From NCBI GenBank assembly GCA_963701825.1, contig CAVPBG010000003.1:1072043-1136042 (forward strand): DNA of 64,000 bases, read 5' to 3'. The notes below the pieces were generated by a model. That model made no database searches, was not told the DNA's origin, and worked only from the letters and a program-made list of their open reading frames with translations. The position numbers and the translations under genes are program-made. Positions 1-64,000 of this stretch are shown piece by piece. Source of the DNA: an uncultured Actinomycetes bacterium (GTDB taxonomy: Bacteria; Actinomycetota; Acidimicrobiia; IMCC26256; PALSA-610). Within the stretch, counting starts at the first letter, position 1. Each line of letters opens with the position of its first letter.

Positions 1-156
1 TATCGTTCCCCGCACGACGATCTTCGTGCGACCATGCACGTCGACGTAGTCGATCGCGTTCTTGTACTTCTCGGGTAGGTGGCGCGTGAGCGCATCCCGG
101 GTCTCGTACAGGTGATTGTCCGCGTCGAACACCATGAAGTCGGGCTCTGGTGCCAT
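1..156 (-). CDS. Amidohydrolase_2-family protein, N-terminal part (runs off the window)
   Basis: Manual translation MAPEPDFMVFDADNHLYETRDALTRHLP; D-x-D-x-H motif; paralog of 18425-19690 and 35558-36769. Confidence 0.85.
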   Translation of the reverse strand, partial: MAPEPDFMVFDADNHLYETRDALTRHLPEKYKNAIDYVDVHGRTKIVVRGTI

Positions 157-342
157 ACCAGCACGTTACCGATCATCTAACAGTCACGTCAATCTTACGA
201 GCGCACCTCGGCCCCACTCCGGCCCCGTAGCGTCACGGCGGCCGATCCGTCCCGGCCTCCTTGCACAGCAACCGGCCTGGTGGTCTAACGTCCGCGTCAT
301 ACTCACGCCGCCGGCCGGCCGGCCGACCTCCAGGGGGACGCA

Positions 343-1170
343 ATGACATTGTTCGACGCATTCAGGTACGACGGCAAGCGCGCCCTCGTGGTCGGCGGCG
401 CAACCGGCATGGGTGCCGCGGTCGCCGAGCTCGTGCAGGACGCCGGCGCCGAGGTCGTGGTCATGGACCGGGCCCCGGTCACGCTGGCGAACGTGAAGTC
501 GATCGCCCTCGACCTCTCCGACAAGGCGTCGATCGACGCCGCGGTCGACGAGTGCGGTGGTCCCGTCGACGCGCTGTTCGCGTGCGCGGGGGTGGCCGAC
601 GGAACGCCCGGTATCGAGCGCATCAACTTCATCGGGCACCGCCGGCTGATCAACCGCATGGTCGCGGGCAACATGCTGCCGCGCGGTTCCGCCATCGGGA
701 TGATCTCCTCCGCGGCCGGGCTCGGGTGGCAGGCGAACCTCGAGGTGCTCCACGAATACCTCGACATCGCCGACTTCGACGAGGCCGCGGAATGGGCCCG
801 CGACAACAACCGCGCCGACTACATGTGGAGCAAGTTGGCGATCAACGCCTACGTCGCCCGCGAAGCGTTCGGTTTCCTGAAGCAGGGCATCCGCATCAAC
901 GCGATCCTGCCCGGACCCACCAACACGCCGCTCGCGCAGGCGAACGCCGACATGTGGCTCGGCTTCGGCGCCGACTTCCGCGAAGAGCTCGGGATCGAGG
1001 CCTCGACCCCGCTCGAGCAGGCCTACCCGCTGGTGTTCCTCTGCAGCAACGCGGCCGCGGGCGTCAACGGCGTCACGGTCGTCACCGACGCCGGTTACGT
1101 CAGCTCGGGCATCACCGAGTCGTTCCCGGCGGCCACCGGCGCGGTTCAGTTCCTGTCCGGCAAGTTCTGA
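343..1170 (+). CDS. SDR oxidoreductase (3-alpha-HSD/carbonyl reductase-like)
   Basis: VVGGATGMG, YMWSK, PGPTNTP motifs; purine-rich RBS upstream. Confidence 0.9.
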   Translation: MTLFDAFRYDGKRALVVGGATGMGAAVAELVQDAGAEVVVMDRAPVTLANVKSIALDLSDKASIDAAVDECGGPVDALFACAGVADGTPGIERINFIGHRRLINRMVAGNMLPRGSAIGMISSAAGLGWQANLEVLHEYLDIADFDEAAEWARDNNRADYMWSKLAINAYVAREAFGFLKQGIRINAILPGPTNTPLAQANADMWLGFGADFREELGIEASTPLEQAYPLVFLCSNAAAGVNGVTVVTDAGYVSSGITESFPAATGAVQFLSGKF

Positions 1171-1219
1171 ACCAGAGCCGCGACTCCCGCAACCCGGCCC
1201 CACCCGAAAGCGAGAAATC

Positions 1220-2860
1220 GTGCGACCGCTTCCGCAACTGACGCCCGCGACCGAATGGTTCTGGACGTCGGGCGCCGACGGGCAGCTGCGGATCCAACGC
1301 TGCGACGACTGCGGCACCTTCGTGCACCCGCCGGTACCGGTGTGCCCCGCGTGTCGCAGCCGGGCGTCGACCCCGACCGCGGTATCGGGCCGGGCGACGG
1401 TCGTCGGCGCCACCGTCAACCGCCACCAATGGCATCCCGACTTCACCCCGCCCTACGCGATTGCGGTCGTCGCGCTCGCCGAGGATCCCGCGGTCCGGTT
1501 GACGACGAACATCGTCGGCTGCGATCCCGACGACGTTCACATCGGGCAAGAAACGATGGTTCGCTTCGAACAATTCGACGACGTGTGGCTGCCGCTCTTC
1601 GAGCCGGTCGGCCCGACCGATGCGGCTGATCCCGAAGTCGCGATCAAGCTGATACCGGAGCCCGAACGCCCCACACCGCGCGCGCCGTTGAGTGATCACC
1701 GGTTCGAACAGGGTTCCGTCCTCTCGGGCATCGGCCGCTCCGCGCTCGGACGCCGGCTCATGGTCGACCCCTTGTCGCTCACCGTCGACGCGTGCCTGGC
1801 CGCGATCGCCGACGCCGGCCTCACCCCCGACGACATCGACGGGCTCTCCACGTACCCCGGCATGAGCGCGATGGGGATGAGCGAGGGCGGTGTGACCGCG
1901 GTCGAAGAAGCCCTGCGCCTACGACCGACGTGGCACAACGGCGGTGGCGACCTTCCCGGTCCGGGCGGCTCCGTCATCGCCGCGATGCTCGCGGTCTCGG
2001 CCGGTCTCTGCCGCCACGTGTTGTGCTTCCGCACCGTGTGGGAGTCGACGTACGCGACGCTCCGGCTCGGTTCGCTCGGCGACGGTCGCGTTTCCGGTCC
2101 GCTGATGGAGTGGCGCGCACCGTTCGGCGCGCTGTCGGCCTCGAACTGGATCGGCATGAACGCGAACCACTACCTGCAGCGCTACGGCGCGACGCGGGAG
2201 ATGCTCGGTTGGATCGCGCTCAACGGCCGCGCCAACGCGGCGCGCAACCCGGCCGCGATCTACCGCGACCCGATGACGATGGACGACTACATGTCGGCCC
2301 GCCCGATCACGAGCCCGTTCGGCCTCTACGACTGCGACGTTCCGTGCGACGCGTCGGTTGCCGTGATCGTTTCCGACGCGTCGGTCGCGGGTGACCTTCC
2401 GAAGCCCGCGATCCGCATCGAAGCGGTCGGCACGCAGATCACCGAGCGCGTCTCCTGGGATCAGGGCACGCTGACCCACGAACCGCAGGTGCTCGGCCAG
2501 TCGGCGCACCTCTGGTCGCGCACAAATATGGGGCCCGCCGACGTCGACCTCGCGCTCATGTACGACGGCTTCACCTTCAACGCGATCTCGTGGATCGAGG
2601 CGCTGGGCTTCTGCGGCATCGGCGAAGCGATGGACTGGCTCGACGGCGGGCGCCGCATTGCGCTCGACGGCGAGCTCCCGATCAACCCGCACGGCGGCCA
2701 GTTGTCGGAAGGCCGCACGCACGGCTTCGGTTTCATCTACGAAGCGATGATGCAACTCCGCCATGACGCGGGTGAACGCCAGGTCGCGAACGCGCAGACC
2801 GCGGTGGTGACGTCCGGCGGCGGCACCCCCTCCGGCGTGATGCTCCTCCGCCGCCCCTGA
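1220..2860 (+). CDS. Fused DUF35 (Zn-ribbon/OB-fold) and thiolase-like (Ltp2/SCP2-type) protein
   Basis: CDDC...CPAC Zn ribbon, then thiolase fold (YDCDVPCD, YDGFT, NPHGGQLSEGRTHG). Confidence 0.88.
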   Translation: MRPLPQLTPATEWFWTSGADGQLRIQRCDDCGTFVHPPVPVCPACRSRASTPTAVSGRATVVGATVNRHQWHPDFTPPYAIAVVALAEDPAVRLTTNIVGCDPDDVHIGQETMVRFEQFDDVWLPLFEPVGPTDAADPEVAIKLIPEPERPTPRAPLSDHRFEQGSVLSGIGRSALGRRLMVDPLSLTVDACLAAIADAGLTPDDIDGLSTYPGMSAMGMSEGGVTAVEEALRLRPTWHNGGGDLPGPGGSVIAAMLAVSAGLCRHVLCFRTVWESTYATLRLGSLGDGRVSGPLMEWRAPFGALSASNWIGMNANHYLQRYGATREMLGWIALNGRANAARNPAAIYRDPMTMDDYMSARPITSPFGLYDCDVPCDASVAVIVSDASVAGDLPKPAIRIEAVGTQITERVSWDQGTLTHEPQVLGQSAHLWSRTNMGPADVDLALMYDGFTFNAISWIEALGFCGIGEAMDWLDGGRRIALDGELPINPHGGQLSEGRTHGFGFIYEAMMQLRHDAGERQVANAQTAVVTSGGGTPSGVMLLRRP

Positions 2861-2865
2861 ACCTC

Positions 2866-2916
2866 CGAACTGTCGTGAGTTGTGGGCGCATTCCGCCTAC
2901 AACTCACGACAGTTCG
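2866..2916. repeat. 51-bp palindromic repeat, copy 1 (REP-like, possible bidirectional terminator)
   Basis: cgaactgtcgtgagtt-gtgggcg-cattc-cgcctac-aactcacgacagttcg between convergent genes. Confidence 0.92.
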
Positions 2917-2921
2917 ATTGG

Positions 2922-3737
2922 TTAGGGGATGATCGCCGCGCAGACGCCGCCGTCGACCAAGACGTCGATGCCGGTGACGAAGCTCGCTTCGTCCGACAAG
3001 AGGAACGCGACCACCGCCGCGAGCTCGTCGGCGTGACCGGTGCGCGCCAGCGGGGTCATGTCGCGCATCATGGCCATCGCCGGTTGCTGTTCGAATTCCT
3101 GGCGGCCCATCGGCGTGTCGATCAGGCCCGGCGATACCGAGCAGATGCGCGCACCGCGCGGCCCGAGCGTCACGGCTTCCCGGCGGACGAGGCGTTGCAC
3201 GCCGCGTTTGGCCCACGCGTACGCGAGTCCGGGGTCGGGGGTCTCCTCACCGGTCGCGGCGCGGTACGCGTCGAAGAACCCTTCGGTCAACGGTTCGTCG
3301 ATGGCGGCGTCGATCGCGGGGGTCGCGCCGCCGGCGGTGAGGTGCGCGGCCATCGACGCGATGCACACGATCGCAGTCCCCGACACGACGAGCGGGCGCA
3401 ACGCCTCGACGAGGAGCGCGGTGCCGACGAGGTCGACGTCAAGGACGCGCCGCCAGTCGGCCATTGTCGGCGAGACGCCGGCGACATGCGCGACGCTCCG
3501 CAACGAGCCGCGCGCCGCGGCGCGCGCCGCCAGCTCCGCCGGCGCGGCCGGATCGGTGATGTCGAGCACCACCGTCTCGCACGCCGCGCCGCCCGGTCCG
3601 AATCCGGCGACCGTCGCGTCGAGCGCGGCTCCGTTCACGTCGGCGAGAACCAGCACGTCGGCGGTCGCGTACAGCCGTTGCGCGCAGGCCGCACCGATGC
3701 CGCTCCCCGCCCCCGTCACGATCGATACGGCAGTCAT
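2922..3737 (-). CDS. SDR oxidoreductase
   Basis: TGAGSGIG, YAWAK, SPGLIDT, VDGG. Confidence 0.9.
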   Translation of the reverse strand: MTAVSIVTGAGSGIGAACAQRLYATADVLVLADVNGAALDATVAGFGPGGAACETVVLDITDPAAPAELAARAAARGSLRSVAHVAGVSPTMADWRRVLDVDLVGTALLVEALRPLVVSGTAIVCIASMAAHLTAGGATPAIDAAIDEPLTEGFFDAYRAATGEETPDPGLAYAWAKRGVQRLVRREAVTLGPRGARICSVSPGLIDTPMGRQEFEQQPAMAMMRDMTPLARTGHADELAAVVAFLLSDEASFVTGIDVLVDGGVCAAIIP

Positions 3738-3830
3738 GAGTGCGATCGTACGCGGGGTTGCTACCTGACACGAGCGTCAGCAAAACCGCTATGGTCTCGT
3801 CGCTCGGTAGGGAACGGACAAGGAGCCCGC

Positions 3831-4667
3831 GTGGAGGACCTCGAGACACTGTTGTACGAAGAGCGCGACGGCGTCGCCATCATCACGCTGAACCGCCCCG
3901 AGGTCCACAACGCGTTCAATCTCGCGATGCAGCGCGAGCTGAAGAAGGTCTGGACATCGCTCCGCGACAACGACGACGTACACGCGGTCGTGCTGACGGG
4001 CGCGGGCGAAAAGGCGTTCTGTACGGGCATCGATCGGGCCGAGTCGATCGAAGAGGGTTACCTCAAGCGCCAGCCGGGACAGCCGACCGCCGAAGGTCGG
4101 TCCGGACAGGTATCGACCCCGTTCATGTACAACGACCCCGGCGCGAACATCAATCCGAAGCAGAACGACATGTGGAAGCCCGTCGTCGCCGCGGTGAACG
4201 GCATGGCGTGCGGCGGCGCGCTGTACATGTTGGGCGAGTCCGACATCATCATCGCGGCCGAGCACGCCACATTCTTCGATCCGCACGTCACGTACGGCAT
4301 GGTCGCCGGGTTCGAGTCGATGCACCTTCTGCAGAAGCTGCCGCTGGGCGAAACCCTGCGCGTCGCGCTGCTGGGGGCGAACGAACGCCTGTCGGCGACG
4401 CGCGCGCACCAGGTCGGTCTGGTCTCCGAGATCGCCCCGCTCGACGAGCTCCTCGACCGCGCCATGTGGGTCGCGACCGCGATCGCACAGGCGCCGGTGC
4501 TCGCGATCCAGGGAACACTGCGGGCCGTGTGGATGGCGCACGAGTTCGGCCGCCGCGACGCGCTCGCGCAGGTCTCGACCTACGTCACGCTCGGCACGGC
4601 ACGCGAGAACATCGCCAGCGGGCAGCTGCAGTTCCAGGGCAAGCGGATCGAGTGGAAACTGCGGTAG
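3831..4667 (+). CDS. Enoyl-CoA hydratase/isomerase family
   Basis: ITLNRPEVHNA, AFCTGID, KPVVAAVNGMACGG; GTG start after AGGAG. Confidence 0.9.
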   Translation: MEDLETLLYEERDGVAIITLNRPEVHNAFNLAMQRELKKVWTSLRDNDDVHAVVLTGAGEKAFCTGIDRAESIEEGYLKRQPGQPTAEGRSGQVSTPFMYNDPGANINPKQNDMWKPVVAAVNGMACGGALYMLGESDIIIAAEHATFFDPHVTYGMVAGFESMHLLQKLPLGETLRVALLGANERLSATRAHQVGLVSEIAPLDELLDRAMWVATAIAQAPVLAIQGTLRAVWMAHEFGRRDALAQVSTYVTLGTARENIASGQLQFQGKRIEWKLR

Positions 4668-4697
4668 CCCGCCGGCACGAGCCGCCGGAACGAGCCG

Positions 4698-5741
4698 TCA
4701 GCGCGGGCCGGCAGGAACGATCGGCGGCATATCGGTGGTCGCGAGGATCCCGGGCCCGGCCGCGCACACGTACGGGATCGCGTTGACGGGCCGGTTCGCG
4801 GTGTAGCCGGGCGTGAAGTCCCCGAGCTCCTCGAGTGGAATCGGGAACGGGAGCTCCACGTCGAACGGCGCGTCACCCCGGACGCGCACCCGCCAGCCCG
4901 TCGGGCGTAAATCCCACTCGGGATTGACGTCGGCGGTGCAGTACCAGTTGGCGGTGAACGACACGACGTCGGCTCCCCCGCTGCGCCCGGCCAGGCTGAT
5001 GCGTTGGGCCGCGATCGTTCCCGCGGGAACTTCGCCCGCCGCGATCCGGGTCGGGTGTCGCGCGGCGGCCGCTTCGCCGTTGCAGTGCCATTCGTCGACG
5101 GGCCGCCCCGCCGCCTCCGCGAGCACACCGAGCGCGGGGCCGAACTCGCCGAGGAGATACTCCGCCCGGCGGGGATTGAACGAGTCCAACGGCTGCGCGA
5201 AACCCATCTGTTCGAACAGCAGGTGCGGCGAATCGCGGCGCGACATGTTCGCGAACTCGTCGATCTCGACCGCGTCGACCCGACGTTGCATCGACAACAG
5301 CGCGAACGGCAGGGCATCGGTGATGAAGCCCGGACTACTCCCCGTGGAGTACACGGACGTTCCCGCCCGCGCACGCACGTCGAGCACACGCGCGCGGTCG
5401 TCGTCGGAGAGCGCGGCCCCACCGCGGAAGAACTCGCCGCGGGTCGTCACCACGTTGGTCCCGGCCGCGAGGAACGCGATCACCGCCTCGATGTCGAGCG
5501 CGCGCGGCATGTAGAGCACGCAGTCGGCCGCGATCGCGTGGATCGCCACGGGATCGGTCGTGGCGAGGACTCCGGTCGGTGCCTCCCCGCAGAGCTCACC
5601 CGCGTCGACGCCGTTCTTGGCCGGGTCGTAGACGAGCACGCCGACCAGATCGAGATCGGGGTGACGAATCACCTCGCGCAGCGCACGGCCGCCGATGTTG
5701 CCGGTGGCCCACTGGACCACCCGCAAACGACCCGCGCTCAA
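4698..5741 (-). CDS. Dihydrodipicolinate reductase-like NAD(P)-dependent oxidoreductase
   Basis: VVQWATGNIG Rossmann motif, TGSSPGF, NAIPYVCAAGPG C-terminus. Confidence 0.8.
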   Translation of the reverse strand: MSAGRLRVVQWATGNIGGRALREVIRHPDLDLVGVLVYDPAKNGVDAGELCGEAPTGVLATTDPVAIHAIAADCVLYMPRALDIEAVIAFLAAGTNVVTTRGEFFRGGAALSDDDRARVLDVRARAGTSVYSTGSSPGFITDALPFALLSMQRRVDAVEIDEFANMSRRDSPHLLFEQMGFAQPLDSFNPRRAEYLLGEFGPALGVLAEAAGRPVDEWHCNGEAAAARHPTRIAAGEVPAGTIAAQRISLAGRSGGADVVSFTANWYCTADVNPEWDLRPTGWRVRVRGDAPFDVELPFPIPLEELGDFTPGYTANRPVNAIPYVCAAGPGILATTDMPPIVPAGPR

Positions 5742-7201
5742 CTCGCGGGCTCGGCGAAGGTCTTGCGCTCGATGAATTCCTCCAGGCCGGCTTCGCCCAT
5801 TTCCCGGCCGATGCCCGACTGCTTGTAACCGCCGAACGGCGCGTCGGGCGCGTAGTAGACGCCGCCGTTCACGCTCATCGTCCCGGCGCGAATCCGGCGC
5901 CCGACATCGAGCGCGTTCTCGCGATCGGCACCGAGCACCATGCCCGACAAGCCGAAAATCGAGTTGTTGGCGACGCGCACCGCGTCGTCGTCACCGTCGT
6001 GCGGCAACACGACGAGAACGGGACCGAACAACTCGTCCTGGGCGACCGCCGAGTTCTCGTCGGCGCCCGTGAGCACCGTCGGCTCGTAATAGAACCCGCG
6101 GGGCAGGTGCTCGGGAATCCGCCCGCCCACCACCGCCTTGGCGCCGTCGGCCACCGCCCGATCGACATAACCCGCGACCTTCTCCTGCTGGCGGGCGTTG
6201 ATCAGCGGTCCCATCATCGTGGCCGGGTCGGTCGGGTCGCCGTACGCGATGTTCGCGATGGCACTGCGCGCCGCGTCGACGGCTTCGTCGTAGCGGGCGC
6301 GCGGGACGATCAACCGCGAGGTGATCGCGCACCCCTGACCCGAGTGCGAGGTCGTGGCGTACGCACCGATCAACCCGCCGAGCCCGACGTCACCGTCCTC
6401 GAGGACCACGAGCGCCGATTTGCCGCCGAGCTCGAGGAACACGCGCTTCACCGTCGCGCCGGCTGCGGCCATGATCTGGCGACCCACCGGCGTCGAGCCG
6501 GTGAAGGAGACGACGTCGACGTCGGGGTGTGTCGTGAGCTCCGCGCCGACCGCGTTGTCGGACGACGAGATCACGTTGACGACGCCCGCCGGCAGGTCGG
6601 TGGATTCGGCGAGCAGCTTGCCCAGCGCGAGCGTGGCCCACGGCGTGTCGGGGGCGCCCTTGAGCACCACCGTGCATCCGGCCGCGAGCGCGGGCGCGAG
6701 CTTGGCGAGCGCGAGCTGGATCGGATAGTTGTACGCCGTGATCGCGGCGACGACTCCCGCGCCTTCCTTCTCGATCCACCGGTGGTGCCGGCCCGCAAAC
6801 GTGTCGCGCTCACCGAGGTCTTCGACGAAGTCGTAGTTCTCGACCAGGTCGGCGTACCACGAGACGACGTCGATCGGGGCTTCGAGTTGCGGCCCACTCG
6901 TGATCGAGACCGGCGCGCCGACTTCACTGACGATGATCTCCCGCAACGGCTCGACGTTGTCGAGCAGCGCCTGGTGGAACTGGCGCAACACCCGCACCCG
7001 CAGCGCGGGATCGCGCGACCACTTGGTCTCGTCGAACGCCCGTCGGGCCGCACCGATGGCCCGGTCGACATCGGCGACGGTGGCGTCGGCCGCCACGCCC
7101 AGAACGGCTTCGGTCGCGGGGTTGATCGTCTCGTAGGTCGCGCCGCCCTCGGCGGTAACCAACGCGCCGTCGATCAGCAGTCGCTCTTCGTGCCAGTTCA
7201 T
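5738..7201 (-). CDS. Aldehyde dehydrogenase
   Basis: FTGSTPVG, LELGGKS, SGQGCA, ELFGPV, PFGGYKQSG. Confidence 0.93.
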   Translation of the reverse strand: MNWHEERLLIDGALVTAEGGATYETINPATEAVLGVAADATVADVDRAIGAARRAFDETKWSRDPALRVRVLRQFHQALLDNVEPLREIIVSEVGAPVSITSGPQLEAPIDVVSWYADLVENYDFVEDLGERDTFAGRHHRWIEKEGAGVVAAITAYNYPIQLALAKLAPALAAGCTVVLKGAPDTPWATLALGKLLAESTDLPAGVVNVISSSDNAVGAELTTHPDVDVVSFTGSTPVGRQIMAAAGATVKRVFLELGGKSALVVLEDGDVGLGGLIGAYATTSHSGQGCAITSRLIVPRARYDEAVDAARSAIANIAYGDPTDPATMMGPLINARQQEKVAGYVDRAVADGAKAVVGGRIPEHLPRGFYYEPTVLTGADENSAVAQDELFGPVLVVLPHDGDDDAVRVANNSIFGLSGMVLGADRENALDVGRRIRAGTMSVNGGVYYAPDAPFGGYKQSGIGREMGEAGLEEFIERKTFAEPAS

Positions 7202-7235
7202 CTTCTTCCCCTGAGCTGTCGCTGGTCGTCTGGGC

Positions 7236-7271
7236 GAGAACGACATTACGATAGAGTGGAATGCTCTTTCC
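7236..7271. promoter_or_regulatory. Tandem 15-bp GAGAA-N5-TTCTC-like candidate operators
   Basis: gagaacgacattacg (7236) and tggaatgctctttcc (7257) in a divergent intergenic region. Confidence 0.5.
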
Positions 7272-7337
7272 CGCCAGACGCATGTGGCGTTTCCAGACCC
7301 GGCGCGCGGCCCCGCGCACCGGGGCCTGATCGGCCCG

Positions 7338-8483
7338 ATGGACATCGCCGAGTTCCGTGCACAGTTCCACGCGTGGCTCGACGCGCACGCGGCCGAGCTC
7401 GCGCCCACGTACGCCGCGCCCGGCACCCTCGACGAGCACATCGCGCAGATGCAACGCGTGAAAGCGCTGCTCTACGACGCGGGCTGGATGCGGTGGGGCT
7501 GGCCCGAACGCGTCGGCGGCCTGGGCGGCTCGCCTCTGCTCCGGACCGAGCTCGGCGCGGAGCTGGCCGGGCGCGGACTCACCGATCCCGGACTGTTCTC
7601 GCTCATCGAGGTACTCGTTCCCACCCTCATCGACTACGCGTCGACCGAGCTCGCGGCCGACTTCGTGCCGCGGCTGCTGTCGGGCGCGGAGCTCTGGTGT
7701 CAGGGGTTCTCCGAGCCCGGGACCGGGAGCGATCTCGGGTCGCTCGCGTGTCGGGCCACCCCCGACGGTGATCCCGCCACCGCGTCGACATGGATCATCA
7801 ACGGCCAGAAGGTGTGGACGAGCCTCGCGCAGTACTCGGATCGGTGTGTGCTGCTGACCCGCACGGGCACATCGGAGTCGCGCCACCGCGGCATCACCGC
7901 GTTCTTCGTCGACATGGACACACCGGGCGTGACGGTCGCGCCGCTCGAGATGATCAACGGCGAGCGCGAGTTCGCGGAGGTGTTCTTCGACGACGTCGTC
8001 GTTCCCGCCGATCGCATCCTCGGCGCCGTGAACGGCGGGTGGGCCGTTGCGATGAGCATCCTCCCCTACGAGCGCTCGTCGTGCTTCTGGCAGCGCATCG
8101 CGTACCTCTACCACCGGCTGCAGCTGATCGTCAGCGCCGTGGAACCCGACGATCGCGCCGCGACCGTCGTCGGCGACGCGTTCGTGCAGCTCTACGCGCT
8201 CCGGGCCCGGTCCCGCGCGACGCAGCACCGGCTCGCGGCGGGCGAGACGATCGGTGCGGAAACGTCGATCGACAAGGTCCTCGTCGCGACTGCGGAACAG
8301 ACGACCTACAACGCGGCGCGTCGCCTGCTCACCGGCGTCGTAGAGATCGACGACAGCGTCGCCGGTGAACTGTGGCGCCGCGAGTTCCTGTACTCCCGCG
8401 CCGCGACCATCTACGGCGGTACCGCCGAGGTGCAACGCAACATCATCGCCCGGCGGCTGTTGAACCTCGGAGCCGACGAATGA
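7338..8483 (+). CDS. Acyl-CoA dehydrogenase (probable catalytic subunit of a heteromeric pair)
   Basis: WCQGFSEPGTGSDL, NGQKVWTS, IYGGTAEVQRNII. Confidence 0.92.
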   Translation: MDIAEFRAQFHAWLDAHAAELAPTYAAPGTLDEHIAQMQRVKALLYDAGWMRWGWPERVGGLGGSPLLRTELGAELAGRGLTDPGLFSLIEVLVPTLIDYASTELAADFVPRLLSGAELWCQGFSEPGTGSDLGSLACRATPDGDPATASTWIINGQKVWTSLAQYSDRCVLLTRTGTSESRHRGITAFFVDMDTPGVTVAPLEMINGEREFAEVFFDDVVVPADRILGAVNGGWAVAMSILPYERSSCFWQRIAYLYHRLQLIVSAVEPDDRAATVVGDAFVQLYALRARSRATQHRLAAGETIGAETSIDKVLVATAEQTTYNAARRLLTGVVEIDDSVAGELWRREFLYSRAATIYGGTAEVQRNIIARRLLNLGADE

Positions 8484-9452
8484 TCGACCCGGCCGAGCGC
8501 GCGCTCCTCGAGGAAACCGTGCGCGCCGGGCTGGAGCGCGCGCCGGACGCGGATGCGCGGCTCGTCGAGCTCGGCTGGCTCGAGATGCTGCAGGCCGAAC
8601 CGCAGGATGCGGTCGCGATCGTCTTCTCCGCTCTCGGTACCACCAACGCCGTCGCGACCGCGCTCGACGACGTGGTCGTCGGCGCGTTGGGTCTACCACC
8701 GAGCCCTGACCGCGCCGTGCTGTTACCGCCGTTTGCTTCGTGGTCGCCGCCCGCCCGCCGCGACGGCGCGGGCGTCCGCGCGAGCGGACTGGCATCGGTC
8801 CGCGCGACCACCGCCCGCGAGCTCGTCGTGGCGGCCGGCCGCGAAGCGGGCGAGCCGCAACTCGTCATCGTGCCGATCACGGCTGCACACGTGGTGCCGG
8901 TGCGAGGCATCGACCCCGGCCTCGGCCTCCACCGCGTCGACCTCGCCGTCGAAGTCGACGTCGCCGAGCCCCACGACATCGACTTCGACCTCGAAGCGTG
9001 GGGCGCGGCGATCGCCGCGGGCCGGCTCGCACTCGCGCACCAGATCTCCGGCGCGTGTCGCGTGATGCTCGACCTCGCGTGCGAGCACGCGGTCGAGCGC
9101 GTGCAGTTCGGGCGGCCGATCGCGCGCTTCCAAGCCGTACGCCACCGACTGGCCGACGCGCTGGTGGCCGTGGAATCGCTCGACGCCGCGCTCGGCGGTC
9201 GCGGACGAGGCACCGGATCCCACGACCAGCGCGCTCGCCAAGGCGATCGCGGGACGCACTGCGCAGACTGTCGCCGCGCACTGCCAACAGGTGCTGGCGG
9301 GGATCGGCTTCACCACCGATCACGCGTTCCACCGCTACCTGAAGCGCACGCTCGCCCTCGAAGGCCTGTTCGGCAGCAGCGACGAGATCGTCACCGGCAT
9401 CGGCCGCGACCTCATCGACACGCGCCACGTTCCCACCCTCATCGAACTCTGA
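8480..9452 (+). CDS. Acyl-CoA dehydrogenase partner subunit; frameshift near 9195
   Basis: RVQFGRPIARFQAVRH, continuing in another frame as QQVLAGIGFTTDH...LIEL*; ATGA overlap with upstream ACAD. Confidence 0.8.
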
Positions 9453-9468
9453 CGCCGGAGGCATCGAA

Positions 9469-10778
9469 GTGACCGACCCGAACCCCGGAAACGCCAACCC
9501 CGACCCCGGGAACTACGACGACATCAACTTCTTCCGGGACGAGACGCTCGTCGCCGACCCGTATCCGTACTTCACCCACCTGCGCGAACAGTGCCCGGTA
9601 CGCCGGGAACCGCATCACGACGTGTTGATGGTGACGGGGTACGACGAGGCAATTGCCGTGTACCACGACACCGCGACCTTCTCGTCGTGCAATTCGGTGA
9701 CCGGACCGTTCCCGGGATTCTCGGTCGAACTGGTCGGCGACGACGTCACCGACCTCATCGAGCAACACCGCGCCGAGTTGCCGATGAGCGACCAACTGCC
9801 GACCCTCGACCCGCCCGTGCACACCGCGCACCGCGCGCTGCTGATGCGACTCATCACCCCGAAGCGGTTGAAGGAGAACGAGGAGTTCATGTGGCGGCTC
9901 GCCGATCGCACGATCGACGAGTTCGTCGCGCGCGGGAGTTGCGAGTTCATCACCGAGTACGCGAGCCCCTTCGCGATGCTCGTCGTGGCCGACCTGCTCG
10001 GCGTCCCCGAAGCAGACCACAAGACGTTCCGCGCCGCGCTCGGGCCGCGCCCCGGCCGGGCCGTCGGAGGGACCCACGACGACGCGATGTCGGGCAACCC
10101 GCTCGAGTTCCTCTACCAACGGTTCTCGGAGTACGTCGAGGACCGCCGTCGCGAACCGCGGGGCGACGTGCTCACCGGTCTCGCGACCGCGACATTCCCC
10201 GACGGCTCGACCCCCGAGGTCATCGACGTCGTCCGCATCGCCGCGAACCTCTTCGCCGCAGGCCAGGAGACGACCGTGCGCCTGCTCGGCACCGCACTCC
10301 TGCTGTTGGGCGAGAACCCGGACCTGCAGCAGGAACTACGCGACGATCGCGAACGCATCCCGAACTTCGTCGAGGAAGCGCTGCGCTTCGAGAGCCCGAT
10401 CAAGGGCGACTTCCGGTTGTCGCGCGTCGCGGGCACCGTCGGGGGCGTCGACTTTCCCGCGGGCACCACCTTCATGGTGTTGAACGGCGCCGCGAACCGC
10501 GACCCGCGCCGCTTCGAGAACCCCGACGAGTTCATCGTCGACCGCGTGAACGCGCGCCAACACCTCTCGTTCGGCCACGGGATCCACACCTGCCCCGGCG
10601 CGCCGCTCGCCCGCGCCGAAGCGCGCGTCAGCATCGAACGGGTGCTCGACCGCATGGCCGACATCAAGATCTCGGAAGAGAACCACGGCCCCGCGGGGCG
10701 CGGCGCTTTCAGTACGCGCCCACGTACATCTTGCGCGGCCTGACCCGATTGCACCTCGAGTTCACGCCCGCGTCGTAA
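9469..10778 (+). CDS. Cytochrome P450 (CYP150-like); frameshift near 10700
   Basis: AGQETT, EEALR, FGHGIHTCPG; C-terminus RFQYAPTYILRGL in a shifted frame, matching paralog 15669-16955. Confidence 0.88.
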
Positions 10779-10814
10779 GCCCACGCGCACGGGCGCGACC
10801 GCCGCGCCGACGCG

Positions 10815-11378
10815 TCAGCGATCGGGCAGTTCGAGGAAGCGGCGCGCGAGCTGCACGAGTTGGGCGCGCAGCGTCTCGTCGTCGAGGTCGGCAACCAACG
10901 GGTGCATGACGGCGCCGCCGATCGCGGCCGTGAGCATCGCGGCCGGAACCCGGGCGTCGGATCCGGCATCGTCGCCCACGAGTAGGCGGTAGAGCCGGTC
11001 CATCACGTTCCGGAACGGCTCGTAATGCGTGAAGAATCGCACGATCACCGGATCGCCGACGAGGGTGCTCTCCATGCGCCGGCGTTCGACCGCGAGATCG
11101 ACGATGCCGCCGATCAACACCTCCCGCGCCCGGGCCCGGTCCGGTTCGGCCTCGGCCGCTTCGACCGCCGCCTCGACCCGGGCCAACTCGCCCGCGGCGA
11201 CGGCCACGACGATCTCGTCCTTGGTGTTGAACTGGTGGTACACCGCGGCCTTGGTGACACCCACGGCGTCGGCGATCATCTGGAGCGAGGTGCCCCCGAC
11301 CCCGCGCTCCGTGAACAGGTCGCGGGCCGCGTCGATGATGCGCGCCTGGGCGGGGCTGTACGGCGCGGCGGTCGTCAT
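10815..11378 (-). CDS. TetR-family regulator
   Basis: HTH GTSLQMIADAVGVTKAAVYHQF. Confidence 0.92.
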   Translation of the reverse strand: MTTAAPYSPAQARIIDAARDLFTERGVGGTSLQMIADAVGVTKAAVYHQFNTKDEIVVAVAAGELARVEAAVEAAEAEPDRARAREVLIGGIVDLAVERRRMESTLVGDPVIVRFFTHYEPFRNVMDRLYRLLVGDDAGSDARVPAAMLTAAIGGAVMHPLVADLDDETLRAQLVQLARRFLELPDR

Positions 11379-11409
11379 GGGCCGAAGGTAGTCGCCACCC
11401 GCGCCGTCC

Positions 11410-11457
11410 TAGCCGATCGACTACTGACCAGCTACGCTCTCGCTAGTCGATCGGCTA
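11410..11457. promoter_or_regulatory. Two 14-bp near-palindromic candidate TetR operators
   Basis: tagccgatcgacta (11410-11423) and its exact reverse complement tagtcgatcggcta (11444-11457) between tetR and the divergent gene. Confidence 0.65.
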
Positions 11458-11472
11458 TCCAGGGGGACGCAC

Positions 11473-12597
11473 GTGTCAGAACCGACGAACGACCAGCTCG
11501 ACGAGTTCCTGGAGATCCGCAAGCCCGGCGCCCACCTCGAAGAGGGCGTCGTCGCCGACGACTTCGTGCTGATGCTCGGCGTCGACCTCGTCAACTTCCC
11601 CAAGTTCCCCCGGGTCGACGACGGGGTGACGTATCCCCGAGCCGGCCTCGACATCCGCCAGGAGCTCGACGTCGACTCGGGCGCCGACCTCGCCGACTAC
11701 AGCGGTCCGTATCGCGCCGATCTGCGCTTCACCGACTTCTCGCGGGAGGCGCTCGCGACGAAGTTCCTCCCGTGGAGCGAGGCGTACATGCAGTTGTGCG
11801 TCGACGGCTGGGCCGCGGAAGTGGCCAAGCGTTACGGCGCGGCGGAGGCGGCCGAGATCGAGTGGGCGGCGTGGAACGACCAGATCGTGCCCGAGCTCGA
11901 ACGTATGCGCAACGAGTTCCTGCCCGCGGGCACCGCGTACCACGACCCGAACCATGCGGTGGCCGCCGACGATCGCGCCACGACGCGCGTCGTCTACACC
12001 GGACTGTTCTCGCCGCGCGCCGACGCGATCGATCTCTCCAAGGAACAGTTGGTCACCTGGTTCCTCGGAACGCACGAGTACCTGCTGCAGTGCATCGAGG
12101 CGTGGGCCGCGCAAATCGTCGTTCGCCACGGGCTCGACACGATGTTCGACATCCAGTTCCAGCTCTGGGGCGACGTCGTTCTCCCGGGCGTGAAGAAGCT
12201 GAAGGCCGAGTACCTCGGCATCTCCGGCAACACCGTCGAAGATTGGATGAAGGACCTCCAACTCGACGCGACCGCGTTACCGGGCAAGGCGTTCGACCTC
12301 TCCTTCGAGATGCCGGAGCCCGAAGTCGGCATCATGACGTTCAATCGCTGTGTCGCCGTCGATCAGTGGGAAGGGATGGGCCGGCCCGACATCCTCGAAA
12401 AGAACTGCCACTCGACGTGTCCGAAGTCGATGATCGTCACGACCAAGATGTACAACCCGAACATGAAGGTCGACATCCTCGCGATCCCGCCCCGCGTCGA
12501 TCCCGGCAACGTGTGTTGCAAGTGGCGCTTCAGCATGCGCGACGAGAACGACCCGGAATACGTCCCGCTCGAGCTCGGGGAAAAGCCCGTCGACTGA
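11473..12597 (+). CDS. Hypothetical protein with internal duplication and Cys-rich C-terminus
   Basis: 374-aa ORF with normal codon bias and upstream RBS; C-terminal CVAV...CHSTCP...CCKW. Confidence 0.8.
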   Translation: MSEPTNDQLDEFLEIRKPGAHLEEGVVADDFVLMLGVDLVNFPKFPRVDDGVTYPRAGLDIRQELDVDSGADLADYSGPYRADLRFTDFSREALATKFLPWSEAYMQLCVDGWAAEVAKRYGAAEAAEIEWAAWNDQIVPELERMRNEFLPAGTAYHDPNHAVAADDRATTRVVYTGLFSPRADAIDLSKEQLVTWFLGTHEYLLQCIEAWAAQIVVRHGLDTMFDIQFQLWGDVVLPGVKKLKAEYLGISGNTVEDWMKDLQLDATALPGKAFDLSFEMPEPEVGIMTFNRCVAVDQWEGMGRPDILEKNCHSTCPKSMIVTTKMYNPNMKVDILAIPPRVDPGNVCCKWRFSMRDENDPEYVPLELGEKPVD

Positions 12598-12607
12598 GAG
12601 GCTTCGG

Positions 12608-13378
12608 TCAGCGGCCGAGGAAACGGTCGACGTTGGCCCGGAGGTCGGGCGTGTCGAACGACTCGCTCTCGGACGCCATCGCGAAGTCGATCGTCGCGAG
12701 CACGGAGCGCTCGACGTGCAGGTTCAGCACCCGCTTCGTCGCCTCCACCGCTTGGCGGGGCAACGCCGCGATCTTCTTCGCGGTCGCGAGCGCGGCCGCG
12801 AGCACTTCGTCGTCGGGGCACACGTGATTCGCGAGTCCGATCTCGGCCGCGCGCGGCGCGGAGATGCGATCGCCGGTGAACGCGTACTCCTTGGCGAGCA
12901 ACAGGCTCGTGTGCAACGGCCACGTGAGCGGTCCGCCGTCGGCCGCGACGAGACCGACCATCACGTGCGGGTCCGACAGGTACGCCGATTCCGCCATGTA
13001 GACGACGTCGGAGAGCGCGATCACGCTGCAGCCGAGGCCCACCGCGGGCCCGTTGACCGCCGCGATCACGGGCACTCGACACCGGATCATGTTGAGCACG
13101 AGCTCGCGCCCTTCGGCGATCACGTTGCGGCGCAGCACGCGGTCGTTCGCCATGCGGTCGAGCAGGTCGAAGTCACCGCCCGCGGAGAAGGCACGGCCCG
13201 CGCCGGTGATCACCGCGACGCGCGCGTCGTCGTCGGCACTGAGTTGCGGGAAGAGTTGCGTCAAGCCGAGGTGCAACTCCTCGTTGATCGCGTTCAACTG
13301 TTCCGGCCGCGAGAGGGTGACGATGCGGATCGGCCCGTCGCTTTCGACGCGGACCGCGTCGGGGAGCTCGTACTTCAC
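12608..13378 (-). CDS. Enoyl-CoA hydratase/isomerase family
   Basis: AFSAGGD, PVIAAVNGPAVGLG. Confidence 0.9.
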   Translation of the reverse strand: MKYELPDAVRVESDGPIRIVTLSRPEQLNAINEELHLGLTQLFPQLSADDDARVAVITGAGRAFSAGGDFDLLDRMANDRVLRRNVIAEGRELVLNMIRCRVPVIAAVNGPAVGLGCSVIALSDVVYMAESAYLSDPHVMVGLVAADGGPLTWPLHTSLLLAKEYAFTGDRISAPRAAEIGLANHVCPDDEVLAAALATAKKIAALPRQAVEATKRVLNLHVERSVLATIDFAMASESESFDTPDLRANVDRFLGR

Positions 13379-13409
13379 TGGTACTCCTCTATCACTGGGT
13401 CGGGAGGTG

Positions 13410-14543
13410 TCACTGCGTCGGCAGGCCGAGAATGCGCGTGGCGACGATGTTCTTCTGAATCTGTGACGTTCCACCCATGACACTCTGGGCGCGGCTGTAC
13501 AGATAGGTCTTGAGCGCGACATCGTCAGGATCGACGACGGCCTGTGCGCCTGACACCGCAAGGGCCGCGGCGCCGACCGACTGCTCGACCCACGTCATGA
13601 GCAGCTTGTCGATCGAGCCCCCGGGGCCGTGGTCGACGCCGTCGAGGCGCTCCGACAGGCGGCGGCGCACGTGCAGGCGCAGCATCTCGGTCTGCACATG
13701 CGCCCACGCGACCGCGTCGCGCTGGTCGGCGCGGAACGCGCTCGGGTCGGCACGCACGATCTGTTCGAGTTGGGCGACGGTCTTCGCGTAGCGGGCGACG
13801 TAGCCGAGCTCTCCCGGTTCGCGCTCGTGACTCACGATGGTCATCGCGACGCGCCAACCTTCGCCCGGTTCGCCGATCATGTTCGCGGCGGGAACGCGCG
13901 CGTGGTCGAAGAGCACCTGGCCGAACTCGGTCGTGATGCCGTTGATCATGCGCAGCGGGCGTTGCTCGATGCCCGGTTGACGCATCGGCACTGCGAACGC
14001 CGACAGTCCCTTGTGCTTGGCGACGTCGGGATCGGTGCGCGCGAGCAGCAGGCACCACTCGGCCACGTCGGAGTAGCTGGTCCAGATCTTGTGGCCGTCG
14101 ATCACGTACTCGTCACCATCACGGGTCGCGGTGGTGCGCAGCGCGGCGAGATCGGAACCGGCGTCGGGTTCGCTGAACCCCTGACACCAGCGGTCGCGCC
14201 CACTGATCAGACCGGGCAGGAAGCGGTCCTTAATCGCTTCACTCCCGTGCTCGCCGATGCCCACGACGAGGTAGCCCAGGCTCGGGCGCGGCGGCGCACC
14301 GGCCGCCGCGAGCTCGTCGTCGAGAATCACGTCGAAGACGCTAGGCAGGTCGTGCCCGCCGTAGCGCGCCGACCAGCTCAGACCGAAGAACCCCGCGTCG
14401 TAGAGCGCGGTGTGCCACGCAGCCTGGCCCGCCCAGTACTCGTCGTCGGTCGACGAGCTCGGCAGGCCCGGGTTGTTGTCGACGAGCCACTCGCGGAGCC
14501 GGGCGCGGAACTCAACCTCCGCGGGCGAGTCACGAAAGTCCAC
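13410..14543 (-). CDS. Acyl-CoA dehydrogenase
   Basis: WCQGFSEPDAGSDL, GHKIWTS, MGGTSQIQKNI. Confidence 0.92.
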   Translation of the reverse strand: MDFRDSPAEVEFRARLREWLVDNNPGLPSSSTDDEYWAGQAAWHTALYDAGFFGLSWSARYGGHDLPSVFDVILDDELAAAGAPPRPSLGYLVVGIGEHGSEAIKDRFLPGLISGRDRWCQGFSEPDAGSDLAALRTTATRDGDEYVIDGHKIWTSYSDVAEWCLLLARTDPDVAKHKGLSAFAVPMRQPGIEQRPLRMINGITTEFGQVLFDHARVPAANMIGEPGEGWRVAMTIVSHEREPGELGYVARYAKTVAQLEQIVRADPSAFRADQRDAVAWAHVQTEMLRLHVRRRLSERLDGVDHGPGGSIDKLLMTWVEQSVGAAALAVSGAQAVVDPDDVALKTYLYSRAQSVMGGTSQIQKNIVATRILGLPTQ

Positions 14544-15573
14544 TACCCACCCCGAGTCGTTCCCGTTGCAACGCGAGCAGTTGGTCACCATCGTCGCCGA
14601 ACCACTGCGCGGAGAGCAACGCGCGCCGCAGATACACATGCACGATGCACTCCCACGTGTTGCCGATGCCCCCGTGCACCTGCACCGCGGTCTCGCACAC
14701 CGTGCGCGCCGCGCGCGCGCAGTACGCCTTGGCCACCTGCGCGGCCGCGAGCGCGTCGGCGGGCGCGAGATCGTCGACCGCCCAGGCCGCGTGCAGCGCA
14801 ACGCTGAGCGAGCCCTCCATCAGGCAGCGCGCTTCGGCGAGCAGATGTTGCACCGCTTGGAACGAACCGACCGGCACGCCGTACTGCCGGCGATCGGCCG
14901 CGTACACCACAGTGACGTCGAGCACGCCGCGCATGACGCCGACGAGATCGGCGCTCGTGAGCGCGAGGCCGAGCGCGGTCCACGCCGCGAGGTCGTCGTC
15001 GGTGAGGAGCCGGGGCGTGGGGATCGGTACGACGGCGGCCGCGGTCACCGGCCGCACGACCCGCGTGAGGTCCGCGCCGGTTGCGGCATGGTCGGCGTCG
15101 ACCCGAACCTGGGCGAGGTGATAGCCGGCGCCTTCCGGGACGAGCACCAGGACGTGGTCGAGGTTGTCGAGATCGGGATCGACCGCGAACACGAGCGCGG
15201 GGCTCACCGCGTCGCGGACGACGGCCGGCCCGCGCAGGTCGGACGCGAACGCAACCACCGCGCCGACCGGCGCACTCACGCCCGCACGCCGGGCGAGATC
15301 GGCCGCCAGGATCGGTCCGGTGAACGCAACGTCGGCGACCGCGCCGCCCAGCGCGTCGGCCACGATCCCGACTTCCACCCCACCACCGAGCGGTCCGCCG
15401 TCGTCGGCCTCGTCCCGCAGTTCGAGCCAACCCGCGTCGCGCACCGCCGCGCCGAGCCGTCGAGCCCGCGGCGCGTCGTCGAGATCGGCCACCGTCGCCG
15501 GACCGAGCCCGTGCGCGAGCCGCCCCGCCGTACTCCGCAGCTCGGCCTGTTCGGGCGTGTCCCGCGTATCCAC
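14530..15573 (-). CDS. Acyl-CoA dehydrogenase partner subunit
   Basis: RRQYGVPVGSFQAVQH, QVHGGIGNTWE; degenerate N-terminus. Confidence 0.87.
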   Translation of the reverse strand: MDTRDTPEQAELRSTAGRLAHGLGPATVADLDDAPRARRLGAAVRDAGWLELRDEADDGGPLGGGVEVGIVADALGGAVADVAFTGPILAADLARRAGVSAPVGAVVAFASDLRGPAVVRDAVSPALVFAVDPDLDNLDHVLVLVPEGAGYHLAQVRVDADHAATGADLTRVVRPVTAAAVVPIPTPRLLTDDDLAAWTALGLALTSADLVGVMRGVLDVTVVYAADRRQYGVPVGSFQAVQHLLAEARCLMEGSLSVALHAAWAVDDLAPADALAAAQVAKAYCARAARTVCETAVQVHGGIGNTWECIVHVYLRRALLSAQWFGDDGDQLLALQRERLGVGSGLS

Positions 15574-15578
15574 GACTC

Positions 15579-15615
15579 GGAAACGTAGTTATCGTTTGAC
15601 GAGAAGGCAATACTC
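15579..15615. promoter_or_regulatory. Tandem 15-bp GAGAA-N5-TTCTC-like candidate operators
   Basis: ggaaacgtagttatc (15579) and gagaaggcaatactc (15601), 22-bp period. Confidence 0.55.
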
Positions 15616-15668
15616 GCGCACCCCACCCCTCGTACCGGCGTGAGCGGGGCGCCGATATGGCGCCTCGG

Positions 15669-16955
15669 TCACGCCGGTACTCGCGAGGCGGGGGTGAACT
15701 CGATGTGCAGGGAGTGGAGGCCGCGCAGGACCCAGGTGGGTTCGTAGTCGAAGTGGCGATCGCCTTCGGGGCCGTGGTGCTCCTCGGAGAGCCGGATGTC
15801 GGCCATCCGGTCGAGGATGCGCTCCAGGCTGATCCGGGCCTCGGCCCGCGCCAGCGGACCACCCGGGCACGAGTGCACGCCGCGGCCGAAGGCGATGTGC
15901 TCCCGACCGTTCGAACGGTCGAGCCGGAACTCCTCCGGACACTCGAAGCGGCGCGGATCGCGGTTCGCGGCGCCGTTCAACAACACGACCGGCGTCCCCG
16001 GCGCGATGTCGACACCGCCGACCGTCGTGGCCCGCTTGGCCAACCGGAAGTCGGCCTTCACCGGGCTCTCGAGGCGCAGCGCCTCTTCGATGAACGCGGG
16101 GATGAGATCGTGATTGGCGCGCAACTCGTCTTGCAGCGCGGCGTTTTCCGAGAGGTACTTGAGCGCGGTGGCGAGCAGGCGCGCGGTCGTCTCCTGACCG
16201 GCGGCGAACAGGAACGTCGCGGTGCGCACGACCGCAGTGACGTCCGGGGTCGAGCCGTCGGGATACTTGGCGAGCGCGAGGTCGGTCAGCACGTCGCCGC
16301 GTGGTTCGCGCCGGCGATCCTCGATGTAGTCGGCGAAGTAATCGTCGAGCCAGCCCAGCGCGTTCATCGCCATGTCGCTCTGGTCGTCGCCGAGCGCGCC
16401 CGGATTCCCGCTGAGACCGAAGCCGGTCCGGAACCGTTCGTGTTCGTCTTCGGGCACACCGAGCAGGTCGGCGACCACGAGCATCGCGAACGGCTGCGCG
16501 TACGCAGCGATGAACTCGCACGGCCCTTTGGCGATCACCTCGTCGATCTGCCGATCGGCGAGGCGCCACATGAATTCTTCGTTCTCCTGCAGGCGCTTCG
16601 GCGTGATCAACCGCATGAGCAGCGCCCGTTCGCGCGTGTGATCGGGCGGGTCCATGGTGACCATGTGCTCGTTCATCGGAAGCTGATCGCGGTACTCGGC
16701 GATGATGCCGCCGATGTCGTCGCCCTCGAGCGGGACCGGGAAGGCGGCGAACGGACCGATGACGGAGTTGCACGACGAGAAGGTGTCGACGTCGCGGTAC
16801 ACGTCGGTGGCCTCGTCCCAGCCCGAGATCGCGACCACACCGTGGTGCGGCAACGGGGTGACCGGGCACTTGGAACGCAAGAACTCGAAGTACGCGTACG
16901 GATCCTCCAACAACGACACGTCGGAGAAGAAGTCGGCCTGTTCGTAATCAGTCAT
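15669..16955 (-). CDS. Cytochrome P450 (CYP150-like)
   Basis: AGQETT, EEALRLESP, FGRGVHSCPG. Confidence 0.93.
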   Translation of the reverse strand: MTDYEQADFFSDVSLLEDPYAYFEFLRSKCPVTPLPHHGVVAISGWDEATDVYRDVDTFSSCNSVIGPFAAFPVPLEGDDIGGIIAEYRDQLPMNEHMVTMDPPDHTRERALLMRLITPKRLQENEEFMWRLADRQIDEVIAKGPCEFIAAYAQPFAMLVVADLLGVPEDEHERFRTGFGLSGNPGALGDDQSDMAMNALGWLDDYFADYIEDRRREPRGDVLTDLALAKYPDGSTPDVTAVVRTATFLFAAGQETTARLLATALKYLSENAALQDELRANHDLIPAFIEEALRLESPVKADFRLAKRATTVGGVDIAPGTPVVLLNGAANRDPRRFECPEEFRLDRSNGREHIAFGRGVHSCPGGPLARAEARISLERILDRMADIRLSEEHHGPEGDRHFDYEPTWVLRGLHSLHIEFTPASRVPA

Positions 16956-16986
16956 TTGCTGCTCCCGCGATCATGTTCTCGCACGG

Positions 16987-17727
16987 TCAGATGTACATCC
17001 CGCCGTTCACACCGATGACCTGCCCGGTGATGTAGCTGCCGCCGTCGGAACAGAGAAACACGCACATCGCGGCGATGTCTTCGGGCGTTCCCGCCCGTCC
17101 GAGCGGCACCATCGCGGCCATCGCGTCGACGCTGACGAGCCCGCGCGCTTCCGCGTCGCGCGCCATCGGCGTGTCGACGAGCGTCGGCGGGATGCTGTTC
17201 ACCGTGATGCCGTTGCCGGCGAGCTCCCGCGCCAAGGCCTTCGTGAGCCCGAGCACGCCGCCCTTCGACGCGGAGTAGTGCGCCATGTACGGCGCGCCCG
17301 ACTGTGCGCTCGACGACGAGATCGTGACGATCCGCCCCCAGCTCGCGGCGATCATGTCGGGGAGCGCGGCCTGGATGCACGCGAACGTGCCGGTGAGGTT
17401 GATCCCGATGATCCGGGCCCAGATCTCCGGCGTGATGGTCGGGGCCGCGTCGAACGACTCGATGCCCGCACTCGTGACGATTGCGGCCACCGGTCCGAGC
17501 TCGGCCCGCACCCGCGCGAAGGCGGCGGTCACCGCGTCCCAGTCGGCCACGTCGACCTCGACCGCGAGGGCGGTCGCACCTTGGTTCCGCAGCTCGGCCG
17601 CGGCGCGTTCGGCGGCCTCCCCGTTCCGGTCGAGCAGCGCGACCAGATCGTCCTGCGCGGCGAACGCCCGGGCGACACCGAGCCCGATCCCCGACGCCGC
17701 CCCCGTCACAACCACAACTCGACCCAC
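16987..17727 (-). CDS. SDR oxidoreductase
   Basis: TGAASGIG, YSASK, VNGG; paralog of 26849-27592. Confidence 0.9.
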   Translation of the reverse strand: MGRVVVVTGAASGIGLGVARAFAAQDDLVALLDRNGEAAERAAAELRNQGATALAVEVDVADWDAVTAAFARVRAELGPVAAIVTSAGIESFDAAPTITPEIWARIIGINLTGTFACIQAALPDMIAASWGRIVTISSSSAQSGAPYMAHYSASKGGVLGLTKALARELAGNGITVNSIPPTLVDTPMARDAEARGLVSVDAMAAMVPLGRAGTPEDIAAMCVFLCSDGGSYITGQVIGVNGGMYI

Positions 17728-17759
17728 GCGCCGTCCCCTCATTCGCCCAGGAATTGCGA

Positions 17760-17779
17760 TGCTGAGCACTTGCACAGCA
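17760..17779. promoter_or_regulatory. 20-bp palindrome, candidate TetR operator
   Basis: tgctgagca-ct-tgcacagca (8 of 9 arm positions match) between divergent SDR and tetR. Confidence 0.55.
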
Positions 17780-17849
17780 TTGTCGGGTCGATGTCTAGTG
17801 CGGCCCCACGCCAGCTGGCAAGGTGGGATGTGCCTCGCAGGAGAACGAT

Positions 17850-18437
17850 GTGACGGGAGCACGGCGGCTCGGTGCGACCGACTCGAAATCCCGGTTGCTC
17901 CTGCTCGACGCGACCGAGCAGCTGATGCTCCGCGAGGGCTATGCCGCGGTCACGTCCCGGCGCGTCGCGGCCGAGGCCGGCATCAAACCGCAGCTCGTGC
18001 ACTACTACTTCCGCACGATGGACGACCTCTTCTTGGAGGTCTTCCGCCGCCGGGCGGTCGCGTCGATCGAGTTCTTCGGCGCCGCCCTCGAAGCCGATCC
18101 CAGCCTGCGGACCATCTGGCAGTTCGCCACCGACCTCGGCGGCGCGGCGTTCAACATCGAGTTCGTCGCGCTCGCGAACCATCGCAAGATGATCCGCGAC
18201 GAGATCGCGCGCTTCGCCCGTCAGTTCCGCCAGATGCAGCTCGATGCGATCGCGGAAATTCTCCGCGGTCGTGGCATCTCCCCCGAGACGTTCCCGCCCG
18301 TCGTCGCGTTGTTGGCGATGACGGGCGTGAGTCAGGTGATGGCGCTCGAGGCCGCGCTCGGCGTGACCGACGGTCACGCGGAGATGATGGAGTTCGTCGA
18401 CCGCTGGATCGACAACGCGAACGATCAGCCCGCGTAA
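17850..18437 (+). CDS. TetR-family regulator
   Basis: HTH VTSRRVAAEAGIKPQLVHYYF. Confidence 0.92.
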   Translation: MTGARRLGATDSKSRLLLLDATEQLMLREGYAAVTSRRVAAEAGIKPQLVHYYFRTMDDLFLEVFRRRAVASIEFFGAALEADPSLRTIWQFATDLGGAAFNIEFVALANHRKMIRDEIARFARQFRQMQLDAIAEILRGRGISPETFPPVVALLAMTGVSQVMALEAALGVTDGHAEMMEFVDRWIDNANDQPA

Positions 18438-19690
18438 GCGCCGACGCCGAGGGCCTTCTCGAGCGCGCCGCCCATGATGAGCGCCTGTTGGTCGAGCGGA
18501 AGATCTTGCACGACCTCCGAATACGACAGCGGGTCGCCCATGCCTTCGGGGTGCGGGAAGTCGGATCCGAACAGGATGTGATCGACGGGGATGCCGAGAT
18601 CGATCAGGCCGCGGGGGTCGGGTTCGTGGAACGCGTGGACCCACACGTTGCGGTTGAAGACCTCGACCGGGTTCTCGTCGAACATCTCGGGCGCGTCGGC
18701 CCACGTGCGCTGCAGCTTCTCGTAGAACGGGCGGATCCACGCGGTCGAGTATTCGACGGGCATGAACTTGAGCTCGGGGAAACGCGTCGCGAGACCGTGC
18801 CCGATGATGGAGGCCAGCGCGTCGACGAGGTTGTCCTTCTCCGACGAGAGCGTCACGAACGCGGGACTCGATCGGCGGGCGTGACGCGAGATGATGTTGT
18901 ACTCGCGGTCGCCGAAACCTTCCCACTCGTTGAGATAGCGCGTGTAACCGGGATCACCGGAGTGCATGCCGACGACGAGCCCGAGCTCGCGTACCCGCGT
19001 CCAGAACGGGTCGAACTCCGGCAGCGCGAACGACTTGCGGCCCTTCCAGGTCGGGACGGGCGCGACGCGGATCAGGAAGAGCCTGGCCCCGCGTTCCGCG
19101 ATGTACTCCAGCTCCTCCAGCGCGCGCTCCAGCACGGCGAGCGAGATGATCGGCGACGCGTAGATCGCGTCGTCGTATACGAACGTCCAGTGTTCGTGCA
19201 TCCACTGGTTCAACGCGTGGATCACCGCGCACACCGCGTCGGGATCGTCCGCGAGGCGCTCTTCGAGCGCGCTCGCGAGTGTCGGCCACAGCAGCGTGCG
19301 GTCGATCCCCATCTCCCGCATCAGTTCGAGCCGGGGCGCGGGATCGAAGAACGCGTCGATGCTCGGCATGGCGAGCATCTTCTTGGTGAAGCCGCCGGCG
19401 GCGACGCTCGGAAGGCCGCCTCCACCCTGGGTCACGTCGAAGCCCGCGCCCCCGGGCACCGCGACCTTCGAGAACGTGGGGTTCGGGATGTAGTCGGTGA
19501 TCTTGTCGCGCAGGGCCAACTTCGTGCGCCCACCGACCTCGACGTACTTCACGACCCCTTCGTATTCGGGCGGAAGGAATTTCGTCAGCGCCTCGGCGGT
19601 CTCGTAGAGGTGGTTGTCGGCGTCGAACGTGGAATACGGCAACTCGCGCCGTACGAACTGGATGTACTGCTCGCCATCCGGGTTGCTCAT
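18425..19690 (-). CDS. Amidohydrolase_2-family protein
   Basis: FDADNH, MHSGD, FGSDFPHPEG. Confidence 0.9.
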   Translation of the reverse strand: MSNPDGEQYIQFVRRELPYSTFDADNHLYETAEALTKFLPPEYEGVVKYVEVGGRTKLALRDKITDYIPNPTFSKVAVPGGAGFDVTQGGGGLPSVAAGGFTKKMLAMPSIDAFFDPAPRLELMREMGIDRTLLWPTLASALEERLADDPDAVCAVIHALNQWMHEHWTFVYDDAIYASPIISLAVLERALEELEYIAERGARLFLIRVAPVPTWKGRKSFALPEFDPFWTRVRELGLVVGMHSGDPGYTRYLNEWEGFGDREYNIISRHARRSSPAFVTLSSEKDNLVDALASIIGHGLATRFPELKFMPVEYSTAWIRPFYEKLQRTWADAPEMFDENPVEVFNRNVWVHAFHEPDPRGLIDLGIPVDHILFGSDFPHPEGMGDPLSYSEVVQDLPLDQQALIMGGALEKALGVGAYAG

Positions 19691-19703
19691 GAGTCGTCTC
19701 CGC

Positions 19704-20849
19704 TCACACCGAAAGAATCGACACGCCGGCGGTACCGGGTGCGCCGTAGAGCTGCGTGTACCCGACCTTCGGGTTCCCGGGAACTTGACGGTCGCCGGCC
19801 TGCCCGCGCAGTTGCAGCACGATCTCGTGCACCTGCCGCAACCCCGACGCGCCGATGGGTTCGCCGTTCGCGATCAGCCCGCCGTCGGTGTTGACCGGGA
19901 GCGCGCCCCCGATCTCCAGAGCACCGTCGGCGACCAACGCTTCCTGGTCGCCGTCGGCGCAGAACCCGTTCTCGGCCAGGTGGATGATCTCCGCACCCGC
20001 GTCGGTGTCTTGGAGTTGGATCACGTCGACGTCTTCCGGACCGATGCCGGCCATCTCGTACGCGATGCGCGATGCGTCGACCGTGGCCCCGACGGTCTCT
20101 TCGATCGGCAACCAGGGGCTGTGCACTTCGAACGCGCCCAGGCGGCGCGTGCGCACGGTGGCGGCCCGAAGATAGATCGGCGTGTCGGTGTAACGGTGCG
20201 CGTGCTCGGCATCGCACAGCACGACCGCGGCCGCACCCTCGTCGGGGCTGCAGAACATGTACTGCGTAAGCGGATAGTTGAGGTAGGGCGATGCGAGGAT
20301 CTCCTCCTCCGACAGCGCCTTGCGCCGGAACGCGTTCGGGTTCAACACCCCGTTGCGGTAGTTCTTGGCCGCGACCCGCGCCAGCGTCTGCTGCGAGATC
20401 CCGTAGTCGTTCATGTACTTGTTGATCTTCATGCCGAAGAACTTCGTCGTCATGAACTGACCGAGCTCGCCGTACCACGACGGGCACGCGTAGAGCCGCG
20501 GGTCGGCACTGAACGCGCCGGGCAGGTGCTTGTCCATCCCGATCGCGATGCCCAGCCCGTGCTCCCCGAGGCGGATCGTGTTGGCGGCGAGCGTGAGTGC
20601 GCTCGCCGCCGTTGCGCAGCCGTTGTACACGTCGGTGAACGGAATGCCGGTGAGGCCCATGAGCGCGACCACCGCGTCCGGGTTGTCGACCTCGTAGCTG
20701 CCCGCGAATGCAAATCCGATGTCGCGCCATTCGACCCGCGCATCGGCCAGCGCGCGGCGAATCGCGATGGCGCCCATCTCGATTGCCGTCACGTCGCCGA
20801 AGCGACCGAACGGGTGCAGACCTACACCGATGATCGCGACGTCTGTCAC
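19704..20849 (-). CDS. Thiolase-like (SCP2-type) protein
   Basis: YNGCATA, FCSPDEGAAA, NTDGGLIANGEPIGASG. Confidence 0.88.
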   Translation of the reverse strand: MTDVAIIGVGLHPFGRFGDVTAIEMGAIAIRRALADARVEWRDIGFAFAGSYEVDNPDAVVALMGLTGIPFTDVYNGCATAASALTLAANTIRLGEHGLGIAIGMDKHLPGAFSADPRLYACPSWYGELGQFMTTKFFGMKINKYMNDYGISQQTLARVAAKNYRNGVLNPNAFRRKALSEEEILASPYLNYPLTQYMFCSPDEGAAAVVLCDAEHAHRYTDTPIYLRAATVRTRRLGAFEVHSPWLPIEETVGATVDASRIAYEMAGIGPEDVDVIQLQDTDAGAEIIHLAENGFCADGDQEALVADGALEIGGALPVNTDGGLIANGEPIGASGLRQVHEIVLQLRGQAGDRQVPGNPKVGYTQLYGAPGTAGVSILSV

Positions 20850-21286
20850 GCGGACCCCTCTGTGTCGCCGACCGGACGGAACGCGAACGTCACGACTTCG
20901 TTGCCGTCGTCGTCGGTGCGGAACGGCACCACGACCAACTCCATCTCCATGCCGTGGCGGAGAACGTCGGGATCGGATTCCGTGAGGCGCGCCTCGACCT
21001 TCACCTCGCCCGGCAGTTCGATGTAGCCAACCCCGAACGGCACGAAGTCCTTACCCCGGGGCCCCGAATAGGGCGGCGACGGCGGCGGGAAGCCCTGCGT
21101 CGTCCAGGCCCACAGCCGCCCGCGCCGGGCCAGGAGTTGCTCCTCCATGGCGGTCGACGCGCAGCGCGGGCACGAGTCCTGAGCGGGAAAGGTCACGATC
21201 CCGCACTCCGCACACCGAGTCCCGATCAGTTGGGGCTCGGCGCTCGGCCACGTGAACACGCCTTCGGCCACCGACACGCTTGTCAT
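20846..21286 (-). CDS. DUF35 Zn-ribbon/OB-fold protein
   Basis: CAECG...CPRC; overlaps the thiolase start. Confidence 0.87.
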   Translation of the reverse strand: MTSVSVAEGVFTWPSAEPQLIGTRCAECGIVTFPAQDSCPRCASTAMEEQLLARRGRLWAWTTQGFPPPSPPYSGPRGKDFVPFGVGYIELPGEVKVEARLTESDPDVLRHGMEMELVVVPFRTDDDGNEVVTFAFRPVGDTEGSA

Positions 21287-21323
21287 CAGTTCCTCCACTC
21301 GACTTCCGGGCCGAAACGCCGCA

Positions 21324-22919
21324 TCACTGTGACACCCGCGCCCGGAGCTCGTCCTTCACGACCTTGCCCGTGGCGTTGACCGGCAACGCATCGACGAACT
21401 CCACGAAGCGCGGCGCCTTGAAATTCGCCATCTGCACGCGCGACCACTCGATGATCTCCGCGGGCGCAACTGCGGGACCCGGTTCCAGAACCACGAACGC
21501 CATACCGACCTCACCCAGGCGCGCGTCGGGCACGCCGATCACGGCGGCCTGCGCGATGCGCGGGTGACGGACCAGCAGGTTCTCGATCTCGGCCGGGTAC
21601 GCGTTGAAGCCGCCGACGATGAACATGTCCTTGATGCGGCCGACGATACGGAGATAGCCGTCGGCATCGATCGTGCCGAGGTCGCCGGTGTGCAACCAAC
21701 CGTCGGCGTCGATCGCCGCCGCGGTCGCGTCGGCGTCGTCGAGGTAGCTGCGCATCACCGTCTCGCCCCGCACGATCACTTCGCCGGGCTCGCCGAGCGC
21801 GGCGTCGGCCTCGGTCGCGGTATCCACAGTGCGGACCTCGAAGCCGCGCCACGCGACCCCCACGGTGGTGGCGATGTGTTCGAAGTCGTCGTCGGGCTTG
21901 CTGCCGGTGACGGTGCCGGCTTCGGTCAGGCCGTAGCCCGTGAGGATGCGCTCGAACGGCAGTTCTTGTCGCACGCGCCGGATCAGGTCGACGGGGATGT
22001 CGGCCGCACCCGTGACCGCGAGACGCAGGCTGGCGAGGTCGCGCCGCGTGTGGTCGGGATGATCGAGCAGCGATTGGTAGATCGTGGGCGCGCCGGGGAG
22101 CACCGTGATCTGTTCGCGCTCGACGATGCCGAGCACCACCCCCGCGTCGAAGACCGCGAGCGGGAAGATCGTCGCGCCGCGCATGAGCGCGGCGAGGCAA
22201 CCGGCCTTGTAACCGAAGATGTGGAAGAAGGGGTTCACGATCAGGTAGCGGTCACCGGTGCGCAGGTCGGCCCAGTCGCACCAGTCGAGGTACGCCTGCA
22301 GGGTCTGACCGTGCGTCATCACGACGCCCTTCGGATTACCGGTCGTGCCCGACGTGAACACGACGTCGCTCGGATCGTCGGCACCGAGCATGGCGAGCCG
22401 GGCGTCGATCTCGGCCGCCGGCACGTCGACGGCGCGCGCGACGAACGCATCCCACGAGACGACGGCCCGGTCGGCGTCGGCGGGCCGCAACTCGCCCTGC
22501 AACAACACGATGTGTTCGAGCGCGGGCAACGGCGTGCCCGCGTCGGCCAGCAGCGCGGGATAGTCGGTGTCGAGGAATCCCCGCACCGTGAACAACACGC
22601 GCGCGTTGCTCCGCGCCAGGATGTACGCCGCCTCCGCACCCCGGAAGCGCGTGTTCACCGGGACGAGCACCGCGCCGGCCGTCGTCACGCCGAGCGCGGC
22701 CACGATCCATTCGAGCGAATTCGGCGCCCAGACCGCCACCCGGTCGCCGGTTTGGATGCCGGCTGCGACCAGCGCCCGCGCCGCCTCGGTGACCAGTGCC
22801 GCGAGTTCGGCGAACGAGACGCGTCGCGGGCCGTCCACCACCGCGTCGGTGTCCGCGTAGCGGCGCGCGCCGTCGCGGACCATCGCCGGGATCGTCGACC
22901 AAAGCACCTCGCTGCGCAC
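21324..22919 (-). CDS. Acyl-CoA synthetase (FadD3-like)
   Basis: FTSGTTGNPKG, GYGLTE, HTGD, GGFNAYPAEIE; start approximate. Confidence 0.9.
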   Translation of the reverse strand: MRSEVLWSTIPAMVRDGARRYADTDAVVDGPRRVSFAELAALVTEAARALVAAGIQTGDRVAVWAPNSLEWIVAALGVTTAGAVLVPVNTRFRGAEAAYILARSNARVLFTVRGFLDTDYPALLADAGTPLPALEHIVLLQGELRPADADRAVVSWDAFVARAVDVPAAEIDARLAMLGADDPSDVVFTSGTTGNPKGVVMTHGQTLQAYLDWCDWADLRTGDRYLIVNPFFHIFGYKAGCLAALMRGATIFPLAVFDAGVVLGIVEREQITVLPGAPTIYQSLLDHPDHTRRDLASLRLAVTGAADIPVDLIRRVRQELPFERILTGYGLTEAGTVTGSKPDDDFEHIATTVGVAWRGFEVRTVDTATEADAALGEPGEVIVRGETVMRSYLDDADATAAAIDADGWLHTGDLGTIDADGYLRIVGRIKDMFIVGGFNAYPAEIENLLVRHPRIAQAAVIGVPDARLGEVGMAFVVLEPGPAVAPAEIIEWSRVQMANFKAPRFVEFVDALPVNATGKVVKDELRARVSQ

Positions 22920-22956
22920 CCCGTGAGCCCCCGTGGTGATCCCCCGCGCCTCGAAC

Positions 22957-23015
22957 GAGAACGTCACTAGCCTACGACGAGTAGCCCGGTTGCCACAACC
23001 GGAAACGCCATTTCC
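22957..23015. promoter_or_regulatory. GAGAA-N5-TTCTC-like candidate operators, 44 bp apart
   Basis: gagaacgtcactagc (22957) and ggaaacgccatttcc (23001). Confidence 0.4.
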
Positions 23016-23028
23016 ACCCACCCCACCA

Positions 23029-23079
23029 CGAACCGTCGTGAGTTGGGCCCGAATAGCGGGCCTAAGTCACGACAGTTCG
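23029..23079. repeat. 51-bp palindromic repeat, copy 2
   Basis: cgaaccgtcgtgagtt-gggcccg-aatag-cgggcct-aagtcacgacagttcg. Confidence 0.92.
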
Positions 23080-23089
23080 CAAGTTGGGG

Positions 23090-23920
23090 TTAGACGGGTA
23101 CGTCGCCGGCGAGGCTGATGCGGTGCATCCGGCGGGTGTGGCCGTGGTAGTCGTTCACGGGGTTGTGCATCGCGCAGCGGTTGTCCCAGAGCGCGAGCGA
23201 GCCGGGTTGCCAGCGAAAGCGACACGTGAACTCGGGCCGGACCGAATGCTCGAACAGATACTCCAGCAGCGGCCGGCTCTCGTCCTCGGTCATCCCCGCG
23301 AACCGCGCCGTGTGCGCGACGTTCACGTACAGCGCCTTGCGACCGGTCTCGGGATGCGTGCGCACCACCGGATGTTCGGAGACGTACTCGGTCGCGGCGT
23401 CGTTGTGGCCGTCGTCACGGATCCGGTCTTCGCGGGTCTTCGACACGTCGGCGAGCGCGGAACTGTTGACGGCCCGGAGACCGTCGAGCACGTGCTGGAG
23501 CGCGGGTGAGCACGCTGCGTAGGCCGCGTACATATTCGCGAACAACGTGTCGCCGCCGACCGGGGGAACTTCGCGGGCGACGAGCAGTGTGGCCATCGGC
23601 GGGCGCTCGAGGTACACCGTGTCGCTGTGCCAGATGCCACCGAAGTTCACCGTCTCGTGCGGCAACTTGGCGACCGCGATGATCTCGGAATAGCCCTCGA
23701 TGCCGTTCACGAACGGATACTCGACCGGTTCGCCCAGGCGGCGCGCGAACGCGAGGAACGCATCGGGTTCGAGCGGCTGGTCGCGGAAGAACACCACCAG
23801 GTGCTCCAGCCACGCCCGCCGGATCTCGTGCACGGCGCCGTCGGTGAGGTCGGCGAGGTCGACGCCGCTGATCTCCGCGCCCAACGCACCCGCGATCGGT
23901 TCGACCTTCATCTTCACCAT
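23090..23920 (-). CDS. TauD/TfdA-family 2-oxoglutarate dioxygenase
   Basis: WHSD, GGDTLF, HPVVRTHPETGRK, WDNRCAMH. Confidence 0.92.
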   Translation of the reverse strand: MVKMKVEPIAGALGAEISGVDLADLTDGAVHEIRRAWLEHLVVFFRDQPLEPDAFLAFARRLGEPVEYPFVNGIEGYSEIIAVAKLPHETVNFGGIWHSDTVYLERPPMATLLVAREVPPVGGDTLFANMYAAYAACSPALQHVLDGLRAVNSSALADVSKTREDRIRDDGHNDAATEYVSEHPVVRTHPETGRKALYVNVAHTARFAGMTEDESRPLLEYLFEHSVRPEFTCRFRWQPGSLALWDNRCAMHNPVNDYHGHTRRMHRISLAGDVPV

Positions 23921-23933
23921 GTCGAGCCTTTCG

Positions 23934-25613
23934 TCACGGTTTTTCCGCGCGCAACTCGCGCCGGAGATCGACCTTGCGGACCTTCCCCGACGCGGTGCGC
24001 GGCAGATCGGAGACGACACGGAGCTCTTCGGGCCACTTCTGCCGGGCCAGGCCCGTCTGCGCGAGATGCGCCTTGATCGCGTCGAGATCGATGCCGAGGT
24101 CGGTCGCGGCGGGAGCCAACCGCACGAACGCGCACGCGTGCTCGCCGAGGCGCGCGTCGGGCGCGGCGACGACCGCCACCTCGAGGACCTGGGGCAGCGC
24201 GCCGATCGCGTCCTCGATCTCGGCCGCGGAGAGGTTCTCACCACCACGGATGATCACATCCTTCAGCCGATCGGTGATCGTGAGGAATCCGTCGGCGTCG
24301 ACGACACCCATGTCGCCGCTGCGGTACCAACCGTCGTCACTGTCGAACGCGTCGGCGGTCAGCGCGGCGTCGGTGTAACCGACGCAGAGATCGGGACCCC
24401 GCGACCAGATCTCACCGGCCTCGCCGCGCCCGACATCCGCGCCGTCGGCATCGACGAGACGGATCTCGACGCCGAGCAACGGCCGGCCGTCGGTACCGTG
24501 GCGCTTCGCCGCGGGATCGTCGAACAGGGAGCCGCTCACCGACGGGTGCTCCGTCGACCCGTACGCGCGGACGATCGCGATACCGAGCCCGGCTGCCCGC
24601 TCCCCGAGCGCGACGGGCACGGGCGCGCCACCGAGACCGATGCGGTGCATGCGCTGGGCGTGCTCGGGCGTGAAGTCGGGATGTTCGAGCAGGCTCGCGA
24701 GGAATACCGACGCGCCCGTCCCCGCGCCGATGTCGGCTTCGAGCATCACGTCGAGCACACGCGCCGGATCCCACCGGTCGATCAGATGAATGTTCTGCGC
24801 GAGCTGCATCGGGCTGAGGACCGCGCCCAGCATGCCGGTCGCGTGGGTGACCGGCGATCCCATCAGGTTGGGCGATCCCGGCGTCATCCAGGGCCGCATG
24901 TGCAGCAGCTCGGCGAGCAACGTCCGGTGCGTGTGCATCACGCCCTTCGGATCGCTGGTGGTGCCTGAGGTGTAGGCGAGCACGCACACGTCGTCCGGGT
25001 CGGCCGCGCTTGCACCCGCGGCGGGCGCGGCGACGGGCGCGGCGGCGTCGACCCGATCCCAACCGATGCGCCGCACGCCTCCACTGCCTCGCGCATCGAC
25101 GACCGCGCCGGCGGCGGTGGCCAGCACGACGTGCAGCGCGAGCTCGGGCAACTCGTCGGGCGCGGCCCCGTCGATGATCTCGAGATAGTCGACGTGCCCG
25201 AACCGGTCGGCCGAGATGTAGGCGCGCGCCCCGCTCTGCCCGAGGATGAAGCGCACCTCTTTGTGGCCGTAGATGTGCACGATCGGCGCGAGCACGAAAC
25301 CGCCGAGTGCCAGGCCATAGAACGCGACCACGGCTTCGCGCCAGTTCGGGAGTTGGAACGCGACGACGTCGCCCGGTTGCAGTCCGGCGTCGTTCAGTAC
25401 GCGGACGAGGCGGCGCGCGTCGGCATAGACGTCGGCGTACGTGCCTTGCCACGGCCGCGTCTCCGACCAGATGTTGATCGTGGCGTCGGGCGCGGCACGT
25501 AGCGACCGATCGACCAACCCGCCGAGGGTCTCGTCGGTCCACCAGCCTTCGGCGAGGTAGCGCGCTCGGAGCGCGTCCGGCACGCGCCGGACGGGCCGCC
25601 GTTCGTCGGCCAT
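23934..25613 (-). CDS. AMP-dependent acyl-CoA synthetase (cyclohexanecarboxylate-CoA ligase-like)
   Basis: YTSGTTSDPKG, YGSTE, RSGD, RGGEN, QKWPE. Confidence 0.9.
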   Translation of the reverse strand: MADERRPVRRVPDALRARYLAEGWWTDETLGGLVDRSLRAAPDATINIWSETRPWQGTYADVYADARRLVRVLNDAGLQPGDVVAFQLPNWREAVVAFYGLALGGFVLAPIVHIYGHKEVRFILGQSGARAYISADRFGHVDYLEIIDGAAPDELPELALHVVLATAAGAVVDARGSGGVRRIGWDRVDAAAPVAAPAAGASAADPDDVCVLAYTSGTTSDPKGVMHTHRTLLAELLHMRPWMTPGSPNLMGSPVTHATGMLGAVLSPMQLAQNIHLIDRWDPARVLDVMLEADIGAGTGASVFLASLLEHPDFTPEHAQRMHRIGLGGAPVPVALGERAAGLGIAIVRAYGSTEHPSVSGSLFDDPAAKRHGTDGRPLLGVEIRLVDADGADVGRGEAGEIWSRGPDLCVGYTDAALTADAFDSDDGWYRSGDMGVVDADGFLTITDRLKDVIIRGGENLSAAEIEDAIGALPQVLEVAVVAAPDARLGEHACAFVRLAPAATDLGIDLDAIKAHLAQTGLARQKWPEELRVVSDLPRTASGKVRKVDLRRELRAEKP

Positions 25614-25631
25614 CGGTGTCCCCCTTCGCTT

Positions 25632-25689
25632 GGAAATGACGCTACCAGGATCGGAGAGGCGGTTTGCAGCCAGCGGATACGTGCTTATC
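25632..25689. promoter_or_regulatory. Triple GAGAA-N5-TTCTC-like candidate operators
   Basis: ggaaatgacgctacc (25632), gagaggcggtttgca (25654), ggatacgtgcttatc (25675). Confidence 0.4.
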
Positions 25690-25715
25690 GGTCTCGGCTT
25701 ATCATCGCGGGACCG

Positions 25716-26732
25716 ATGCCGCACGAGCACGAATACCACTTGCTGACGGTCGACGCCGTCGTCGACGAGACCGCCGACACGCGTTCGTTCGTCCTCGCCG
25801 TCCCCGCCGAGCTGGCCGAGGGCTTCGCGTATCGCGCCGGACAGTTCTGCACGTTCCGGGCCGACATCGACGGCGAATCGGTCGTCCGTTCCTACTCGAT
25901 GTCGAGCTCCCCCGACCTCGGCGAACCGCTCACCGTCACCGCCAAGCGGGTGCCCGGCGGCCGCATGTCGAACTGGTTGAACGATCGCGTCGCGCCGGGC
26001 ACGGCGCTCGACGTGATGCGCCCCACCGGTTTCTTCGTGTTGCGCGATACCGACCGGCCGATCATCGCGTTCGCGGGAGGCAGCGGTATCACGCCGGTGA
26101 TCTCGATCGTCAAGTCCGCCCTCGCCACGACCTCACGCGCAATCACGCTCGTATACGCCAACCGTGACGCCGACGCGGTGATCTTCGCCGACACGCTCGC
26201 GCGGCTGGAGCGGGACGCGGACGACCGGCTGTCGGTGCATCATCACCACGACGCGGAACGGGGCTTCCTCGATGCGGCCGCGTGCACCGCGCTCGTAGGT
26301 GAGCGCGCGCACGCCGACTTCTACGTCTGCGGTCCCGCGCCGTACATGGAGGTCGTCGAGGCGGGCCTGACGCGTGCGGGCGCGGCGGCGGAGAACGTGT
26401 TCATCGAACGGTTCGCCACTGCGGACGATTCCGTCGCCGTCGACACCGCTTCGCGGACCGAAGCGCTGACGATCAAGCTCGAGAGGCAGACGCACACGTT
26501 CGCGTACCAAGCCGGCGACACGATCCTGGAGGCCGCGCGCCGGGGCGGACTGAATCCGCCCTTCTCCTGCGAGATGGGCAACTGCGCCACGTGCATGGCC
26601 CACCTCGACCCCGGCACCGCAACGATGCGCAACAACAATGCGCTGACCGCCGACGAGGTGAGTACCGGTTGGGTGCTCACGTGCCAGGCGCTCCCGACGA
26701 GTCGCGAGTTGGTCGTCGACTACGACGCCTAG
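25716..26732 (+). CDS. FAD/NAD reductase with C-terminal 2Fe-2S domain (KshB/PaaE-like)
   Basis: RSYSM, AGGSGITP, CGP, CEMGNCATC...LTC. Confidence 0.92.
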   Translation: MPHEHEYHLLTVDAVVDETADTRSFVLAVPAELAEGFAYRAGQFCTFRADIDGESVVRSYSMSSSPDLGEPLTVTAKRVPGGRMSNWLNDRVAPGTALDVMRPTGFFVLRDTDRPIIAFAGGSGITPVISIVKSALATTSRAITLVYANRDADAVIFADTLARLERDADDRLSVHHHHDAERGFLDAAACTALVGERAHADFYVCGPAPYMEVVEAGLTRAGAAAENVFIERFATADDSVAVDTASRTEALTIKLERQTHTFAYQAGDTILEAARRGGLNPPFSCEMGNCATCMAHLDPGTATMRNNNALTADEVSTGWVLTCQALPTSRELVVDYDA

Positions 26733-26772
26733 CGCGGGTCCGCCGCGTTCGCACCCCGGCCCCTTGCCCCGC

Positions 26773-26809
26773 GGCAACGCTATTCTCGCCGCACGAGAAC
26801 GACGTTGCG
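26773..26809. promoter_or_regulatory. Tandem 15-bp GAGAA-N5-TTCTC-like candidate operators
   Basis: ggcaacgctattctc (26773) and gagaacgacgttgcg (26795), 22-bp period. Confidence 0.55.
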
Positions 26810-26848
26810 GTCTCGTTTCGGGTTCACGACGATCGGCTGGAGGACATT

Positions 26849-27592
26849 GTGGGACGGGTCGCCGTAGTCACCGGCGCAGGCTCGGGCATGGGCCTCGCCA
26901 TCGGGAAAGACCTCGCCGGGCGTGGGCACCGAGTGGCGGTCACCGACCGCGACGGTGCCGCGGTCGAAGCGCTCGCCTCCGAGATCCGCGCCAGCGGTGG
27001 GCAGGCCGTCGGGCTGCAGGTCGACGTTTCCGACCGCGCCGCGATCGATGCCGCGTGGGACGCGGTGCGGGGCGAGTTCGGGCCGATCGAGATCGTCGTC
27101 ACGAGCGCGGGCATCGACGAGTTCCAACCGTTCACCGACATCACGATCGACGCCTGGGACCGCATGCTCGCGGTGAACCTCACCGGCACGTTCCACTGTC
27201 TGCAGGCCGCCGTGCCCGACATGCTCGCCGCGGAGTGGGGCCGAATCGTGACGATCTCGTCGTCGAGCGCGCAATCGGGCGCGTCGCGCATGGCGCACTA
27301 CGTGGCGTCGAAGGGCGGCGTCGTCGGTCTCACCAAAGCGCTCGCGCTCGAGCTCGCGCCGCACGGCATCACCGTGAACTCCATTCCGCCCGGTTTCATC
27401 AACACCGAGATGGCCCAGCGCGCGGAGGCCCGGGGCGACCTGCCGAGCATCGACGCCGTGGCGGCCCGCACTCCGGTGCGCCGGGCCGGCACCCCCGAAG
27501 ACATCGCGGCCGCCTGCGCATTCCTGTGTTCGGAGGACGCGGGCTACATCACCGGCCAGCTGATCGGCGTGAACGGTGGTTGGTACCTGTGA
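26849..27592 (+). CDS. SDR oxidoreductase
   Basis: TGAGSGMG, YVASK; GGAGG RBS. Confidence 0.9.
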   Translation: MGRVAVVTGAGSGMGLAIGKDLAGRGHRVAVTDRDGAAVEALASEIRASGGQAVGLQVDVSDRAAIDAAWDAVRGEFGPIEIVVTSAGIDEFQPFTDITIDAWDRMLAVNLTGTFHCLQAAVPDMLAAEWGRIVTISSSSAQSGASRMAHYVASKGGVVGLTKALALELAPHGITVNSIPPGFINTEMAQRAEARGDLPSIDAVAARTPVRRAGTPEDIAAACAFLCSEDAGYITGQLIGVNGGWYL

Positions 27593-28215
27593 CCGACCGC
27601 GGCGCGAACGGTGACCGCCCGCGGCTCCCGCCGCTGCCCAAGGAACGTTGGGACGCCGACGCCCGCGCCGCGCTGGAAGGCAGCTTCGGCGCCGACGCGG
27701 CGGCGCGTTTCCTCTCCCCCGCCACTGACGCGCCGCCGATACCGAGCGTGCTCGGTGCACTGATGCACCATCCGCAGCTCGCGGCGCCGTGGCTCGCGTA
27801 CAACAACGTCCTGCTCCGCACGCCCGCGCTCGACGCGCGGCACCGCGAGCTGGTTGTGTTACGCGTCGCCTGGCGCACGCGTTCGCCGTACGAATGGGCG
27901 CAGCACGTGCGGATGGCGGCGCGCTCCGACATCACGCCCGAGGAGGTCGCGGCGATCTCGCTCGCGGCCGACGCCGCAGCGTGGACGCCCCTCGAGTCCG
28001 CACTGCTCGCCGCCACCGACGAGCTGCTCGATCATTACCGCGTCGACGACAACACCTGGGCCCGGCTCGCCGAGCATCTCGACGAACGCCAGCTCACCGA
28101 GCTGCTCTTCGTCGTCGGCAGCTACACGTGCCTGGCGATGGTCTTCAACAGCGTGGGCCTCGAGCTCGATCCCGAGCTGCGCGACATCGCCCCGCTGCCT
28201 CCGCCCGAATCCTGA
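27589..28215 (+). CDS. Carboxymuconolactone decarboxylase/AhpD-like protein
   Basis: RHRELVVLRVA...YEWAQH; GTGA overlap with upstream SDR. Confidence 0.85.
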   Translation: MTDRGANGDRPRLPPLPKERWDADARAALEGSFGADAAARFLSPATDAPPIPSVLGALMHHPQLAAPWLAYNNVLLRTPALDARHRELVVLRVAWRTRSPYEWAQHVRMAARSDITPEEVAAISLAADAAAWTPLESALLAATDELLDHYRVDDNTWARLAEHLDERQLTELLFVVGSYTCLAMVFNSVGLELDPELRDIAPLPPPES

Positions 28216-28234
28216 GTGACGCGGGCCCGCAGGA

Positions 28235-28573
28235 TCACACCGCGGGTTCGACCACCGGGTAGAAGTCGGAGGCGCCGCTGTCGGGGACGCGTTGCTGGCG
28301 CCACACCTCGATGGGGAACGACACGTTCACGAGCGCGCAGTACAGCCAGAGCAGGTTCTTGGCGTCGGCGGGCAACGCGTCGAGCGGGAACTGGTCGATG
28401 TATTCGCACGCCGCGTCGAGCCGGGCCGACGCCGCGTCGTAGAACGCCTGCAGCTCGTCCATCGGCAACGCGAGCCGCCGTTGGTAGCGCGCTTTCTCGC
28501 CCGCCAACGCCCATCCCGCGAACGGTTGCAGGTCGCTGAATTCGGCGGGCAACTGCGGAGTGACGTCGCTCAT
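28235..28573 (-). CDS. Small hypothetical protein coupled to the Rieske oxygenase gene
   Basis: MSDVTPQLPAEF...YPVVEPAV, 112 aa; ATGA overlap with Rieske stop. Confidence 0.8.
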   Translation of the reverse strand: MSDVTPQLPAEFSDLQPFAGWALAGEKARYQRRLALPMDELQAFYDAASARLDAACEYIDQFPLDALPADAKNLLWLYCALVNVSFPIEVWRQQRVPDSGASDFYPVVEPAV

Positions 28574-29832
28574 TGCGAGCTCACCTTCTCGTAGTCGTCG
28601 ACATATCCGCGCGCCGTGGTGTGCAACAGGCGCAGCAGGATCTCCTGGTCGTTGAGCGGGAACTCCTGCACCGTGCGCGACTCGAGCATCTCCTGCGTGG
28701 CTTCCAGCGTGTTGCCGTCCTGGAGGCTGTACTCCTTGAACGTGACGACCGCGAGCTCCTGCGCGAGTCGTTCCTTCGCGGTCCGCGGTGGCACGAAATA
28801 ACACGTGCCTTCGAAGACGTGCGTGTTGTAGCTCGTCGGCCAGTAGTGGTACGTGAGGTACCAGTTCGGCGCCCAGATGAGCAGCATGAAGTTGGGGAAG
28901 AACAGGAACGAGTCGATGCCCCATTGCGGTTTGCGCGACGGGTTCACCGCGGGCGGCAGATCGATTTTGATCGGGCGGTCCCACGGCCCGAAAAGCCCGC
29001 TGCGCAAGGCGCGTTCGATTGGCTTCACCATGCTCGGATCCTTGGGCGGCGCCATGCCACCCCACGACGAGACCATGCCGTGCGGTCCGTCGATCTTGTA
29101 CGCGAGCGCCTCGAAACCGAACTCCGCGAGCTTCTGCGCCTGCTCGTTCACCGCCTGGCGTTGGTGCAAAACCGGTGCGTGGTAGAACTCGGTGAACGCG
29201 TCGATGAACAGCTTCCAGTTGCTCCCGATCTCGGCGCGGTACTTGTGCACCTGGGTCATCTCGCCGAACGGGTAACCCTCGAGACCGGCGCCGAGCTCAC
29301 CGAGGTACTCGCGCACCGGTACCGCGTTCTTCGGGTCGAGGTTGACCCAGATGAAGCCTTCCCAGATCTCGCACGCGACGGGAACGAGTCCGTAGTCGGC
29401 CTTGTCGAGATCGAAGAACTCACTCTCCTGTTGTACGAAGTTGAGATCGCCTTCGAGCCCGTAGCGCCACCCGTGGTACTTGCACGTGAACTGCCGGCAC
29501 GTACCGGCGGTCTCCTCTTTCGGGTAGTCCTGCCACACGAGCTTGTTGCCGCGGTGCCGGCAGATGTTCTGGAACGCGCGGTAGTCGTCGTCGCCGGAGC
29601 GCACGATGATCACCGAAGTGCGCGCCGCGTCGAGCTCCTTGGTGAAGTAGCTCCCCTTCTTCGGCAGCTGCTCGACGCGGCCGACGTTCAGCCACGTGCG
29701 CCGGAAGATCGCGTCCCGCTCGAGCTCGTAGTGCTCGGGCGAGATCGAATCCTCGTACGACACCGGCCCGGTACCCAGCTGGGGGTAGTGCTCGGTCCAC
29801 GTACCCGGGCTCGGCTTTTCGAAGTGAGGCAC
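28570..29832 (-). CDS. Rieske oxygenase alpha subunit
   Basis: CRHRG...CKYHGW, NWK...EFYH...LH. Confidence 0.93.
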   Translation of the reverse strand: MPHFEKPSPGTWTEHYPQLGTGPVSYEDSISPEHYELERDAIFRRTWLNVGRVEQLPKKGSYFTKELDAARTSVIIVRSGDDDYRAFQNICRHRGNKLVWQDYPKEETAGTCRQFTCKYHGWRYGLEGDLNFVQQESEFFDLDKADYGLVPVACEIWEGFIWVNLDPKNAVPVREYLGELGAGLEGYPFGEMTQVHKYRAEIGSNWKLFIDAFTEFYHAPVLHQRQAVNEQAQKLAEFGFEALAYKIDGPHGMVSSWGGMAPPKDPSMVKPIERALRSGLFGPWDRPIKIDLPPAVNPSRKPQWGIDSFLFFPNFMLLIWAPNWYLTYHYWPTSYNTHVFEGTCYFVPPRTAKERLAQELAVVTFKEYSLQDGNTLEATQEMLESRTVQEFPLNDQEILLRLLHTTARGYVDDYEKVSSQ

Positions 29833-29899
29833 TGCGGTTCCTTTCGCGGCGGCCGCACCCGGCGAATCGGCGTCGGCCGCAGAGATGCTCGCGACAAAA

Positions 29900-29936
29900 G
29901 ATAACTTACTTTCCACGAAACGGAAAGGCCATTATC
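29900..29936. promoter_or_regulatory. Tandem 15-bp GAGAA-N5-TTCTC-like candidate operators
   Basis: gataacttactttcc (29900) and ggaaaggccattatc (29922), 22-bp period, divergent promoter. Confidence 0.55.
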
Positions 29937-29980
29937 ATGGCGTGCGTACGGCAGCGTCGCCCGAGGACGGAGGTCGCCAG

Positions 29981-30941
29981 GTGCGCATCGGCGTGATGGT
30001 CGGTCCGGAGCGGGGCCGGTACGCGACCAAGGTCGAGCGCCTGCGCGCCGACGTGCGGTGGGCGGAGGAGTCGGGCCTGGCCACGGTCTGGATCCCGCAG
30101 ATCCCCGACGACTTCGACGCGCTGACCGCGGTCGCGGTCGTGGGCCTCGACACCACTCGCATCGAGATCGGCACCGCCGTTGTGCCCGTGCAGACGCGGC
30201 ACCCGATCGCGCTGGCACACCAGGCCCTGTCGGTACAGGCGGTGTGCGAGGGACGGCTCACGCTCGGCCTCGGCGTGTCGCATCACTGGATCATCGACGA
30301 GATGCTCGGCCTCCCCTACGAGCGCCCGGTCCCGACGATGCGCGCGTATCTCGACGTGCTCGATCAGGCGTTGCGCGGTCCTGGTCCGGTCGATGTCGAG
30401 AACGAGTTCTTCCGCATTCACAATCCGCTCGCGGTCACCGACGTCGCCCCGACACCGGTGTTGCTCGCCGCGCTCGGTCCGCGCATGTTGCAGCTCGCGG
30501 GCGAACGGACCGACGGCACGATCCTCTGGATGGCCGACGAACGGGCGATCGGCGCGCACATCGCGCCCACGATCACGCAGGCCGCGACCGCGGCGGGAAG
30601 AGCCGCGCCCCGCATCGTCGCCGGCATTCCCGTGTGCCTGTGCGCCGACGACGAGATCGACGTCGCGGTCGCGCGGTACGAACCGCATCCTCTCCGAAGC
30701 CGAAGTGTCGCCGAACTATCAGCGCCTGCTCGATCAGGGCGACGCGCGCAGTGTCGGCGACATCCTCGCCGCGGGAACCGAAGCGACGATCGAGAAGCGG
30801 TTGCGCGCGTTCGCCGACGCGGGCGTCACCGACGTGTCGTTTCGCGTCGTCCCGATCGGCGAAGGACGCGACGAGCTCATCGCATCCTCGCAGCGGACCC
30901 GGGCGTTCGTGGCCGAGTTGGCGCAAGCCGGCTCCCGGTAG
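29981..30941 (+). CDS. LLM-class (probably F420-dependent) oxidoreductase; frameshift near 30676
   Basis: IEIGTAVVP, LGLGVSH, AALGPRMLQLAGE; C-terminus TNRILSEAEVSPNYQRLL in a shifted frame. Confidence 0.82.
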
Positions 30942-30962
30942 CCCGGTAGAATCGGGCCCACC

Positions 30963-31697
30963 ATGAGCCGCGACGAAGCCACCGCAACGTCCCCGCCCGC
31001 TGCGTCGGGGGCCGACCGCGCCAAGCCGACCTGGCGGGAGCTCGCCGTGGCCCGGTCACTCGACCCGGCCCGGGCGCGCGCCGAGAACCGCGTGCAGCGC
31101 TACATCGATGCCGCGTTCGAGTTGATGAACAGCGACTCGGGCAGCGATTTCACCGTGCAAGAAGTAGTCGAACGTTCGGGACAGTCGCTGCGCGGGTTCT
31201 ACCAATACTTCGCGGGCAAGCACGAGCTGCTGCTCGCGGTGTTCGAGGAGTCCATCGGAGCCACCGCCGAGCATCTGCGCGACGCGGTCGCCGAGGAGAA
31301 GGACCCGCTCGAGCGCCTGCACCGCTTCGCGGTCGAGTACTACGACCTCTGCCGGCCGGTGCCGAAGGCCAAGGCCGCCAAGGCGAACAAGGCAACGAAG
31401 AAGCGTGCGACCCCGGCCATCGCCGAGTTCGCGCAGCAGTTGCTCACGTCGCATCCCAAGGAAGCGGCGCGCGCGTTCGTTCCGCTCGTGTCACTGTTCG
31501 AGCAACTGCTCGACGACGCCGCCGCGGCCGACGAGATCCGGTCCGACCTCCCGCACGCGTGGCTCGCCGGTGTACTCCTGCAGGCGATCATGTTCAACGC
31601 GTTCGCGGCGATCATCAGCGGCGCGTCGGCCCGCGCCGACACGCACGACGCGGAGAACCTCTGGCAGCTCCTGCTCGTCGGTATCAGCTCACACTGA
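30963..31697 (+). CDS. TetR-family regulator
   Basis: HTH FTVQEVVERSGQSLRGFYQYF. Confidence 0.9.
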   Translation: MSRDEATATSPPAASGADRAKPTWRELAVARSLDPARARAENRVQRYIDAAFELMNSDSGSDFTVQEVVERSGQSLRGFYQYFAGKHELLLAVFEESIGATAEHLRDAVAEEKDPLERLHRFAVEYYDLCRPVPKAKAAKANKATKKRATPAIAEFAQQLLTSHPKEAARAFVPLVSLFEQLLDDAAAADEIRSDLPHAWLAGVLLQAIMFNAFAAIISGASARADTHDAENLWQLLLVGISSH

Positions 31698-31713
31698 CGC
31701 GCAACACGACCCC

Positions 31714-32970
31714 TTACGACGTCGTGTCGTCGCGGTACACCTGACCGCCCTTCATCACGAAGCACACGCGCTCGGTCACGCAGATGTCGGCCGTCGGGTC
31801 GCCGGGTACACCGATCACGTCGGCGAACAGACCGGCCTGCAGCCGCCCGCGGTCGTCGACGTCGATCAGGTCCGCGGCCACGGTGGTAGCGGCCCGGATG
31901 GCCTGCGCGGGAGTCATCCCCCGCTCGACCAACGCGACGAGCTCCTTGGCGTTGCGGCCGTGCGGGATCGCGGGCGCATCCGTGCCGCACGCGACCTTCA
32001 CGCCGGCCGCGATGGCCTTGCTGATCGTCCGCTTCGCCTGCGGGAACACCTCCGCCGCTTTGGCCTGCAGGTCGGGCGGGGCGTGCGACACATCCAAACC
32101 GTCGGCGAGGTAGGTCGTCGCCACGAGGAACGTGCCCCGTTCGACGAGGAGCGCGATCGTCTCGTCGGTCATCAGCGAGCCGTGCTCGATGCAGTCGATG
32201 CCCGCCTCGACCGCGGCGCGAATTCCCGCGTCGCCGTGCGCGTGCGCGGCGACGCGCAACCCGGCCCGATGCGCTTCGTCGACGACGACCCGCAGCTCCT
32301 CGTCGGAGTACTGCTGCGCGCCCGCGGGCCCGGTGTGCGACATCACGCCGCCCGACGCGCACACCTTGATCAGTTGCGCGCCGTATTTGATCTGATAGCG
32401 CACCGCTTTTCGGACTTCGCTCGGACCGTTCGCGATTCCCTCTTCGACGGTGAGCGGCATGATGTGCGGCGCCAGCGCCTGGAACATCGTGGGGTCGAGG
32501 TGGCCGCCGGTCGGACAGATCGCGTGGCCCGCCGGAACGACGCGCGGGCCGTCGATCCACCCGAAGTCGATCGCCTTCTTCAGCGAGACATCGAGCAGCA
32601 GCCCTCCGGTCTGGATGAACAGGCCGAGGTTGCGCACGGTCGTGAAACCGGCGCGCAGCGTGCGGCGCGCGTTGGCGACGGCGCGCAACGTGCGCAGTGC
32701 GGGATCGTCCTGCACCGCGTTCAGCGGGCTGTCGTGATTGGGGCCCCCGAGCAGGAGGTTGACCTCCATGTCCATGAGGCCCGGTAGCAGCGTGATGTCG
32801 CCGAGGTCCATGACGACCGCATCGTCGGGGATGGAGGCCGGCGCGACGGCCGTGATGCGCTCGCCCTCGATCAGGAGACTGCCGGGCTCGATGATGCGGC
32901 CCGAGTCGACGTCGAGCATGCGCGCGCTGCGCAGGTGTACCGGCGGCTGCGGGATTCGCGGGCGGGGCAT
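31714..32970 (-). CDS. Metal-dependent amidohydrolase (Xaa-Pro dipeptidase-like)
   Basis: LLPGLMD, IKVCASGGV, AAHAHG, IEHGS, GTD. Confidence 0.88.
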   Translation of the reverse strand: MPRPRIPQPPVHLRSARMLDVDSGRIIEPGSLLIEGERITAVAPASIPDDAVVMDLGDITLLPGLMDMEVNLLLGGPNHDSPLNAVQDDPALRTLRAVANARRTLRAGFTTVRNLGLFIQTGGLLLDVSLKKAIDFGWIDGPRVVPAGHAICPTGGHLDPTMFQALAPHIMPLTVEEGIANGPSEVRKAVRYQIKYGAQLIKVCASGGVMSHTGPAGAQQYSDEELRVVVDEAHRAGLRVAAHAHGDAGIRAAVEAGIDCIEHGSLMTDETIALLVERGTFLVATTYLADGLDVSHAPPDLQAKAAEVFPQAKRTISKAIAAGVKVACGTDAPAIPHGRNAKELVALVERGMTPAQAIRAATTVAADLIDVDDRGRLQAGLFADVIGVPGDPTADICVTERVCFVMKGGQVYRDDTTS

Positions 32971-32981
32971 GCGGAACTCCT

Positions 32982-33018
32982 ACTACTGAGGTTCTCGATT
33001 TACGAGAACCCTATTATC
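32982..33018. promoter_or_regulatory. Tandem 15-bp GAGAA-N5-TTCTC-like candidate operators
   Basis: actactgaggttctc (32982) and gagaaccctattatc (33004), 22-bp period. Confidence 0.5.
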
Positions 33019-33837
33019 GCGGCCCGCGCCCGTCCGCGCTCACCCCGGAAACGCGCGGCGAGATGCCCGGGCATGTCCGGGTAGCGCTGCGTGTGCGCGC
33101 CCCGGTCGACGAGATGGAGACCTCCCGAGATCGACGACGACTCGTCGGAGGCGAGAAAGACCACGAGGTTGGCCACATCCGCCGCGCTGGTGGTCGTCGC
33201 GAGCGGCGCGTTCTCGTCGAACTCCTCGACCACTCCCGGGATGAGCCACATGCCTTCGGTGAGGCCGGTGCGGACGAGGCCGGGCCCGATCGCGTTGACG
33301 CGGATCCCCGCGCCGCCGAGCTCCAGCGCCCCGACCTGCGCCAGCATCGCGAGCGCGGCCTTGGTGCAGCAGTATGCGCCCATGCCCGCCGCGGGCTGTA
33401 CCGCGTTCAAGCTCGCGGTGAGCACGATCGATCCGCCGACCGGCATGTGCCGCGCCGCGTGCTTCACGGTGAACAGCGGGCCGAGCAGGTTCACCTCGAT
33501 CACGCGCTGTCCACTCCGCCCCGTCGGTGTCGACGATGGGCCCGAACGAACCGGTACCCGCGTTCGCGAACGCGATGTCGAGACGGCCGAAGCGTTCGAC
33601 CGCGGCCGCGATCAACGCTTCGACATCGCCTTCGGCGCGCACGTCGCAGCGCTGCCAACCGACCGCGCCGTCGATCTCCGATTCGGCTCGCGCCAGCCCC
33701 TCGACGTCGACGTCGCCGAGCATGACGCTCGCACCCTCCGCCGCGAAGCGGTGCGCGGTGGCGAGCCCGATCCCCGACGCACCGCCGGTGATCACCGCCA
33801 CCTTGTCGGCCAGGCGTCCGGTGGACGACAGTGTCAT
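33000..33837 (-). CDS. SDR oxidoreductase; frameshift near 33508, true stop uncertain (33000-33040)
   Basis: TGGASGIG and ANAG in one frame; VNLLG, YCCTK, GPGLV in another. Confidence 0.8.
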
Positions 33838-33888
33838 GGTGTTCTCCTCCGCGCGCACGCGCTCACGTCAGTTGACGTATCCGACCGT

Positions 33889-33904
33889 AAAGATATAGAC
33901 ATAT
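33889..33904. promoter_or_regulatory. AAAnnTWTAGAYRTnT candidate operator
   Basis: aaagatatagacatat; similar to 38468 and 54989. Confidence 0.4.
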
Positions 33905-33909
33905 CGACG

Positions 33910-34716
33910 ATGTCGTACCACCCGAACATCCGCATCGAGCGGGACGAGCACGTGGCGACGGTAACCCTCGACCGACCCGAGTCGAGGAACGCGTGCACCG
34001 GCGACATGTGGGTCGCGCTCGGCGCGACGTTCCGCGAAATCGCGTACTCCGGTGCCCGGGTCGTGATCCTCACCGGCGCGGGCGGCCACTTCTGTGCGGG
34101 CGCCGACCTCGCGAGCACCAGTGAGCCCCGCACGAACGCCGACGGCACGCCGGTGCAACCCGCGAACAACCTCTACGGGATGCGCGTACTCGGTGATGTC
34201 GTGCTCGCCGTTCACGACTGCCCGATCCCGGTCGTGGCCAAGGTCGAAGGCATCTGCGTGGGCGCCGGGCTCGGCCTCGCGCTCGCGGCCGACATGATCT
34301 GGTGCGCCGACGACGCGCGGTTCTCGGCCATCTTCGCCAAGCGGGGGCTCAGCCTCGACTTCGGCAGCTCGTGGCTGCTGCGCCAACGCATCGGATTGCA
34401 CAAGGCGAAGGAACTGACCTTCACCGGCAAGATCATCAGCGGCACCGAGGCGTTCGAGCTCGGCCTGGTGAACGCAGCCGTGCCCACCGGCGAGCTCGAC
34501 GCGGCAACCCGTGAGGTCGTCGACGCGATCGCGGCCGGTCCGCCGATCGCGTTGTCGATGTCGAAGCGCGAGCTCGACAATGCATCTTCGTCGTCACTGG
34601 CGCAGGCCCTCGAAGTCGAGGCGCTGGCGCAGGGCGTGAACGTGCACACCGACGACATGCGCGAAGCATTCGTCGCGTACATGAAGCGGCAGACGCCGAA
34701 TTTCACAGGCCACTAG
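33910..34716 (+). CDS. Enoyl-CoA hydratase/isomerase family
   Basis: HFCAGADL, PVVAKVEGICVGAG. Confidence 0.9.
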   Translation: MSYHPNIRIERDEHVATVTLDRPESRNACTGDMWVALGATFREIAYSGARVVILTGAGGHFCAGADLASTSEPRTNADGTPVQPANNLYGMRVLGDVVLAVHDCPIPVVAKVEGICVGAGLGLALAADMIWCADDARFSAIFAKRGLSLDFGSSWLLRQRIGLHKAKELTFTGKIISGTEAFELGLVNAAVPTGELDAATREVVDAIAAGPPIALSMSKRELDNASSSSLAQALEVEALAQGVNVHTDDMREAFVAYMKRQTPNFTGH

Positions 34717-34751
34717 GACTCCCGGTCGCGGGAAGTCAGACAGGAGCCGGC

Positions 34752-35561
34752 ATGTCGTTCATCGAGTACGAGGCGAGCGAGCGCATCGCCACGATCACGC
34801 TCAACCGACCCGAAGCGGCCAACGCACAGACGCTCGAGCTCCTCGACGACCTCGACGCCGCGTGGCAGCAGGCCGCGGTTGATCCCGAAGTACGGGTCAT
34901 CATCCTGCAGTCGAACGGGAAGCACTTCTCCGCGGGCCACGACATCAAGTCGGTCGGGAGCGAGGAGAAGACGAGCTGGACGCTCGCCGAGATCTACGAG
35001 ATCGAGGCCCGCCGATTCCTCGAGTATTCGCTGCGTTGGCGCAACGTGCCCAAGCCGTCGATCGCCGCCGTGCAGGGCGTGTGCATCTCCGGCGGACTGC
35101 TGTTGTGCTGGCCGTGCGACCTCATCATCGCGGCCGACAACGCCACGTTCTCCGATCCCGTGGTGAACATGGGCATCGGCGGCGTCGAGTACCACGGGCA
35201 CACGTGGGAGTGGGGCGCACGCAAGGCCAAGGAGATGCTCTTCACCGGGCGCAAGATGACCGCGCTGGAAGCGGAACGCCTGGGCATGGTGAACCGTGTC
35301 GTGCCGCTCGATGATCTCCGCTCGGAGACGCGCGCGCTCGCGGCCGAGATCGCGACGAAGCATCCGTTCGCGCTGCGGCAGGCCAAACGCGCGGTGAACC
35401 AGACCCTCGACGTGCAGGGTTTCTATGCCGCGATCCAATCGGTGTTCGACATCCATCAGACCGGGCACGGGCATGCGCTGAGCGAGTCGGGCCTGCCGAT
35501 CCTGATGCTGCTCGACGGCATGAAGGCCGAGCTGGAAAAGCCGGCGCCCACGCGCTCGTGA
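34752..35561 (+). CDS. Enoyl-CoA hydratase/isomerase family
   Basis: HFSAGHD, KPSIAAVQGVCISGG. Confidence 0.9.
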   Translation: MSFIEYEASERIATITLNRPEAANAQTLELLDDLDAAWQQAAVDPEVRVIILQSNGKHFSAGHDIKSVGSEEKTSWTLAEIYEIEARRFLEYSLRWRNVPKPSIAAVQGVCISGGLLLCWPCDLIIAADNATFSDPVVNMGIGGVEYHGHTWEWGARKAKEMLFTGRKMTALEAERLGMVNRVVPLDDLRSETRALAAEIATKHPFALRQAKRAVNQTLDVQGFYAAIQSVFDIHQTGHGHALSESGLPILMLLDGMKAELEKPAPTRS

Positions 35562-36769
35562 GCGCGCCGACCCGGCCGCTCGTGGACTTCCCTGTCTTCG
35601 ACGCCGACCAGCATCTCTACGAGGCCGAAGACGCACTGACCCGCTGCCTGCCGGCCACGCACAAAGACCTGTTCCGCATGGTCGACGTGAACGGCCGCAA
35701 GAAGCTCGTCGTGCGCAATGTCATCACCGAGTTCATCCCGAACCCCACGTTCGAAGTGGTGGCGCAGCCGGGATCGCACATGGCGTTCTACGCGGGTGAG
35801 AACCCGGACGGGAAGACGCTGCGCGAGCTCACGGGCAAGCCCATGCGCGCCATCCCCGCGTTCCGCGAGCCGCCCGCGCGCCTGCAGATGCTCGACGAGC
35901 AAGGCATCTACGCGAGCCTCATGTTCCCGACCCTCGCCAGCCTCATCGAGGAACGGCTCCGCGACGATCCGATGCTCACGCAGGTCGCGATCCACGCGTT
36001 CAACGAGTGGCTCTTCGAGGACTGGACCTACGACTACCAGGGCCGCATCTTCGCGACCCCGATCGTCACACCGTGCGACGTCGCGAGCGGGATCGCCGAG
36101 CTCGAACACGTGTTGGCGCGTGGCGCGAAAGCAGTGCTCGTCCGCCCCGCGCCGGTCGCGAACCTGCGCGGCCTGCGCTCGCCGTTCCTGCCGGAGTTCG
36201 ACCCGTTCTGGGCGCGTATCGAAGAGGCGGGCGTGCTCGTTGCGATGCACGCCTCCGACAGCGGGTACCAGGACTACTTGAACACGTGGGAAGGAAGCAG
36301 CGGCGAGTACGTGGCCTTCCGGCCCAAGACGTTCGCGTACGTGGCCGACGGCGGGCGCACGATTCATGACGCACTGGCGTCGGCGATCTGTCACGGCATG
36401 CTCGACCGCTTCCCCGGTGTGCGTTTGATCAGCGTCGAGAACGGCGGCAGCTGGGTCGGTTTGCTGGCCCGGAACCTCGTGACCGCGTGGAAGAAGATGC
36501 CGAAGGAGTTCCCGACCCATCCGCTCGAAGTGCTGCGCCGCAACGTGTGGATCAACCCGTTCTGGGAGGACTCCCTCGACGACGTGATCACGCTGATGGG
36601 CGCTGACCGCGTGTGTTTCGGTTCCGACTTCCCGCACCCGGAAGGGCTCGCGGAACCCCTGTCGTTCGCCGATCAGCTCGGCGGCGTCGCGCCGGCAGAC
36701 CGCGAACGCGTGATGTCGGCGAACATGTTCGAGCTCATGGGCGTCGCCCGCCCGGCTCGAACCACATGA
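35558..36769 (+). CDS. Amidohydrolase_2-family protein
   Basis: FDADQH, MHASD, FGSDFPHPEG. Confidence 0.9.
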   Translation: MSAPTRPLVDFPVFDADQHLYEAEDALTRCLPATHKDLFRMVDVNGRKKLVVRNVITEFIPNPTFEVVAQPGSHMAFYAGENPDGKTLRELTGKPMRAIPAFREPPARLQMLDEQGIYASLMFPTLASLIEERLRDDPMLTQVAIHAFNEWLFEDWTYDYQGRIFATPIVTPCDVASGIAELEHVLARGAKAVLVRPAPVANLRGLRSPFLPEFDPFWARIEEAGVLVAMHASDSGYQDYLNTWEGSSGEYVAFRPKTFAYVADGGRTIHDALASAICHGMLDRFPGVRLISVENGGSWVGLLARNLVTAWKKMPKEFPTHPLEVLRRNVWINPFWEDSLDDVITLMGADRVCFGSDFPHPEGLAEPLSFADQLGGVAPADRERVMSANMFELMGVARPARTT

Positions 36770-36790
36770 CCGACCCGCGAGGCTACGTCG

Positions 36791-38423
36791 CTACGTCGTC
36801 GCGTTGACCGCGTCTTCGGCGAGCACCTTCGCGCTCGCGTAGTCGGCCTTGCCGTTGGCGAGTCGGGGTACGAGGTCGACGACCACGATCGCGCGCGGCG
36901 CCTTGAAGCGCGCGAGCGACGCGGCGACGAACTCCCGTAGGTCGGCGGGCGACGCGACCGCACCGTCGCGCAGCTTCACCACGGCCACGACCTCTTGCCC
37001 GAACCGGTCCGATGGCCGCCCCACGACGATCGCGTCGAGCACGTCGGGATGTTGGCGGAGCACACCTTCCACCTCTTCGACGTACACCTTCTCGCCGCCG
37101 GTGTTGACGACCATCGAGTCGCGGCCGAGCATCACGATCCGCCCGTCGGGTTCGAGGCGCGCCCGATCGCCGGGAACGCTGACGCGCTGACCGTCGATGA
37201 CCGGGAACGTGCGCTCGGTCGCCTCCCGGTCGTTGAGATACGCGAGCGGTACGCGGCCGCGCCGCGCGGTCCAACCGGTCTCGTCTTCACCCGGCTGCAG
37301 ATAGCGGCTGCGGTCGGCCGAGAGCACCGCCGCACCGAGCGCGGGCGCAAACGACCGCGATTGCGCGTCGCGGGTCCACGTCCCGAACGCCATCCCGCCC
37401 GTCTCCGACGCCCCGTAGCCATCGATGATCGTCACGTGCGGCAGGAGATCGACGAGCGCCTCCTTGTAGCGCTCGTTCGTCGCCGCGCCGCCGGTCGCGA
37501 GCGCGAGCAACGACGAGAGGTCGTAGTCACCGCGCTGCAGCTCTTCGACGATGGGCCGTGTGTACGCGTCGCCGACGATCGACATCAGCGACACCTTTTC
37601 GCGCGCCGCCGTCGCCACGATCGTCCGCGCGTCGAAGGGTTGCGAATCGTCATGGATGACGATCGTGGCACCCATGTGCATGCCACCGAACGCGGTCCAC
37701 TGCGCGGCGCCGTGCATGAGCGGCGGCGCCGCGAACCACGTGGCGCCGCCCGCGAGCGCAGTGGCACGCAACGACTCCGCGGTCGTCGCGTCGGATCCGC
37801 CCATCGCCGCGACGAACACATCGGCCTGACGCCACAGCACGCCCTTGGGGCGGCCGGTCGTACCGCCCGTGCAGACCATGTAGAGGTCGTCGGGCGACGG
37901 CACCGGAAGTGTGTCGGCGCGGAGGTCGGTACGGCACGCGTCCTCGAAGTTCGTGCTACCGGGAAGCGGCGCCACCCCGGAGTCGTCGTCGACATCGACG
38001 AGCACGATCGGCGTATCCGGCAGTGCCTCGGCAACCAGCGGACCCAGTCGACGGTGGTACACGACGACGACGGGTTCGATGATGCCGAACAGATCGCGGA
38101 CCTCCGCAGGCCGGTAGTGCTGGTTGACGTTGAAGGGAACCGCACGGGCCCGAAAGCAGCCGAGCATGGCTTCGATGTACTCGGGACAGTTGAACAGCGC
38201 GAGCGCGACCCGATCCTGACCCGACTCCCAACGCTCGAGTGTCTCCCGCTCGCGATGCGCGCCGACACCGCCGCGCAGTGAGGAACGCGGCAAAGCCCTT
38301 CGTACGCGCCACCGCGGCGCCGTAGGTCAGCCGCTTCGACTTCCAGACGACCATGTCGCGCTCGGGCACGGCGCCCGCGATGACATCGTGCACCGCCGGC
38401 AGGGACCATTCGACCGGGGTCAT
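36791..38423 (-). CDS. Acyl-CoA synthetase (FadD19-like); frameshift near 38270
   Basis: CTGGTTGRPKG, YGASETG, NTGGEKVY; N-terminus MTPVEWSLPAVHD in another frame. Confidence 0.85.
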
Positions 38424-38467
38424 TCGAGTCTCACTCCCCCGAACCGTCGACCCTCGGCGGCTCCGGG

Positions 38468-38483
38468 AAAAGTTTAGATGTTT
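38468..38483. promoter_or_regulatory. AAAnnTWTAGAYRTnT candidate operator
   Basis: aaaagtttagatgttt upstream of the acyl-CoA synthetase. Confidence 0.4.
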
Positions 38484-38514
38484 CGACTCAGCTGTGCTCG
38501 CGCCGGTACGCGCC

Positions 38515-39336
38515 TCAGCGCTTGCGCCACTCCGGGCGCTGACCGGAGGCAAAGCGGTCCTGGCCCGCCTTGAACGCGGCCGCGTCGGAACCGATGCGCG
38601 TGAAGAGGTTGGCGAGGCCGATGGCCTGGGTCCGCGGAACCTCGAGCGCCGTCCAGAGCGCGCGCATCGTTCCCTGGATCGCCAACGGCGGCGAATCGGC
38701 GATCACCCGCGCCGCCCAGCCCGCCCGTTCGCGCAGTTCGTCGCGCGGCACTACTTCGGTGACGAGCCCGATCTCGCGGGCGCGCTCGGCCGTCATCCGC
38801 TCGTGTACGCCGAGCAGCGACATCCGCATCACTTCGGGGAACGGCATCTTGTTGAGCATCTCGATGGGCTCGAACGCGGCCGTCATGCCGTACGTCACGT
38901 GCGGATCGAAGAAGGTCGCGTCGTCGGAGGCGATGATGAACTCCGTCTCGCCGAGCATGTAGAACGCGCCGCCGCACGCCATGCCGTGCACCGCCGCGAT
39001 CACCGGCTTCCAGAGATCGCAGGTCTTCGGGCCGAGGTCGCGGCCCGGGTCGTCGTACATCCACGGCGTCGGGTAGCCCGGGTAGTTGCCGGCCGCCATC
39101 GCCGCGTTGTTGTCGTCGGAGACCGCCTCGCCCCGATCGATGCCCGTGCAGAACGCTTCGCCTTCGGCCGTCAGCACGATGCAACGAACGTCGTCGTCGT
39201 AACGGAAGTCGTGCCAGACCGAGTGGATCTCGTCCTGCATCTTCTGATTGATGGCGTTGCGCACGGCCGGGCGGTTGAGCGACACCCACGCGATGCCGTC
39301 GTCTTTGGTGACCAGAATCGTTTCGTAGTCCGACAT
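38515..39336 (-). CDS. Enoyl-CoA hydratase/isomerase family
   Basis: AFCTGID, KPVIAAVHGMACGG; paralog of 3831-4667. Confidence 0.9.
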   Translation of the reverse strand: MSDYETILVTKDDGIAWVSLNRPAVRNAINQKMQDEIHSVWHDFRYDDDVRCIVLTAEGEAFCTGIDRGEAVSDDNNAAMAAGNYPGYPTPWMYDDPGRDLGPKTCDLWKPVIAAVHGMACGGAFYMLGETEFIIASDDATFFDPHVTYGMTAAFEPIEMLNKMPFPEVMRMSLLGVHERMTAERAREIGLVTEVVPRDELRERAGWAARVIADSPPLAIQGTMRALWTALEVPRTQAIGLANLFTRIGSDAAAFKAGQDRFASGQRPEWRKR

Positions 39337-39369
39337 GCGGGCGAGCATACGCGGCCGGTATTTGGGAGC

Positions 39370-39387
39370 TTGTACCGGTCGGTCCAA
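39370..39387. promoter_or_regulatory. TTGTAC-N6-GTACAA candidate operator
   Basis: ttgtac-cggtcg-gtccaa in a divergent promoter. Confidence 0.65.
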
Positions 39388-39399
39388 TAAGATCTGACC

Positions 39400-40533
39400 G
39401 TGGACTTCTCGCTCACCGAAGCCGAACGCGACCTCGTGGGACTGTGCCGCGACTTCGCGCAACGGGAGATCGCGCCGCGCGCCCCGCTCGCGTGGGAGGA
39501 GGCGCGGTGTCCCACTGATCTCTTGCGCGAGATGGGCGCGCTGGGACTCCTCGGCATGCTGATCCCCGAGCAGTGGGGCGGCATCGGCATGTCGACGGTT
39601 GGTTTCGTCGCGGCGATGGAACAGATCGGTCTCGCCGACCAGTCGGTGGCCGCCGCGTGGCAGGCGCACGTGACGATCGGATCGTTGCCCCTCTACCTCT
39701 TCGGCAACGACACGCAACGCGAACGTTGGCTGCGACCGCTCGCCGAAGGACGCGCGCTCGGCGCGTTCGGCCTGACCGAACCCGACGCCGGTTCCGACGC
39801 GCGCGGCATCTCGACGCGCGCGGTACGGCACGACGGCGGCTGGCTGATCAACGGGCGCAAGGCGTTCATCTCCAACGCGGGAACCGACATGTCGTTCGGC
39901 GTGACGTTGCTGGCCCGCACAGAAGGCGATTCGTTCGCCAGCTTCGTCGTCGAGAAGGACACGCCCGGATTCACGATGGGACCGAAGCTGCGCGGCATCG
40001 GTTGGCGCGGCCTCGACACGCGCGAATTGTTTTTCGACGACGTGTGGGTGAGCGACGAGCACCTCGTCGGCGATCCTGCGTTGGGCATCAACCAGTTCCT
40101 GAGCACGCTCGAAGTCGGCCGCATCTCGATCGCGGCGTTGTCGCTGAGCCTCACCCAGGCCGTGCTCGACCTCGCCCTCGACTACGCCCGCGAGCGTGTG
40201 CAGTTCGGCAAGCCCATCGCCAAGTTCCAGGCCACCCAGTTCAAGCTCGCCGACATCGCGACCGAGCTCGAAGCGGCGCGCTGGCTCACGTATCGCGCCG
40301 CGTACCTCCGCGACACCGGCCAACCGTTTCTCAAGGAAGCGTCGATGGCGAAGTTGAAGGCCAGCCGGCTCGCGGTCGCGGCGGCCTCGGAAGCGGTGCA
40401 GATCCACGGTGGCATCGGGTACATGCTCGAGACCCCCGTCGCCCGCTTCTACTGCGACGCCAAAGTGCTCGAGATCGGCGAAGGCACCAACGAGATCCAG
40501 CACGTGGTGATCGCCCGCGAACTCGGCTGCTGA
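39400..40533 (+). CDS. Acyl-CoA dehydrogenase
   Basis: FGLTEPDAGSD, RVQFGKPI, QIHGGIGY, EIGEGTNEI. Confidence 0.93.
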   Translation: MDFSLTEAERDLVGLCRDFAQREIAPRAPLAWEEARCPTDLLREMGALGLLGMLIPEQWGGIGMSTVGFVAAMEQIGLADQSVAAAWQAHVTIGSLPLYLFGNDTQRERWLRPLAEGRALGAFGLTEPDAGSDARGISTRAVRHDGGWLINGRKAFISNAGTDMSFGVTLLARTEGDSFASFVVEKDTPGFTMGPKLRGIGWRGLDTRELFFDDVWVSDEHLVGDPALGINQFLSTLEVGRISIAALSLSLTQAVLDLALDYARERVQFGKPIAKFQATQFKLADIATELEAARWLTYRAAYLRDTGQPFLKEASMAKLKASRLAVAAASEAVQIHGGIGYMLETPVARFYCDAKVLEIGEGTNEIQHVVIARELGC

Positions 40534-40546
40534 GCCCTAGAAAACT

Positions 40547-40597
40547 CGAACTGTCGTGAGTTAGGTGCGATATACGCACCTAAGTCACGACGGTTCG
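40547..40597. repeat. 51-bp palindromic repeat, copy 3
   Basis: cgaactgtcgtgagtt-aggtgcg-atata-cgcacct-aagtcacgacggttcg between convergent genes. Confidence 0.92.
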
Positions 40598-40602
40598 CTT
40601 CT

Positions 40603-42570
40603 TTAGACCTTCGCGAGGCGGCGGAGGGCTTCGGCGATGTCGGCGCGATCGGGGAGCCAGGCGCGTTCGAGGTCGGGCGCGTAGGGCGGCGGGGTCGATG
40701 CCGCGCCGATGCGTTCGATGGGTGCGTCGAGGTCCCAGAAGCCTTCGCGCGCGACAGTCGCCGCGATCTCCGCACCGATGCCGAACGGCACGACGGCCTC
40801 GTGCGCGATCAGGAGGCGGCTGGTCTTGTGCACCGATTCGAGGATCGGCGCCATGTCGAGCGGCGCAACTGTGCGCAGGTCGATCACCTCGACGGAGATG
40901 CCGTCGTCGGCCAACGCTTCCGCGGCGGCGACGGCCTCGTGCACCATCCGCGACACCGAAACCACGGTGATATCGGTTCCGGCGCGCACAACCGCCGACT
41001 TGCCGATCGGAACGATGTGGTCGGCGGGCGGTTGCGGACCCTTCATCCCGTACAGCAATCGGTTCTCGATGAACACGACCGGGTTCGGATCCTGGATCGC
41101 GGCGCGCAACAGCCCATACGTGTCGGCCGGCGTCGACGGCATCACGACCGTCAGCCCGGGGATGTGCGCGAGCAACGCTTCGAGACTCTGCGAGTGCTGA
41201 CTCCCCGACGAACGTCCGGCGCCGAACTGGGTGCGCACGGTCAATGCCATCTGCGCGGTACCGCCGGTCATGAACGGCAGCTTGGCGGCCTGGTTGAGCA
41301 GCTGATCGAGACACACGCCGAGGAAGTCGAGGTACATGAGCTCGACGACGGGCCGCATGCCGGCCATCGCCGCGCCGACACCCAGGCCGACGATCGCGCT
41401 CTCCGAGATCGGCGTGTCGCGCACCCGATCGCCGAACCGATCGTGCAGCCCGCGCGTGAGTCCGAACACGTTGCCGCCGGCGGCCACGTCGATGCCGGCG
41501 ACGAACACGCGGTCGTCGGTCGCGAGCTCAATTTCGAGTGCGGCGCGGATCGCATCCATCGTGCGGAACGTCGGGGCGTCTTCCGCGAGCGCCTGTGGTT
41601 CGGGGTGTTCGGGGCGAGCGCGCACGACGAAGTTCGTCAACGTTTCGGCGCGCGGCGCCACCATCTTCCGCGCCGTGTCGATGGCCGCGTCGAGCTCGCG
41701 TGCGACGGTCGATTGCATCGCCGCGAGCACGTCGTCGGTCACACCCGTCGCGATGAGCCGACGGGCGTTGACGAGCAGCGGATCGCGCCGCTCCCACTCG
41801 CGCAATTCATCGGGCGATCGGTAGCGCTGCGGGTCGCCTTCGTAATGCCCGTGCCAGCGGTAGGTCGTGGCCTCGACGACCACCGGACCTTTGCGCGTTC
41901 CGCGCCGGGCGTCGACCACCTCGGTCATCGCCGTCGCGGTCGCCACGACGTCGTTGCCGTCGACTGCGACGTAGTCGACGCCGTACCCGGCCGCCCGCTG
42001 TTCGAGCGTCGCCGCGTGCTGCGCCGACGCGGGCGAGAACTCCGCGTAACCGTTGTTCTCGCAGAAGAAGATCACCGGCAGTTCCCAGACCGCGGCGAGA
42101 TTGATCGCTTCGTGGAACGTGCCGTGCGCGACCGCGCCGTCGCCGAAGAACGCAACCGCGACACTGCCGTCGGCCCGGAGCTGCGCGGCTGTGGCCGCGC
42201 CGACCGCGATCGGCAGGCCGGCCGCGACAATTCCGTTGGCGCCGAAGATCCCGAGGTTCGGATCGGCGATGTGCATCGAGCCGCCCCGCCCACGGTTCGT
42301 GCCCTCGTCCTTGCCCATGAGCTCGGCGAACATGCCGAGCGGGTCGAGACCCTTGGCGAGACAGTGGCCGTGGCCGCGATGGGTCGACGTGATGACGTCG
42401 GCCCGGCCGAGGGGCCGGCATGCACCGACCGCGGCCGCCTCCTGCCCGATCGACAGGTGGACGAAGCCCGGCACCTCGCCGTCGCGGTACAGCGCCGCCA
42501 CCCGCTCCTCGAACCCGCGGATCACGAGCATCCGCCGATGCATCTCGAGGATTTCGGCGTCCGAGAACAT
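40603..42570 (-). CDS. Fused 2-oxoacid/acetoin dehydrogenase E1 alpha-beta (ThDP-dependent)
   Basis: HLSIGQE, GDGA...ENN ThDP motif, then beta-chain DTPISE, EVIDLRT. Confidence 0.92.
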   Translation of the reverse strand: MFSDAEILEMHRRMLVIRGFEERVAALYRDGEVPGFVHLSIGQEAAAVGACRPLGRADVITSTHRGHGHCLAKGLDPLGMFAELMGKDEGTNRGRGGSMHIADPNLGIFGANGIVAAGLPIAVGAATAAQLRADGSVAVAFFGDGAVAHGTFHEAINLAAVWELPVIFFCENNGYAEFSPASAQHAATLEQRAAGYGVDYVAVDGNDVVATATAMTEVVDARRGTRKGPVVVEATTYRWHGHYEGDPQRYRSPDELREWERRDPLLVNARRLIATGVTDDVLAAMQSTVARELDAAIDTARKMVAPRAETLTNFVVRARPEHPEPQALAEDAPTFRTMDAIRAALEIELATDDRVFVAGIDVAAGGNVFGLTRGLHDRFGDRVRDTPISESAIVGLGVGAAMAGMRPVVELMYLDFLGVCLDQLLNQAAKLPFMTGGTAQMALTVRTQFGAGRSSGSQHSQSLEALLAHIPGLTVVMPSTPADTYGLLRAAIQDPNPVVFIENRLLYGMKGPQPPADHIVPIGKSAVVRAGTDITVVSVSRMVHEAVAAAEALADDGISVEVIDLRTVAPLDMAPILESVHKTSRLLIAHEAVVPFGIGAEIAATVAREGFWDLDAPIERIGAASTPPPYAPDLERAWLPDRADIAEALRRLAKV

Positions 42571-42580
42571 GAGCCATGTA

Positions 42581-42598
42581 TTGTACTGAACGGTACAA
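42581..42598. promoter_or_regulatory. TTGTAC-N6-GTACAA candidate operator
   Basis: ttgtac-tgaacg-gtacaa, perfect arms, divergent promoter. Confidence 0.7.
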
Positions 42599-42640
42599 AG
42601 AGTGGTGCGGGCCCGGCCGGGGCGCAACGGGGAGCGGACG

Positions 42641-43420
42641 ATGCCCGATCAGATCGACATCCCCGGGTCCTTCGCCGGCGCGGCCGACGTCGCCGGAAAG
42701 CGGGTCGTGATCACCGGCGCGAGCCGCGGGCTCGGACGCCTCCTGGCCCACGCGTTCTCGCAGGGCGGCGCGCGATTGGCGCTGGTCGCCCGCACCGAGA
42801 CCGACCTGAAGGCGGTCGCGGCGGAGCTTCCCGGACCGGCACTCGTACTCGGCGGCGACATTACCGACGCGGACTTCAACGAGGCCGTCGCCGACGCGAC
42901 CGTCGCGGAGTGGGGTGGCGTCGACGTGTGGATCTGCAACGCCGGGATCTCGCCGATCCTGGCCGGTCCGCTCAAGACCGATCCCGCAGTGTTGCGCGAG
43001 ATCTTCGAAGTCAACCTCACCGGCGCGTTCCTCGGCGCGCGCGCCGCGGCTCGGGTCATGCACGCCGGCGGCCGGCTCATCTTCACCGGATCGGTGCTCG
43101 GCGAACGACCGCGCGCCGGCCTCACCGCGTACAGCGCGTCGAAGGCCGGCCTCGTCGGCATGGCCAAGGGACTCGCACTCGATCTCGCGCCGTGCGGTAT
43201 CACGGTCAACGTGGTCGCGCCGGGTTGGTTCGACTCGCCGTTGGCCGAGCGCTGGAAGAACAGCGCCGAGCTCGGCGCGGGAGTGCTCGATCACACCGCG
43301 CAACGACGTTGGGGGGCAGCGACCGACCTTGCCGGCGCGTACCAGTTCCTCGCGTCCGACGCCTCGGCGTTCGTCACCGGAACGGTCCTCAATGTCGACG
43401 GCGGATACCTGTTGGTATGA
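42641..43420 (+). CDS. SDR oxidoreductase
   Basis: TGASRGLG, CNAG, YSASK. Confidence 0.9.
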   Translation: MPDQIDIPGSFAGAADVAGKRVVITGASRGLGRLLAHAFSQGGARLALVARTETDLKAVAAELPGPALVLGGDITDADFNEAVADATVAEWGGVDVWICNAGISPILAGPLKTDPAVLREIFEVNLTGAFLGARAAARVMHAGGRLIFTGSVLGERPRAGLTAYSASKAGLVGMAKGLALDLAPCGITVNVVAPGWFDSPLAERWKNSAELGAGVLDHTAQRRWGAATDLAGAYQFLASDASAFVTGTVLNVDGGYLLV

Positions 43421-44170
43421 ACTCCCCTCCGGCACGACGGGTCGTTGCGATCACGGGCGCGGGCGGGACGCTGGGCGCGGCGTTGTCGCGCGAGTTCGCC
43501 GGAGCAGACCGATACCGATCTTGTGTTGAGCGACGTGAGTGAAGCGTCGCTCGAAGCCACCGTCGCGGCCATCCCCGAGCCCCGCGGACCCATCGCCACC
43601 CGCCTCGCCGACGTGAGCGAGATCGCGGAGGTCGACGCGGTCGTCGACCTCGCGGTCGAACGCTTCGGGCGGCTCGACGTCCTGATCAGCAACGCGGGGG
43701 TGCTCTCGCCGAACGGTCGCATCCACAACCTCACGACCGAGGACTGGGAACGCGCGTTTCGCATCAACGTGCTGGGCGCGGTCAACGGAATCCGCGCCGC
43801 GGTGCGCGTCATGCGCTCGCAGCAGTCCGGATCGATCATCCTCACTGCGTCCGTCTCGGGCCTGACCGCGTGGTCACACGCGGCGCCGTACTGCGCGACG
43901 AAGGCGGCCGTGATCCAACTCGCGAAGGTCGCGGCGGTCGAGTACGCCCGCGACGGGATTCGGGTGAACTGCGTGTGCCCGGGCACCTTCCTGTCGGGGA
44001 TCCACGCCGATCTCCCGACCGAGGCGATCGACACGATCGCGGCCAAGCATCCGCTCGGGTTGGGATCGGCCGCCGACCTCGTCGGCGCGTACGCATACCT
44101 CGCGAGCGACGCGGCGCGTTGGACGACCGGCGCTGCGATCGTCGTCGACGGCGGCTACTCGGCCCCATAG
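43417..44170 (+). CDS. SDR oxidoreductase; frameshift near 43500
   Basis: TGAGGTLG in one frame; SNAG, YCATK, VDGG in another. Confidence 0.82.
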
Positions 44171-44197
44171 AAGTTGGAGTCGTAGGAGAGTGCGCCG

Positions 44198-45733
44198 ATG
44201 ATGCAGCCCGACGTGAACTGGCTCGGTGTCCTCGAGCACCACGCCGCGAACACGCCCGACAAGCCGATCGCGGTCTACGGCGCCGACGTCGTCACGTATC
44301 AGCAGATGCTCGAGTGGTCGGCCGCACTCGCGGGTGGGCTGCAGGCGCGCGGAGTCGGTGCGGGCGATGTCGTCGGGCTGCTCTCGTACAACAACATCGA
44401 GTTCCTCGCGACGATCTTCGCCGTGAACTATCTCGGCGCGATCGCGATGCCGATCAACTGGCGGCTCGCGGCGCCCGAGCTCCGGTTCATCCTCGAACAT
44501 TCCGAAGCACGCGTGCTGGTGTGCGACAAGGAGCTCGTCGACCTCGCCGACGAAGCGATCCAGGGACTCAGCGGCGGCCGCGAACTGGTTCGAGTGTGCA
44601 TCTCGACCGAGAAGGTGCCGGAATGGGAGCGGTTCGCCGATCTCGGCGCCGGGAACGCTCCTCCGACCCGGGCGCGCGTCGCGGCCGACGACGTACACCG
44701 CCTGATGTACACGTCGGGGACGACCGGGCGGCCGAAGGGCGTCATGCTCTCGCACGCCAACCTGGCGTGGAAGAACTACGCGGACATCACCGAGTTCGGT
44801 TTCACCGCGGCCGACATCGGCCTCGCGTGCGGACCGCTGTACCACGTCGGCGCGCTCGACCTCGTCACGACGACGATGATCGCGGTCGGCGCAACCACGA
44901 TCATCCACCGCGCGTTCGACGCGGCGCGCGTCGTCGGCGAGATCGAAGCGTCGCGCGTCACGTGCGTGTGGACCGCGCCGGCCATGGTGCGCGCGATTCT
45001 CGACGTTCCGGGCGTCGAGGCGCGTGATCTCTCCTCGGTCCGGCTCATCATCGCGGGTGGCGAGAAGATGCCGATCCCGTACATCGAGCGCCTCCGGCGA
45101 ACCTTCCCGTCGGCGTGGTTCGCCGACGCGTACGGGCTCACCGAGACGGTGTCGGGCGACACGTTCCTCGACCGCGCGAGCACGGTAACGAAGCTCGGCA
45201 GCGTCGGCCGGCCGTGTCAGTACCTCGAGCTCGACATCTGGGACGAACACGGCGCGTCGGTCGGCGCGGACGAACGCGGCGAAGTCGTGTTGCGCGGACC
45301 GAAGGTGTTCAAGGGCTACTGGCGCGACCCCGACGCGACGAACACCGCGTTCGCGGGCGGATGGTTCCACACCGGCGACATCGGTGTGCGCGACGCGGAC
45401 GGTTACCTCTACATCGTCGACCGGCTCAAGGACATGATCGTGTCCGGCGGCGAGAACATCGCGAGCTCGGAGATCGAGCGCGTGTTGTACGAGCACGATT
45501 CGGTGGTCGAAGTCGCGGTCGTCGGCCGCCCCGACGAACGGTGGGGCGAAGTTCCCGTCGCCTACGTCGTGTTGCGCGAGGGCGCGTCGCCCACCCCGGA
45601 AGAGCTCATCGAACACTGCCGCGCCCAACTCGCCAAGTTCAAGGTCCCCAAGGCCGTCGCTTTCATCGACGCCCTCCCGAGAAACCCCTCCGGCAAAATC
45701 CTAAAACGCAACCTACGAACCGAACTGTCGTGA
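44198..45733 (+). CDS. Acyl-CoA synthetase (MenE/FadD13-like); stop lies inside repeat copy 4
   Basis: YTSGTTGRPKG, YGLTE, HTGD, SGGEN. Confidence 0.92.
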   Translation: MMQPDVNWLGVLEHHAANTPDKPIAVYGADVVTYQQMLEWSAALAGGLQARGVGAGDVVGLLSYNNIEFLATIFAVNYLGAIAMPINWRLAAPELRFILEHSEARVLVCDKELVDLADEAIQGLSGGRELVRVCISTEKVPEWERFADLGAGNAPPTRARVAADDVHRLMYTSGTTGRPKGVMLSHANLAWKNYADITEFGFTAADIGLACGPLYHVGALDLVTTTMIAVGATTIIHRAFDAARVVGEIEASRVTCVWTAPAMVRAILDVPGVEARDLSSVRLIIAGGEKMPIPYIERLRRTFPSAWFADAYGLTETVSGDTFLDRASTVTKLGSVGRPCQYLELDIWDEHGASVGADERGEVVLRGPKVFKGYWRDPDATNTAFAGGWFHTGDIGVRDADGYLYIVDRLKDMIVSGGENIASSEIERVLYEHDSVVEVAVVGRPDERWGEVPVAYVVLREGASPTPEELIEHCRAQLAKFKVPKAVAFIDALPRNPSGKILKRNLRTELS

Positions 45734-45771
45734 GTTGTGGGCGCATAGCGCCCACAACTCACGACAGTTCG
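45721..45771. repeat. 51-bp palindromic repeat, copy 4 (perfect 24-bp arms)
   Basis: cgaactgtcgtgagttgtgggcgc-ata-gcgcccacaactcacgacagttcg. Confidence 0.95.
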
Positions 45772-45828
45772 AGGGATGGTTCGAGTGGTCGGGGGCTGGT
45801 TGTCTCACCGGGTCGCCAGGATGGCCCG

Positions 45829-46764
45829 ATGCGATCACGCTCCGACGACATCCTCGCCGACATCGCGGCGACCCAGCACGGCGTCTTTTGCATTGCCGAC
45901 GCACAGACGGCGCTACTTTCCACCGAGCAGATCAACCGTCGGGCGTCCGATCGCTGGATCAAGATGCACGAAGGCGTCTATCGGACGGCAGGAGCTCCAG
46001 TCACGTGGCGTGGCAACCTCTACGCCGCGGCCCTGGCCGCGGGTACCGGCGCGGCGATCTCTCATCGCGCGGCCGCGGCGCTGTACGACCTTCCCGGCGG
46101 ACGACCGGGACTCGTCGAACTCACGTGTGTGCACTGGAAGCGCACGGTGCAACGTGGGCTCGTCGTCCACGAGAGCCGGCGCCTCGACGCTCGCGACATA
46201 CAACTCGTCGACGGCATTCCAGTCACGCGACCCGAACGCACGGTCCTCGACATCGCGTCGTACTACCCGAGCGCCAACTATCTCGAGAGCGTCGTGCAAG
46301 CGGCTCGCCGTAAGCGGCTGGTGACGTACGAATCCACTCGAGAGATGTTCGACCGGCACGCCCGCCGCGGCCTCAAGGGCGTGCGCGCGATGCGGGAAAT
46401 GCTGGAACGCTGGGACCCGAACAGTCGCGCGACGGAGAGCGAGATGGAGACGCTGCTGGTTCGCGTCTTGCGCGAGAACGGGCTTCCGAAGCCGGTCGTG
46501 CAACACGACGTCACCGATCTCCGTGGAAGATTCGTCGCGCGCGTCGACGCGGCCTATCCCGACCGGCGCATTCTGATCGAGTACGACAGCAAGCAAGAGC
46601 ACTCGGACGAGTTCCAGATCGCCCGCGATGCCAAGCGCCGCAACCAACTTCAAGCGCTCGGCTACTCCGTTCTGAGTGCCCGCCACGCCGATCTGCGCCT
46701 CGACGGCACCGAACTCTGCACCCAGATCCGCGCGATTCTGCACCGCACCGTCGAACCGTCGTGA
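45829..46764 (+). CDS. AbiEi-like N-terminal domain plus DUF559/Vsr-like endonuclease-fold protein
   Basis: QHGVF...GVY, SHRAAAALY, GIPVTRPERTVLD, ESEME, RVDAAYP...IEYDS...H...RD..RRNQL...GY. Confidence 0.85.
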   Translation: MRSRSDDILADIAATQHGVFCIADAQTALLSTEQINRRASDRWIKMHEGVYRTAGAPVTWRGNLYAAALAAGTGAAISHRAAAALYDLPGGRPGLVELTCVHWKRTVQRGLVVHESRRLDARDIQLVDGIPVTRPERTVLDIASYYPSANYLESVVQAARRKRLVTYESTREMFDRHARRGLKGVRAMREMLERWDPNSRATESEMETLLVRVLRENGLPKPVVQHDVTDLRGRFVARVDAAYPDRRILIEYDSKQEHSDEFQIARDAKRRNQLQALGYSVLSARHADLRLDGTELCTQIRAILHRTVEPS

Positions 46765-46802
46765 GTTGTGGGCGCATAGCGCCGACAACTCACGACGGTT
46801 CG
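46752..46802. repeat. 51-bp palindromic repeat, copy 5
   Basis: cgaaccgtcgtgagtt-gtgggcg-catag-cgccgac-aactcacgacggttcg; holds the stops of both flanking genes. Confidence 0.95.
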
Positions 46803-47695
46803 ATTCTCTCTAGGTGGTGCATGAACTCCGCGGACCAGGATTTGAGGTCGGCGGGGACGGAGTAACTGGTTTCATCGTTGATCGTCGTCCAGTGCGCGGC
46901 GACGTCTTCGATCGACGGGTCGGGCGCGGTGTGGACGTAGCCCTCGGTCGACGCGATGAACACGCGCGCGAAACGTCCGAAGCCGGCGGCATAGATCTCG
47001 CCGCTGACGGGGCAGTCTTCGTGCGCGAGGAACGCGACCATCGGCGCGACGAGCTCCGGGGCCATCTCGGGCGCGCCCTCCCCCGCGCCGGCCATGCGCG
47101 TGAACGCACCCGGCATGACGAGGTTGATCTTGATCCCGTGCTGGGCGCCGGCCGTGTTGAGGCTGCGCGTCATCCCGATGACCGCGCCCTTCGCCGTCGC
47201 GTACGAGAGGTTTTCCGGCAGCCCGAACACGCCCGCGGACGTGGTCATCACGATACGGCCGTAACCCTGTTCGACCATGTGCGGCCACGCGGCGCGGGTG
47301 GTGTTGAACGAGCCGCCGACGTGCACGGCCAGGTGGCGAGCGAGATTGTCGGCGTCGGCCTTGGGGAAGGCGGCCCAGCGGATGATGCCCGCGTTGTTGA
47401 TCAGGATGTCGATGCGTCCGAACTGCTCGACCGCGGCGCCCACGAGGGCTTCGCCCCCCGCCGCGGTCGAGACGTCGTTCGTGTCGGCGACCGCCACGCC
47501 CCCGGCCGCGACGATCTCCGCGACGACCAGCGCGGCCGGTTCGGCGTCCGCGCCGACACCGTCGATCGAACCGCCGAGGTCGTTGACCACGACGTGCGCG
47601 CCCCGTTCCGCGAGCAGCCGCGCGTAGGCGCGCCCGATGCCGCGTCCCGCGCCCGTGACCACCGCGACGCGCCCCTCGAAGCTGTGTTCGTTCAC
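46790..47695 (-). CDS. SDR oxidoreductase (MFE-2/17-beta-HSD4-like)
   Basis: TGAGRGIG, VVVNDLGG, NNAGI, YATAK. Confidence 0.9.
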   Translation of the reverse strand: MNEHSFEGRVAVVTGAGRGIGRAYARLLAERGAHVVVNDLGGSIDGVGADAEPAALVVAEIVAAGGVAVADTNDVSTAAGGEALVGAAVEQFGRIDILINNAGIIRWAAFPKADADNLARHLAVHVGGSFNTTRAAWPHMVEQGYGRIVMTTSAGVFGLPENLSYATAKGAVIGMTRSLNTAGAQHGIKINLVMPGAFTRMAGAGEGAPEMAPELVAPMVAFLAHEDCPVSGEIYAAGFGRFARVFIASTEGYVHTAPDPSIEDVAAHWTTINDETSYSVPADLKSWSAEFMHHLERIEPS

Positions 47696-47714
47696 CACAA
47701 TCCGCTCACCGGGG

Positions 47715-47732
47715 TTGTACCGACCAGTCATT
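47715..47732. promoter_or_regulatory. TTGTAC-N6 candidate operator upstream of tetR, adjacent to a TATACT -10-like hexamer
   Basis: ttgtac-cgacca-gtcatt followed by tatact at 47732-47737. Confidence 0.55.
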
Positions 47733-47780
47733 ATACTTTTGCCGTTGTCCTCCGCACCGTCCGACGCCCCGTCCGAGCCC

Positions 47781-48392
47781 ATGCCGCGCACGGCGGCGAG
47801 TGACGATCCGCGCCGCAGCGCGAACTGGAACGCCCGCCGCGACGTGATCATCGACACGTCGGCGCGCGTCTTCGCGCGCAACGGCTACCACGCGACGGGA
47901 ATCGCCGAGCTCTGCGAAGTCAACGGCTTCGGCAAGGGCGCGTTCTACTACTACATCGGTTCGAAGGAAGAGCTGCTCGCCGCGATCCACGATCGCGTGA
48001 TGGACGAGGTGATGCTCGGCGCGGATCGCACTGCGGAGGCCGACGGTTCGCCCGCGGCGCAGCTCGAGAAGTTGGGCGCGGAACTGCTCGACGTCATCCA
48101 CCGCTATCCCGATCACGTGTGGGTGTTTCTGCACGAGTTCCCCGCGCTCACCGCGGAACGGGCCGAGCAATTCCGCCGCCGGCGCCAGATCTACGAGCGC
48201 CGGGTCGCGGCGATCGTGCAAGCCGGGATCGACGCGGGCGAGTTTCGCGATGTCGACCCGAAGCTCACCGCGCTCGCGTGGCTCGGCATGCACAACTACA
48301 CCTACCTCTGGCTCAAGGCCGGCGGCCGCGTGTCGGCGCGCGACGTGGCCCAACCCTTCGCCGACATCTTCATCCGCGGTATCGCGAAGTAA
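47781..48392 (+). CDS. TetR-family regulator (KstR2-like C-terminus)
   Basis: HTH GIAELCEVNGFGKGAFYYYIGSKEE; GMHNYTYLW. Confidence 0.92.
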   Translation: MPRTAASDDPRRSANWNARRDVIIDTSARVFARNGYHATGIAELCEVNGFGKGAFYYYIGSKEELLAAIHDRVMDEVMLGADRTAEADGSPAAQLEKLGAELLDVIHRYPDHVWVFLHEFPALTAERAEQFRRRRQIYERRVAAIVQAGIDAGEFRDVDPKLTALAWLGMHNYTYLWLKAGGRVSARDVAQPFADIFIRGIAK

Positions 48393-48424
48393 CCAACGCG
48401 CCCCGCGCACCAACTGAGTCGCGC

Positions 48425-49192
48425 TCAGTCGAAGAGGTCGGGCTGCTCGCGCGTGATCATGTCCCAGAGCGGCTGGAACGACGCGCGACACGCGACCTGC
48501 GAACCCACGCTCTTGTACGTCTTGCGCGCCATGTCGGCATCGATCAGCACCGGCGTTCCCGCCGCTTCGGCGAGCAGTTGCGTTTGGCACGAGCGGTCCA
48601 TCGTGATGAACGACCACACCGCGGCGTCGACCGATTGACCGACGGTCAACAGACCGTGGTTGCGCAGGATCGCAGCCTTGTTCTGACCGAGTGCGGCCGC
48701 GATGCGCCGGCCCTCTTCCAGGTCCAGCACGACGCCGGTGAAATCGTCGAACAACGCGTGATCTTCGAAGAACGCGCACGCGTCCTGGGTGATCGGATCG
48801 AGCAAACGGCCCAACGTGGACCACGCCTTGCCGTGCAAAGAGTGCGAGTGCGCCGCCGCGATCACATCGGGACGCGCCGCATGCACCTGCGAATGAATCG
48901 CGAACGCGGCCGCGTTGACCCGCGCGTCGCCTTCGACGACTGCACCGGTGTGGTCGACACAGATGAGATCGGACACACAGATGTGCTTGAAGTTCATTCC
49001 GAACGGGTTGACCCAGAAGCGGTCGAGATGCTCCGGGTCGCGCACGGTGATGTGACCGGCGACGCCTTCGTCGAAACCGAACTTGCCGAACAGCCGGAAC
49101 GACGCCGCGAGCCGCTGCTTGCGATGGAGACGTTCGGCGTCGACGGAATCGAAGTTCGGCGGGGACGTGATGTCGCGCAGGAGTCCGGTCAT
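48425..49192 (-). CDS. Class II aldolase/adducin family
   Basis: AGHITVRDP, HSHS, LRNHGLLT. Confidence 0.9.
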   Translation of the reverse strand: MTGLLRDITSPPNFDSVDAERLHRKQRLAASFRLFGKFGFDEGVAGHITVRDPEHLDRFWVNPFGMNFKHICVSDLICVDHTGAVVEGDARVNAAAFAIHSQVHAARPDVIAAAHSHSLHGKAWSTLGRLLDPITQDACAFFEDHALFDDFTGVVLDLEEGRRIAAALGQNKAAILRNHGLLTVGQSVDAAVWSFITMDRSCQTQLLAEAAGTPVLIDADMARKTYKSVGSQVACRASFQPLWDMITREQPDLFD

Positions 49193-49196
49193 GACG

Positions 49197-50426
49197 TCAA
49201 TTTATGCCCAGGAGCGAGCCCAGGGTGCCGCCGATCATCGCCGCCCGATCCGACGCCGACACATCGGCGAATTGCCGGGCGATGAGCTCGCGGCTCCCGC
49301 CGTACGTCCCTTCGGCGTGGGGGTAGTCGTTGCCCCACACGATCGTCGACAAGCCGGTCACGTTCCGGCACGCAACGGCAACCGGGTCGTCCTGGAACGA
49401 CACGTGGAACTGGCGGCGCACGTATTCACTCGGCGTCAACGGGTACGGCCACTTCTCGTTGAGGCGGAACAGTTGCGCCATGTTCGGCTGGTCGTTCGCG
49501 GCGCGGGTGTCGTCCCACTGCCCGAGCCACCAGTCGGCGTCCTGCCCGATACCGGTGACCCAGCACTTGTCCATCGAACCGACGAGCGACGCGAGCCAGT
49601 GCGCGTTGAATTCGATGAGCGCGAAGTGCAGGTCGGGATAGCGCTCGGCCACACCGCCACCGATGAGCTCGCAGATCACCTGTTGCGGCACCATCGGCCC
49701 GTACACGCACTGCGTGATCATGCGCTTCGACGCGGACTTCTCCGTCATCGGCTGGTTGACCTGCGCGGCCTGCTCCAACACGACTTTCAGCGTCGTGGCG
49801 GTCGCGTCGTTGACCTTCACGCCACCGGTCTGCGTGTGGATGAACACGTGCACGCCGTTCGCCTGCGCAGCGGCCCACACCGGATCGAAATCGCGCGAGT
49901 AGTACGGCTTCGGCGGGATCGCGGGCAGAAGAATTCCGCGGAAGCCGGCCGCCGCGACGCGCTCGATCTCGGCCACCGCTTCGTCGACATCGGTGAGTGG
50001 AATCGGAGCCGTCGGCGCGAGCCGGGCGAAGTACGGCGCGAAGCGTTCGACGACGTAATCGTTGTAGACGCGCGCGTGCGCCATCGACAGTTCGTGATCG
50101 TCGGAGTAGAGACCGAACAAGCTGAGGTTCGGGTGCATCACCTGCACGTCGACGCCGTCGAAATCCATGTCCTCGAGGATCTGTTCGGGATCACCCTCGG
50201 GGGTACGCCCCTGCGTCTGGCGATACCGGGAGATCGTCCAACCCTCGTAGCCGGGCGTGTGCAGGCGCCGGAAAACGCGCGCCCCGCCCTCGACGAGCGG
50301 CTCGATCTCGAAGTCCTCTTCCCAGACCGCCCGGTCGCGCAGATGCTTCGGCAGCCGGGTCACGAACAGGTCGGTCGGTTCGAGGAGATGACCGTCCGCG
50401 GACACGACGAGCTGCCCATTCGCCAT
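49197..50426 (-). CDS. Amidohydrolase_2-family protein
   Basis: SADGHLLEP, WGNDYPHAEG. Confidence 0.9.
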   Translation of the reverse strand: MANGQLVVSADGHLLEPTDLFVTRLPKHLRDRAVWEEDFEIEPLVEGGARVFRRLHTPGYEGWTISRYRQTQGRTPEGDPEQILEDMDFDGVDVQVMHPNLSLFGLYSDDHELSMAHARVYNDYVVERFAPYFARLAPTAPIPLTDVDEAVAEIERVAAAGFRGILLPAIPPKPYYSRDFDPVWAAAQANGVHVFIHTQTGGVKVNDATATTLKVVLEQAAQVNQPMTEKSASKRMITQCVYGPMVPQQVICELIGGGVAERYPDLHFALIEFNAHWLASLVGSMDKCWVTGIGQDADWWLGQWDDTRAANDQPNMAQLFRLNEKWPYPLTPSEYVRRQFHVSFQDDPVAVACRNVTGLSTIVWGNDYPHAEGTYGGSRELIARQFADVSASDRAAMIGGTLGSLLGIN

Positions 50427-50442
50427 AGGTCTTCTAAGGTAA

Positions 50443-50460
50443 ACCAACCGGTCGGTACAA
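50443..50460. promoter_or_regulatory. TTGTAC-N6 candidate operator
   Basis: Reverse complement reads ttgtac-cgaccg-gttggt; divergent promoter. Confidence 0.65.
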
Positions 50461-50479
50461 AGCAACGCTGGGGGGACGT

Positions 50480-51538
50480 GTGACGAAGCGCTGGAAGGTA
50501 CGTCCCGACGGCTCGACCTGGGGCGATTGGGGCGACGACGACGAGCTCGGCCGCATCAATCTGCTCACTCCCGAGAAGGTGCTCCAAGGCGTCCGCGAGG
50601 TCGAGGCCGGCATCAGCTTCTGCCTCAGCCTGCCCCTCGACTATCCCGGCGGCACCTCGTTGAACCAGCGCCGCTACCCACCGATCCTGGCGCCGACCGA
50701 AGACCTCGAAGGCAATCCCGCCAACTTCTACAACGTGCATCAGAAGGACATCCCGAAGTTCGGAAGCAAACGCCATGTCGACGTGTGGGCCGACGACCAG
50801 GTGACGCTCTCGCTGCAGTACTCGACGCAATGGGATTCGCTCGCGCATGCGGGCGCGGAGTTCGACGTGCAGGGCGACGGAGTGGAGGAGGCGGTCTACT
50901 ACAACGGGTTCCGCGCCGGGGTCGACCTCGTCGGTCCGCAGCCCGATGCCGCGGGCGACGGCGGCCGACACCTCTGCTTCGCCAAGCATCTCGGCCTCGA
51001 GCACATGGCTTACACGGGCGTGCAGGGACGCGGTGTGCTCGTCGACGTTGCGCACCACCTCGGTCACGAGTTCCGCGGTGTCGACCACGCGCTCCTCGAA
51101 GAGATCATGGCGGCCGACAACGTCGTCGTGGAACCAGGCGACATGCTGTTGATCCACACCGGTTTCGCCACCAAGGTGTTGGAGTGGAACCGCGAACCGG
51201 ATCCGGTCGAGATCCATCGCACGTGCGCGTACCTCGATGCGAACGACGACGCCCTGCTCGACTGGATCACCGATTCGCAGATCTCGGCGCTGGTCGCCGA
51301 CAACTACGCGGTCGAGGGCATGGTCGCGGGCAAGCGCCGCGAGGGTCGGCATTCGTTGTTGCCGATCCACCACCTGTGCCTGTTCAAGCTGGGCGTTCCG
51401 CTCGGCGAGCTCTGGTACCTGCACGAGCTGGCGACCTGGTTGCGCGCACACAACCGCAGTCGGTTCTTGCTCACCGCTCCCCCGCTGCGCCTGCCCGGCG
51501 CGGTGGGTTCGCCGCTCACCCCAGTCGCGACAGTTTGA
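50480..51538 (+). CDS. Cyclase-family (kynurenine formamidase-like) hydrolase
   Basis: WGDDDELGRIN, STQWDSLAH, GRGVLVD, LGELW, GAVGSP. Confidence 0.88.
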   Translation: MTKRWKVRPDGSTWGDWGDDDELGRINLLTPEKVLQGVREVEAGISFCLSLPLDYPGGTSLNQRRYPPILAPTEDLEGNPANFYNVHQKDIPKFGSKRHVDVWADDQVTLSLQYSTQWDSLAHAGAEFDVQGDGVEEAVYYNGFRAGVDLVGPQPDAAGDGGRHLCFAKHLGLEHMAYTGVQGRGVLVDVAHHLGHEFRGVDHALLEEIMAADNVVVEPGDMLLIHTGFATKVLEWNREPDPVEIHRTCAYLDANDDALLDWITDSQISALVADNYAVEGMVAGKRREGRHSLLPIHHLCLFKLGVPLGELWYLHELATWLRAHNRSRFLLTAPPLRLPGAVGSPLTPVATV

Positions 51539-53138
51539 ACATCTCGTAGTCGTTGGCCCGTACGTCGGCGATCACGCTGAAGAGCTTGGGCCGGCCGCCG
51601 GAATTCAACAGGTACTTGCGCGCCTTGCCCGGGATGTTCGTACCGAAGAAGTAGCTGCTCTCGCCGAACGGGCCCTTCGACGCGGCCCGGTCGACCATCG
51701 CGGTCCAGTCGTCTTCGGCGCTCGCATCGACTTCGATCGTGTCGTACCCGTGATCGCGCACGTACACGAGCGTGTCGGTGATGAAGTCGACCTGATCGCC
51801 GTTGTAACGCGGATTGTTGCCCGCGGCCGCGTGCGGACCGCCCGGGAAGAAGAAGTTGGGGAAACCCGCGGTCTGCACGCCGAGGAACGTCTTCGGACCG
51901 TCGGCCCAATAGTCCGTGAGTGCTACTCCGTTGCGACCGCGGATGCCCATGCGCGCCAATGCGCCCGTACCGAAGTCGAAGCCCGTCGCCCACACGATGA
52001 TGTCGAGCTCCCGCAGGCCGTCGGCGGTCTCGATACCGGTCGCGGTCAGGCGCGTGATCGGGGTCTGCTTCAGATCGACGAGCGTCACCTTCGGGTTGTT
52101 GTACGCCTCGTAGTACGCGGTGACGAACGGCGGGCGCTTCTCCGCGAAACGATGATCGGTCGGGATCAACTTCGCCGCAGTCGCGGGGTCGTCGACGATG
52201 CCGCGGATCTTGGCCGCGATGAACTCGCACCACTCCGCGTTCGCGGCCGGGTCGAACAACAGGTCGGTGTAGTTGCTCGTAAGTTTGGAAAACCCCGGGC
52301 TGGCCCACATCTTTTCGAAGAACGCGCGCCGCTCGTCGGCCGAGTCGTCGAACGCGGCGCGGTCGTGGGCGACGTGCAGGAACCCGCTGACCGACGTGTT
52401 CAACGTTTCGCGAATCGCTTCGAAGTCGGCCCGCAACTGGGCCTGTTCGTCGTCGGTGATGGGCGTGTTGTTGAGCGGCGTGCACCAGTTCGCCGTGCGT
52501 TGGTACACCGTCAGCGACGCGACCTCGTCGGCGATGGCCGGGATGAGTTGCACGCCGCTCGATCCCGTACCGACCACGGCCACCCGCTGGCCCGCGAAGT
52601 CGACGGGCGTGGTCGGCCACCGTCCCGTGTGGAACGACTCGCCCCGGAAATCGGCGCGACCGGGCACGTCGGGGAAGTACGGCACGGAGAGCACACCGGT
52701 TGCCGCGATGAAGAAGCGCGTGCGGATCGCCGTCCCGTCGCCGAGCACGACCGTCCACGTTCCCGACGACTCGTCGTAGGTCGCCGACGCAACAACTGCG
52801 CCGAACCGGATGTCGCGCCGGAGGTCGAACCGGTCGACGACGTGGTTGAGGTACTGCTCGATCTCGGGCTGTTGCGCGAAGTGCTCCTGCCAAACCCAGT
52901 CCTCGAACAATTCCTTCGAGAAGACGTACGCGTACGTGTAGCTCTCGGAGTCGAACCGCGCGCCCGGGTACCGGTTCCAGTACCAGGTACCGCCGACCCC
53001 GCCGCCCGCTTCGAGCAGCAACGCGGAGAAGCCCGCCTCCCGCGCGCGGTACAGCTGATAGATGCCCGTGATGCCCGCGCCGACGACGAGTACGTCGACC
53101 TGGGCGGCGCCACTGACGTTGGCCGGCTCCGATTGCAC
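51516..53138 (-). CDS. Baeyer-Villiger monooxygenase (type I)
   Basis: GAGITG, GGTWYWNRYPG, FRGESFHTGRWP, GTGSSG, WATG. Confidence 0.93.
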   Translation of the reverse strand: MQSEPANVSGAAQVDVLVVGAGITGIYQLYRAREAGFSALLLEAGGGVGGTWYWNRYPGARFDSESYTYAYVFSKELFEDWVWQEHFAQQPEIEQYLNHVVDRFDLRRDIRFGAVVASATYDESSGTWTVVLGDGTAIRTRFFIAATGVLSVPYFPDVPGRADFRGESFHTGRWPTTPVDFAGQRVAVVGTGSSGVQLIPAIADEVASLTVYQRTANWCTPLNNTPITDDEQAQLRADFEAIRETLNTSVSGFLHVAHDRAAFDDSADERRAFFEKMWASPGFSKLTSNYTDLLFDPAANAEWCEFIAAKIRGIVDDPATAAKLIPTDHRFAEKRPPFVTAYYEAYNNPKVTLVDLKQTPITRLTATGIETADGLRELDIIVWATGFDFGTGALARMGIRGRNGVALTDYWADGPKTFLGVQTAGFPNFFFPGGPHAAAGNNPRYNGDQVDFITDTLVYVRDHGYDTIEVDASAEDDWTAMVDRAASKGPFGESSYFFGTNIPGKARKYLLNSGGRPKLFSVIADVRANDYEMFKLSRLG

Positions 53139-53145
53139 CGGGCGA

Positions 53146-53163
53146 TTGTACCGACCGGTCGGT
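53146..53163. promoter_or_regulatory. TTGTAC-N6 candidate operator
   Basis: ttgtac-cgaccg-gtcggt; divergent promoter. Confidence 0.65.
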
Positions 53164-53187
53164 TACCCTACGCCGGTGCGTTACGCG

Positions 53188-54504
53188 ATGGAGCTCCCCG
53201 ACCGGGTTCCCAAGCAGCGTTACTACGACCCCGGCTTCTACCAAATGGAAGCCGAGCTCTTCTGGCCCCGGGTGTGGCAGATGGCGTGCCGCCTCGAGGA
53301 GATCCCGCAGGCGCGCGACTTCGTCGAGTACGAGATCCTCGACCAGTCGATCATCGTCGTGCGCGGCGACGACATGGAGGTGCGCGCCTTCCAGAACGCG
53401 TGCCGGCACCGCGGCGTCAAGGTCGTCGAGGGGCGGGGGCACTGCGCGCGCGCCTTCCAATGCCCCTTTCACGGTTGGCGCTACGGCGTCGACGGCAAGA
53501 ACGCGGGAGTGATCCAGCGGCGCACCTTCGCCGACTACAACCTCGCGCCCGACGACATCGACCTCGTCCCGGTGCGCTGCGAAATGTGGGGCGGATGCGC
53601 GTGGATCAATCTCGACGCCGCCGCGCCGCCGTTGCGCGATTCGCTCGAGCCCGCCGCCTCTGCGCTCGACGCGTGGAAGGTCGAATCGCTGCGGACCGAG
53701 CGGTGGTTCGCGGCGCGCCTACCCGTGAACTGGAAGCTCGCGATCGAAGCGTTCGTCGAGATGTACCACGTCGTGCAGACGCACCCGCAGCTCGTGATCC
53801 CGACGCGTTTCGGCATGCCCGACGCGGCCACCTTCGACCCCCGGGCGTTCATCGATGCCGACATCCAATACCTCCGCGCGATGAACGAAGGGATGGCCGG
53901 CATGGTTCCGGCCGCCGACGTGCGCGTCGCGGAAGGACTGCGCGATACCGAGCTCCCCGCCGACCCGACCGCGGCGATGTCTGCGTGGAATCGCACGCTC
54001 AACGACGCGGTGGTGAGTCGGCACCGCGGGCTCGGTGTCGACGTTCCCGACCTCAACGCGCTCGACGCCCAAGGGCTCAACCTCACCTTCTTCCACGGCT
54101 TTCCCCACTACTTCGTGCTGCCGATGTACAGCGGCGCGTCGTCGTACCGCTTCCGTCCGCTCGGACCGGAGGAGACGCTGATGGAGATCTGGTCGCTCGC
54201 CCGTTTCCCGTCCGGCGCAGAACCCGACCCGCCCGCGGCGCCCGAAGCGTGGGCGCCGGATGATGCGCGCTGGCCGCCGATCCCGGCGCAGGACTTCTCC
54301 AACCTTCCCCGGCAACAACAGGGCCTGCACGCGCGGGGCTTCGAGTACATGCGTTTGTCGCGCGGGCTCGAGGGACACATCTCGAACTTCGAACGCACCA
54401 TCGACGGTTACCTCGCCGGCCTCCCGTCGGAGAAGTTGCTGACCGCGCTCCACGCGGTCAACGTGTATCCGTTCGAGCAACCCATCGCCGATCTCGGGTT
54501 CTGA
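53188..54504 (+). CDS. Rieske oxygenase alpha subunit
   Basis: CRHRG...CPFHGW, NWK...EMYH...TH. Confidence 0.92.
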   Translation: MELPDRVPKQRYYDPGFYQMEAELFWPRVWQMACRLEEIPQARDFVEYEILDQSIIVVRGDDMEVRAFQNACRHRGVKVVEGRGHCARAFQCPFHGWRYGVDGKNAGVIQRRTFADYNLAPDDIDLVPVRCEMWGGCAWINLDAAAPPLRDSLEPAASALDAWKVESLRTERWFAARLPVNWKLAIEAFVEMYHVVQTHPQLVIPTRFGMPDAATFDPRAFIDADIQYLRAMNEGMAGMVPAADVRVAEGLRDTELPADPTAAMSAWNRTLNDAVVSRHRGLGVDVPDLNALDAQGLNLTFFHGFPHYFVLPMYSGASSYRFRPLGPEETLMEIWSLARFPSGAEPDPPAAPEAWAPDDARWPPIPAQDFSNLPRQQQGLHARGFEYMRLSRGLEGHISNFERTIDGYLAGLPSEKLLTALHAVNVYPFEQPIADLGF

Positions 54505-54507
54505 GCC

Positions 54508-54909
54508 ATGACCACGAACACGCCCTATGCCGAAGTCGCCGAAGGGGTGCGCCGCGCGATCGCGGCGTACACCCAGGCCATGGACGACGGTCGCACCGAC
54601 GACATCGTCGCCACGTTCTGTCCCGACGGGTCGGTGGAGATGCCGGGCATGGGCAACCACTCGGGTCACGACGAGCTACGCGTCGCGTACGACAAGTGGA
54701 AGCCGCGCCGACCACAACGCCACCTCGTCGTGAACACCCTCGTCACCGACTGGGACGACGACGAAGCGCACGCGATCAGCGACGTGATCTTCATCATGGC
54801 GGGCGAGTCGGGTTGGGCGATCCAGGTCGTGGGTCGGTACCACGACACGCTCCACCACGACGCCGGCACCTGGCGCTTCCACCGCCGCGTCGCCGAATTC
54901 CTGACCTAG
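54508..54909 (+). CDS. NTF2/SnoaL-like protein
   Basis: RHLVVN, GRYHD, WRFHRR. Confidence 0.85.
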   Translation: MTTNTPYAEVAEGVRRAIAAYTQAMDDGRTDDIVATFCPDGSVEMPGMGNHSGHDELRVAYDKWKPRRPQRHLVVNTLVTDWDDDEAHAISDVIFIMAGESGWAIQVVGRYHDTLHHDAGTWRFHRRVAEFLT

Positions 54910-54988
54910 AGCCCGAACCGGCGGGCGCGTGGCATCGTATGGATGCCGCGGTCACACCCGTTCGATCGGGTTGGCGCGAGCGGCCGGA

Positions 54989-55004
54989 AAACCTATAGAC
55001 ATCT
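54989..55004. promoter_or_regulatory. AAAnnTWTAGAYRTnT candidate operator
   Basis: aaacctatagacatct upstream of the carboxyltransferase. Confidence 0.4.
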
Positions 55005-55032
55005 TTTCCCGCCCCGGGTCACGAGGAGCTGC

Positions 55033-56541
55033 ATGGCCGAGGACGAGAGCTCCCACGAATGGACCGAGGTCCTCGACGATCTCGCCCGCCGGCGCGAGGT
55101 GTCGCGGGCGATGGGCGGCGCCGAGCGCCTGCAGAAGCACGGCGCGGGCGGCAAGCTCGACGCCCGCGCCCGCATCGCCTACCTGCTCGACCCGGGATCG
55201 TTCCAGGAGCTGGGCACGCTCGTCGGCGGCTCGGAATCGCCGGCCGACGCGCTCGTCATGGGTTCGGGGCGCATCGACGGCCGCGCGGTGATGGTCGCGG
55301 CCGAGGACTTCACCGTGAAGGCGGGCACGATCAGCTCGGCCGCGAACGCGAAACGCCACCGCGTCGCGGAGATCGCGGCTACCGACCGCGTGCCGCTGAT
55401 CATGATGCTGGAGGGCGCCGGCTTCCGGGCCGACGGCCGTTCGCCGGGCGCTCCCACTCCCACCGACATGCTGGCCCAGGCCCGCTGCTCCGGGCGGGTG
55501 CCGATGGTCACGGCCGTGCTCGGTCCGTCGGCGGGACACGGCGCGCTGGTCGCGCCCGTCTCCGACTTTGCCGTGATGAGCAACCACGGATCGATCTTCA
55601 CCGCCGGGCCGCCGGTGGTGCTGGAGTCGATGGGCGAACAGATCACGAAGGAAGATCTCGGCGGCCCGAAGATCGCGTTGCGGAGCGGGCTGATCCACAA
55701 CGGTGCCGACGACGACGAACGCGCCCTCGATCTCGTCCGCCGGTATCTCTCCTACTTCCCGACGTCGGCGTGGTCGTATCCGCCGCACATGGCCGGCGCC
55801 GACGACGGGCCGCGCGCCGTACCGGAGATTCTCGACATCGTTCCCCGCAACGGTCGCCGCGTCTACGACATGCACAAGGTGCTCGACGTCGTGTTCGACG
55901 CCGGTTCCACCTTCGAGGTGCAGCCGGAGTTCGGCCGCCCCGTCATCACTGCGCTGTGCCGGTTGGGCGGCCATCCTGTGGCCGTCATCGCGAATCAACC
56001 GTTGGCCGTCGCGGGTTCCATCGACGCAGATGGCGCGGACAAGGCCGCGCACTTCATCACCGTCGCCGACTCGTTCCATCTTCCGCTGATGTTCCTGTCG
56101 GACAACCCGGGCGTGCTGCCGGGAAGCAAGTCGGAGCAGCAGGCGATTCTCCGCAAAGGCGCGCGCATGTACGTGGCGCAGACGCTCGCCACCTCACCGA
56201 AGTTCGAGGTGACCCTGCGCAAGGCGTACGGGTTCGGCTCGATGGTGATGAGCATGATTCCGTTCGACGGGCAGTCGGCGGTGTTCGCGTTCCCGGGCGT
56301 GACGATGGGCGCGATGGGCGCGGCCGCGATGAGCCGGTCACGCGGCTCCGACGAGGACGAAGCGGCGATGCTCGTCGACCACGAGGTGCAGGCGTCGTAC
56401 CGCACTGCGCACGGCTTCGGCATCGACGAGCTCATCGACCCGCGCGAGATCCGCAACGTGCTCCTGCATTCCCTCGAACGCGCCCTCAACCGCCGCCAAG
56501 CCCCGGCCGAACCGGTCGCGCGCATCGGCATCGCACCCTGA
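55033..56541 (+). CDS. Acyl-CoA carboxylase carboxyltransferase (beta) subunit
   Basis: GKLDARARI, EDFTVKAG, DNPGVLPG, LRKAYG. Confidence 0.9.
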   Translation: MAEDESSHEWTEVLDDLARRREVSRAMGGAERLQKHGAGGKLDARARIAYLLDPGSFQELGTLVGGSESPADALVMGSGRIDGRAVMVAAEDFTVKAGTISSAANAKRHRVAEIAATDRVPLIMMLEGAGFRADGRSPGAPTPTDMLAQARCSGRVPMVTAVLGPSAGHGALVAPVSDFAVMSNHGSIFTAGPPVVLESMGEQITKEDLGGPKIALRSGLIHNGADDDERALDLVRRYLSYFPTSAWSYPPHMAGADDGPRAVPEILDIVPRNGRRVYDMHKVLDVVFDAGSTFEVQPEFGRPVITALCRLGGHPVAVIANQPLAVAGSIDADGADKAAHFITVADSFHLPLMFLSDNPGVLPGSKSEQQAILRKGARMYVAQTLATSPKFEVTLRKAYGFGSMVMSMIPFDGQSAVFAFPGVTMGAMGAAAMSRSRGSDEDEAAMLVDHEVQASYRTAHGFGIDELIDPREIRNVLLHSLERALNRRQAPAEPVARIGIAP

Positions 56542-56563
56542 CCCGCCGGACGCGGATGCACCC

Positions 56564-57646
56564 ATGAGCGAGATGGAGTCCGCAATCGCCACGCCCTGGC
56601 GCCGCGACTCGCGGCAACTCGAAGCGGGCTTGACGGCCTGGGCCCGCGCGTTCCACGGCGATCACGCGCTGGTCACGGACATCCGTCTTCCGCAAAGCGG
56701 GATGGCGAACGACACGGTGTTGTTCCGACTCGACGGCGACGCGCTCGTGGCGCGCCTCGCGCCCGCTGCCGACTCCCGCTACGCGACCTTCCCCACATTC
56801 GACCTCGCGTTTCAACGGCAGGTGATGGAGCTCGTGCGGGAACGCACATCGGTGCCGGTTCCCGAAGTCGTGCACCTCGAGAGATCCGACGCCTGGCTCG
56901 GCTCACCGTTCATGGTCGTGCGGGCGGTCGACGGTGTCGTCGCCTCCGACACTCCCCCGTACCTTTTCGACGGCAACGGTTGGTTCCTGCAGGGCACGCC
57001 CGCGGATTGGCGGCGCATGGAGACCGCGACGATCGCGGTCTTCGCCGAGCTGCACCGCATCGTCGACGACGGTGAACACACCGCGTTCCTGCACGTCGAC
57101 ACACCCGGAGACACCGCGCTGACCCGTTTGCTCACTTCCTTCGGTCGTTACTACGAGTGGGCGCGTGAAGGACACGAGATCCCGGTCCTGGAACGGGCGT
57201 ACGAGGCGCTCCTGCGCACGATCCCCCACAACGCGCGCTCCGTTCTGCTCTGGGGCGACGGCCGGCCGGGCAACATCATCTACCGCGACTTCGAGCCGGT
57301 CGCGGTGCTCGACTGGGAGATGGCGGGTGTCGGTCCGCCCGAGGTCGATGTCGCGTGGACCACCTTCTTCCAACGCTTCTTCGCGGACTTCGCCGACAAG
57401 TACGCGTTGCCCCCGGTCCCCGCGATGTTCGAACGCACCGGTGCGGCCGCGACCTACGCACGACTATCGGGCACCACGCTCGACGACCTCGCGTGGTACG
57501 AAGCGCTCGCGGGGTTGCGCTTCGGCATCATCCTGGCTCGGATGAGCATGCGCAGCATCGCGTACGGGCAGCAGGAACAACCCTCCGACCCCGACGACCT
57601 GATCGTGTTCGCGCCGTTGCTCGACGAGCTCGTGACCGACCTATGA
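56564..57646 (+). CDS. APH-like phosphotransferase family protein
   Basis: LWGDGRPGN, VLDWEM. Confidence 0.88.
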   Translation: MSEMESAIATPWRRDSRQLEAGLTAWARAFHGDHALVTDIRLPQSGMANDTVLFRLDGDALVARLAPAADSRYATFPTFDLAFQRQVMELVRERTSVPVPEVVHLERSDAWLGSPFMVVRAVDGVVASDTPPYLFDGNGWFLQGTPADWRRMETATIAVFAELHRIVDDGEHTAFLHVDTPGDTALTRLLTSFGRYYEWAREGHEIPVLERAYEALLRTIPHNARSVLLWGDGRPGNIIYRDFEPVAVLDWEMAGVGPPEVDVAWTTFFQRFFADFADKYALPPVPAMFERTGAAATYARLSGTTLDDLAWYEALAGLRFGIILARMSMRSIAYGQQEQPSDPDDLIVFAPLLDELVTDL

Positions 57647-57656
57647 CGAGGCCCGC

Positions 57657-58526
57657 GTGACGATGGAGTTCAACCTATTCCTTCCGCAGATGCGCTTGTC
57701 GTTCGACGACCTCGTCACGCGCGCCCGTGCCGCGGAGGCCGCGGGTTTCGTCGGCATGACCGGCATGGACCACCTCGTCCCGCCGCTCGCCGACGAACAG
57801 CCGATGTACGAAGCGATCGTCACCACCACCTGGCTGGCCGCGCACACGACCCGATTGCAGTTGGGATCGCTTGTGCTGTGCGACGCGTTTCGGCAGCCCG
57901 CGGTGCTCGCCCGGCAAGCAGTTTCCATCGACCACGCATCGCACGGCCGTTTCGAGCTCGGCATCGGCGCGGGATCGGTACCCGACGAGTTCCCGACGTT
58001 CGGCGTCGGCCCGACCGAGCCCGGCGAACGGGTCGCCCGCCTGCGGGAGACGCTGGAGGTGATGCGCGCGCTGTGGGCGGGCGATGCCGTCGACTTCGAC
58101 GGCCAGTACCACCACCTGCGCGGCGCGCGACAGCTCCCGCGGCCGCTCGGGCGCATCCCGATCGTCATCGGCGCCAAGGGACCGAAGATGCTCGCCCTCG
58201 TGCGGGAGTTCGCCGACTGGTGGAACGTCGACGTGAGCAGCCTGCGCCAGCTGGACGAACTGCGGCCGCAGGTCGGCGACGTTCCCGCGTCGATTCAGCA
58301 GATGGTTGCGCTCATCCCGAAAGGTGCCGACCGCGGCGCGATCGTGGCGCGGACGGAACAGCGCTTCGGATGGTCGCGTCCCGTGATCGGTTCCGCGCCC
58401 GAGCTCGTCGACCACTACGGCCGCCTGGCGGAACAGGGCGTCGGACGCGTCTACACATGGTTCTGCGATTTCGCGCGGCCGGAAACACTCGCCGAGTTCG
58501 GCGCGGACGTCATTGGAGCGCTGTAG
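57657..58526 (+). CDS. LLM-class flavin/F420 oxidoreductase
   Basis: MDH, GRFELGIGAG, PIVIGAKGPKML. Confidence 0.87.
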   Translation: MTMEFNLFLPQMRLSFDDLVTRARAAEAAGFVGMTGMDHLVPPLADEQPMYEAIVTTTWLAAHTTRLQLGSLVLCDAFRQPAVLARQAVSIDHASHGRFELGIGAGSVPDEFPTFGVGPTEPGERVARLRETLEVMRALWAGDAVDFDGQYHHLRGARQLPRPLGRIPIVIGAKGPKMLALVREFADWWNVDVSSLRQLDELRPQVGDVPASIQQMVALIPKGADRGAIVARTEQRFGWSRPVIGSAPELVDHYGRLAEQGVGRVYTWFCDFARPETLAEFGADVIGAL

Positions 58527-59822
58527 ATGACAACGACCGCGGGATCCGCACCCTCGAATCCGTCGGTGCCACCGATCGGGGCGCGCCGCGTCGCCGACCT
58601 CGTCGACTGCGACCTCACCTCGGGCGCGTCGTTCGTCGCCGGCGTCCCCCACGAAGCTTTCGACATTCTCCGCGCGCAGGGCGGGATCGCGTGGCACGAC
58701 GAGCCGCCGGTCGGTGGGTTGATGAGTGGCGCATCGTTCATCCAGTTCGTCGACAGCCCCGGGTTCTGGACCGTCACCGCCTACGACCTCGTCGTCGAAG
58801 TCGATCGCGACCAGGAGCGCTTCTCGTCGGAGTTGGGCGGCACGTTCATGCCGTCGCTCACCGAAGACAGCCTGGCCATGTTCCGCCAGATGATGCTGAA
58901 CATGGACCACCCACGGCACACTCGGCTGCGACGCATCCTGCAGCCGATCTTCACGCCCCGGTCGATCGAACGGCTCCGCACGTCGATCGAGACCAACGCC
59001 ACCGACATTCTCGAAGGCGTACACGGCGAGTTCGATCTCGTCACGACCGTCTCCGCGGAGATGCCGCTGCGCGTCCTCGCCGACCTGCTCGGCATGCCCC
59101 GGGAAGACCGCGGGCTCATGTTCGAATGGAGCAATGCGCTGCTCGGCGCCGAGAACCCGAGCGAAGCCCAGCACGCCGAGGACGCGACGACGGCACTCGC
59201 GGGAATGATGATGTACGGCCAGGCGATGGCCGACGACCGGCGCGCGAATCCGCGCGACGACATCGTGAGTCGCATCGTCACCGCCGAGGTCGACGGCGAA
59301 CGGATCACCGACGAAGAGTTCCAGATGTTCTGGCTACTGCTCGTGGTGGCCGGGAACGAGACGACGCGCAACGCGGTATCGGGCTCGGTGCTCGCGTTGC
59401 ACCAACAGGAGCTCTGGCCGTGGCTCGCAGCCCATCCCGAGCATCTCGACGCGGCCGTCGAAGAGCTCCTCCGCTACGTCTCTCCCGTGCACCAGTTCCG
59501 CCGCACCGCAACCTCCGACGTCGTGCTCGGCGACCAGCACGTGCGCGCGGGCGACAAGGTGGTGATCTGGTTCTCGGCCGCGAATCACGACCCGGCAGTG
59601 TTCGCCGATCCCCATCACCTCGACCTGCTCCGCGACCCGAATCCCCACGTGGCGTTCGGGATCGGGCCGCACTTCTGCCTCGGCGCCCACCTGGCCCGGC
59701 TGGAGGCGGCGGAGATGCTGCGCTTCCTCTTGCGTCACGCGCCCGACATGTCGGTCGGCGAGCCGACGCGCGTCGCCTCGAACTTCATCAACGGCATCGC
59801 CCACCTCCCCGCAAGCGTCTAA
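58527..59822 (+). CDS. Cytochrome P450 (CYP124/125/142-like)
   Basis: AGNETTRN, EELLR, FGIGPHFCLG. Confidence 0.93.
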   Translation: MTTTAGSAPSNPSVPPIGARRVADLVDCDLTSGASFVAGVPHEAFDILRAQGGIAWHDEPPVGGLMSGASFIQFVDSPGFWTVTAYDLVVEVDRDQERFSSELGGTFMPSLTEDSLAMFRQMMLNMDHPRHTRLRRILQPIFTPRSIERLRTSIETNATDILEGVHGEFDLVTTVSAEMPLRVLADLLGMPREDRGLMFEWSNALLGAENPSEAQHAEDATTALAGMMMYGQAMADDRRANPRDDIVSRIVTAEVDGERITDEEFQMFWLLLVVAGNETTRNAVSGSVLALHQQELWPWLAAHPEHLDAAVEELLRYVSPVHQFRRTATSDVVLGDQHVRAGDKVVIWFSAANHDPAVFADPHHLDLLRDPNPHVAFGIGPHFCLGAHLARLEAAEMLRFLLRHAPDMSVGEPTRVASNFINGIAHLPASV

Positions 59823-59826
59823 ACCT

Positions 59827-59877
59827 CGAACCGTCGTGAGTTGGGCCCGAATAGCGGGCCGAAGTCACGACAGTACG
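59827..59877. repeat. 51-bp palindromic repeat, copy 6
   Basis: cgaaccgtcgtgagtt-gggcccg-aatag-cgggccg-aagtcacgacagtacg between convergent genes. Confidence 0.92.
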
Positions 59878-59882
59878 CGTCT

Positions 59883-60644
59883 TTAGTAGTGGTCGAGGAG
59901 GTCGACGACGGTTGCCGCGTCCTGGCCGAGCATGACGCGACCGACTACCTGCATGTGCGAGCGCCAGTGCTCTTCTGCTGCGACGGCGTCGCCCGCGTCG
60001 AGGAGCTCGAGCAGACGTTCCTGCGACCGGATCCCGCGGCGGCGCACCGCAAGCGAACCGACGACGTCGTCGGCCCGGCTCACTGCGGTCACCGCGCGGG
60101 CCACGATGCCGTTCAACATCTCCGCGACGATGCCGAGCGTCTGATTTCCCGCCAGCAGCACGAGCCGTTCGTGGAACGTGGCGTTCGCCGCACCGAACCG
60201 TTCCGGATCCTCGATCGCGTCCTCTTCGTCGTGGATCAGGACGCGCAGCTCCTTGATCGCGGCTTTGCGACCGCGCATGGTTGCGATGGTGCGCGCCGCG
60301 ATCGGCTCGAGCAGGCTGCGCGCCTCGGAGACGTCGGCGAGCGAGACGTTCCGTGCTTGCAACACCAGCGCCGCGGTACGCGCGGTCATGCGGCCGCTGG
60401 GCGCGTGCACGACGACGCCGCCGCGCACGCCCCGCACGACGGTGACGAGCCCTTCGGCTTCGAGGATGCGCAGCGCCTCGCGCAGCGACGGGCGCGACAC
60501 GCCGAAGCGTTCGACCAGATCCGGTTCGTGCCCGAGCGAGTCGCCTTCCGACAGTTCGCCCGCGACGATGAGCGCGCGCAGTTCGTCGGCGATCAGCTGG
60601 GGTTTCTCCCGTGGTCGCGTCTTGTTGCCCTTGGCGACAGCCAC
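59883..60644 (-). CDS. GntR/FadR-family regulator
   Basis: EPDLVERFGVSRPSLREALRILE, FCD-type C-terminus. Confidence 0.92.
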   Translation of the reverse strand: MAVAKGNKTRPREKPQLIADELRALIVAGELSEGDSLGHEPDLVERFGVSRPSLREALRILEAEGLVTVVRGVRGGVVVHAPSGRMTARTAALVLQARNVSLADVSEARSLLEPIAARTIATMRGRKAAIKELRVLIHDEEDAIEDPERFGAANATFHERLVLLAGNQTLGIVAEMLNGIVARAVTAVSRADDVVGSLAVRRRGIRSQERLLELLDAGDAVAAEEHWRSHMQVVGRVMLGQDAATVVDLLDHY

Positions 60645-60686
60645 GCATCCTCCGCTCTCCAGCCGGGCGGCCTACCCGCCCGGAGG

Positions 60687-61508
60687 TTACCGATCTCCGA
60701 AGAAAAACGATTCCGCGTTGTCGTACAACCAGGCCTGCCTGACCTCGTCGGTGAGGTCGAGGTTGGCGGCTTCACCGAGACAGCGCTCCATCGACAGCAC
60801 CGGGAAGTCGCTGGCGAAGAGAACGCGGTCCTTGCCGCGCGTCGCCATGAAATGCAGTAGCGACTCGGGCAGCCGTTTCGGCGACCACGCCGACGTCATG
60901 AGCCGCAGATTGCGGTACTTGATCATCAGGCGGATCGCCGTGTCCCACCACGGATCGGCGCCGTGGATCATGCACAACTTCAACTCGGGAAAGCGGTAAC
61001 AGACCCGGTCGAGGTGAATCGGGTTCTGCGCTTCCGCGGGCAACGGCGGTCCGGGAATCCCGGTGTTGATGCACAGCGGTAGGTCGAGCTCGCAACACGC
61101 GACGTACAGCGCGTAGTAGACGGGATCCGTGGGCGGGTACATGCCGTCGCCCCAGAAGCTCGGGCCCACAACGGTGTACGCGACCGGGTGATCGCGCACG
61201 TACGACGTCAACCCGCGCACCACCGACATCGGCTTCAGCAGATTGAAGCCGCCGACCGCGAGCGCGAACCGATCCGGCCGCGCTTCGACGAACGACAGCG
61301 ACCGGCTTTCCTTGTCGCGCGGGTTCGTCATCAGGATCGCGCGCTCAACACCGTTCGCGTCCATGTTGTCGAGCAACTCGGGGAGCTCCGGACTCTTGAA
61401 GAACGAAGCGTCGCCCTTGAAGTAATCCTCCTTGACGCGCACCATCCAGTCGGGTTGCGCCTTGTCGGCGAAATCGACGTTCACCAGGCAGTCGATGGCG
61501 CGGGTCAT
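60687..61508 (-). CDS. Amidohydrolase_2-family protein
   Basis: MIHGADPW, LFASDFP. Confidence 0.85.
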   Translation of the reverse strand: MTRAIDCLVNVDFADKAQPDWMVRVKEDYFKGDASFFKSPELPELLDNMDANGVERAILMTNPRDKESRSLSFVEARPDRFALAVGGFNLLKPMSVVRGLTSYVRDHPVAYTVVGPSFWGDGMYPPTDPVYYALYVACCELDLPLCINTGIPGPPLPAEAQNPIHLDRVCYRFPELKLCMIHGADPWWDTAIRLMIKYRNLRLMTSAWSPKRLPESLLHFMATRGKDRVLFASDFPVLSMERCLGEAANLDLTDEVRQAWLYDNAESFFFGDR

Positions 61509-63071
61509 CGGTGGATCCCCTCTCGTTGCAACAGCTCTTGCAGCGCAGTCTTGTCGACTTTGGCGGTCGCGGTCATCGGTACGGCTTCGCTCGACGCGGC
61601 GATCAGCCAGACCGTAGGCACCTTGAACGCACTGAGACAGGAGCGGGTGGACGCGACCAGGTCGTCGAGCACGAGCGCCGACACGACGAACACTCCGACG
61701 GCGTCGGTCGCGCCCGCGACGGACACGTTCGTGACGTGCGCCTGGCGCACGCCGTCGATCGACCGGATCGCGGACTCCACCTCCGAGGGGTACACGGTCG
61801 CACCCCTGACCTTGAACATGTCGTCGCGGCGGCCGTGATACCAGAGGTACCCGTCGGCATCGAGCACGCCGAGATCACCGGTGGCATAGAAGCCGTCCGG
61901 CGAGAACGTCGTGTCGCGCGTGCGGCCGCAGACGCCGCGCATCACGTTGCAAGCCGCGCACGCGAATCTCGCCGAGGTCACCGGGCGCGCACCGAACATC
62001 CGTTTCCGGATCGAAGATACGTACTTCGACGCCGGCCAACGGTTTGCCGCAGCTGCCGAACTTGTCCGGGCGCATGTCGACGTCGAGGCGCGCGCCGCAG
62101 TAGGGGCCGAACGTCTCGGTCATCCCGAACAGGTTGGCCCGCGCACCGGACGCGGGCCGCTGTTGCGACGGCAAGACCGCGGCCAGGCTCCCCGGCCGCA
62201 GGTCGGAAAGGTCGGCGGTCGCGAACTTCGGGTGTGCGGCCAAGCGCACGGCCTGGTCGGGCCAGCCCCGGAAGAGCGTCACGTGCTCGCGTTCGAGGAG
62301 GTCGAGCGTGCGCTCCGGCTCCGGAATCGCCTCGGTGAGCAGCGTCGCCCCGGCGACGAGCGCGGTGAGCAGCCCACCCGCGAGCCCGCCCGTCCAGAAG
62401 AACGGCATCGGTATGTACAGCCGTTCGTCGACACCGACGCGGCGCGCGTCGAGCCCCGACGCCACCGCGCGTAGCGCGCTGCCGTGCGTGTGAATCGTCC
62501 CCTTCGGCGCGCCGCGGCTGCCGGATGTGAAGAGAACGACGAAGTCGTCCGCCGGTCGTACCGCCGCCCCGAGCGCGCCGACGAGCGCGTCGTCGACCGC
62601 CGGCTGCGGCAGGACGTCGGCGACCCACACGGCCCGCAACGCGGGAAGGCGCGCATGGCGACCACCGGCACGCAACGTCGGCCCGATGCCGGGCGCGATC
62701 TCCTCGATGTCGTCGAGATACGACCGCCCACGGAACTCGCGGGCCACCACGAGATGCGTGACCGCCGCGAGTGGGAGCTGCGCGTCCAGCTCGGAAGGTC
62801 GGAGCAACGTGCTGAGCGGTACGACCACCGCGCCGACCCGCCACGCGGCCGCGGCCACGACCGCCCAGTCGATGCCGTTGGGCAGCAGTACACCGACCCG
62901 CGCGCCCTTGGCGATGCCCGCCGCGATGAAGCGGGCCGCAAGGGCACCGCTCGCGGCTTCGAGCTCCGCGTGGGTGATCGCGCCGTCGTCGGTGACGACA
63001 GCGCGCTTCGAACCGTGTCGTTCGCGGTTGCGCTGCAGCAGTGCGGGGAACGTCGCGGTGTCGCTAGGCAC
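61505..63071 (-). CDS. Acyl-CoA synthetase; frameshift near 61955
   Basis: FTSGSRGAPKG and FGMTE in one frame; ATGD, KVRGATVYPSEVE in another. Confidence 0.83.
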
Positions 63072-64000
63072 CGAAGAGTTCCTTCAGCGCGCGGGCGTCG
63101 AGTTTGCCGCTCGACATCATCGGTACCTGGTCGTCGGCGAGCACGAGGAATCGCTTCGGCACCTTGTACGCGGAGAGGCGCGCTCGCAGTTCGGTGCGCA
63201 GCGCATCGGTATCGAGACCCGGGCGATCGGGCGGCACGCGGATCGCGGCGGCCACGATCTGACCCCGATCGGCATCGTCGACGCCGATCACATGCGCGAC
63301 GAGGCCCGTCACATCGGCGATCGCACCTTCGACCTCGCGCGGCGACACGTTCGCGCCCGCGGTCTTGATCATGTCGCCGTGCCGACCGTGGAAATAGAAG
63401 AACCCGTCGGCGTCCACGTGGAACAGATCGCCGGTGCGGTACCAGCCATCGGGGGTGAACGTCTCGTGCCGCTCCCGGCCGTAGTACCCCTCCATGAGGA
63501 ACGGGCTGCGGAACCACAACTCGCCGACTTCGCCGATCGGGCAGTCGGGCCCGGGTTCGGCACCGTCGGCGTCGCCGTCGCCGTCGCCGTCGACGCCCAC
63601 GATCCGCGCTTCGAAGCCGGGGACCGGTCGCCCGAACGAACCCCGACGGTGCTCGGGTTGGTCGCGTTCGTCGGTGCTCGCGAGGCAGACACTCCCCGCT
63701 TCGGTCATGCCGAGCATGTTGTGCCGAAGTTCGGGGTCGGCCGCGCGCACGCCGACCGGCATGATCGGCCAGAGGTTCCCCCGCCGGATCGAGCTGAGAT
63801 CGCGGGCGGCGAACGACGCGTCGGCAGCCAGGTGCGCGACCGATGCCGCGAATCCGTTCACCATCGTGGGCCGCGTCGCGCTCGAGCAGGTCGAGCGTGG
63901 CCGGGGGGGCGGTTGCGTTCGAGCAGACCAGCGTCGCGCCCGCGAGCAATGTGCCGAGCAGGCCGTACGCGAACCCACCGATCCAGAAGAACGGCGAGTT
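63064..64000 (-). CDS. Acyl-CoA synthetase, C-terminal part; frameshift near 63880
   Basis: LGMTE, RTGD, KTAGANVSPREVE; upstream FFWIGG...LAGATLV in a shifted frame. Confidence 0.82.
   Translation of the reverse strand, partial: TRRSSGSVGSRTACSAHCSRARRWSARTQPPPRPRSTCSSATRPTMVNGFAASVAHLAADASFAARDLSSIRRGNLWPIMPVGVRAADPELRHNMLGMTEAGSVCLASTDERDQPEHRRGSFGRPVPGFEARIVGVDGDGDGDADGAEPGPDCPIGEVGELWFRSPFLMEGYYGRERHETFTPDGWYRTGDLFHVDADGFFYFHGRHGDMIKTAGANVSPREVEGAIADVTGLVAHVIGVDDADRGQIVAAAIRVPPDRPGLDTDALRTELRARLSAYKVPKRFLVLADDQVPMMSSGKLDARALKELFGA

What the first reader, a model, noticed from the sequence alone, without database searches (positions are those of the whole stretch)
45721..46802. AbiEi/DUF559 nuclease-fold gene bracketed by two copies of a dispersed palindrome: candidate REP-associated mobile system
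Seen: the only gene here that is neither metabolic nor regulatory (311 aa) sits between copies 4 and 5 of the 51-bp palindrome. These two share the same inner stem type and loop (catag) and lie in direct orientation. Deleting 45772-46802 would leave ligase(+), palindrome, SDR(-) with both stops intact apart from one codon change. That is the convergent layout of copies 1, 3 and 6. Known: REPs flank their RAYT (HUH) transposases in Proteobacteria; AbiEi-like+DUF559 genes are common orphans in Actinobacteria. No AbiEii toxin, HUH or DDE gene is present. Inference: this protein may recognise or nick the palindrome and spread it or itself, a RAYT-like system built on a Vsr/PD-(D/E)XK fold.
Basis: partly seen in the sequence, partly recalled or inferred. 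Interest (0 to 1): 0.88.

Follow-up and report, generated by a model that had tools for sequence, protein, structure and literature searches.

The report
Palindrome family with its own nuclease
A gene for a DNA-binding nuclease sits between two copies of a 51-base palindrome that is scattered through the genome, and its relatives in many other actinobacteria are each bracketed by their own genome's palindrome, which points to a previously undescribed partnership like the one between REP repeats and their transposases.

Summary
A 311-aa gene (45829-46764, +) lies between two copies of a 51-bp palindrome (45721-45771, 46752-46802). The family has 76 copies in this 4.4-Mb genome.

The protein is an AbiEi-like winged-helix module fused to a Vsr/DUF559-type nuclease. 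The nuclease domain resembles the I-Bth0305I homing endonuclease. No AbiEii partner and no RAYT gene was found.

The bracket recurs across the family.
- In 35 of 51 homologous loci from the same order, the 5' and 3' flanks share a repeat. The rate for ordinary genes of this genome is 25 of 3315.
- The repeat differs between genomes and between paralogues.
- In all six flanking repeats tested, the repeat is a dispersed family in its own genome.
- A second paralogue in this same genome has its own, different dispersed repeat.
- The ortholog and this palindrome family co-occur. Only two of 41 related genomes have both.

Between those two sister genomes the palindromes stay at the same sites, but their inner stems have been replaced in concert.

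Best reading: a REP-like family with a cognate hydrolytic nuclease, analogous to REP/RAYT. The association is shown; the mechanism (cutting followed by gene conversion) is inferred. My searches found nothing in print. High interest.

The parts
45721..45771 (.). 5' flanking copy of the 51-bp palindrome (type A: inner stem GTGGGCGC, loop CATAG). Its left arm holds the TGA stop of the upstream acyl-CoA ligase.
45772..45828 (+). 57-nt spacer between the 5' palindrome and the start codon. A spacer of similar length is seen across the family: the 5' repeat ends at a median of 55 nt before the start. No sigma-70-like promoter was found.
45829..46764 (+). Gene for a 311-aa protein: an AbiEi-like winged-helix module (about residues 1-195) fused to a Vsr/DUF559/MTES_1575-type nuclease domain (about 200-305). 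The last codons and the TGA stop lie in the 3' palindrome. GC3 is 0.79, against 0.89-0.90 in the two neighbouring genes.
46752..46802 (.). 3' flanking copy of the palindrome, same type A with one stem mismatch. Its left arm holds the gene's TGA; its right arm holds the stop of the convergent SDR gene.
44198..45733 (+). Acyl-CoA ligase gene that ends inside the 5' palindrome (neighbour, not part of the system).
46790..47881 (-). SDR-family gene that ends inside the 3' palindrome (neighbour, not part of the system).
2866..2917 (.). Solo copy of the palindrome family (type A). The orthologous site in G014 carries type B.
15630..15680 (.). Solo copy (type C). Near-identical at the orthologous site in G014.
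23029..23079 (.). Solo copy (type D: GGGCCCG). The orthologous site in G014 carries type B.
40547..40597 (.). Solo copy (type B). No palindrome at the orthologous site in G014.
54913..54965 (.). Degenerate eighth copy (type E: GTGGCATC), missed by the profile search. Its G014 ortholog is better preserved.
59827..59877 (.). Solo copy (type D). The surrounding stretch (about 56.5-60.7 kb of the window) has no counterpart in the G014 region aligned.

Best explanation
The locus is the 'home' of a cognate pair: a REP-like family of 51-bp palindromes and a single-copy gene for a sequence-specific nuclease that belongs to that family.

The 76 palindromes mostly sit where genes end. The protein joins an AbiEi-type winged-helix DNA-binding module to a Vsr/EDxHD-type hydrolytic nuclease domain.

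Inferred mechanism. The winged-helix part recognises the conserved outer arms (CGAACYGKCGTGAG). The nuclease nicks or cuts the palindrome, either as duplex or as an extruded hairpin. Host repair then copies sequence from another copy. This would homogenise the family in place and now and then seed new copies, or carry the gene itself into a palindrome.

This is the role that RAYT transposases are thought to play for REPs, but it is performed by an unrelated hydrolytic enzyme that cannot form a covalent DNA intermediate.

Shown: the protein's architecture; the recurrent cognate bracket across genomes and paralogues; co-occurrence of gene and repeat family; in-place concerted replacement of palindromes. 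Inferred: binding, cutting, and gene conversion as the engine.
For: Architecture.
- AlphaFold model: pLDDT 93, pTM 0.87.
- Foldseek: AbiEi 6y8q (E 9e-5) and Rv2827c 1zel for the N-terminal two thirds; I-Bth0305I 3r3p (TM 0.68 on the target), Vsr 1cw0/1vsr and NGO0050 3hrl for the C-terminal 100 aa.
- PADLOC AbiEi, E 7e-31 on residues 4-181.
- MTES_1575 in 27 of 30 aligned members, DUF559 in 19 of 30.
- E251 is invariant; D240, H258, D267 and R270 are at least 90% conserved in 30 sequences.

Bracket across the family.
- Strict hairpins (stem at least 13 bp) lie at both gene borders in 13 of 52 loci, at one border in 9 and at none in 30. Hairpin density is 19-fold higher at the borders: 35 in 17.7 kb against 30 in 286 kb.
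- 5'-flank against 3'-flank similarity exceeds 19.5 in 35 of 51 loci. The highest control was 19.0.
- Background: 25 of 3315 G000 genes exceed 19.5.
- Phylum-wide sample: 11 of 28 loci, or 9 of 23 without unpublished genomes.
- Geometry: the 5' repeat ends at a median of 55 nt before the start; the 3' repeat begins at a median of 2 nt before the end of the stop codon.

Cognate dispersed families.
- The flanking repeat of G034 gives 39 arm matches in its own genome, that of G032 gives 28 and that of G030 gives 10. Each gives 0 in four other genomes.
- G041 has 54 matches, G043 has 30, G042 has 10.
- In G000 itself, a second full-length paralogue (C2:1475951-1476835) is flanked by a different 53-nt repeat that gives BLAST matches at more than 25 places on four contigs.

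Co-occurrence.
- Only G014 carries an ortholog (86% identity), at the same site.
- Arm counts are 117 in G000 and 109 in G014, against 0-10 in the other 39 of 41 genomes.
- One cognate copy per genome was found in G014, G041, G042 and G043.

Turnover.
- 13 of 15 assessable sites are shared between G000 and G014.
- Palindromes are 81.7% identical against 92.4% for their flanks, and they differ by coordinated double changes.
- The type that flanks the gene is the commonest type in each genome: A, 28 of 76 copies in G000; B, 13 of 18 copies in the G014 stretch.
- Stem pairs co-vary.

No RAYT was found in G000, G014, G008 or G020.
Against: - There is no biochemical evidence of any kind.
- Protein identity and palindrome similarity do not correlate over 36 loci (Mantel r = -0.05; 1685 of 2000 permutations reached the observed value). 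Co-variation is visible only among the four or five closest relatives.
- 15 of 51 loci in the order and 17 of 28 in the phylum sample show no flanking repeat. Members from family f33 score highest against the profile, occur in up to 10 copies per genome and mostly lack flanking repeats.
- The co-occurrence of gene and repeat in G000 and G014 is a single phylogenetic event, because the two are sister genomes. G008 and G020 hold 9-10 arm matches without an ortholog.
- Other, unrelated genes are also bracketed by two copies, so this bracket on its own proves nothing.
- A hydrolytic nuclease offers no obvious way to place a palindrome at a naive site.
- No ligase-palindrome-SDR allele was found.
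- The orientation of the two flanking copies is not conserved: 14 direct, 13 inverted, 8 ambiguous.
- G000 is only 73% complete, so a RAYT or another mobiliser could be in the missing part.
Confidence: 0.6

Rival explanations
1. Selfish cassette. The unit palindrome-gene-palindrome is itself the mobile element. It might home into existing palindromes by break repair, or excise and integrate by recombination between copies. The solo palindromes would then be its landing sites or the scars left when the gene is lost by recombination between its two flanking copies, as with solo LTRs. On this reading the nuclease serves only its own gene.
For: - The catalytic domain is most like that of a homing endonuclease, I-Bth0305I (the Vsr homology and the EDxHD family are described in passages of PMC3239194).
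- The gene was gained at a junction that is empty in G024 and G009.
- Its nearest relatives are in other lineages, at 42-68% identity, while genus mates reach 37% or less. Its GC3 is below that of the neighbours.
- Kilobase indels lie next to palindromes between the sister genomes. Examples are an SDR gene between two copies in G014 where G000 has one copy, and about 960 nt extra in G000.
- Both flanking copies share one type within each genome.
Against: - There is one cognate gene copy against 76 palindromes in G000, and one copy in each of G014, G041, G042 and G043. Efficient homing should give several copies.
- The palindrome family is nearly absent from genus mates without the gene, so pre-existing landing sites are not evident.
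- The gene sits at the same site in both sister genomes.
- The solo-scar idea needs 76 insertions and losses by an element that has no known way to enter naive sites.
Confidence: 0.2
2. Hairpin-binding regulator or RNA-processing factor. The protein binds the palindromes as operators, or binds the transcribed hairpins at mRNA 3' ends, and controls its own expression and that of the genes ending there. The palindromes would spread by some unrelated means.
For: - 49 of 76 copies lie between convergent gene ends and 25 more have one gene end beside them. They form very stable hairpins.
- AbiEi proteins are DNA-binding autoregulators (recalled, not checked here).
- Vsr-like RAP/FASTK proteins act on organellar RNA. 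Foldseek gave weak matches to a FASTKD4 module and to Toxoplasma mitoribosomal proteins (passages of PMC11879112).
- The 5' copy lies just upstream of the gene.
Against: - The predicted catalytic residues are conserved across the family, which argues for a working nuclease.
- A regulon does not explain why each paralogue has its own private repeat family that is missing from related genomes.
- It also does not explain the concerted in-place replacement.
- No U-tract terminators were found at these sites.
Confidence: 0.12
3. No functional link. The palindromes simply occupy many gene ends in this repeat-rich stretch, and this gene happens to lie between two of them.
For: - There are 7-8 copies in 64 kb.
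- Four gene-sized brackets exist in the genome, three of them around unrelated genes.
- At the local density, my own estimate is that about 0.8 bracketed genes would be expected in such a window.
Against: - The bracket recurs in 35 of 51 homologous loci against 0.75% of ordinary genes, with different repeats each time.
- It recurs for a second paralogue in the same genome.
Confidence: 0.03

Closest known systems
REP / RAYT systems (REPtrons; REPINs with TnpA-REP) of Proteobacteria
   Same: Tens of short palindromic repeats dispersed at gene ends. One single-copy gene per family, itself flanked by the cognate repeats. Several gene-repeat pairs can coexist in one genome. Repeat sites are largely inherited vertically while the sequences turn over.
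   Different: The enzyme is not an HUH/Y1 transposase; no PF01797 match was found. It is a winged-helix plus Vsr-like hydrolytic nuclease. The palindromes are longer (51 bp, about 24-bp stems) and lack the GTAG or CGTC tag. The orientation of the flanking copies is not fixed. The phylum is Actinomycetota.
EDxHD homing endonucleases (I-Bth0305I) and Vsr mismatch endonuclease
   Same: Same catalytic fold by Foldseek (3r3p, 1cw0, 1vsr). Conserved acidic and histidine residues. A DNA-binding module sits N-terminal to the nuclease.
   Different: The DNA-binding part is AbiEi-like, not NUMOD. The gene is not in an intron, intein or phage. It lies between two intact copies of a dispersed chromosomal repeat rather than interrupting a unique target.
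AbiE type IV toxin-antitoxin system (AbiEi antitoxin)
   Same: The N-terminal 180-200 residues match AbiEi models and structures. NCBI names homologs 'AbiEi family antitoxin domain-containing protein'.
   Different: No adjacent AbiEii toxin gene. A nuclease domain follows the AbiEi-like module. A true AbiEi-AbiEii pair found on a Rhodococcus plasmid is a different branch.
CGTC-tagged REPs, which lack a dedicated transposase (Di Nocera et al. 2013, PMC3733652)
   Same: A dispersed palindrome family with no RAYT gene flanked by it. This is the open problem to which the present finding offers a candidate answer.
   Different: Those are 8-9-bp stems with a CGTC tag, mainly in Alphaproteobacteria, and no associated gene is known (abstract and passages seen). 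Whether they have a nuclease partner of this kind was not tested here.
Integron gene cassettes with attC sites
   Same: Genes bracketed by imperfect palindromes that act as folded recombination sites. Here too, unrelated genes are sometimes bracketed, and they differ in presence between sister genomes.
   Different: There are no cassette arrays. The copies lie between convergent resident genes. I did not search for an integrase.

Membership tests
REP/RAYT (REPtron) | Dispersed short palindromic repeats, tens to hundreds per genome, mostly extragenic | tested here: met
   76 copies. 74 of 76 have at least one gene end beside them.
REP/RAYT (REPtron) | An associated gene flanked by its cognate repeats, about one copy per genome | tested here: met
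REP/RAYT (REPtron) | The associated gene encodes an HUH/Y1 tyrosine transposase (Pfam Y1_Tnp) | tested here: not met
   No PF01797 match in G000, G014, G008 or G020. The flanked gene is AbiEi-like plus Vsr-like.
REP/RAYT (REPtron) | GTAG (or CGTC) tetranucleotide tag at one end of the repeat | tested here: not met
   The arms begin (T)CGAAC. CGTC occurs only as one variant inside the stem. The definition of the tag was taken from PMC3733652.
AbiE type IV toxin-antitoxin | AbiEi winged-helix antitoxin domain | tested here: met
   PADLOC AbiEi E 7e-31; Foldseek 6y8q; AbiEi_4 in 19 of 30 aligned members
AbiE type IV toxin-antitoxin | Adjacent AbiEii nucleotidyltransferase toxin gene | tested here: not met
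   The neighbours are an acyl-CoA ligase and an SDR gene. The only AbiEii match in the genome is at C2:640851.
DUF559 / Vsr-like PD-(D/E)XK nucleases | Sequence match to DUF559 or REase_MTES_1575 | tested here: met
   DUF559 21.2 bits against a cut-off of 20.6 (marginal). MTES_1575 in 27 of 30 and DUF559 in 19 of 30 relatives.
DUF559 / Vsr-like PD-(D/E)XK nucleases | Vsr-like fold of the C-terminal domain | tested here: met
   3r3p, 1cw0, 1vsr and 3hrl in Foldseek, on a model with pLDDT 93
DUF559 / Vsr-like PD-(D/E)XK nucleases | Catalytic Asp/Glu/His residues in place | tested here: inconclusive
   E251 is invariant; D240, H258 and D267 are at least 90% conserved. I did not superpose them on the Vsr active site.
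EDxHD homing endonucleases | Resides in an intron or intein, or free-standing next to a unique cleavage target that the gene's insertion disrupts | tested here: not met
   The gene lies between two intact copies of a dispersed repeat, in a chromosomal intergenic site.
EDxHD homing endonucleases | Cleaves the allele that lacks the gene | not testable with these tools
   Needs an enzyme assay.
Intrinsic (rho-independent) terminators | GC-rich hairpin followed by a T/U tract | tested here: not met
   0 terminator-like sites in 45600-46950. Flanks are C-rich or G-rich, not T-rich.

The most novel reading that the evidence does not exclude
This would be a second, RAYT-independent class of REP system. 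A very large family of about 310-aa winged-helix plus Vsr-like nucleases (15,367 clusters at E <= 1e-30 in the 50%-identity library) would consist of cognate partners of dispersed palindrome families across Actinomycetota. The nuclease would cut its own palindromes, and break repair would spread, homogenise and symmetrise them. That would explain the compensatory stem changes and the in-place concerted replacement without any covalent transposase chemistry. The same logic might account for REP families elsewhere that have no transposase.
Probability: 0.45. Interest if true: 0.92.

Novelty: new variant of a known kind. Interest (0 to 1): 0.86.

Why it matters
How short palindromic repeats spread and persist in bacterial genomes is understood only where a RAYT transposase is present. 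Whole families are reported to lack any dedicated enzyme, for example the CGTC REPs (PMC3733652, abstract and passages).

Here a very large, uncharacterised protein family, usually annotated as an orphan 'AbiEi antitoxin domain' or 'DUF559' protein, gets a concrete and testable role. Each member comes with a candidate DNA target written on both sides of its gene.

If confirmed, this would give:
- a new mechanism of repeat propagation, nuclease plus repair instead of transposase;
- a natural source of nucleases specific for 50-bp sites;
- an explanation for concerted evolution of palindromes and for kilobase indels at gene ends in these genomes.

Tried and rejected
Rfam. No family reached its gathering score anywhere in the window.

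Terminator reading. No hairpin-plus-T-tract site was found at the locus.

RAYT. No Y1_Tnp match in G000, G014, G008 or G020. G000 is 73% complete.

First impression corrected. tblastn showed three weaker paralogue matches that were not near copies of this palindrome, which looked like '1 of 4 flanked'. This was wrong in spirit. The one other full-length paralogue has its own, different repeat. The remaining matches cover only part of the query: residues 6-192 (C5), 57-144 (C2) and 73-220 (C4).

Empty site. No relative shows ligase-palindrome-SDR. G024 and G009 have short junctions without a palindrome. G016, G020, G002 and G006 have 2.8-5 kb of other genes there.

Global co-variation. The Mantel test was negative. 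One protein in that script (L081) was translated from coordinates that gave a partial codon, so its identities are understated.

Named, cultivable example. The best plasmid hit (Rhodococcus opacus pR1CP1) is a true AbiEi next to AbiEii, a different branch.

Expression and population variants. No RNA holder was listed. The four DNA runs laid gave only short, low-depth contigs and no joint across the gene. This is no evidence either way.

Insertion boundaries. The one clean presence/absence site (window copy 4 against G014) aligns ambiguously and shows no clear target duplication.

Integron reading. Considered because unrelated genes are bracketed too. There are no arrays. I did not search for an integrase.

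Dimer prediction. Not obtained; the tool did not complete.

Literature. Searches found no paper linking DUF559 or AbiEi-type nucleases to dispersed palindromes. Subscription journals and supplementary files were not searchable, so this is 'not found', not 'not in print'.

Rows dropped.
- For the 52-locus set I took the 12 loci the tool returned plus the next 40 places in E-value order.
- I left out two partial matches: G023:C4:899038-899586 and G037:C11:61461-61865.
- Lower-scoring matches, which include most of those from the genus, were not sampled.
- L051 was left out of the flank test because it lies too near a contig end (51 tested).
- L105 was left out of the phylum test for the same reason (28 tested).
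- The G000 background set is a crude GC3-based ORF call covering about 73% of the genome. It does not include the gene in question.

Unpublished genomes.
- G015 is counted in the 41-genome tallies.
- G163, G191, G125, G044, G061 and G091 are in the tally.
- Loci L090, L092, L094, L100 and L107 were read.
- The phylum count is therefore given both ways: 11 of 28, and 9 of 23 without them.


Full report
WHAT IS THERE

The window is part of contig C3 of a 4.44-Mb, 68.5% G+C assembly in five contigs. Record titles of the nearest relatives found in a public genome collection describe uncultured Actinomycetota, one of them Acidimicrobiia.

At 45829-46764 on the plus strand lies a 311-codon gene. It sits between a 51-bp palindrome at 45721-45771 and a second copy at 46752-46802. 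The two copies share the inner stem GTGGGCGC and the loop CATAG, and they lie in the same orientation. As single strands they fold into 24-bp hairpins of -33.4 and -32.1 kcal/mol, z = -13.4 and -11.4.

Three stop codons lie in palindrome arms. The upstream acyl-CoA ligase and the gene itself both end at the TGA inside the left arm of 'their' palindrome. The convergent SDR gene ends at the TGA of the right arm of the second copy.

THE PALINDROME FAMILY

Copy number and specificity:
- The repeat finder shows 7 copies in the window. An eighth, decayed copy lies near 54913-54965.
- A profile built from the copies finds 76 in the genome.
- The arm pattern CGAACYGKCGTGAS occurs 117 times; the reversed control occurs 0 times.

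Position: 49 of 76 copies lie between the ends of two convergent open frames, and 25 more have one gene end beside them. In 19 cases the TGA at offset +11 in the arm serves as the stop. Many copies are extended by TAA plus a C-rich run on one side and a G-rich run plus TTA on the other.

Internal structure: the outer arms are nearly constant. The inner stem comes in about five types that differ by paired, compensatory changes. One arm position (Y/R) does not co-vary at all.

What it is not: no Rfam family matches. There is no T-tract, so these are not canonical terminators. No Y1/RAYT transposase gene was found in this genome or in three relatives.

THE PROTEIN

- Pfam gives only marginal matches: AbiEi_1, DUF559, REase_MTES_1575.
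- PADLOC's AbiEi models match residues 4-181 at E 7e-31.
- With a 30-sequence alignment the AlphaFold model is confident: pLDDT 93, pTM 0.87.
- Foldseek matches the N-terminal two thirds to the AbiEi antitoxin (6y8q) and to Rv2827c (1zel). [quoted passage not shown]
- In the alignment E251 is invariant, and D240, H258, D267 and R270 are at least 90% conserved. This fits a working nuclease.
- There is no AbiEii gene beside it. The only AbiEii match in the genome is on another contig.
- The family is very large: 15,367 cluster representatives at E <= 1e-30 in a 50%-identity library.

IS THE BRACKET MORE THAN CHANCE?

At this locus alone, no. Three other gene-sized stretches in the genome are bracketed by two copies and hold unrelated genes. 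The local density of copies is also high.

The decisive evidence comes from relatives. I examined 52 homologous loci from 41 related genomes. These were the 12 loci the search returned plus the next 40 full-length matches in order of E-value; two partial matches were dropped.

- Strict test (stem of at least 13 bp, at most 2 mismatches). Hairpins lie at both gene borders in 13 loci, at one border in 9 and at none in 30. There are 35 hairpins in 17.7 kb of border windows against 30 in the other 286 kb, a 19-fold excess.
- More general test. I compared the 220 nt around the start with the 200 nt around the stop. 35 of 51 loci score above 19.5, while the highest of all control comparisons was 19.0.
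- Background. Applied to 3315 crudely called genes of this genome, the same test gives 25 above 19.5, which is 0.75%.
- Wider sample. Among loci from 150 further genomes of the phylum, 11 of 28 score positive, or 9 of 23 without unpublished genomes.
- Geometry. The 5' repeat ends at a median of 55 nt before the start codon. The 3' repeat begins at a median of 2 nt before the end of the stop codon.

EACH GENE HAS ITS OWN REPEAT

The flanking repeats differ from genome to genome and from paralogue to paralogue. One genome (G026) has at least four different pairs.

Each flanking repeat tested is a dispersed family in its own genome only:
- G034: 39 arm matches; G032: 28; G030: 10. Each gives none in four other genomes.
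- G041: 54 matches; G043: 30; G042: 10.

In the window's own genome the only other full-length paralogue (27% identical, on contig C2) is flanked by a quite different 53-nt repeat. That repeat gives BLAST matches at more than 25 places on four contigs.

Among the closest relatives the outer arm drifts stepwise with protein identity:
- 100 and 86% identity: CGAACYGKCGTGAG
- 68%: CGAACCGGCGTGAS
- 64%: CGAACCTGCGTGAS
- 56%: CAAACCGGCGTCAG
- 54%: CGTTCTTGCGTGAG

Over all 36 loci with a repeat there is no correlation (Mantel r = -0.05). At 30-40% protein identity the repeats can no longer be aligned.

CO-OCCURRENCE AND HISTORY

Of 41 related genomes only G014 carries an ortholog (86% identity). It sits at the same site, with a palindrome on each side.

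Only G000 and G014 have the palindrome family in numbers: 117 and 109 arm matches. G008 has 10, G020 has 9, and the remaining 37 genomes have 0 to 4. This is one evolutionary event, not 41 independent observations.

The ligase-SDR junction is a variable spot. It is empty and without a palindrome in G024 and G009. It holds 2.8-5 kb of metabolic genes in G016, G020, G002 and G006. So the gene, and apparently the family with it, arrived in the common ancestor of G000 and G014.

There is one cognate copy in each of G014, G041, G042 and G043. In G041 it is split into two frames, which may be an assembly error.

TURNOVER IN PLACE

Across 460 kb of synteny, 13 of 15 assessable palindrome sites are shared by G000 and G014. 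The palindromes themselves are 81.7% identical, while their flanks are 92.4% identical. The differences are whole inner stems swapped by coordinated double changes.

Many sites that carry type A or D in G000 carry type B in G014. Type B makes up 13 of 18 copies in the G014 stretch, and it is the type on both sides of the gene there. Type A is the commonest in G000 (28 of 76), and it is the type on both sides of the gene here.

The orientation of the two flanking copies differs between the two orthologous loci.

This is concerted evolution. Copies are overwritten from other copies while staying at their sites.

Palindromes also mark kilobase differences between the sister genomes. One is an SDR gene between two copies in G014 where G000 has a single copy. 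Another is about 960 nt extra in G000.

HOW IT MOST LIKELY WORKS

Shown:
- a single-copy gene for a DNA-binding nuclease is regularly bracketed by the repeat family that is private to it;
- gene and family appear together;
- the family is homogenised within a genome.

Inferred:
- the winged-helix module reads the constant outer arms;
- the Vsr-like domain nicks or cuts;
- repair from another copy does the copying.

A hydrolytic nuclease cannot carry DNA as a covalent intermediate, so the chemistry must differ from that of RAYT. How a palindrome reaches a naive site is not explained.

Short CGAAC-like stretches are present at the three empty sites I could inspect. This hints at microhomology or at decayed remnants. 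The numbers are too small to conclude anything.

The main rival is that the cassette is purely selfish and the solo palindromes are its landing sites or scars. The single gene copy per genome and the absence of the family from genus mates speak against efficient homing, but they do not exclude it.

A regulatory or RNA-level role is possible alongside either reading. Such a role does not explain private repeat families or their concerted replacement.

COMPARISON WITH WHAT IS KNOWN

In layout this is a REP/RAYT-type arrangement, but it fails the defining feature of that family, the HUH/Y1 transposase.

It shares a domain with AbiE antitoxins but lacks the toxin. It shares a fold with EDxHD homing endonucleases but not their DNA-binding domain or genomic setting.

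Di Nocera et al. (PMC3733652; abstract and passages read) state that CGTC REPs lack a dedicated transposase, so enzyme-less palindrome families are a recognised open problem.

Six full-text searches found no paper linking DUF559 or AbiEi-type nucleases with dispersed palindromes. Subscription journals and supplementary files could not be searched.

VERDICT

I rate this a new variant of a known kind of system (a repeat family with a cognate flanked gene) built on an unrelated enzyme, and of high interest.

Noticed in passing
G000 contig C2:1475951-1476835 (outside the window): A second full-length paralogue (27% identical) is flanked on both sides by a different 53-nt compound repeat beginning CCCTGCCATCAGATGGCAG. 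The repeat gives BLAST matches at more than 25 places on contigs C2-C5.
   Followed up: partly
window 54913-54965: A degenerate eighth copy of the palindrome (GTGGCATC type) was missed by the profile search. Its G014 ortholog is better preserved.
   Followed up: yes
flanks of the 76 copies, e.g. window 59800-59900: Many copies are extended by TAA plus a C-rich run on the left and a G-rich run plus TTA on the right. TAA stops therefore look common just outside the arms; I did not compare their frequency with the genome-wide rate.
   Followed up: partly
G014 C1 about 3351886-3352771, against G000 C3:1203051-1203101: In G014 an SDR gene of about 277 aa lies between two palindromes of different types, where G000 has a single palindrome. 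Near G000 C3:1048616-1049570 there are about 960 nt that G014 lacks, next to a palindrome. The palindromes mark kilobase indels.
   Followed up: partly
window 45733-46790 junction, compared with L025-L030: The ligase-SDR junction varies among relatives. It is empty in G024 and G009. In G016, G020, G002 and G006 it holds 2.8-5 kb carrying several long ORFs, including a second SDR-like match in G020, G002 and G006; I did not identify the others.
   Followed up: partly
L025:1370-1400, L026:1320-1350, G014 site orthologous to window 40547-40597: All three empty sites contain short stretches like the outermost arm (GAACCG, CGAAC, CTCGAAC). These may be remnants of lost copies or a target preference. 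The cases are too few to tell.
   Followed up: no
all 76 copies, arm position 3 nt before the CGTGA core: One stem position (Y on the left, R on the right) is not kept as a pair (49% Watson-Crick). The neighbouring G/T position co-varies strictly (87%). This suggests that each arm is read as sequence there rather than as a pair.
   Followed up: no
window 9514-10693 against 15767-16946: Long inverted repeats of 71-76% complementarity (I1, I3, I4, I6), probably paralogous genes in opposite orientation.
   Followed up: no
G000 C4:663733-664206, C2:1252609-1257964, C3:487362-491891: Other genes whose 5' and 3' flanks share long repeats, with scores up to 98.5. They may be tandem arrays or further repeat families. 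Not examined.
   Followed up: no
G041 C10:417866-418784 (L081): The cognate gene of the genome with 54 arm matches reads as two overlapping frames covering residues 5-149 and 146-310. This is either a frameshifted gene or an assembly error.
   Followed up: no
genomes of family f33 (G183, G155, G083, G053, G098, G141): Members from this family score highest against the profile and occur in up to 10 copies per genome. Only 1 of the 9 f33 loci tested (L087) has flanking repeats. This may be a subfamily with a different lifestyle.
   Followed up: no
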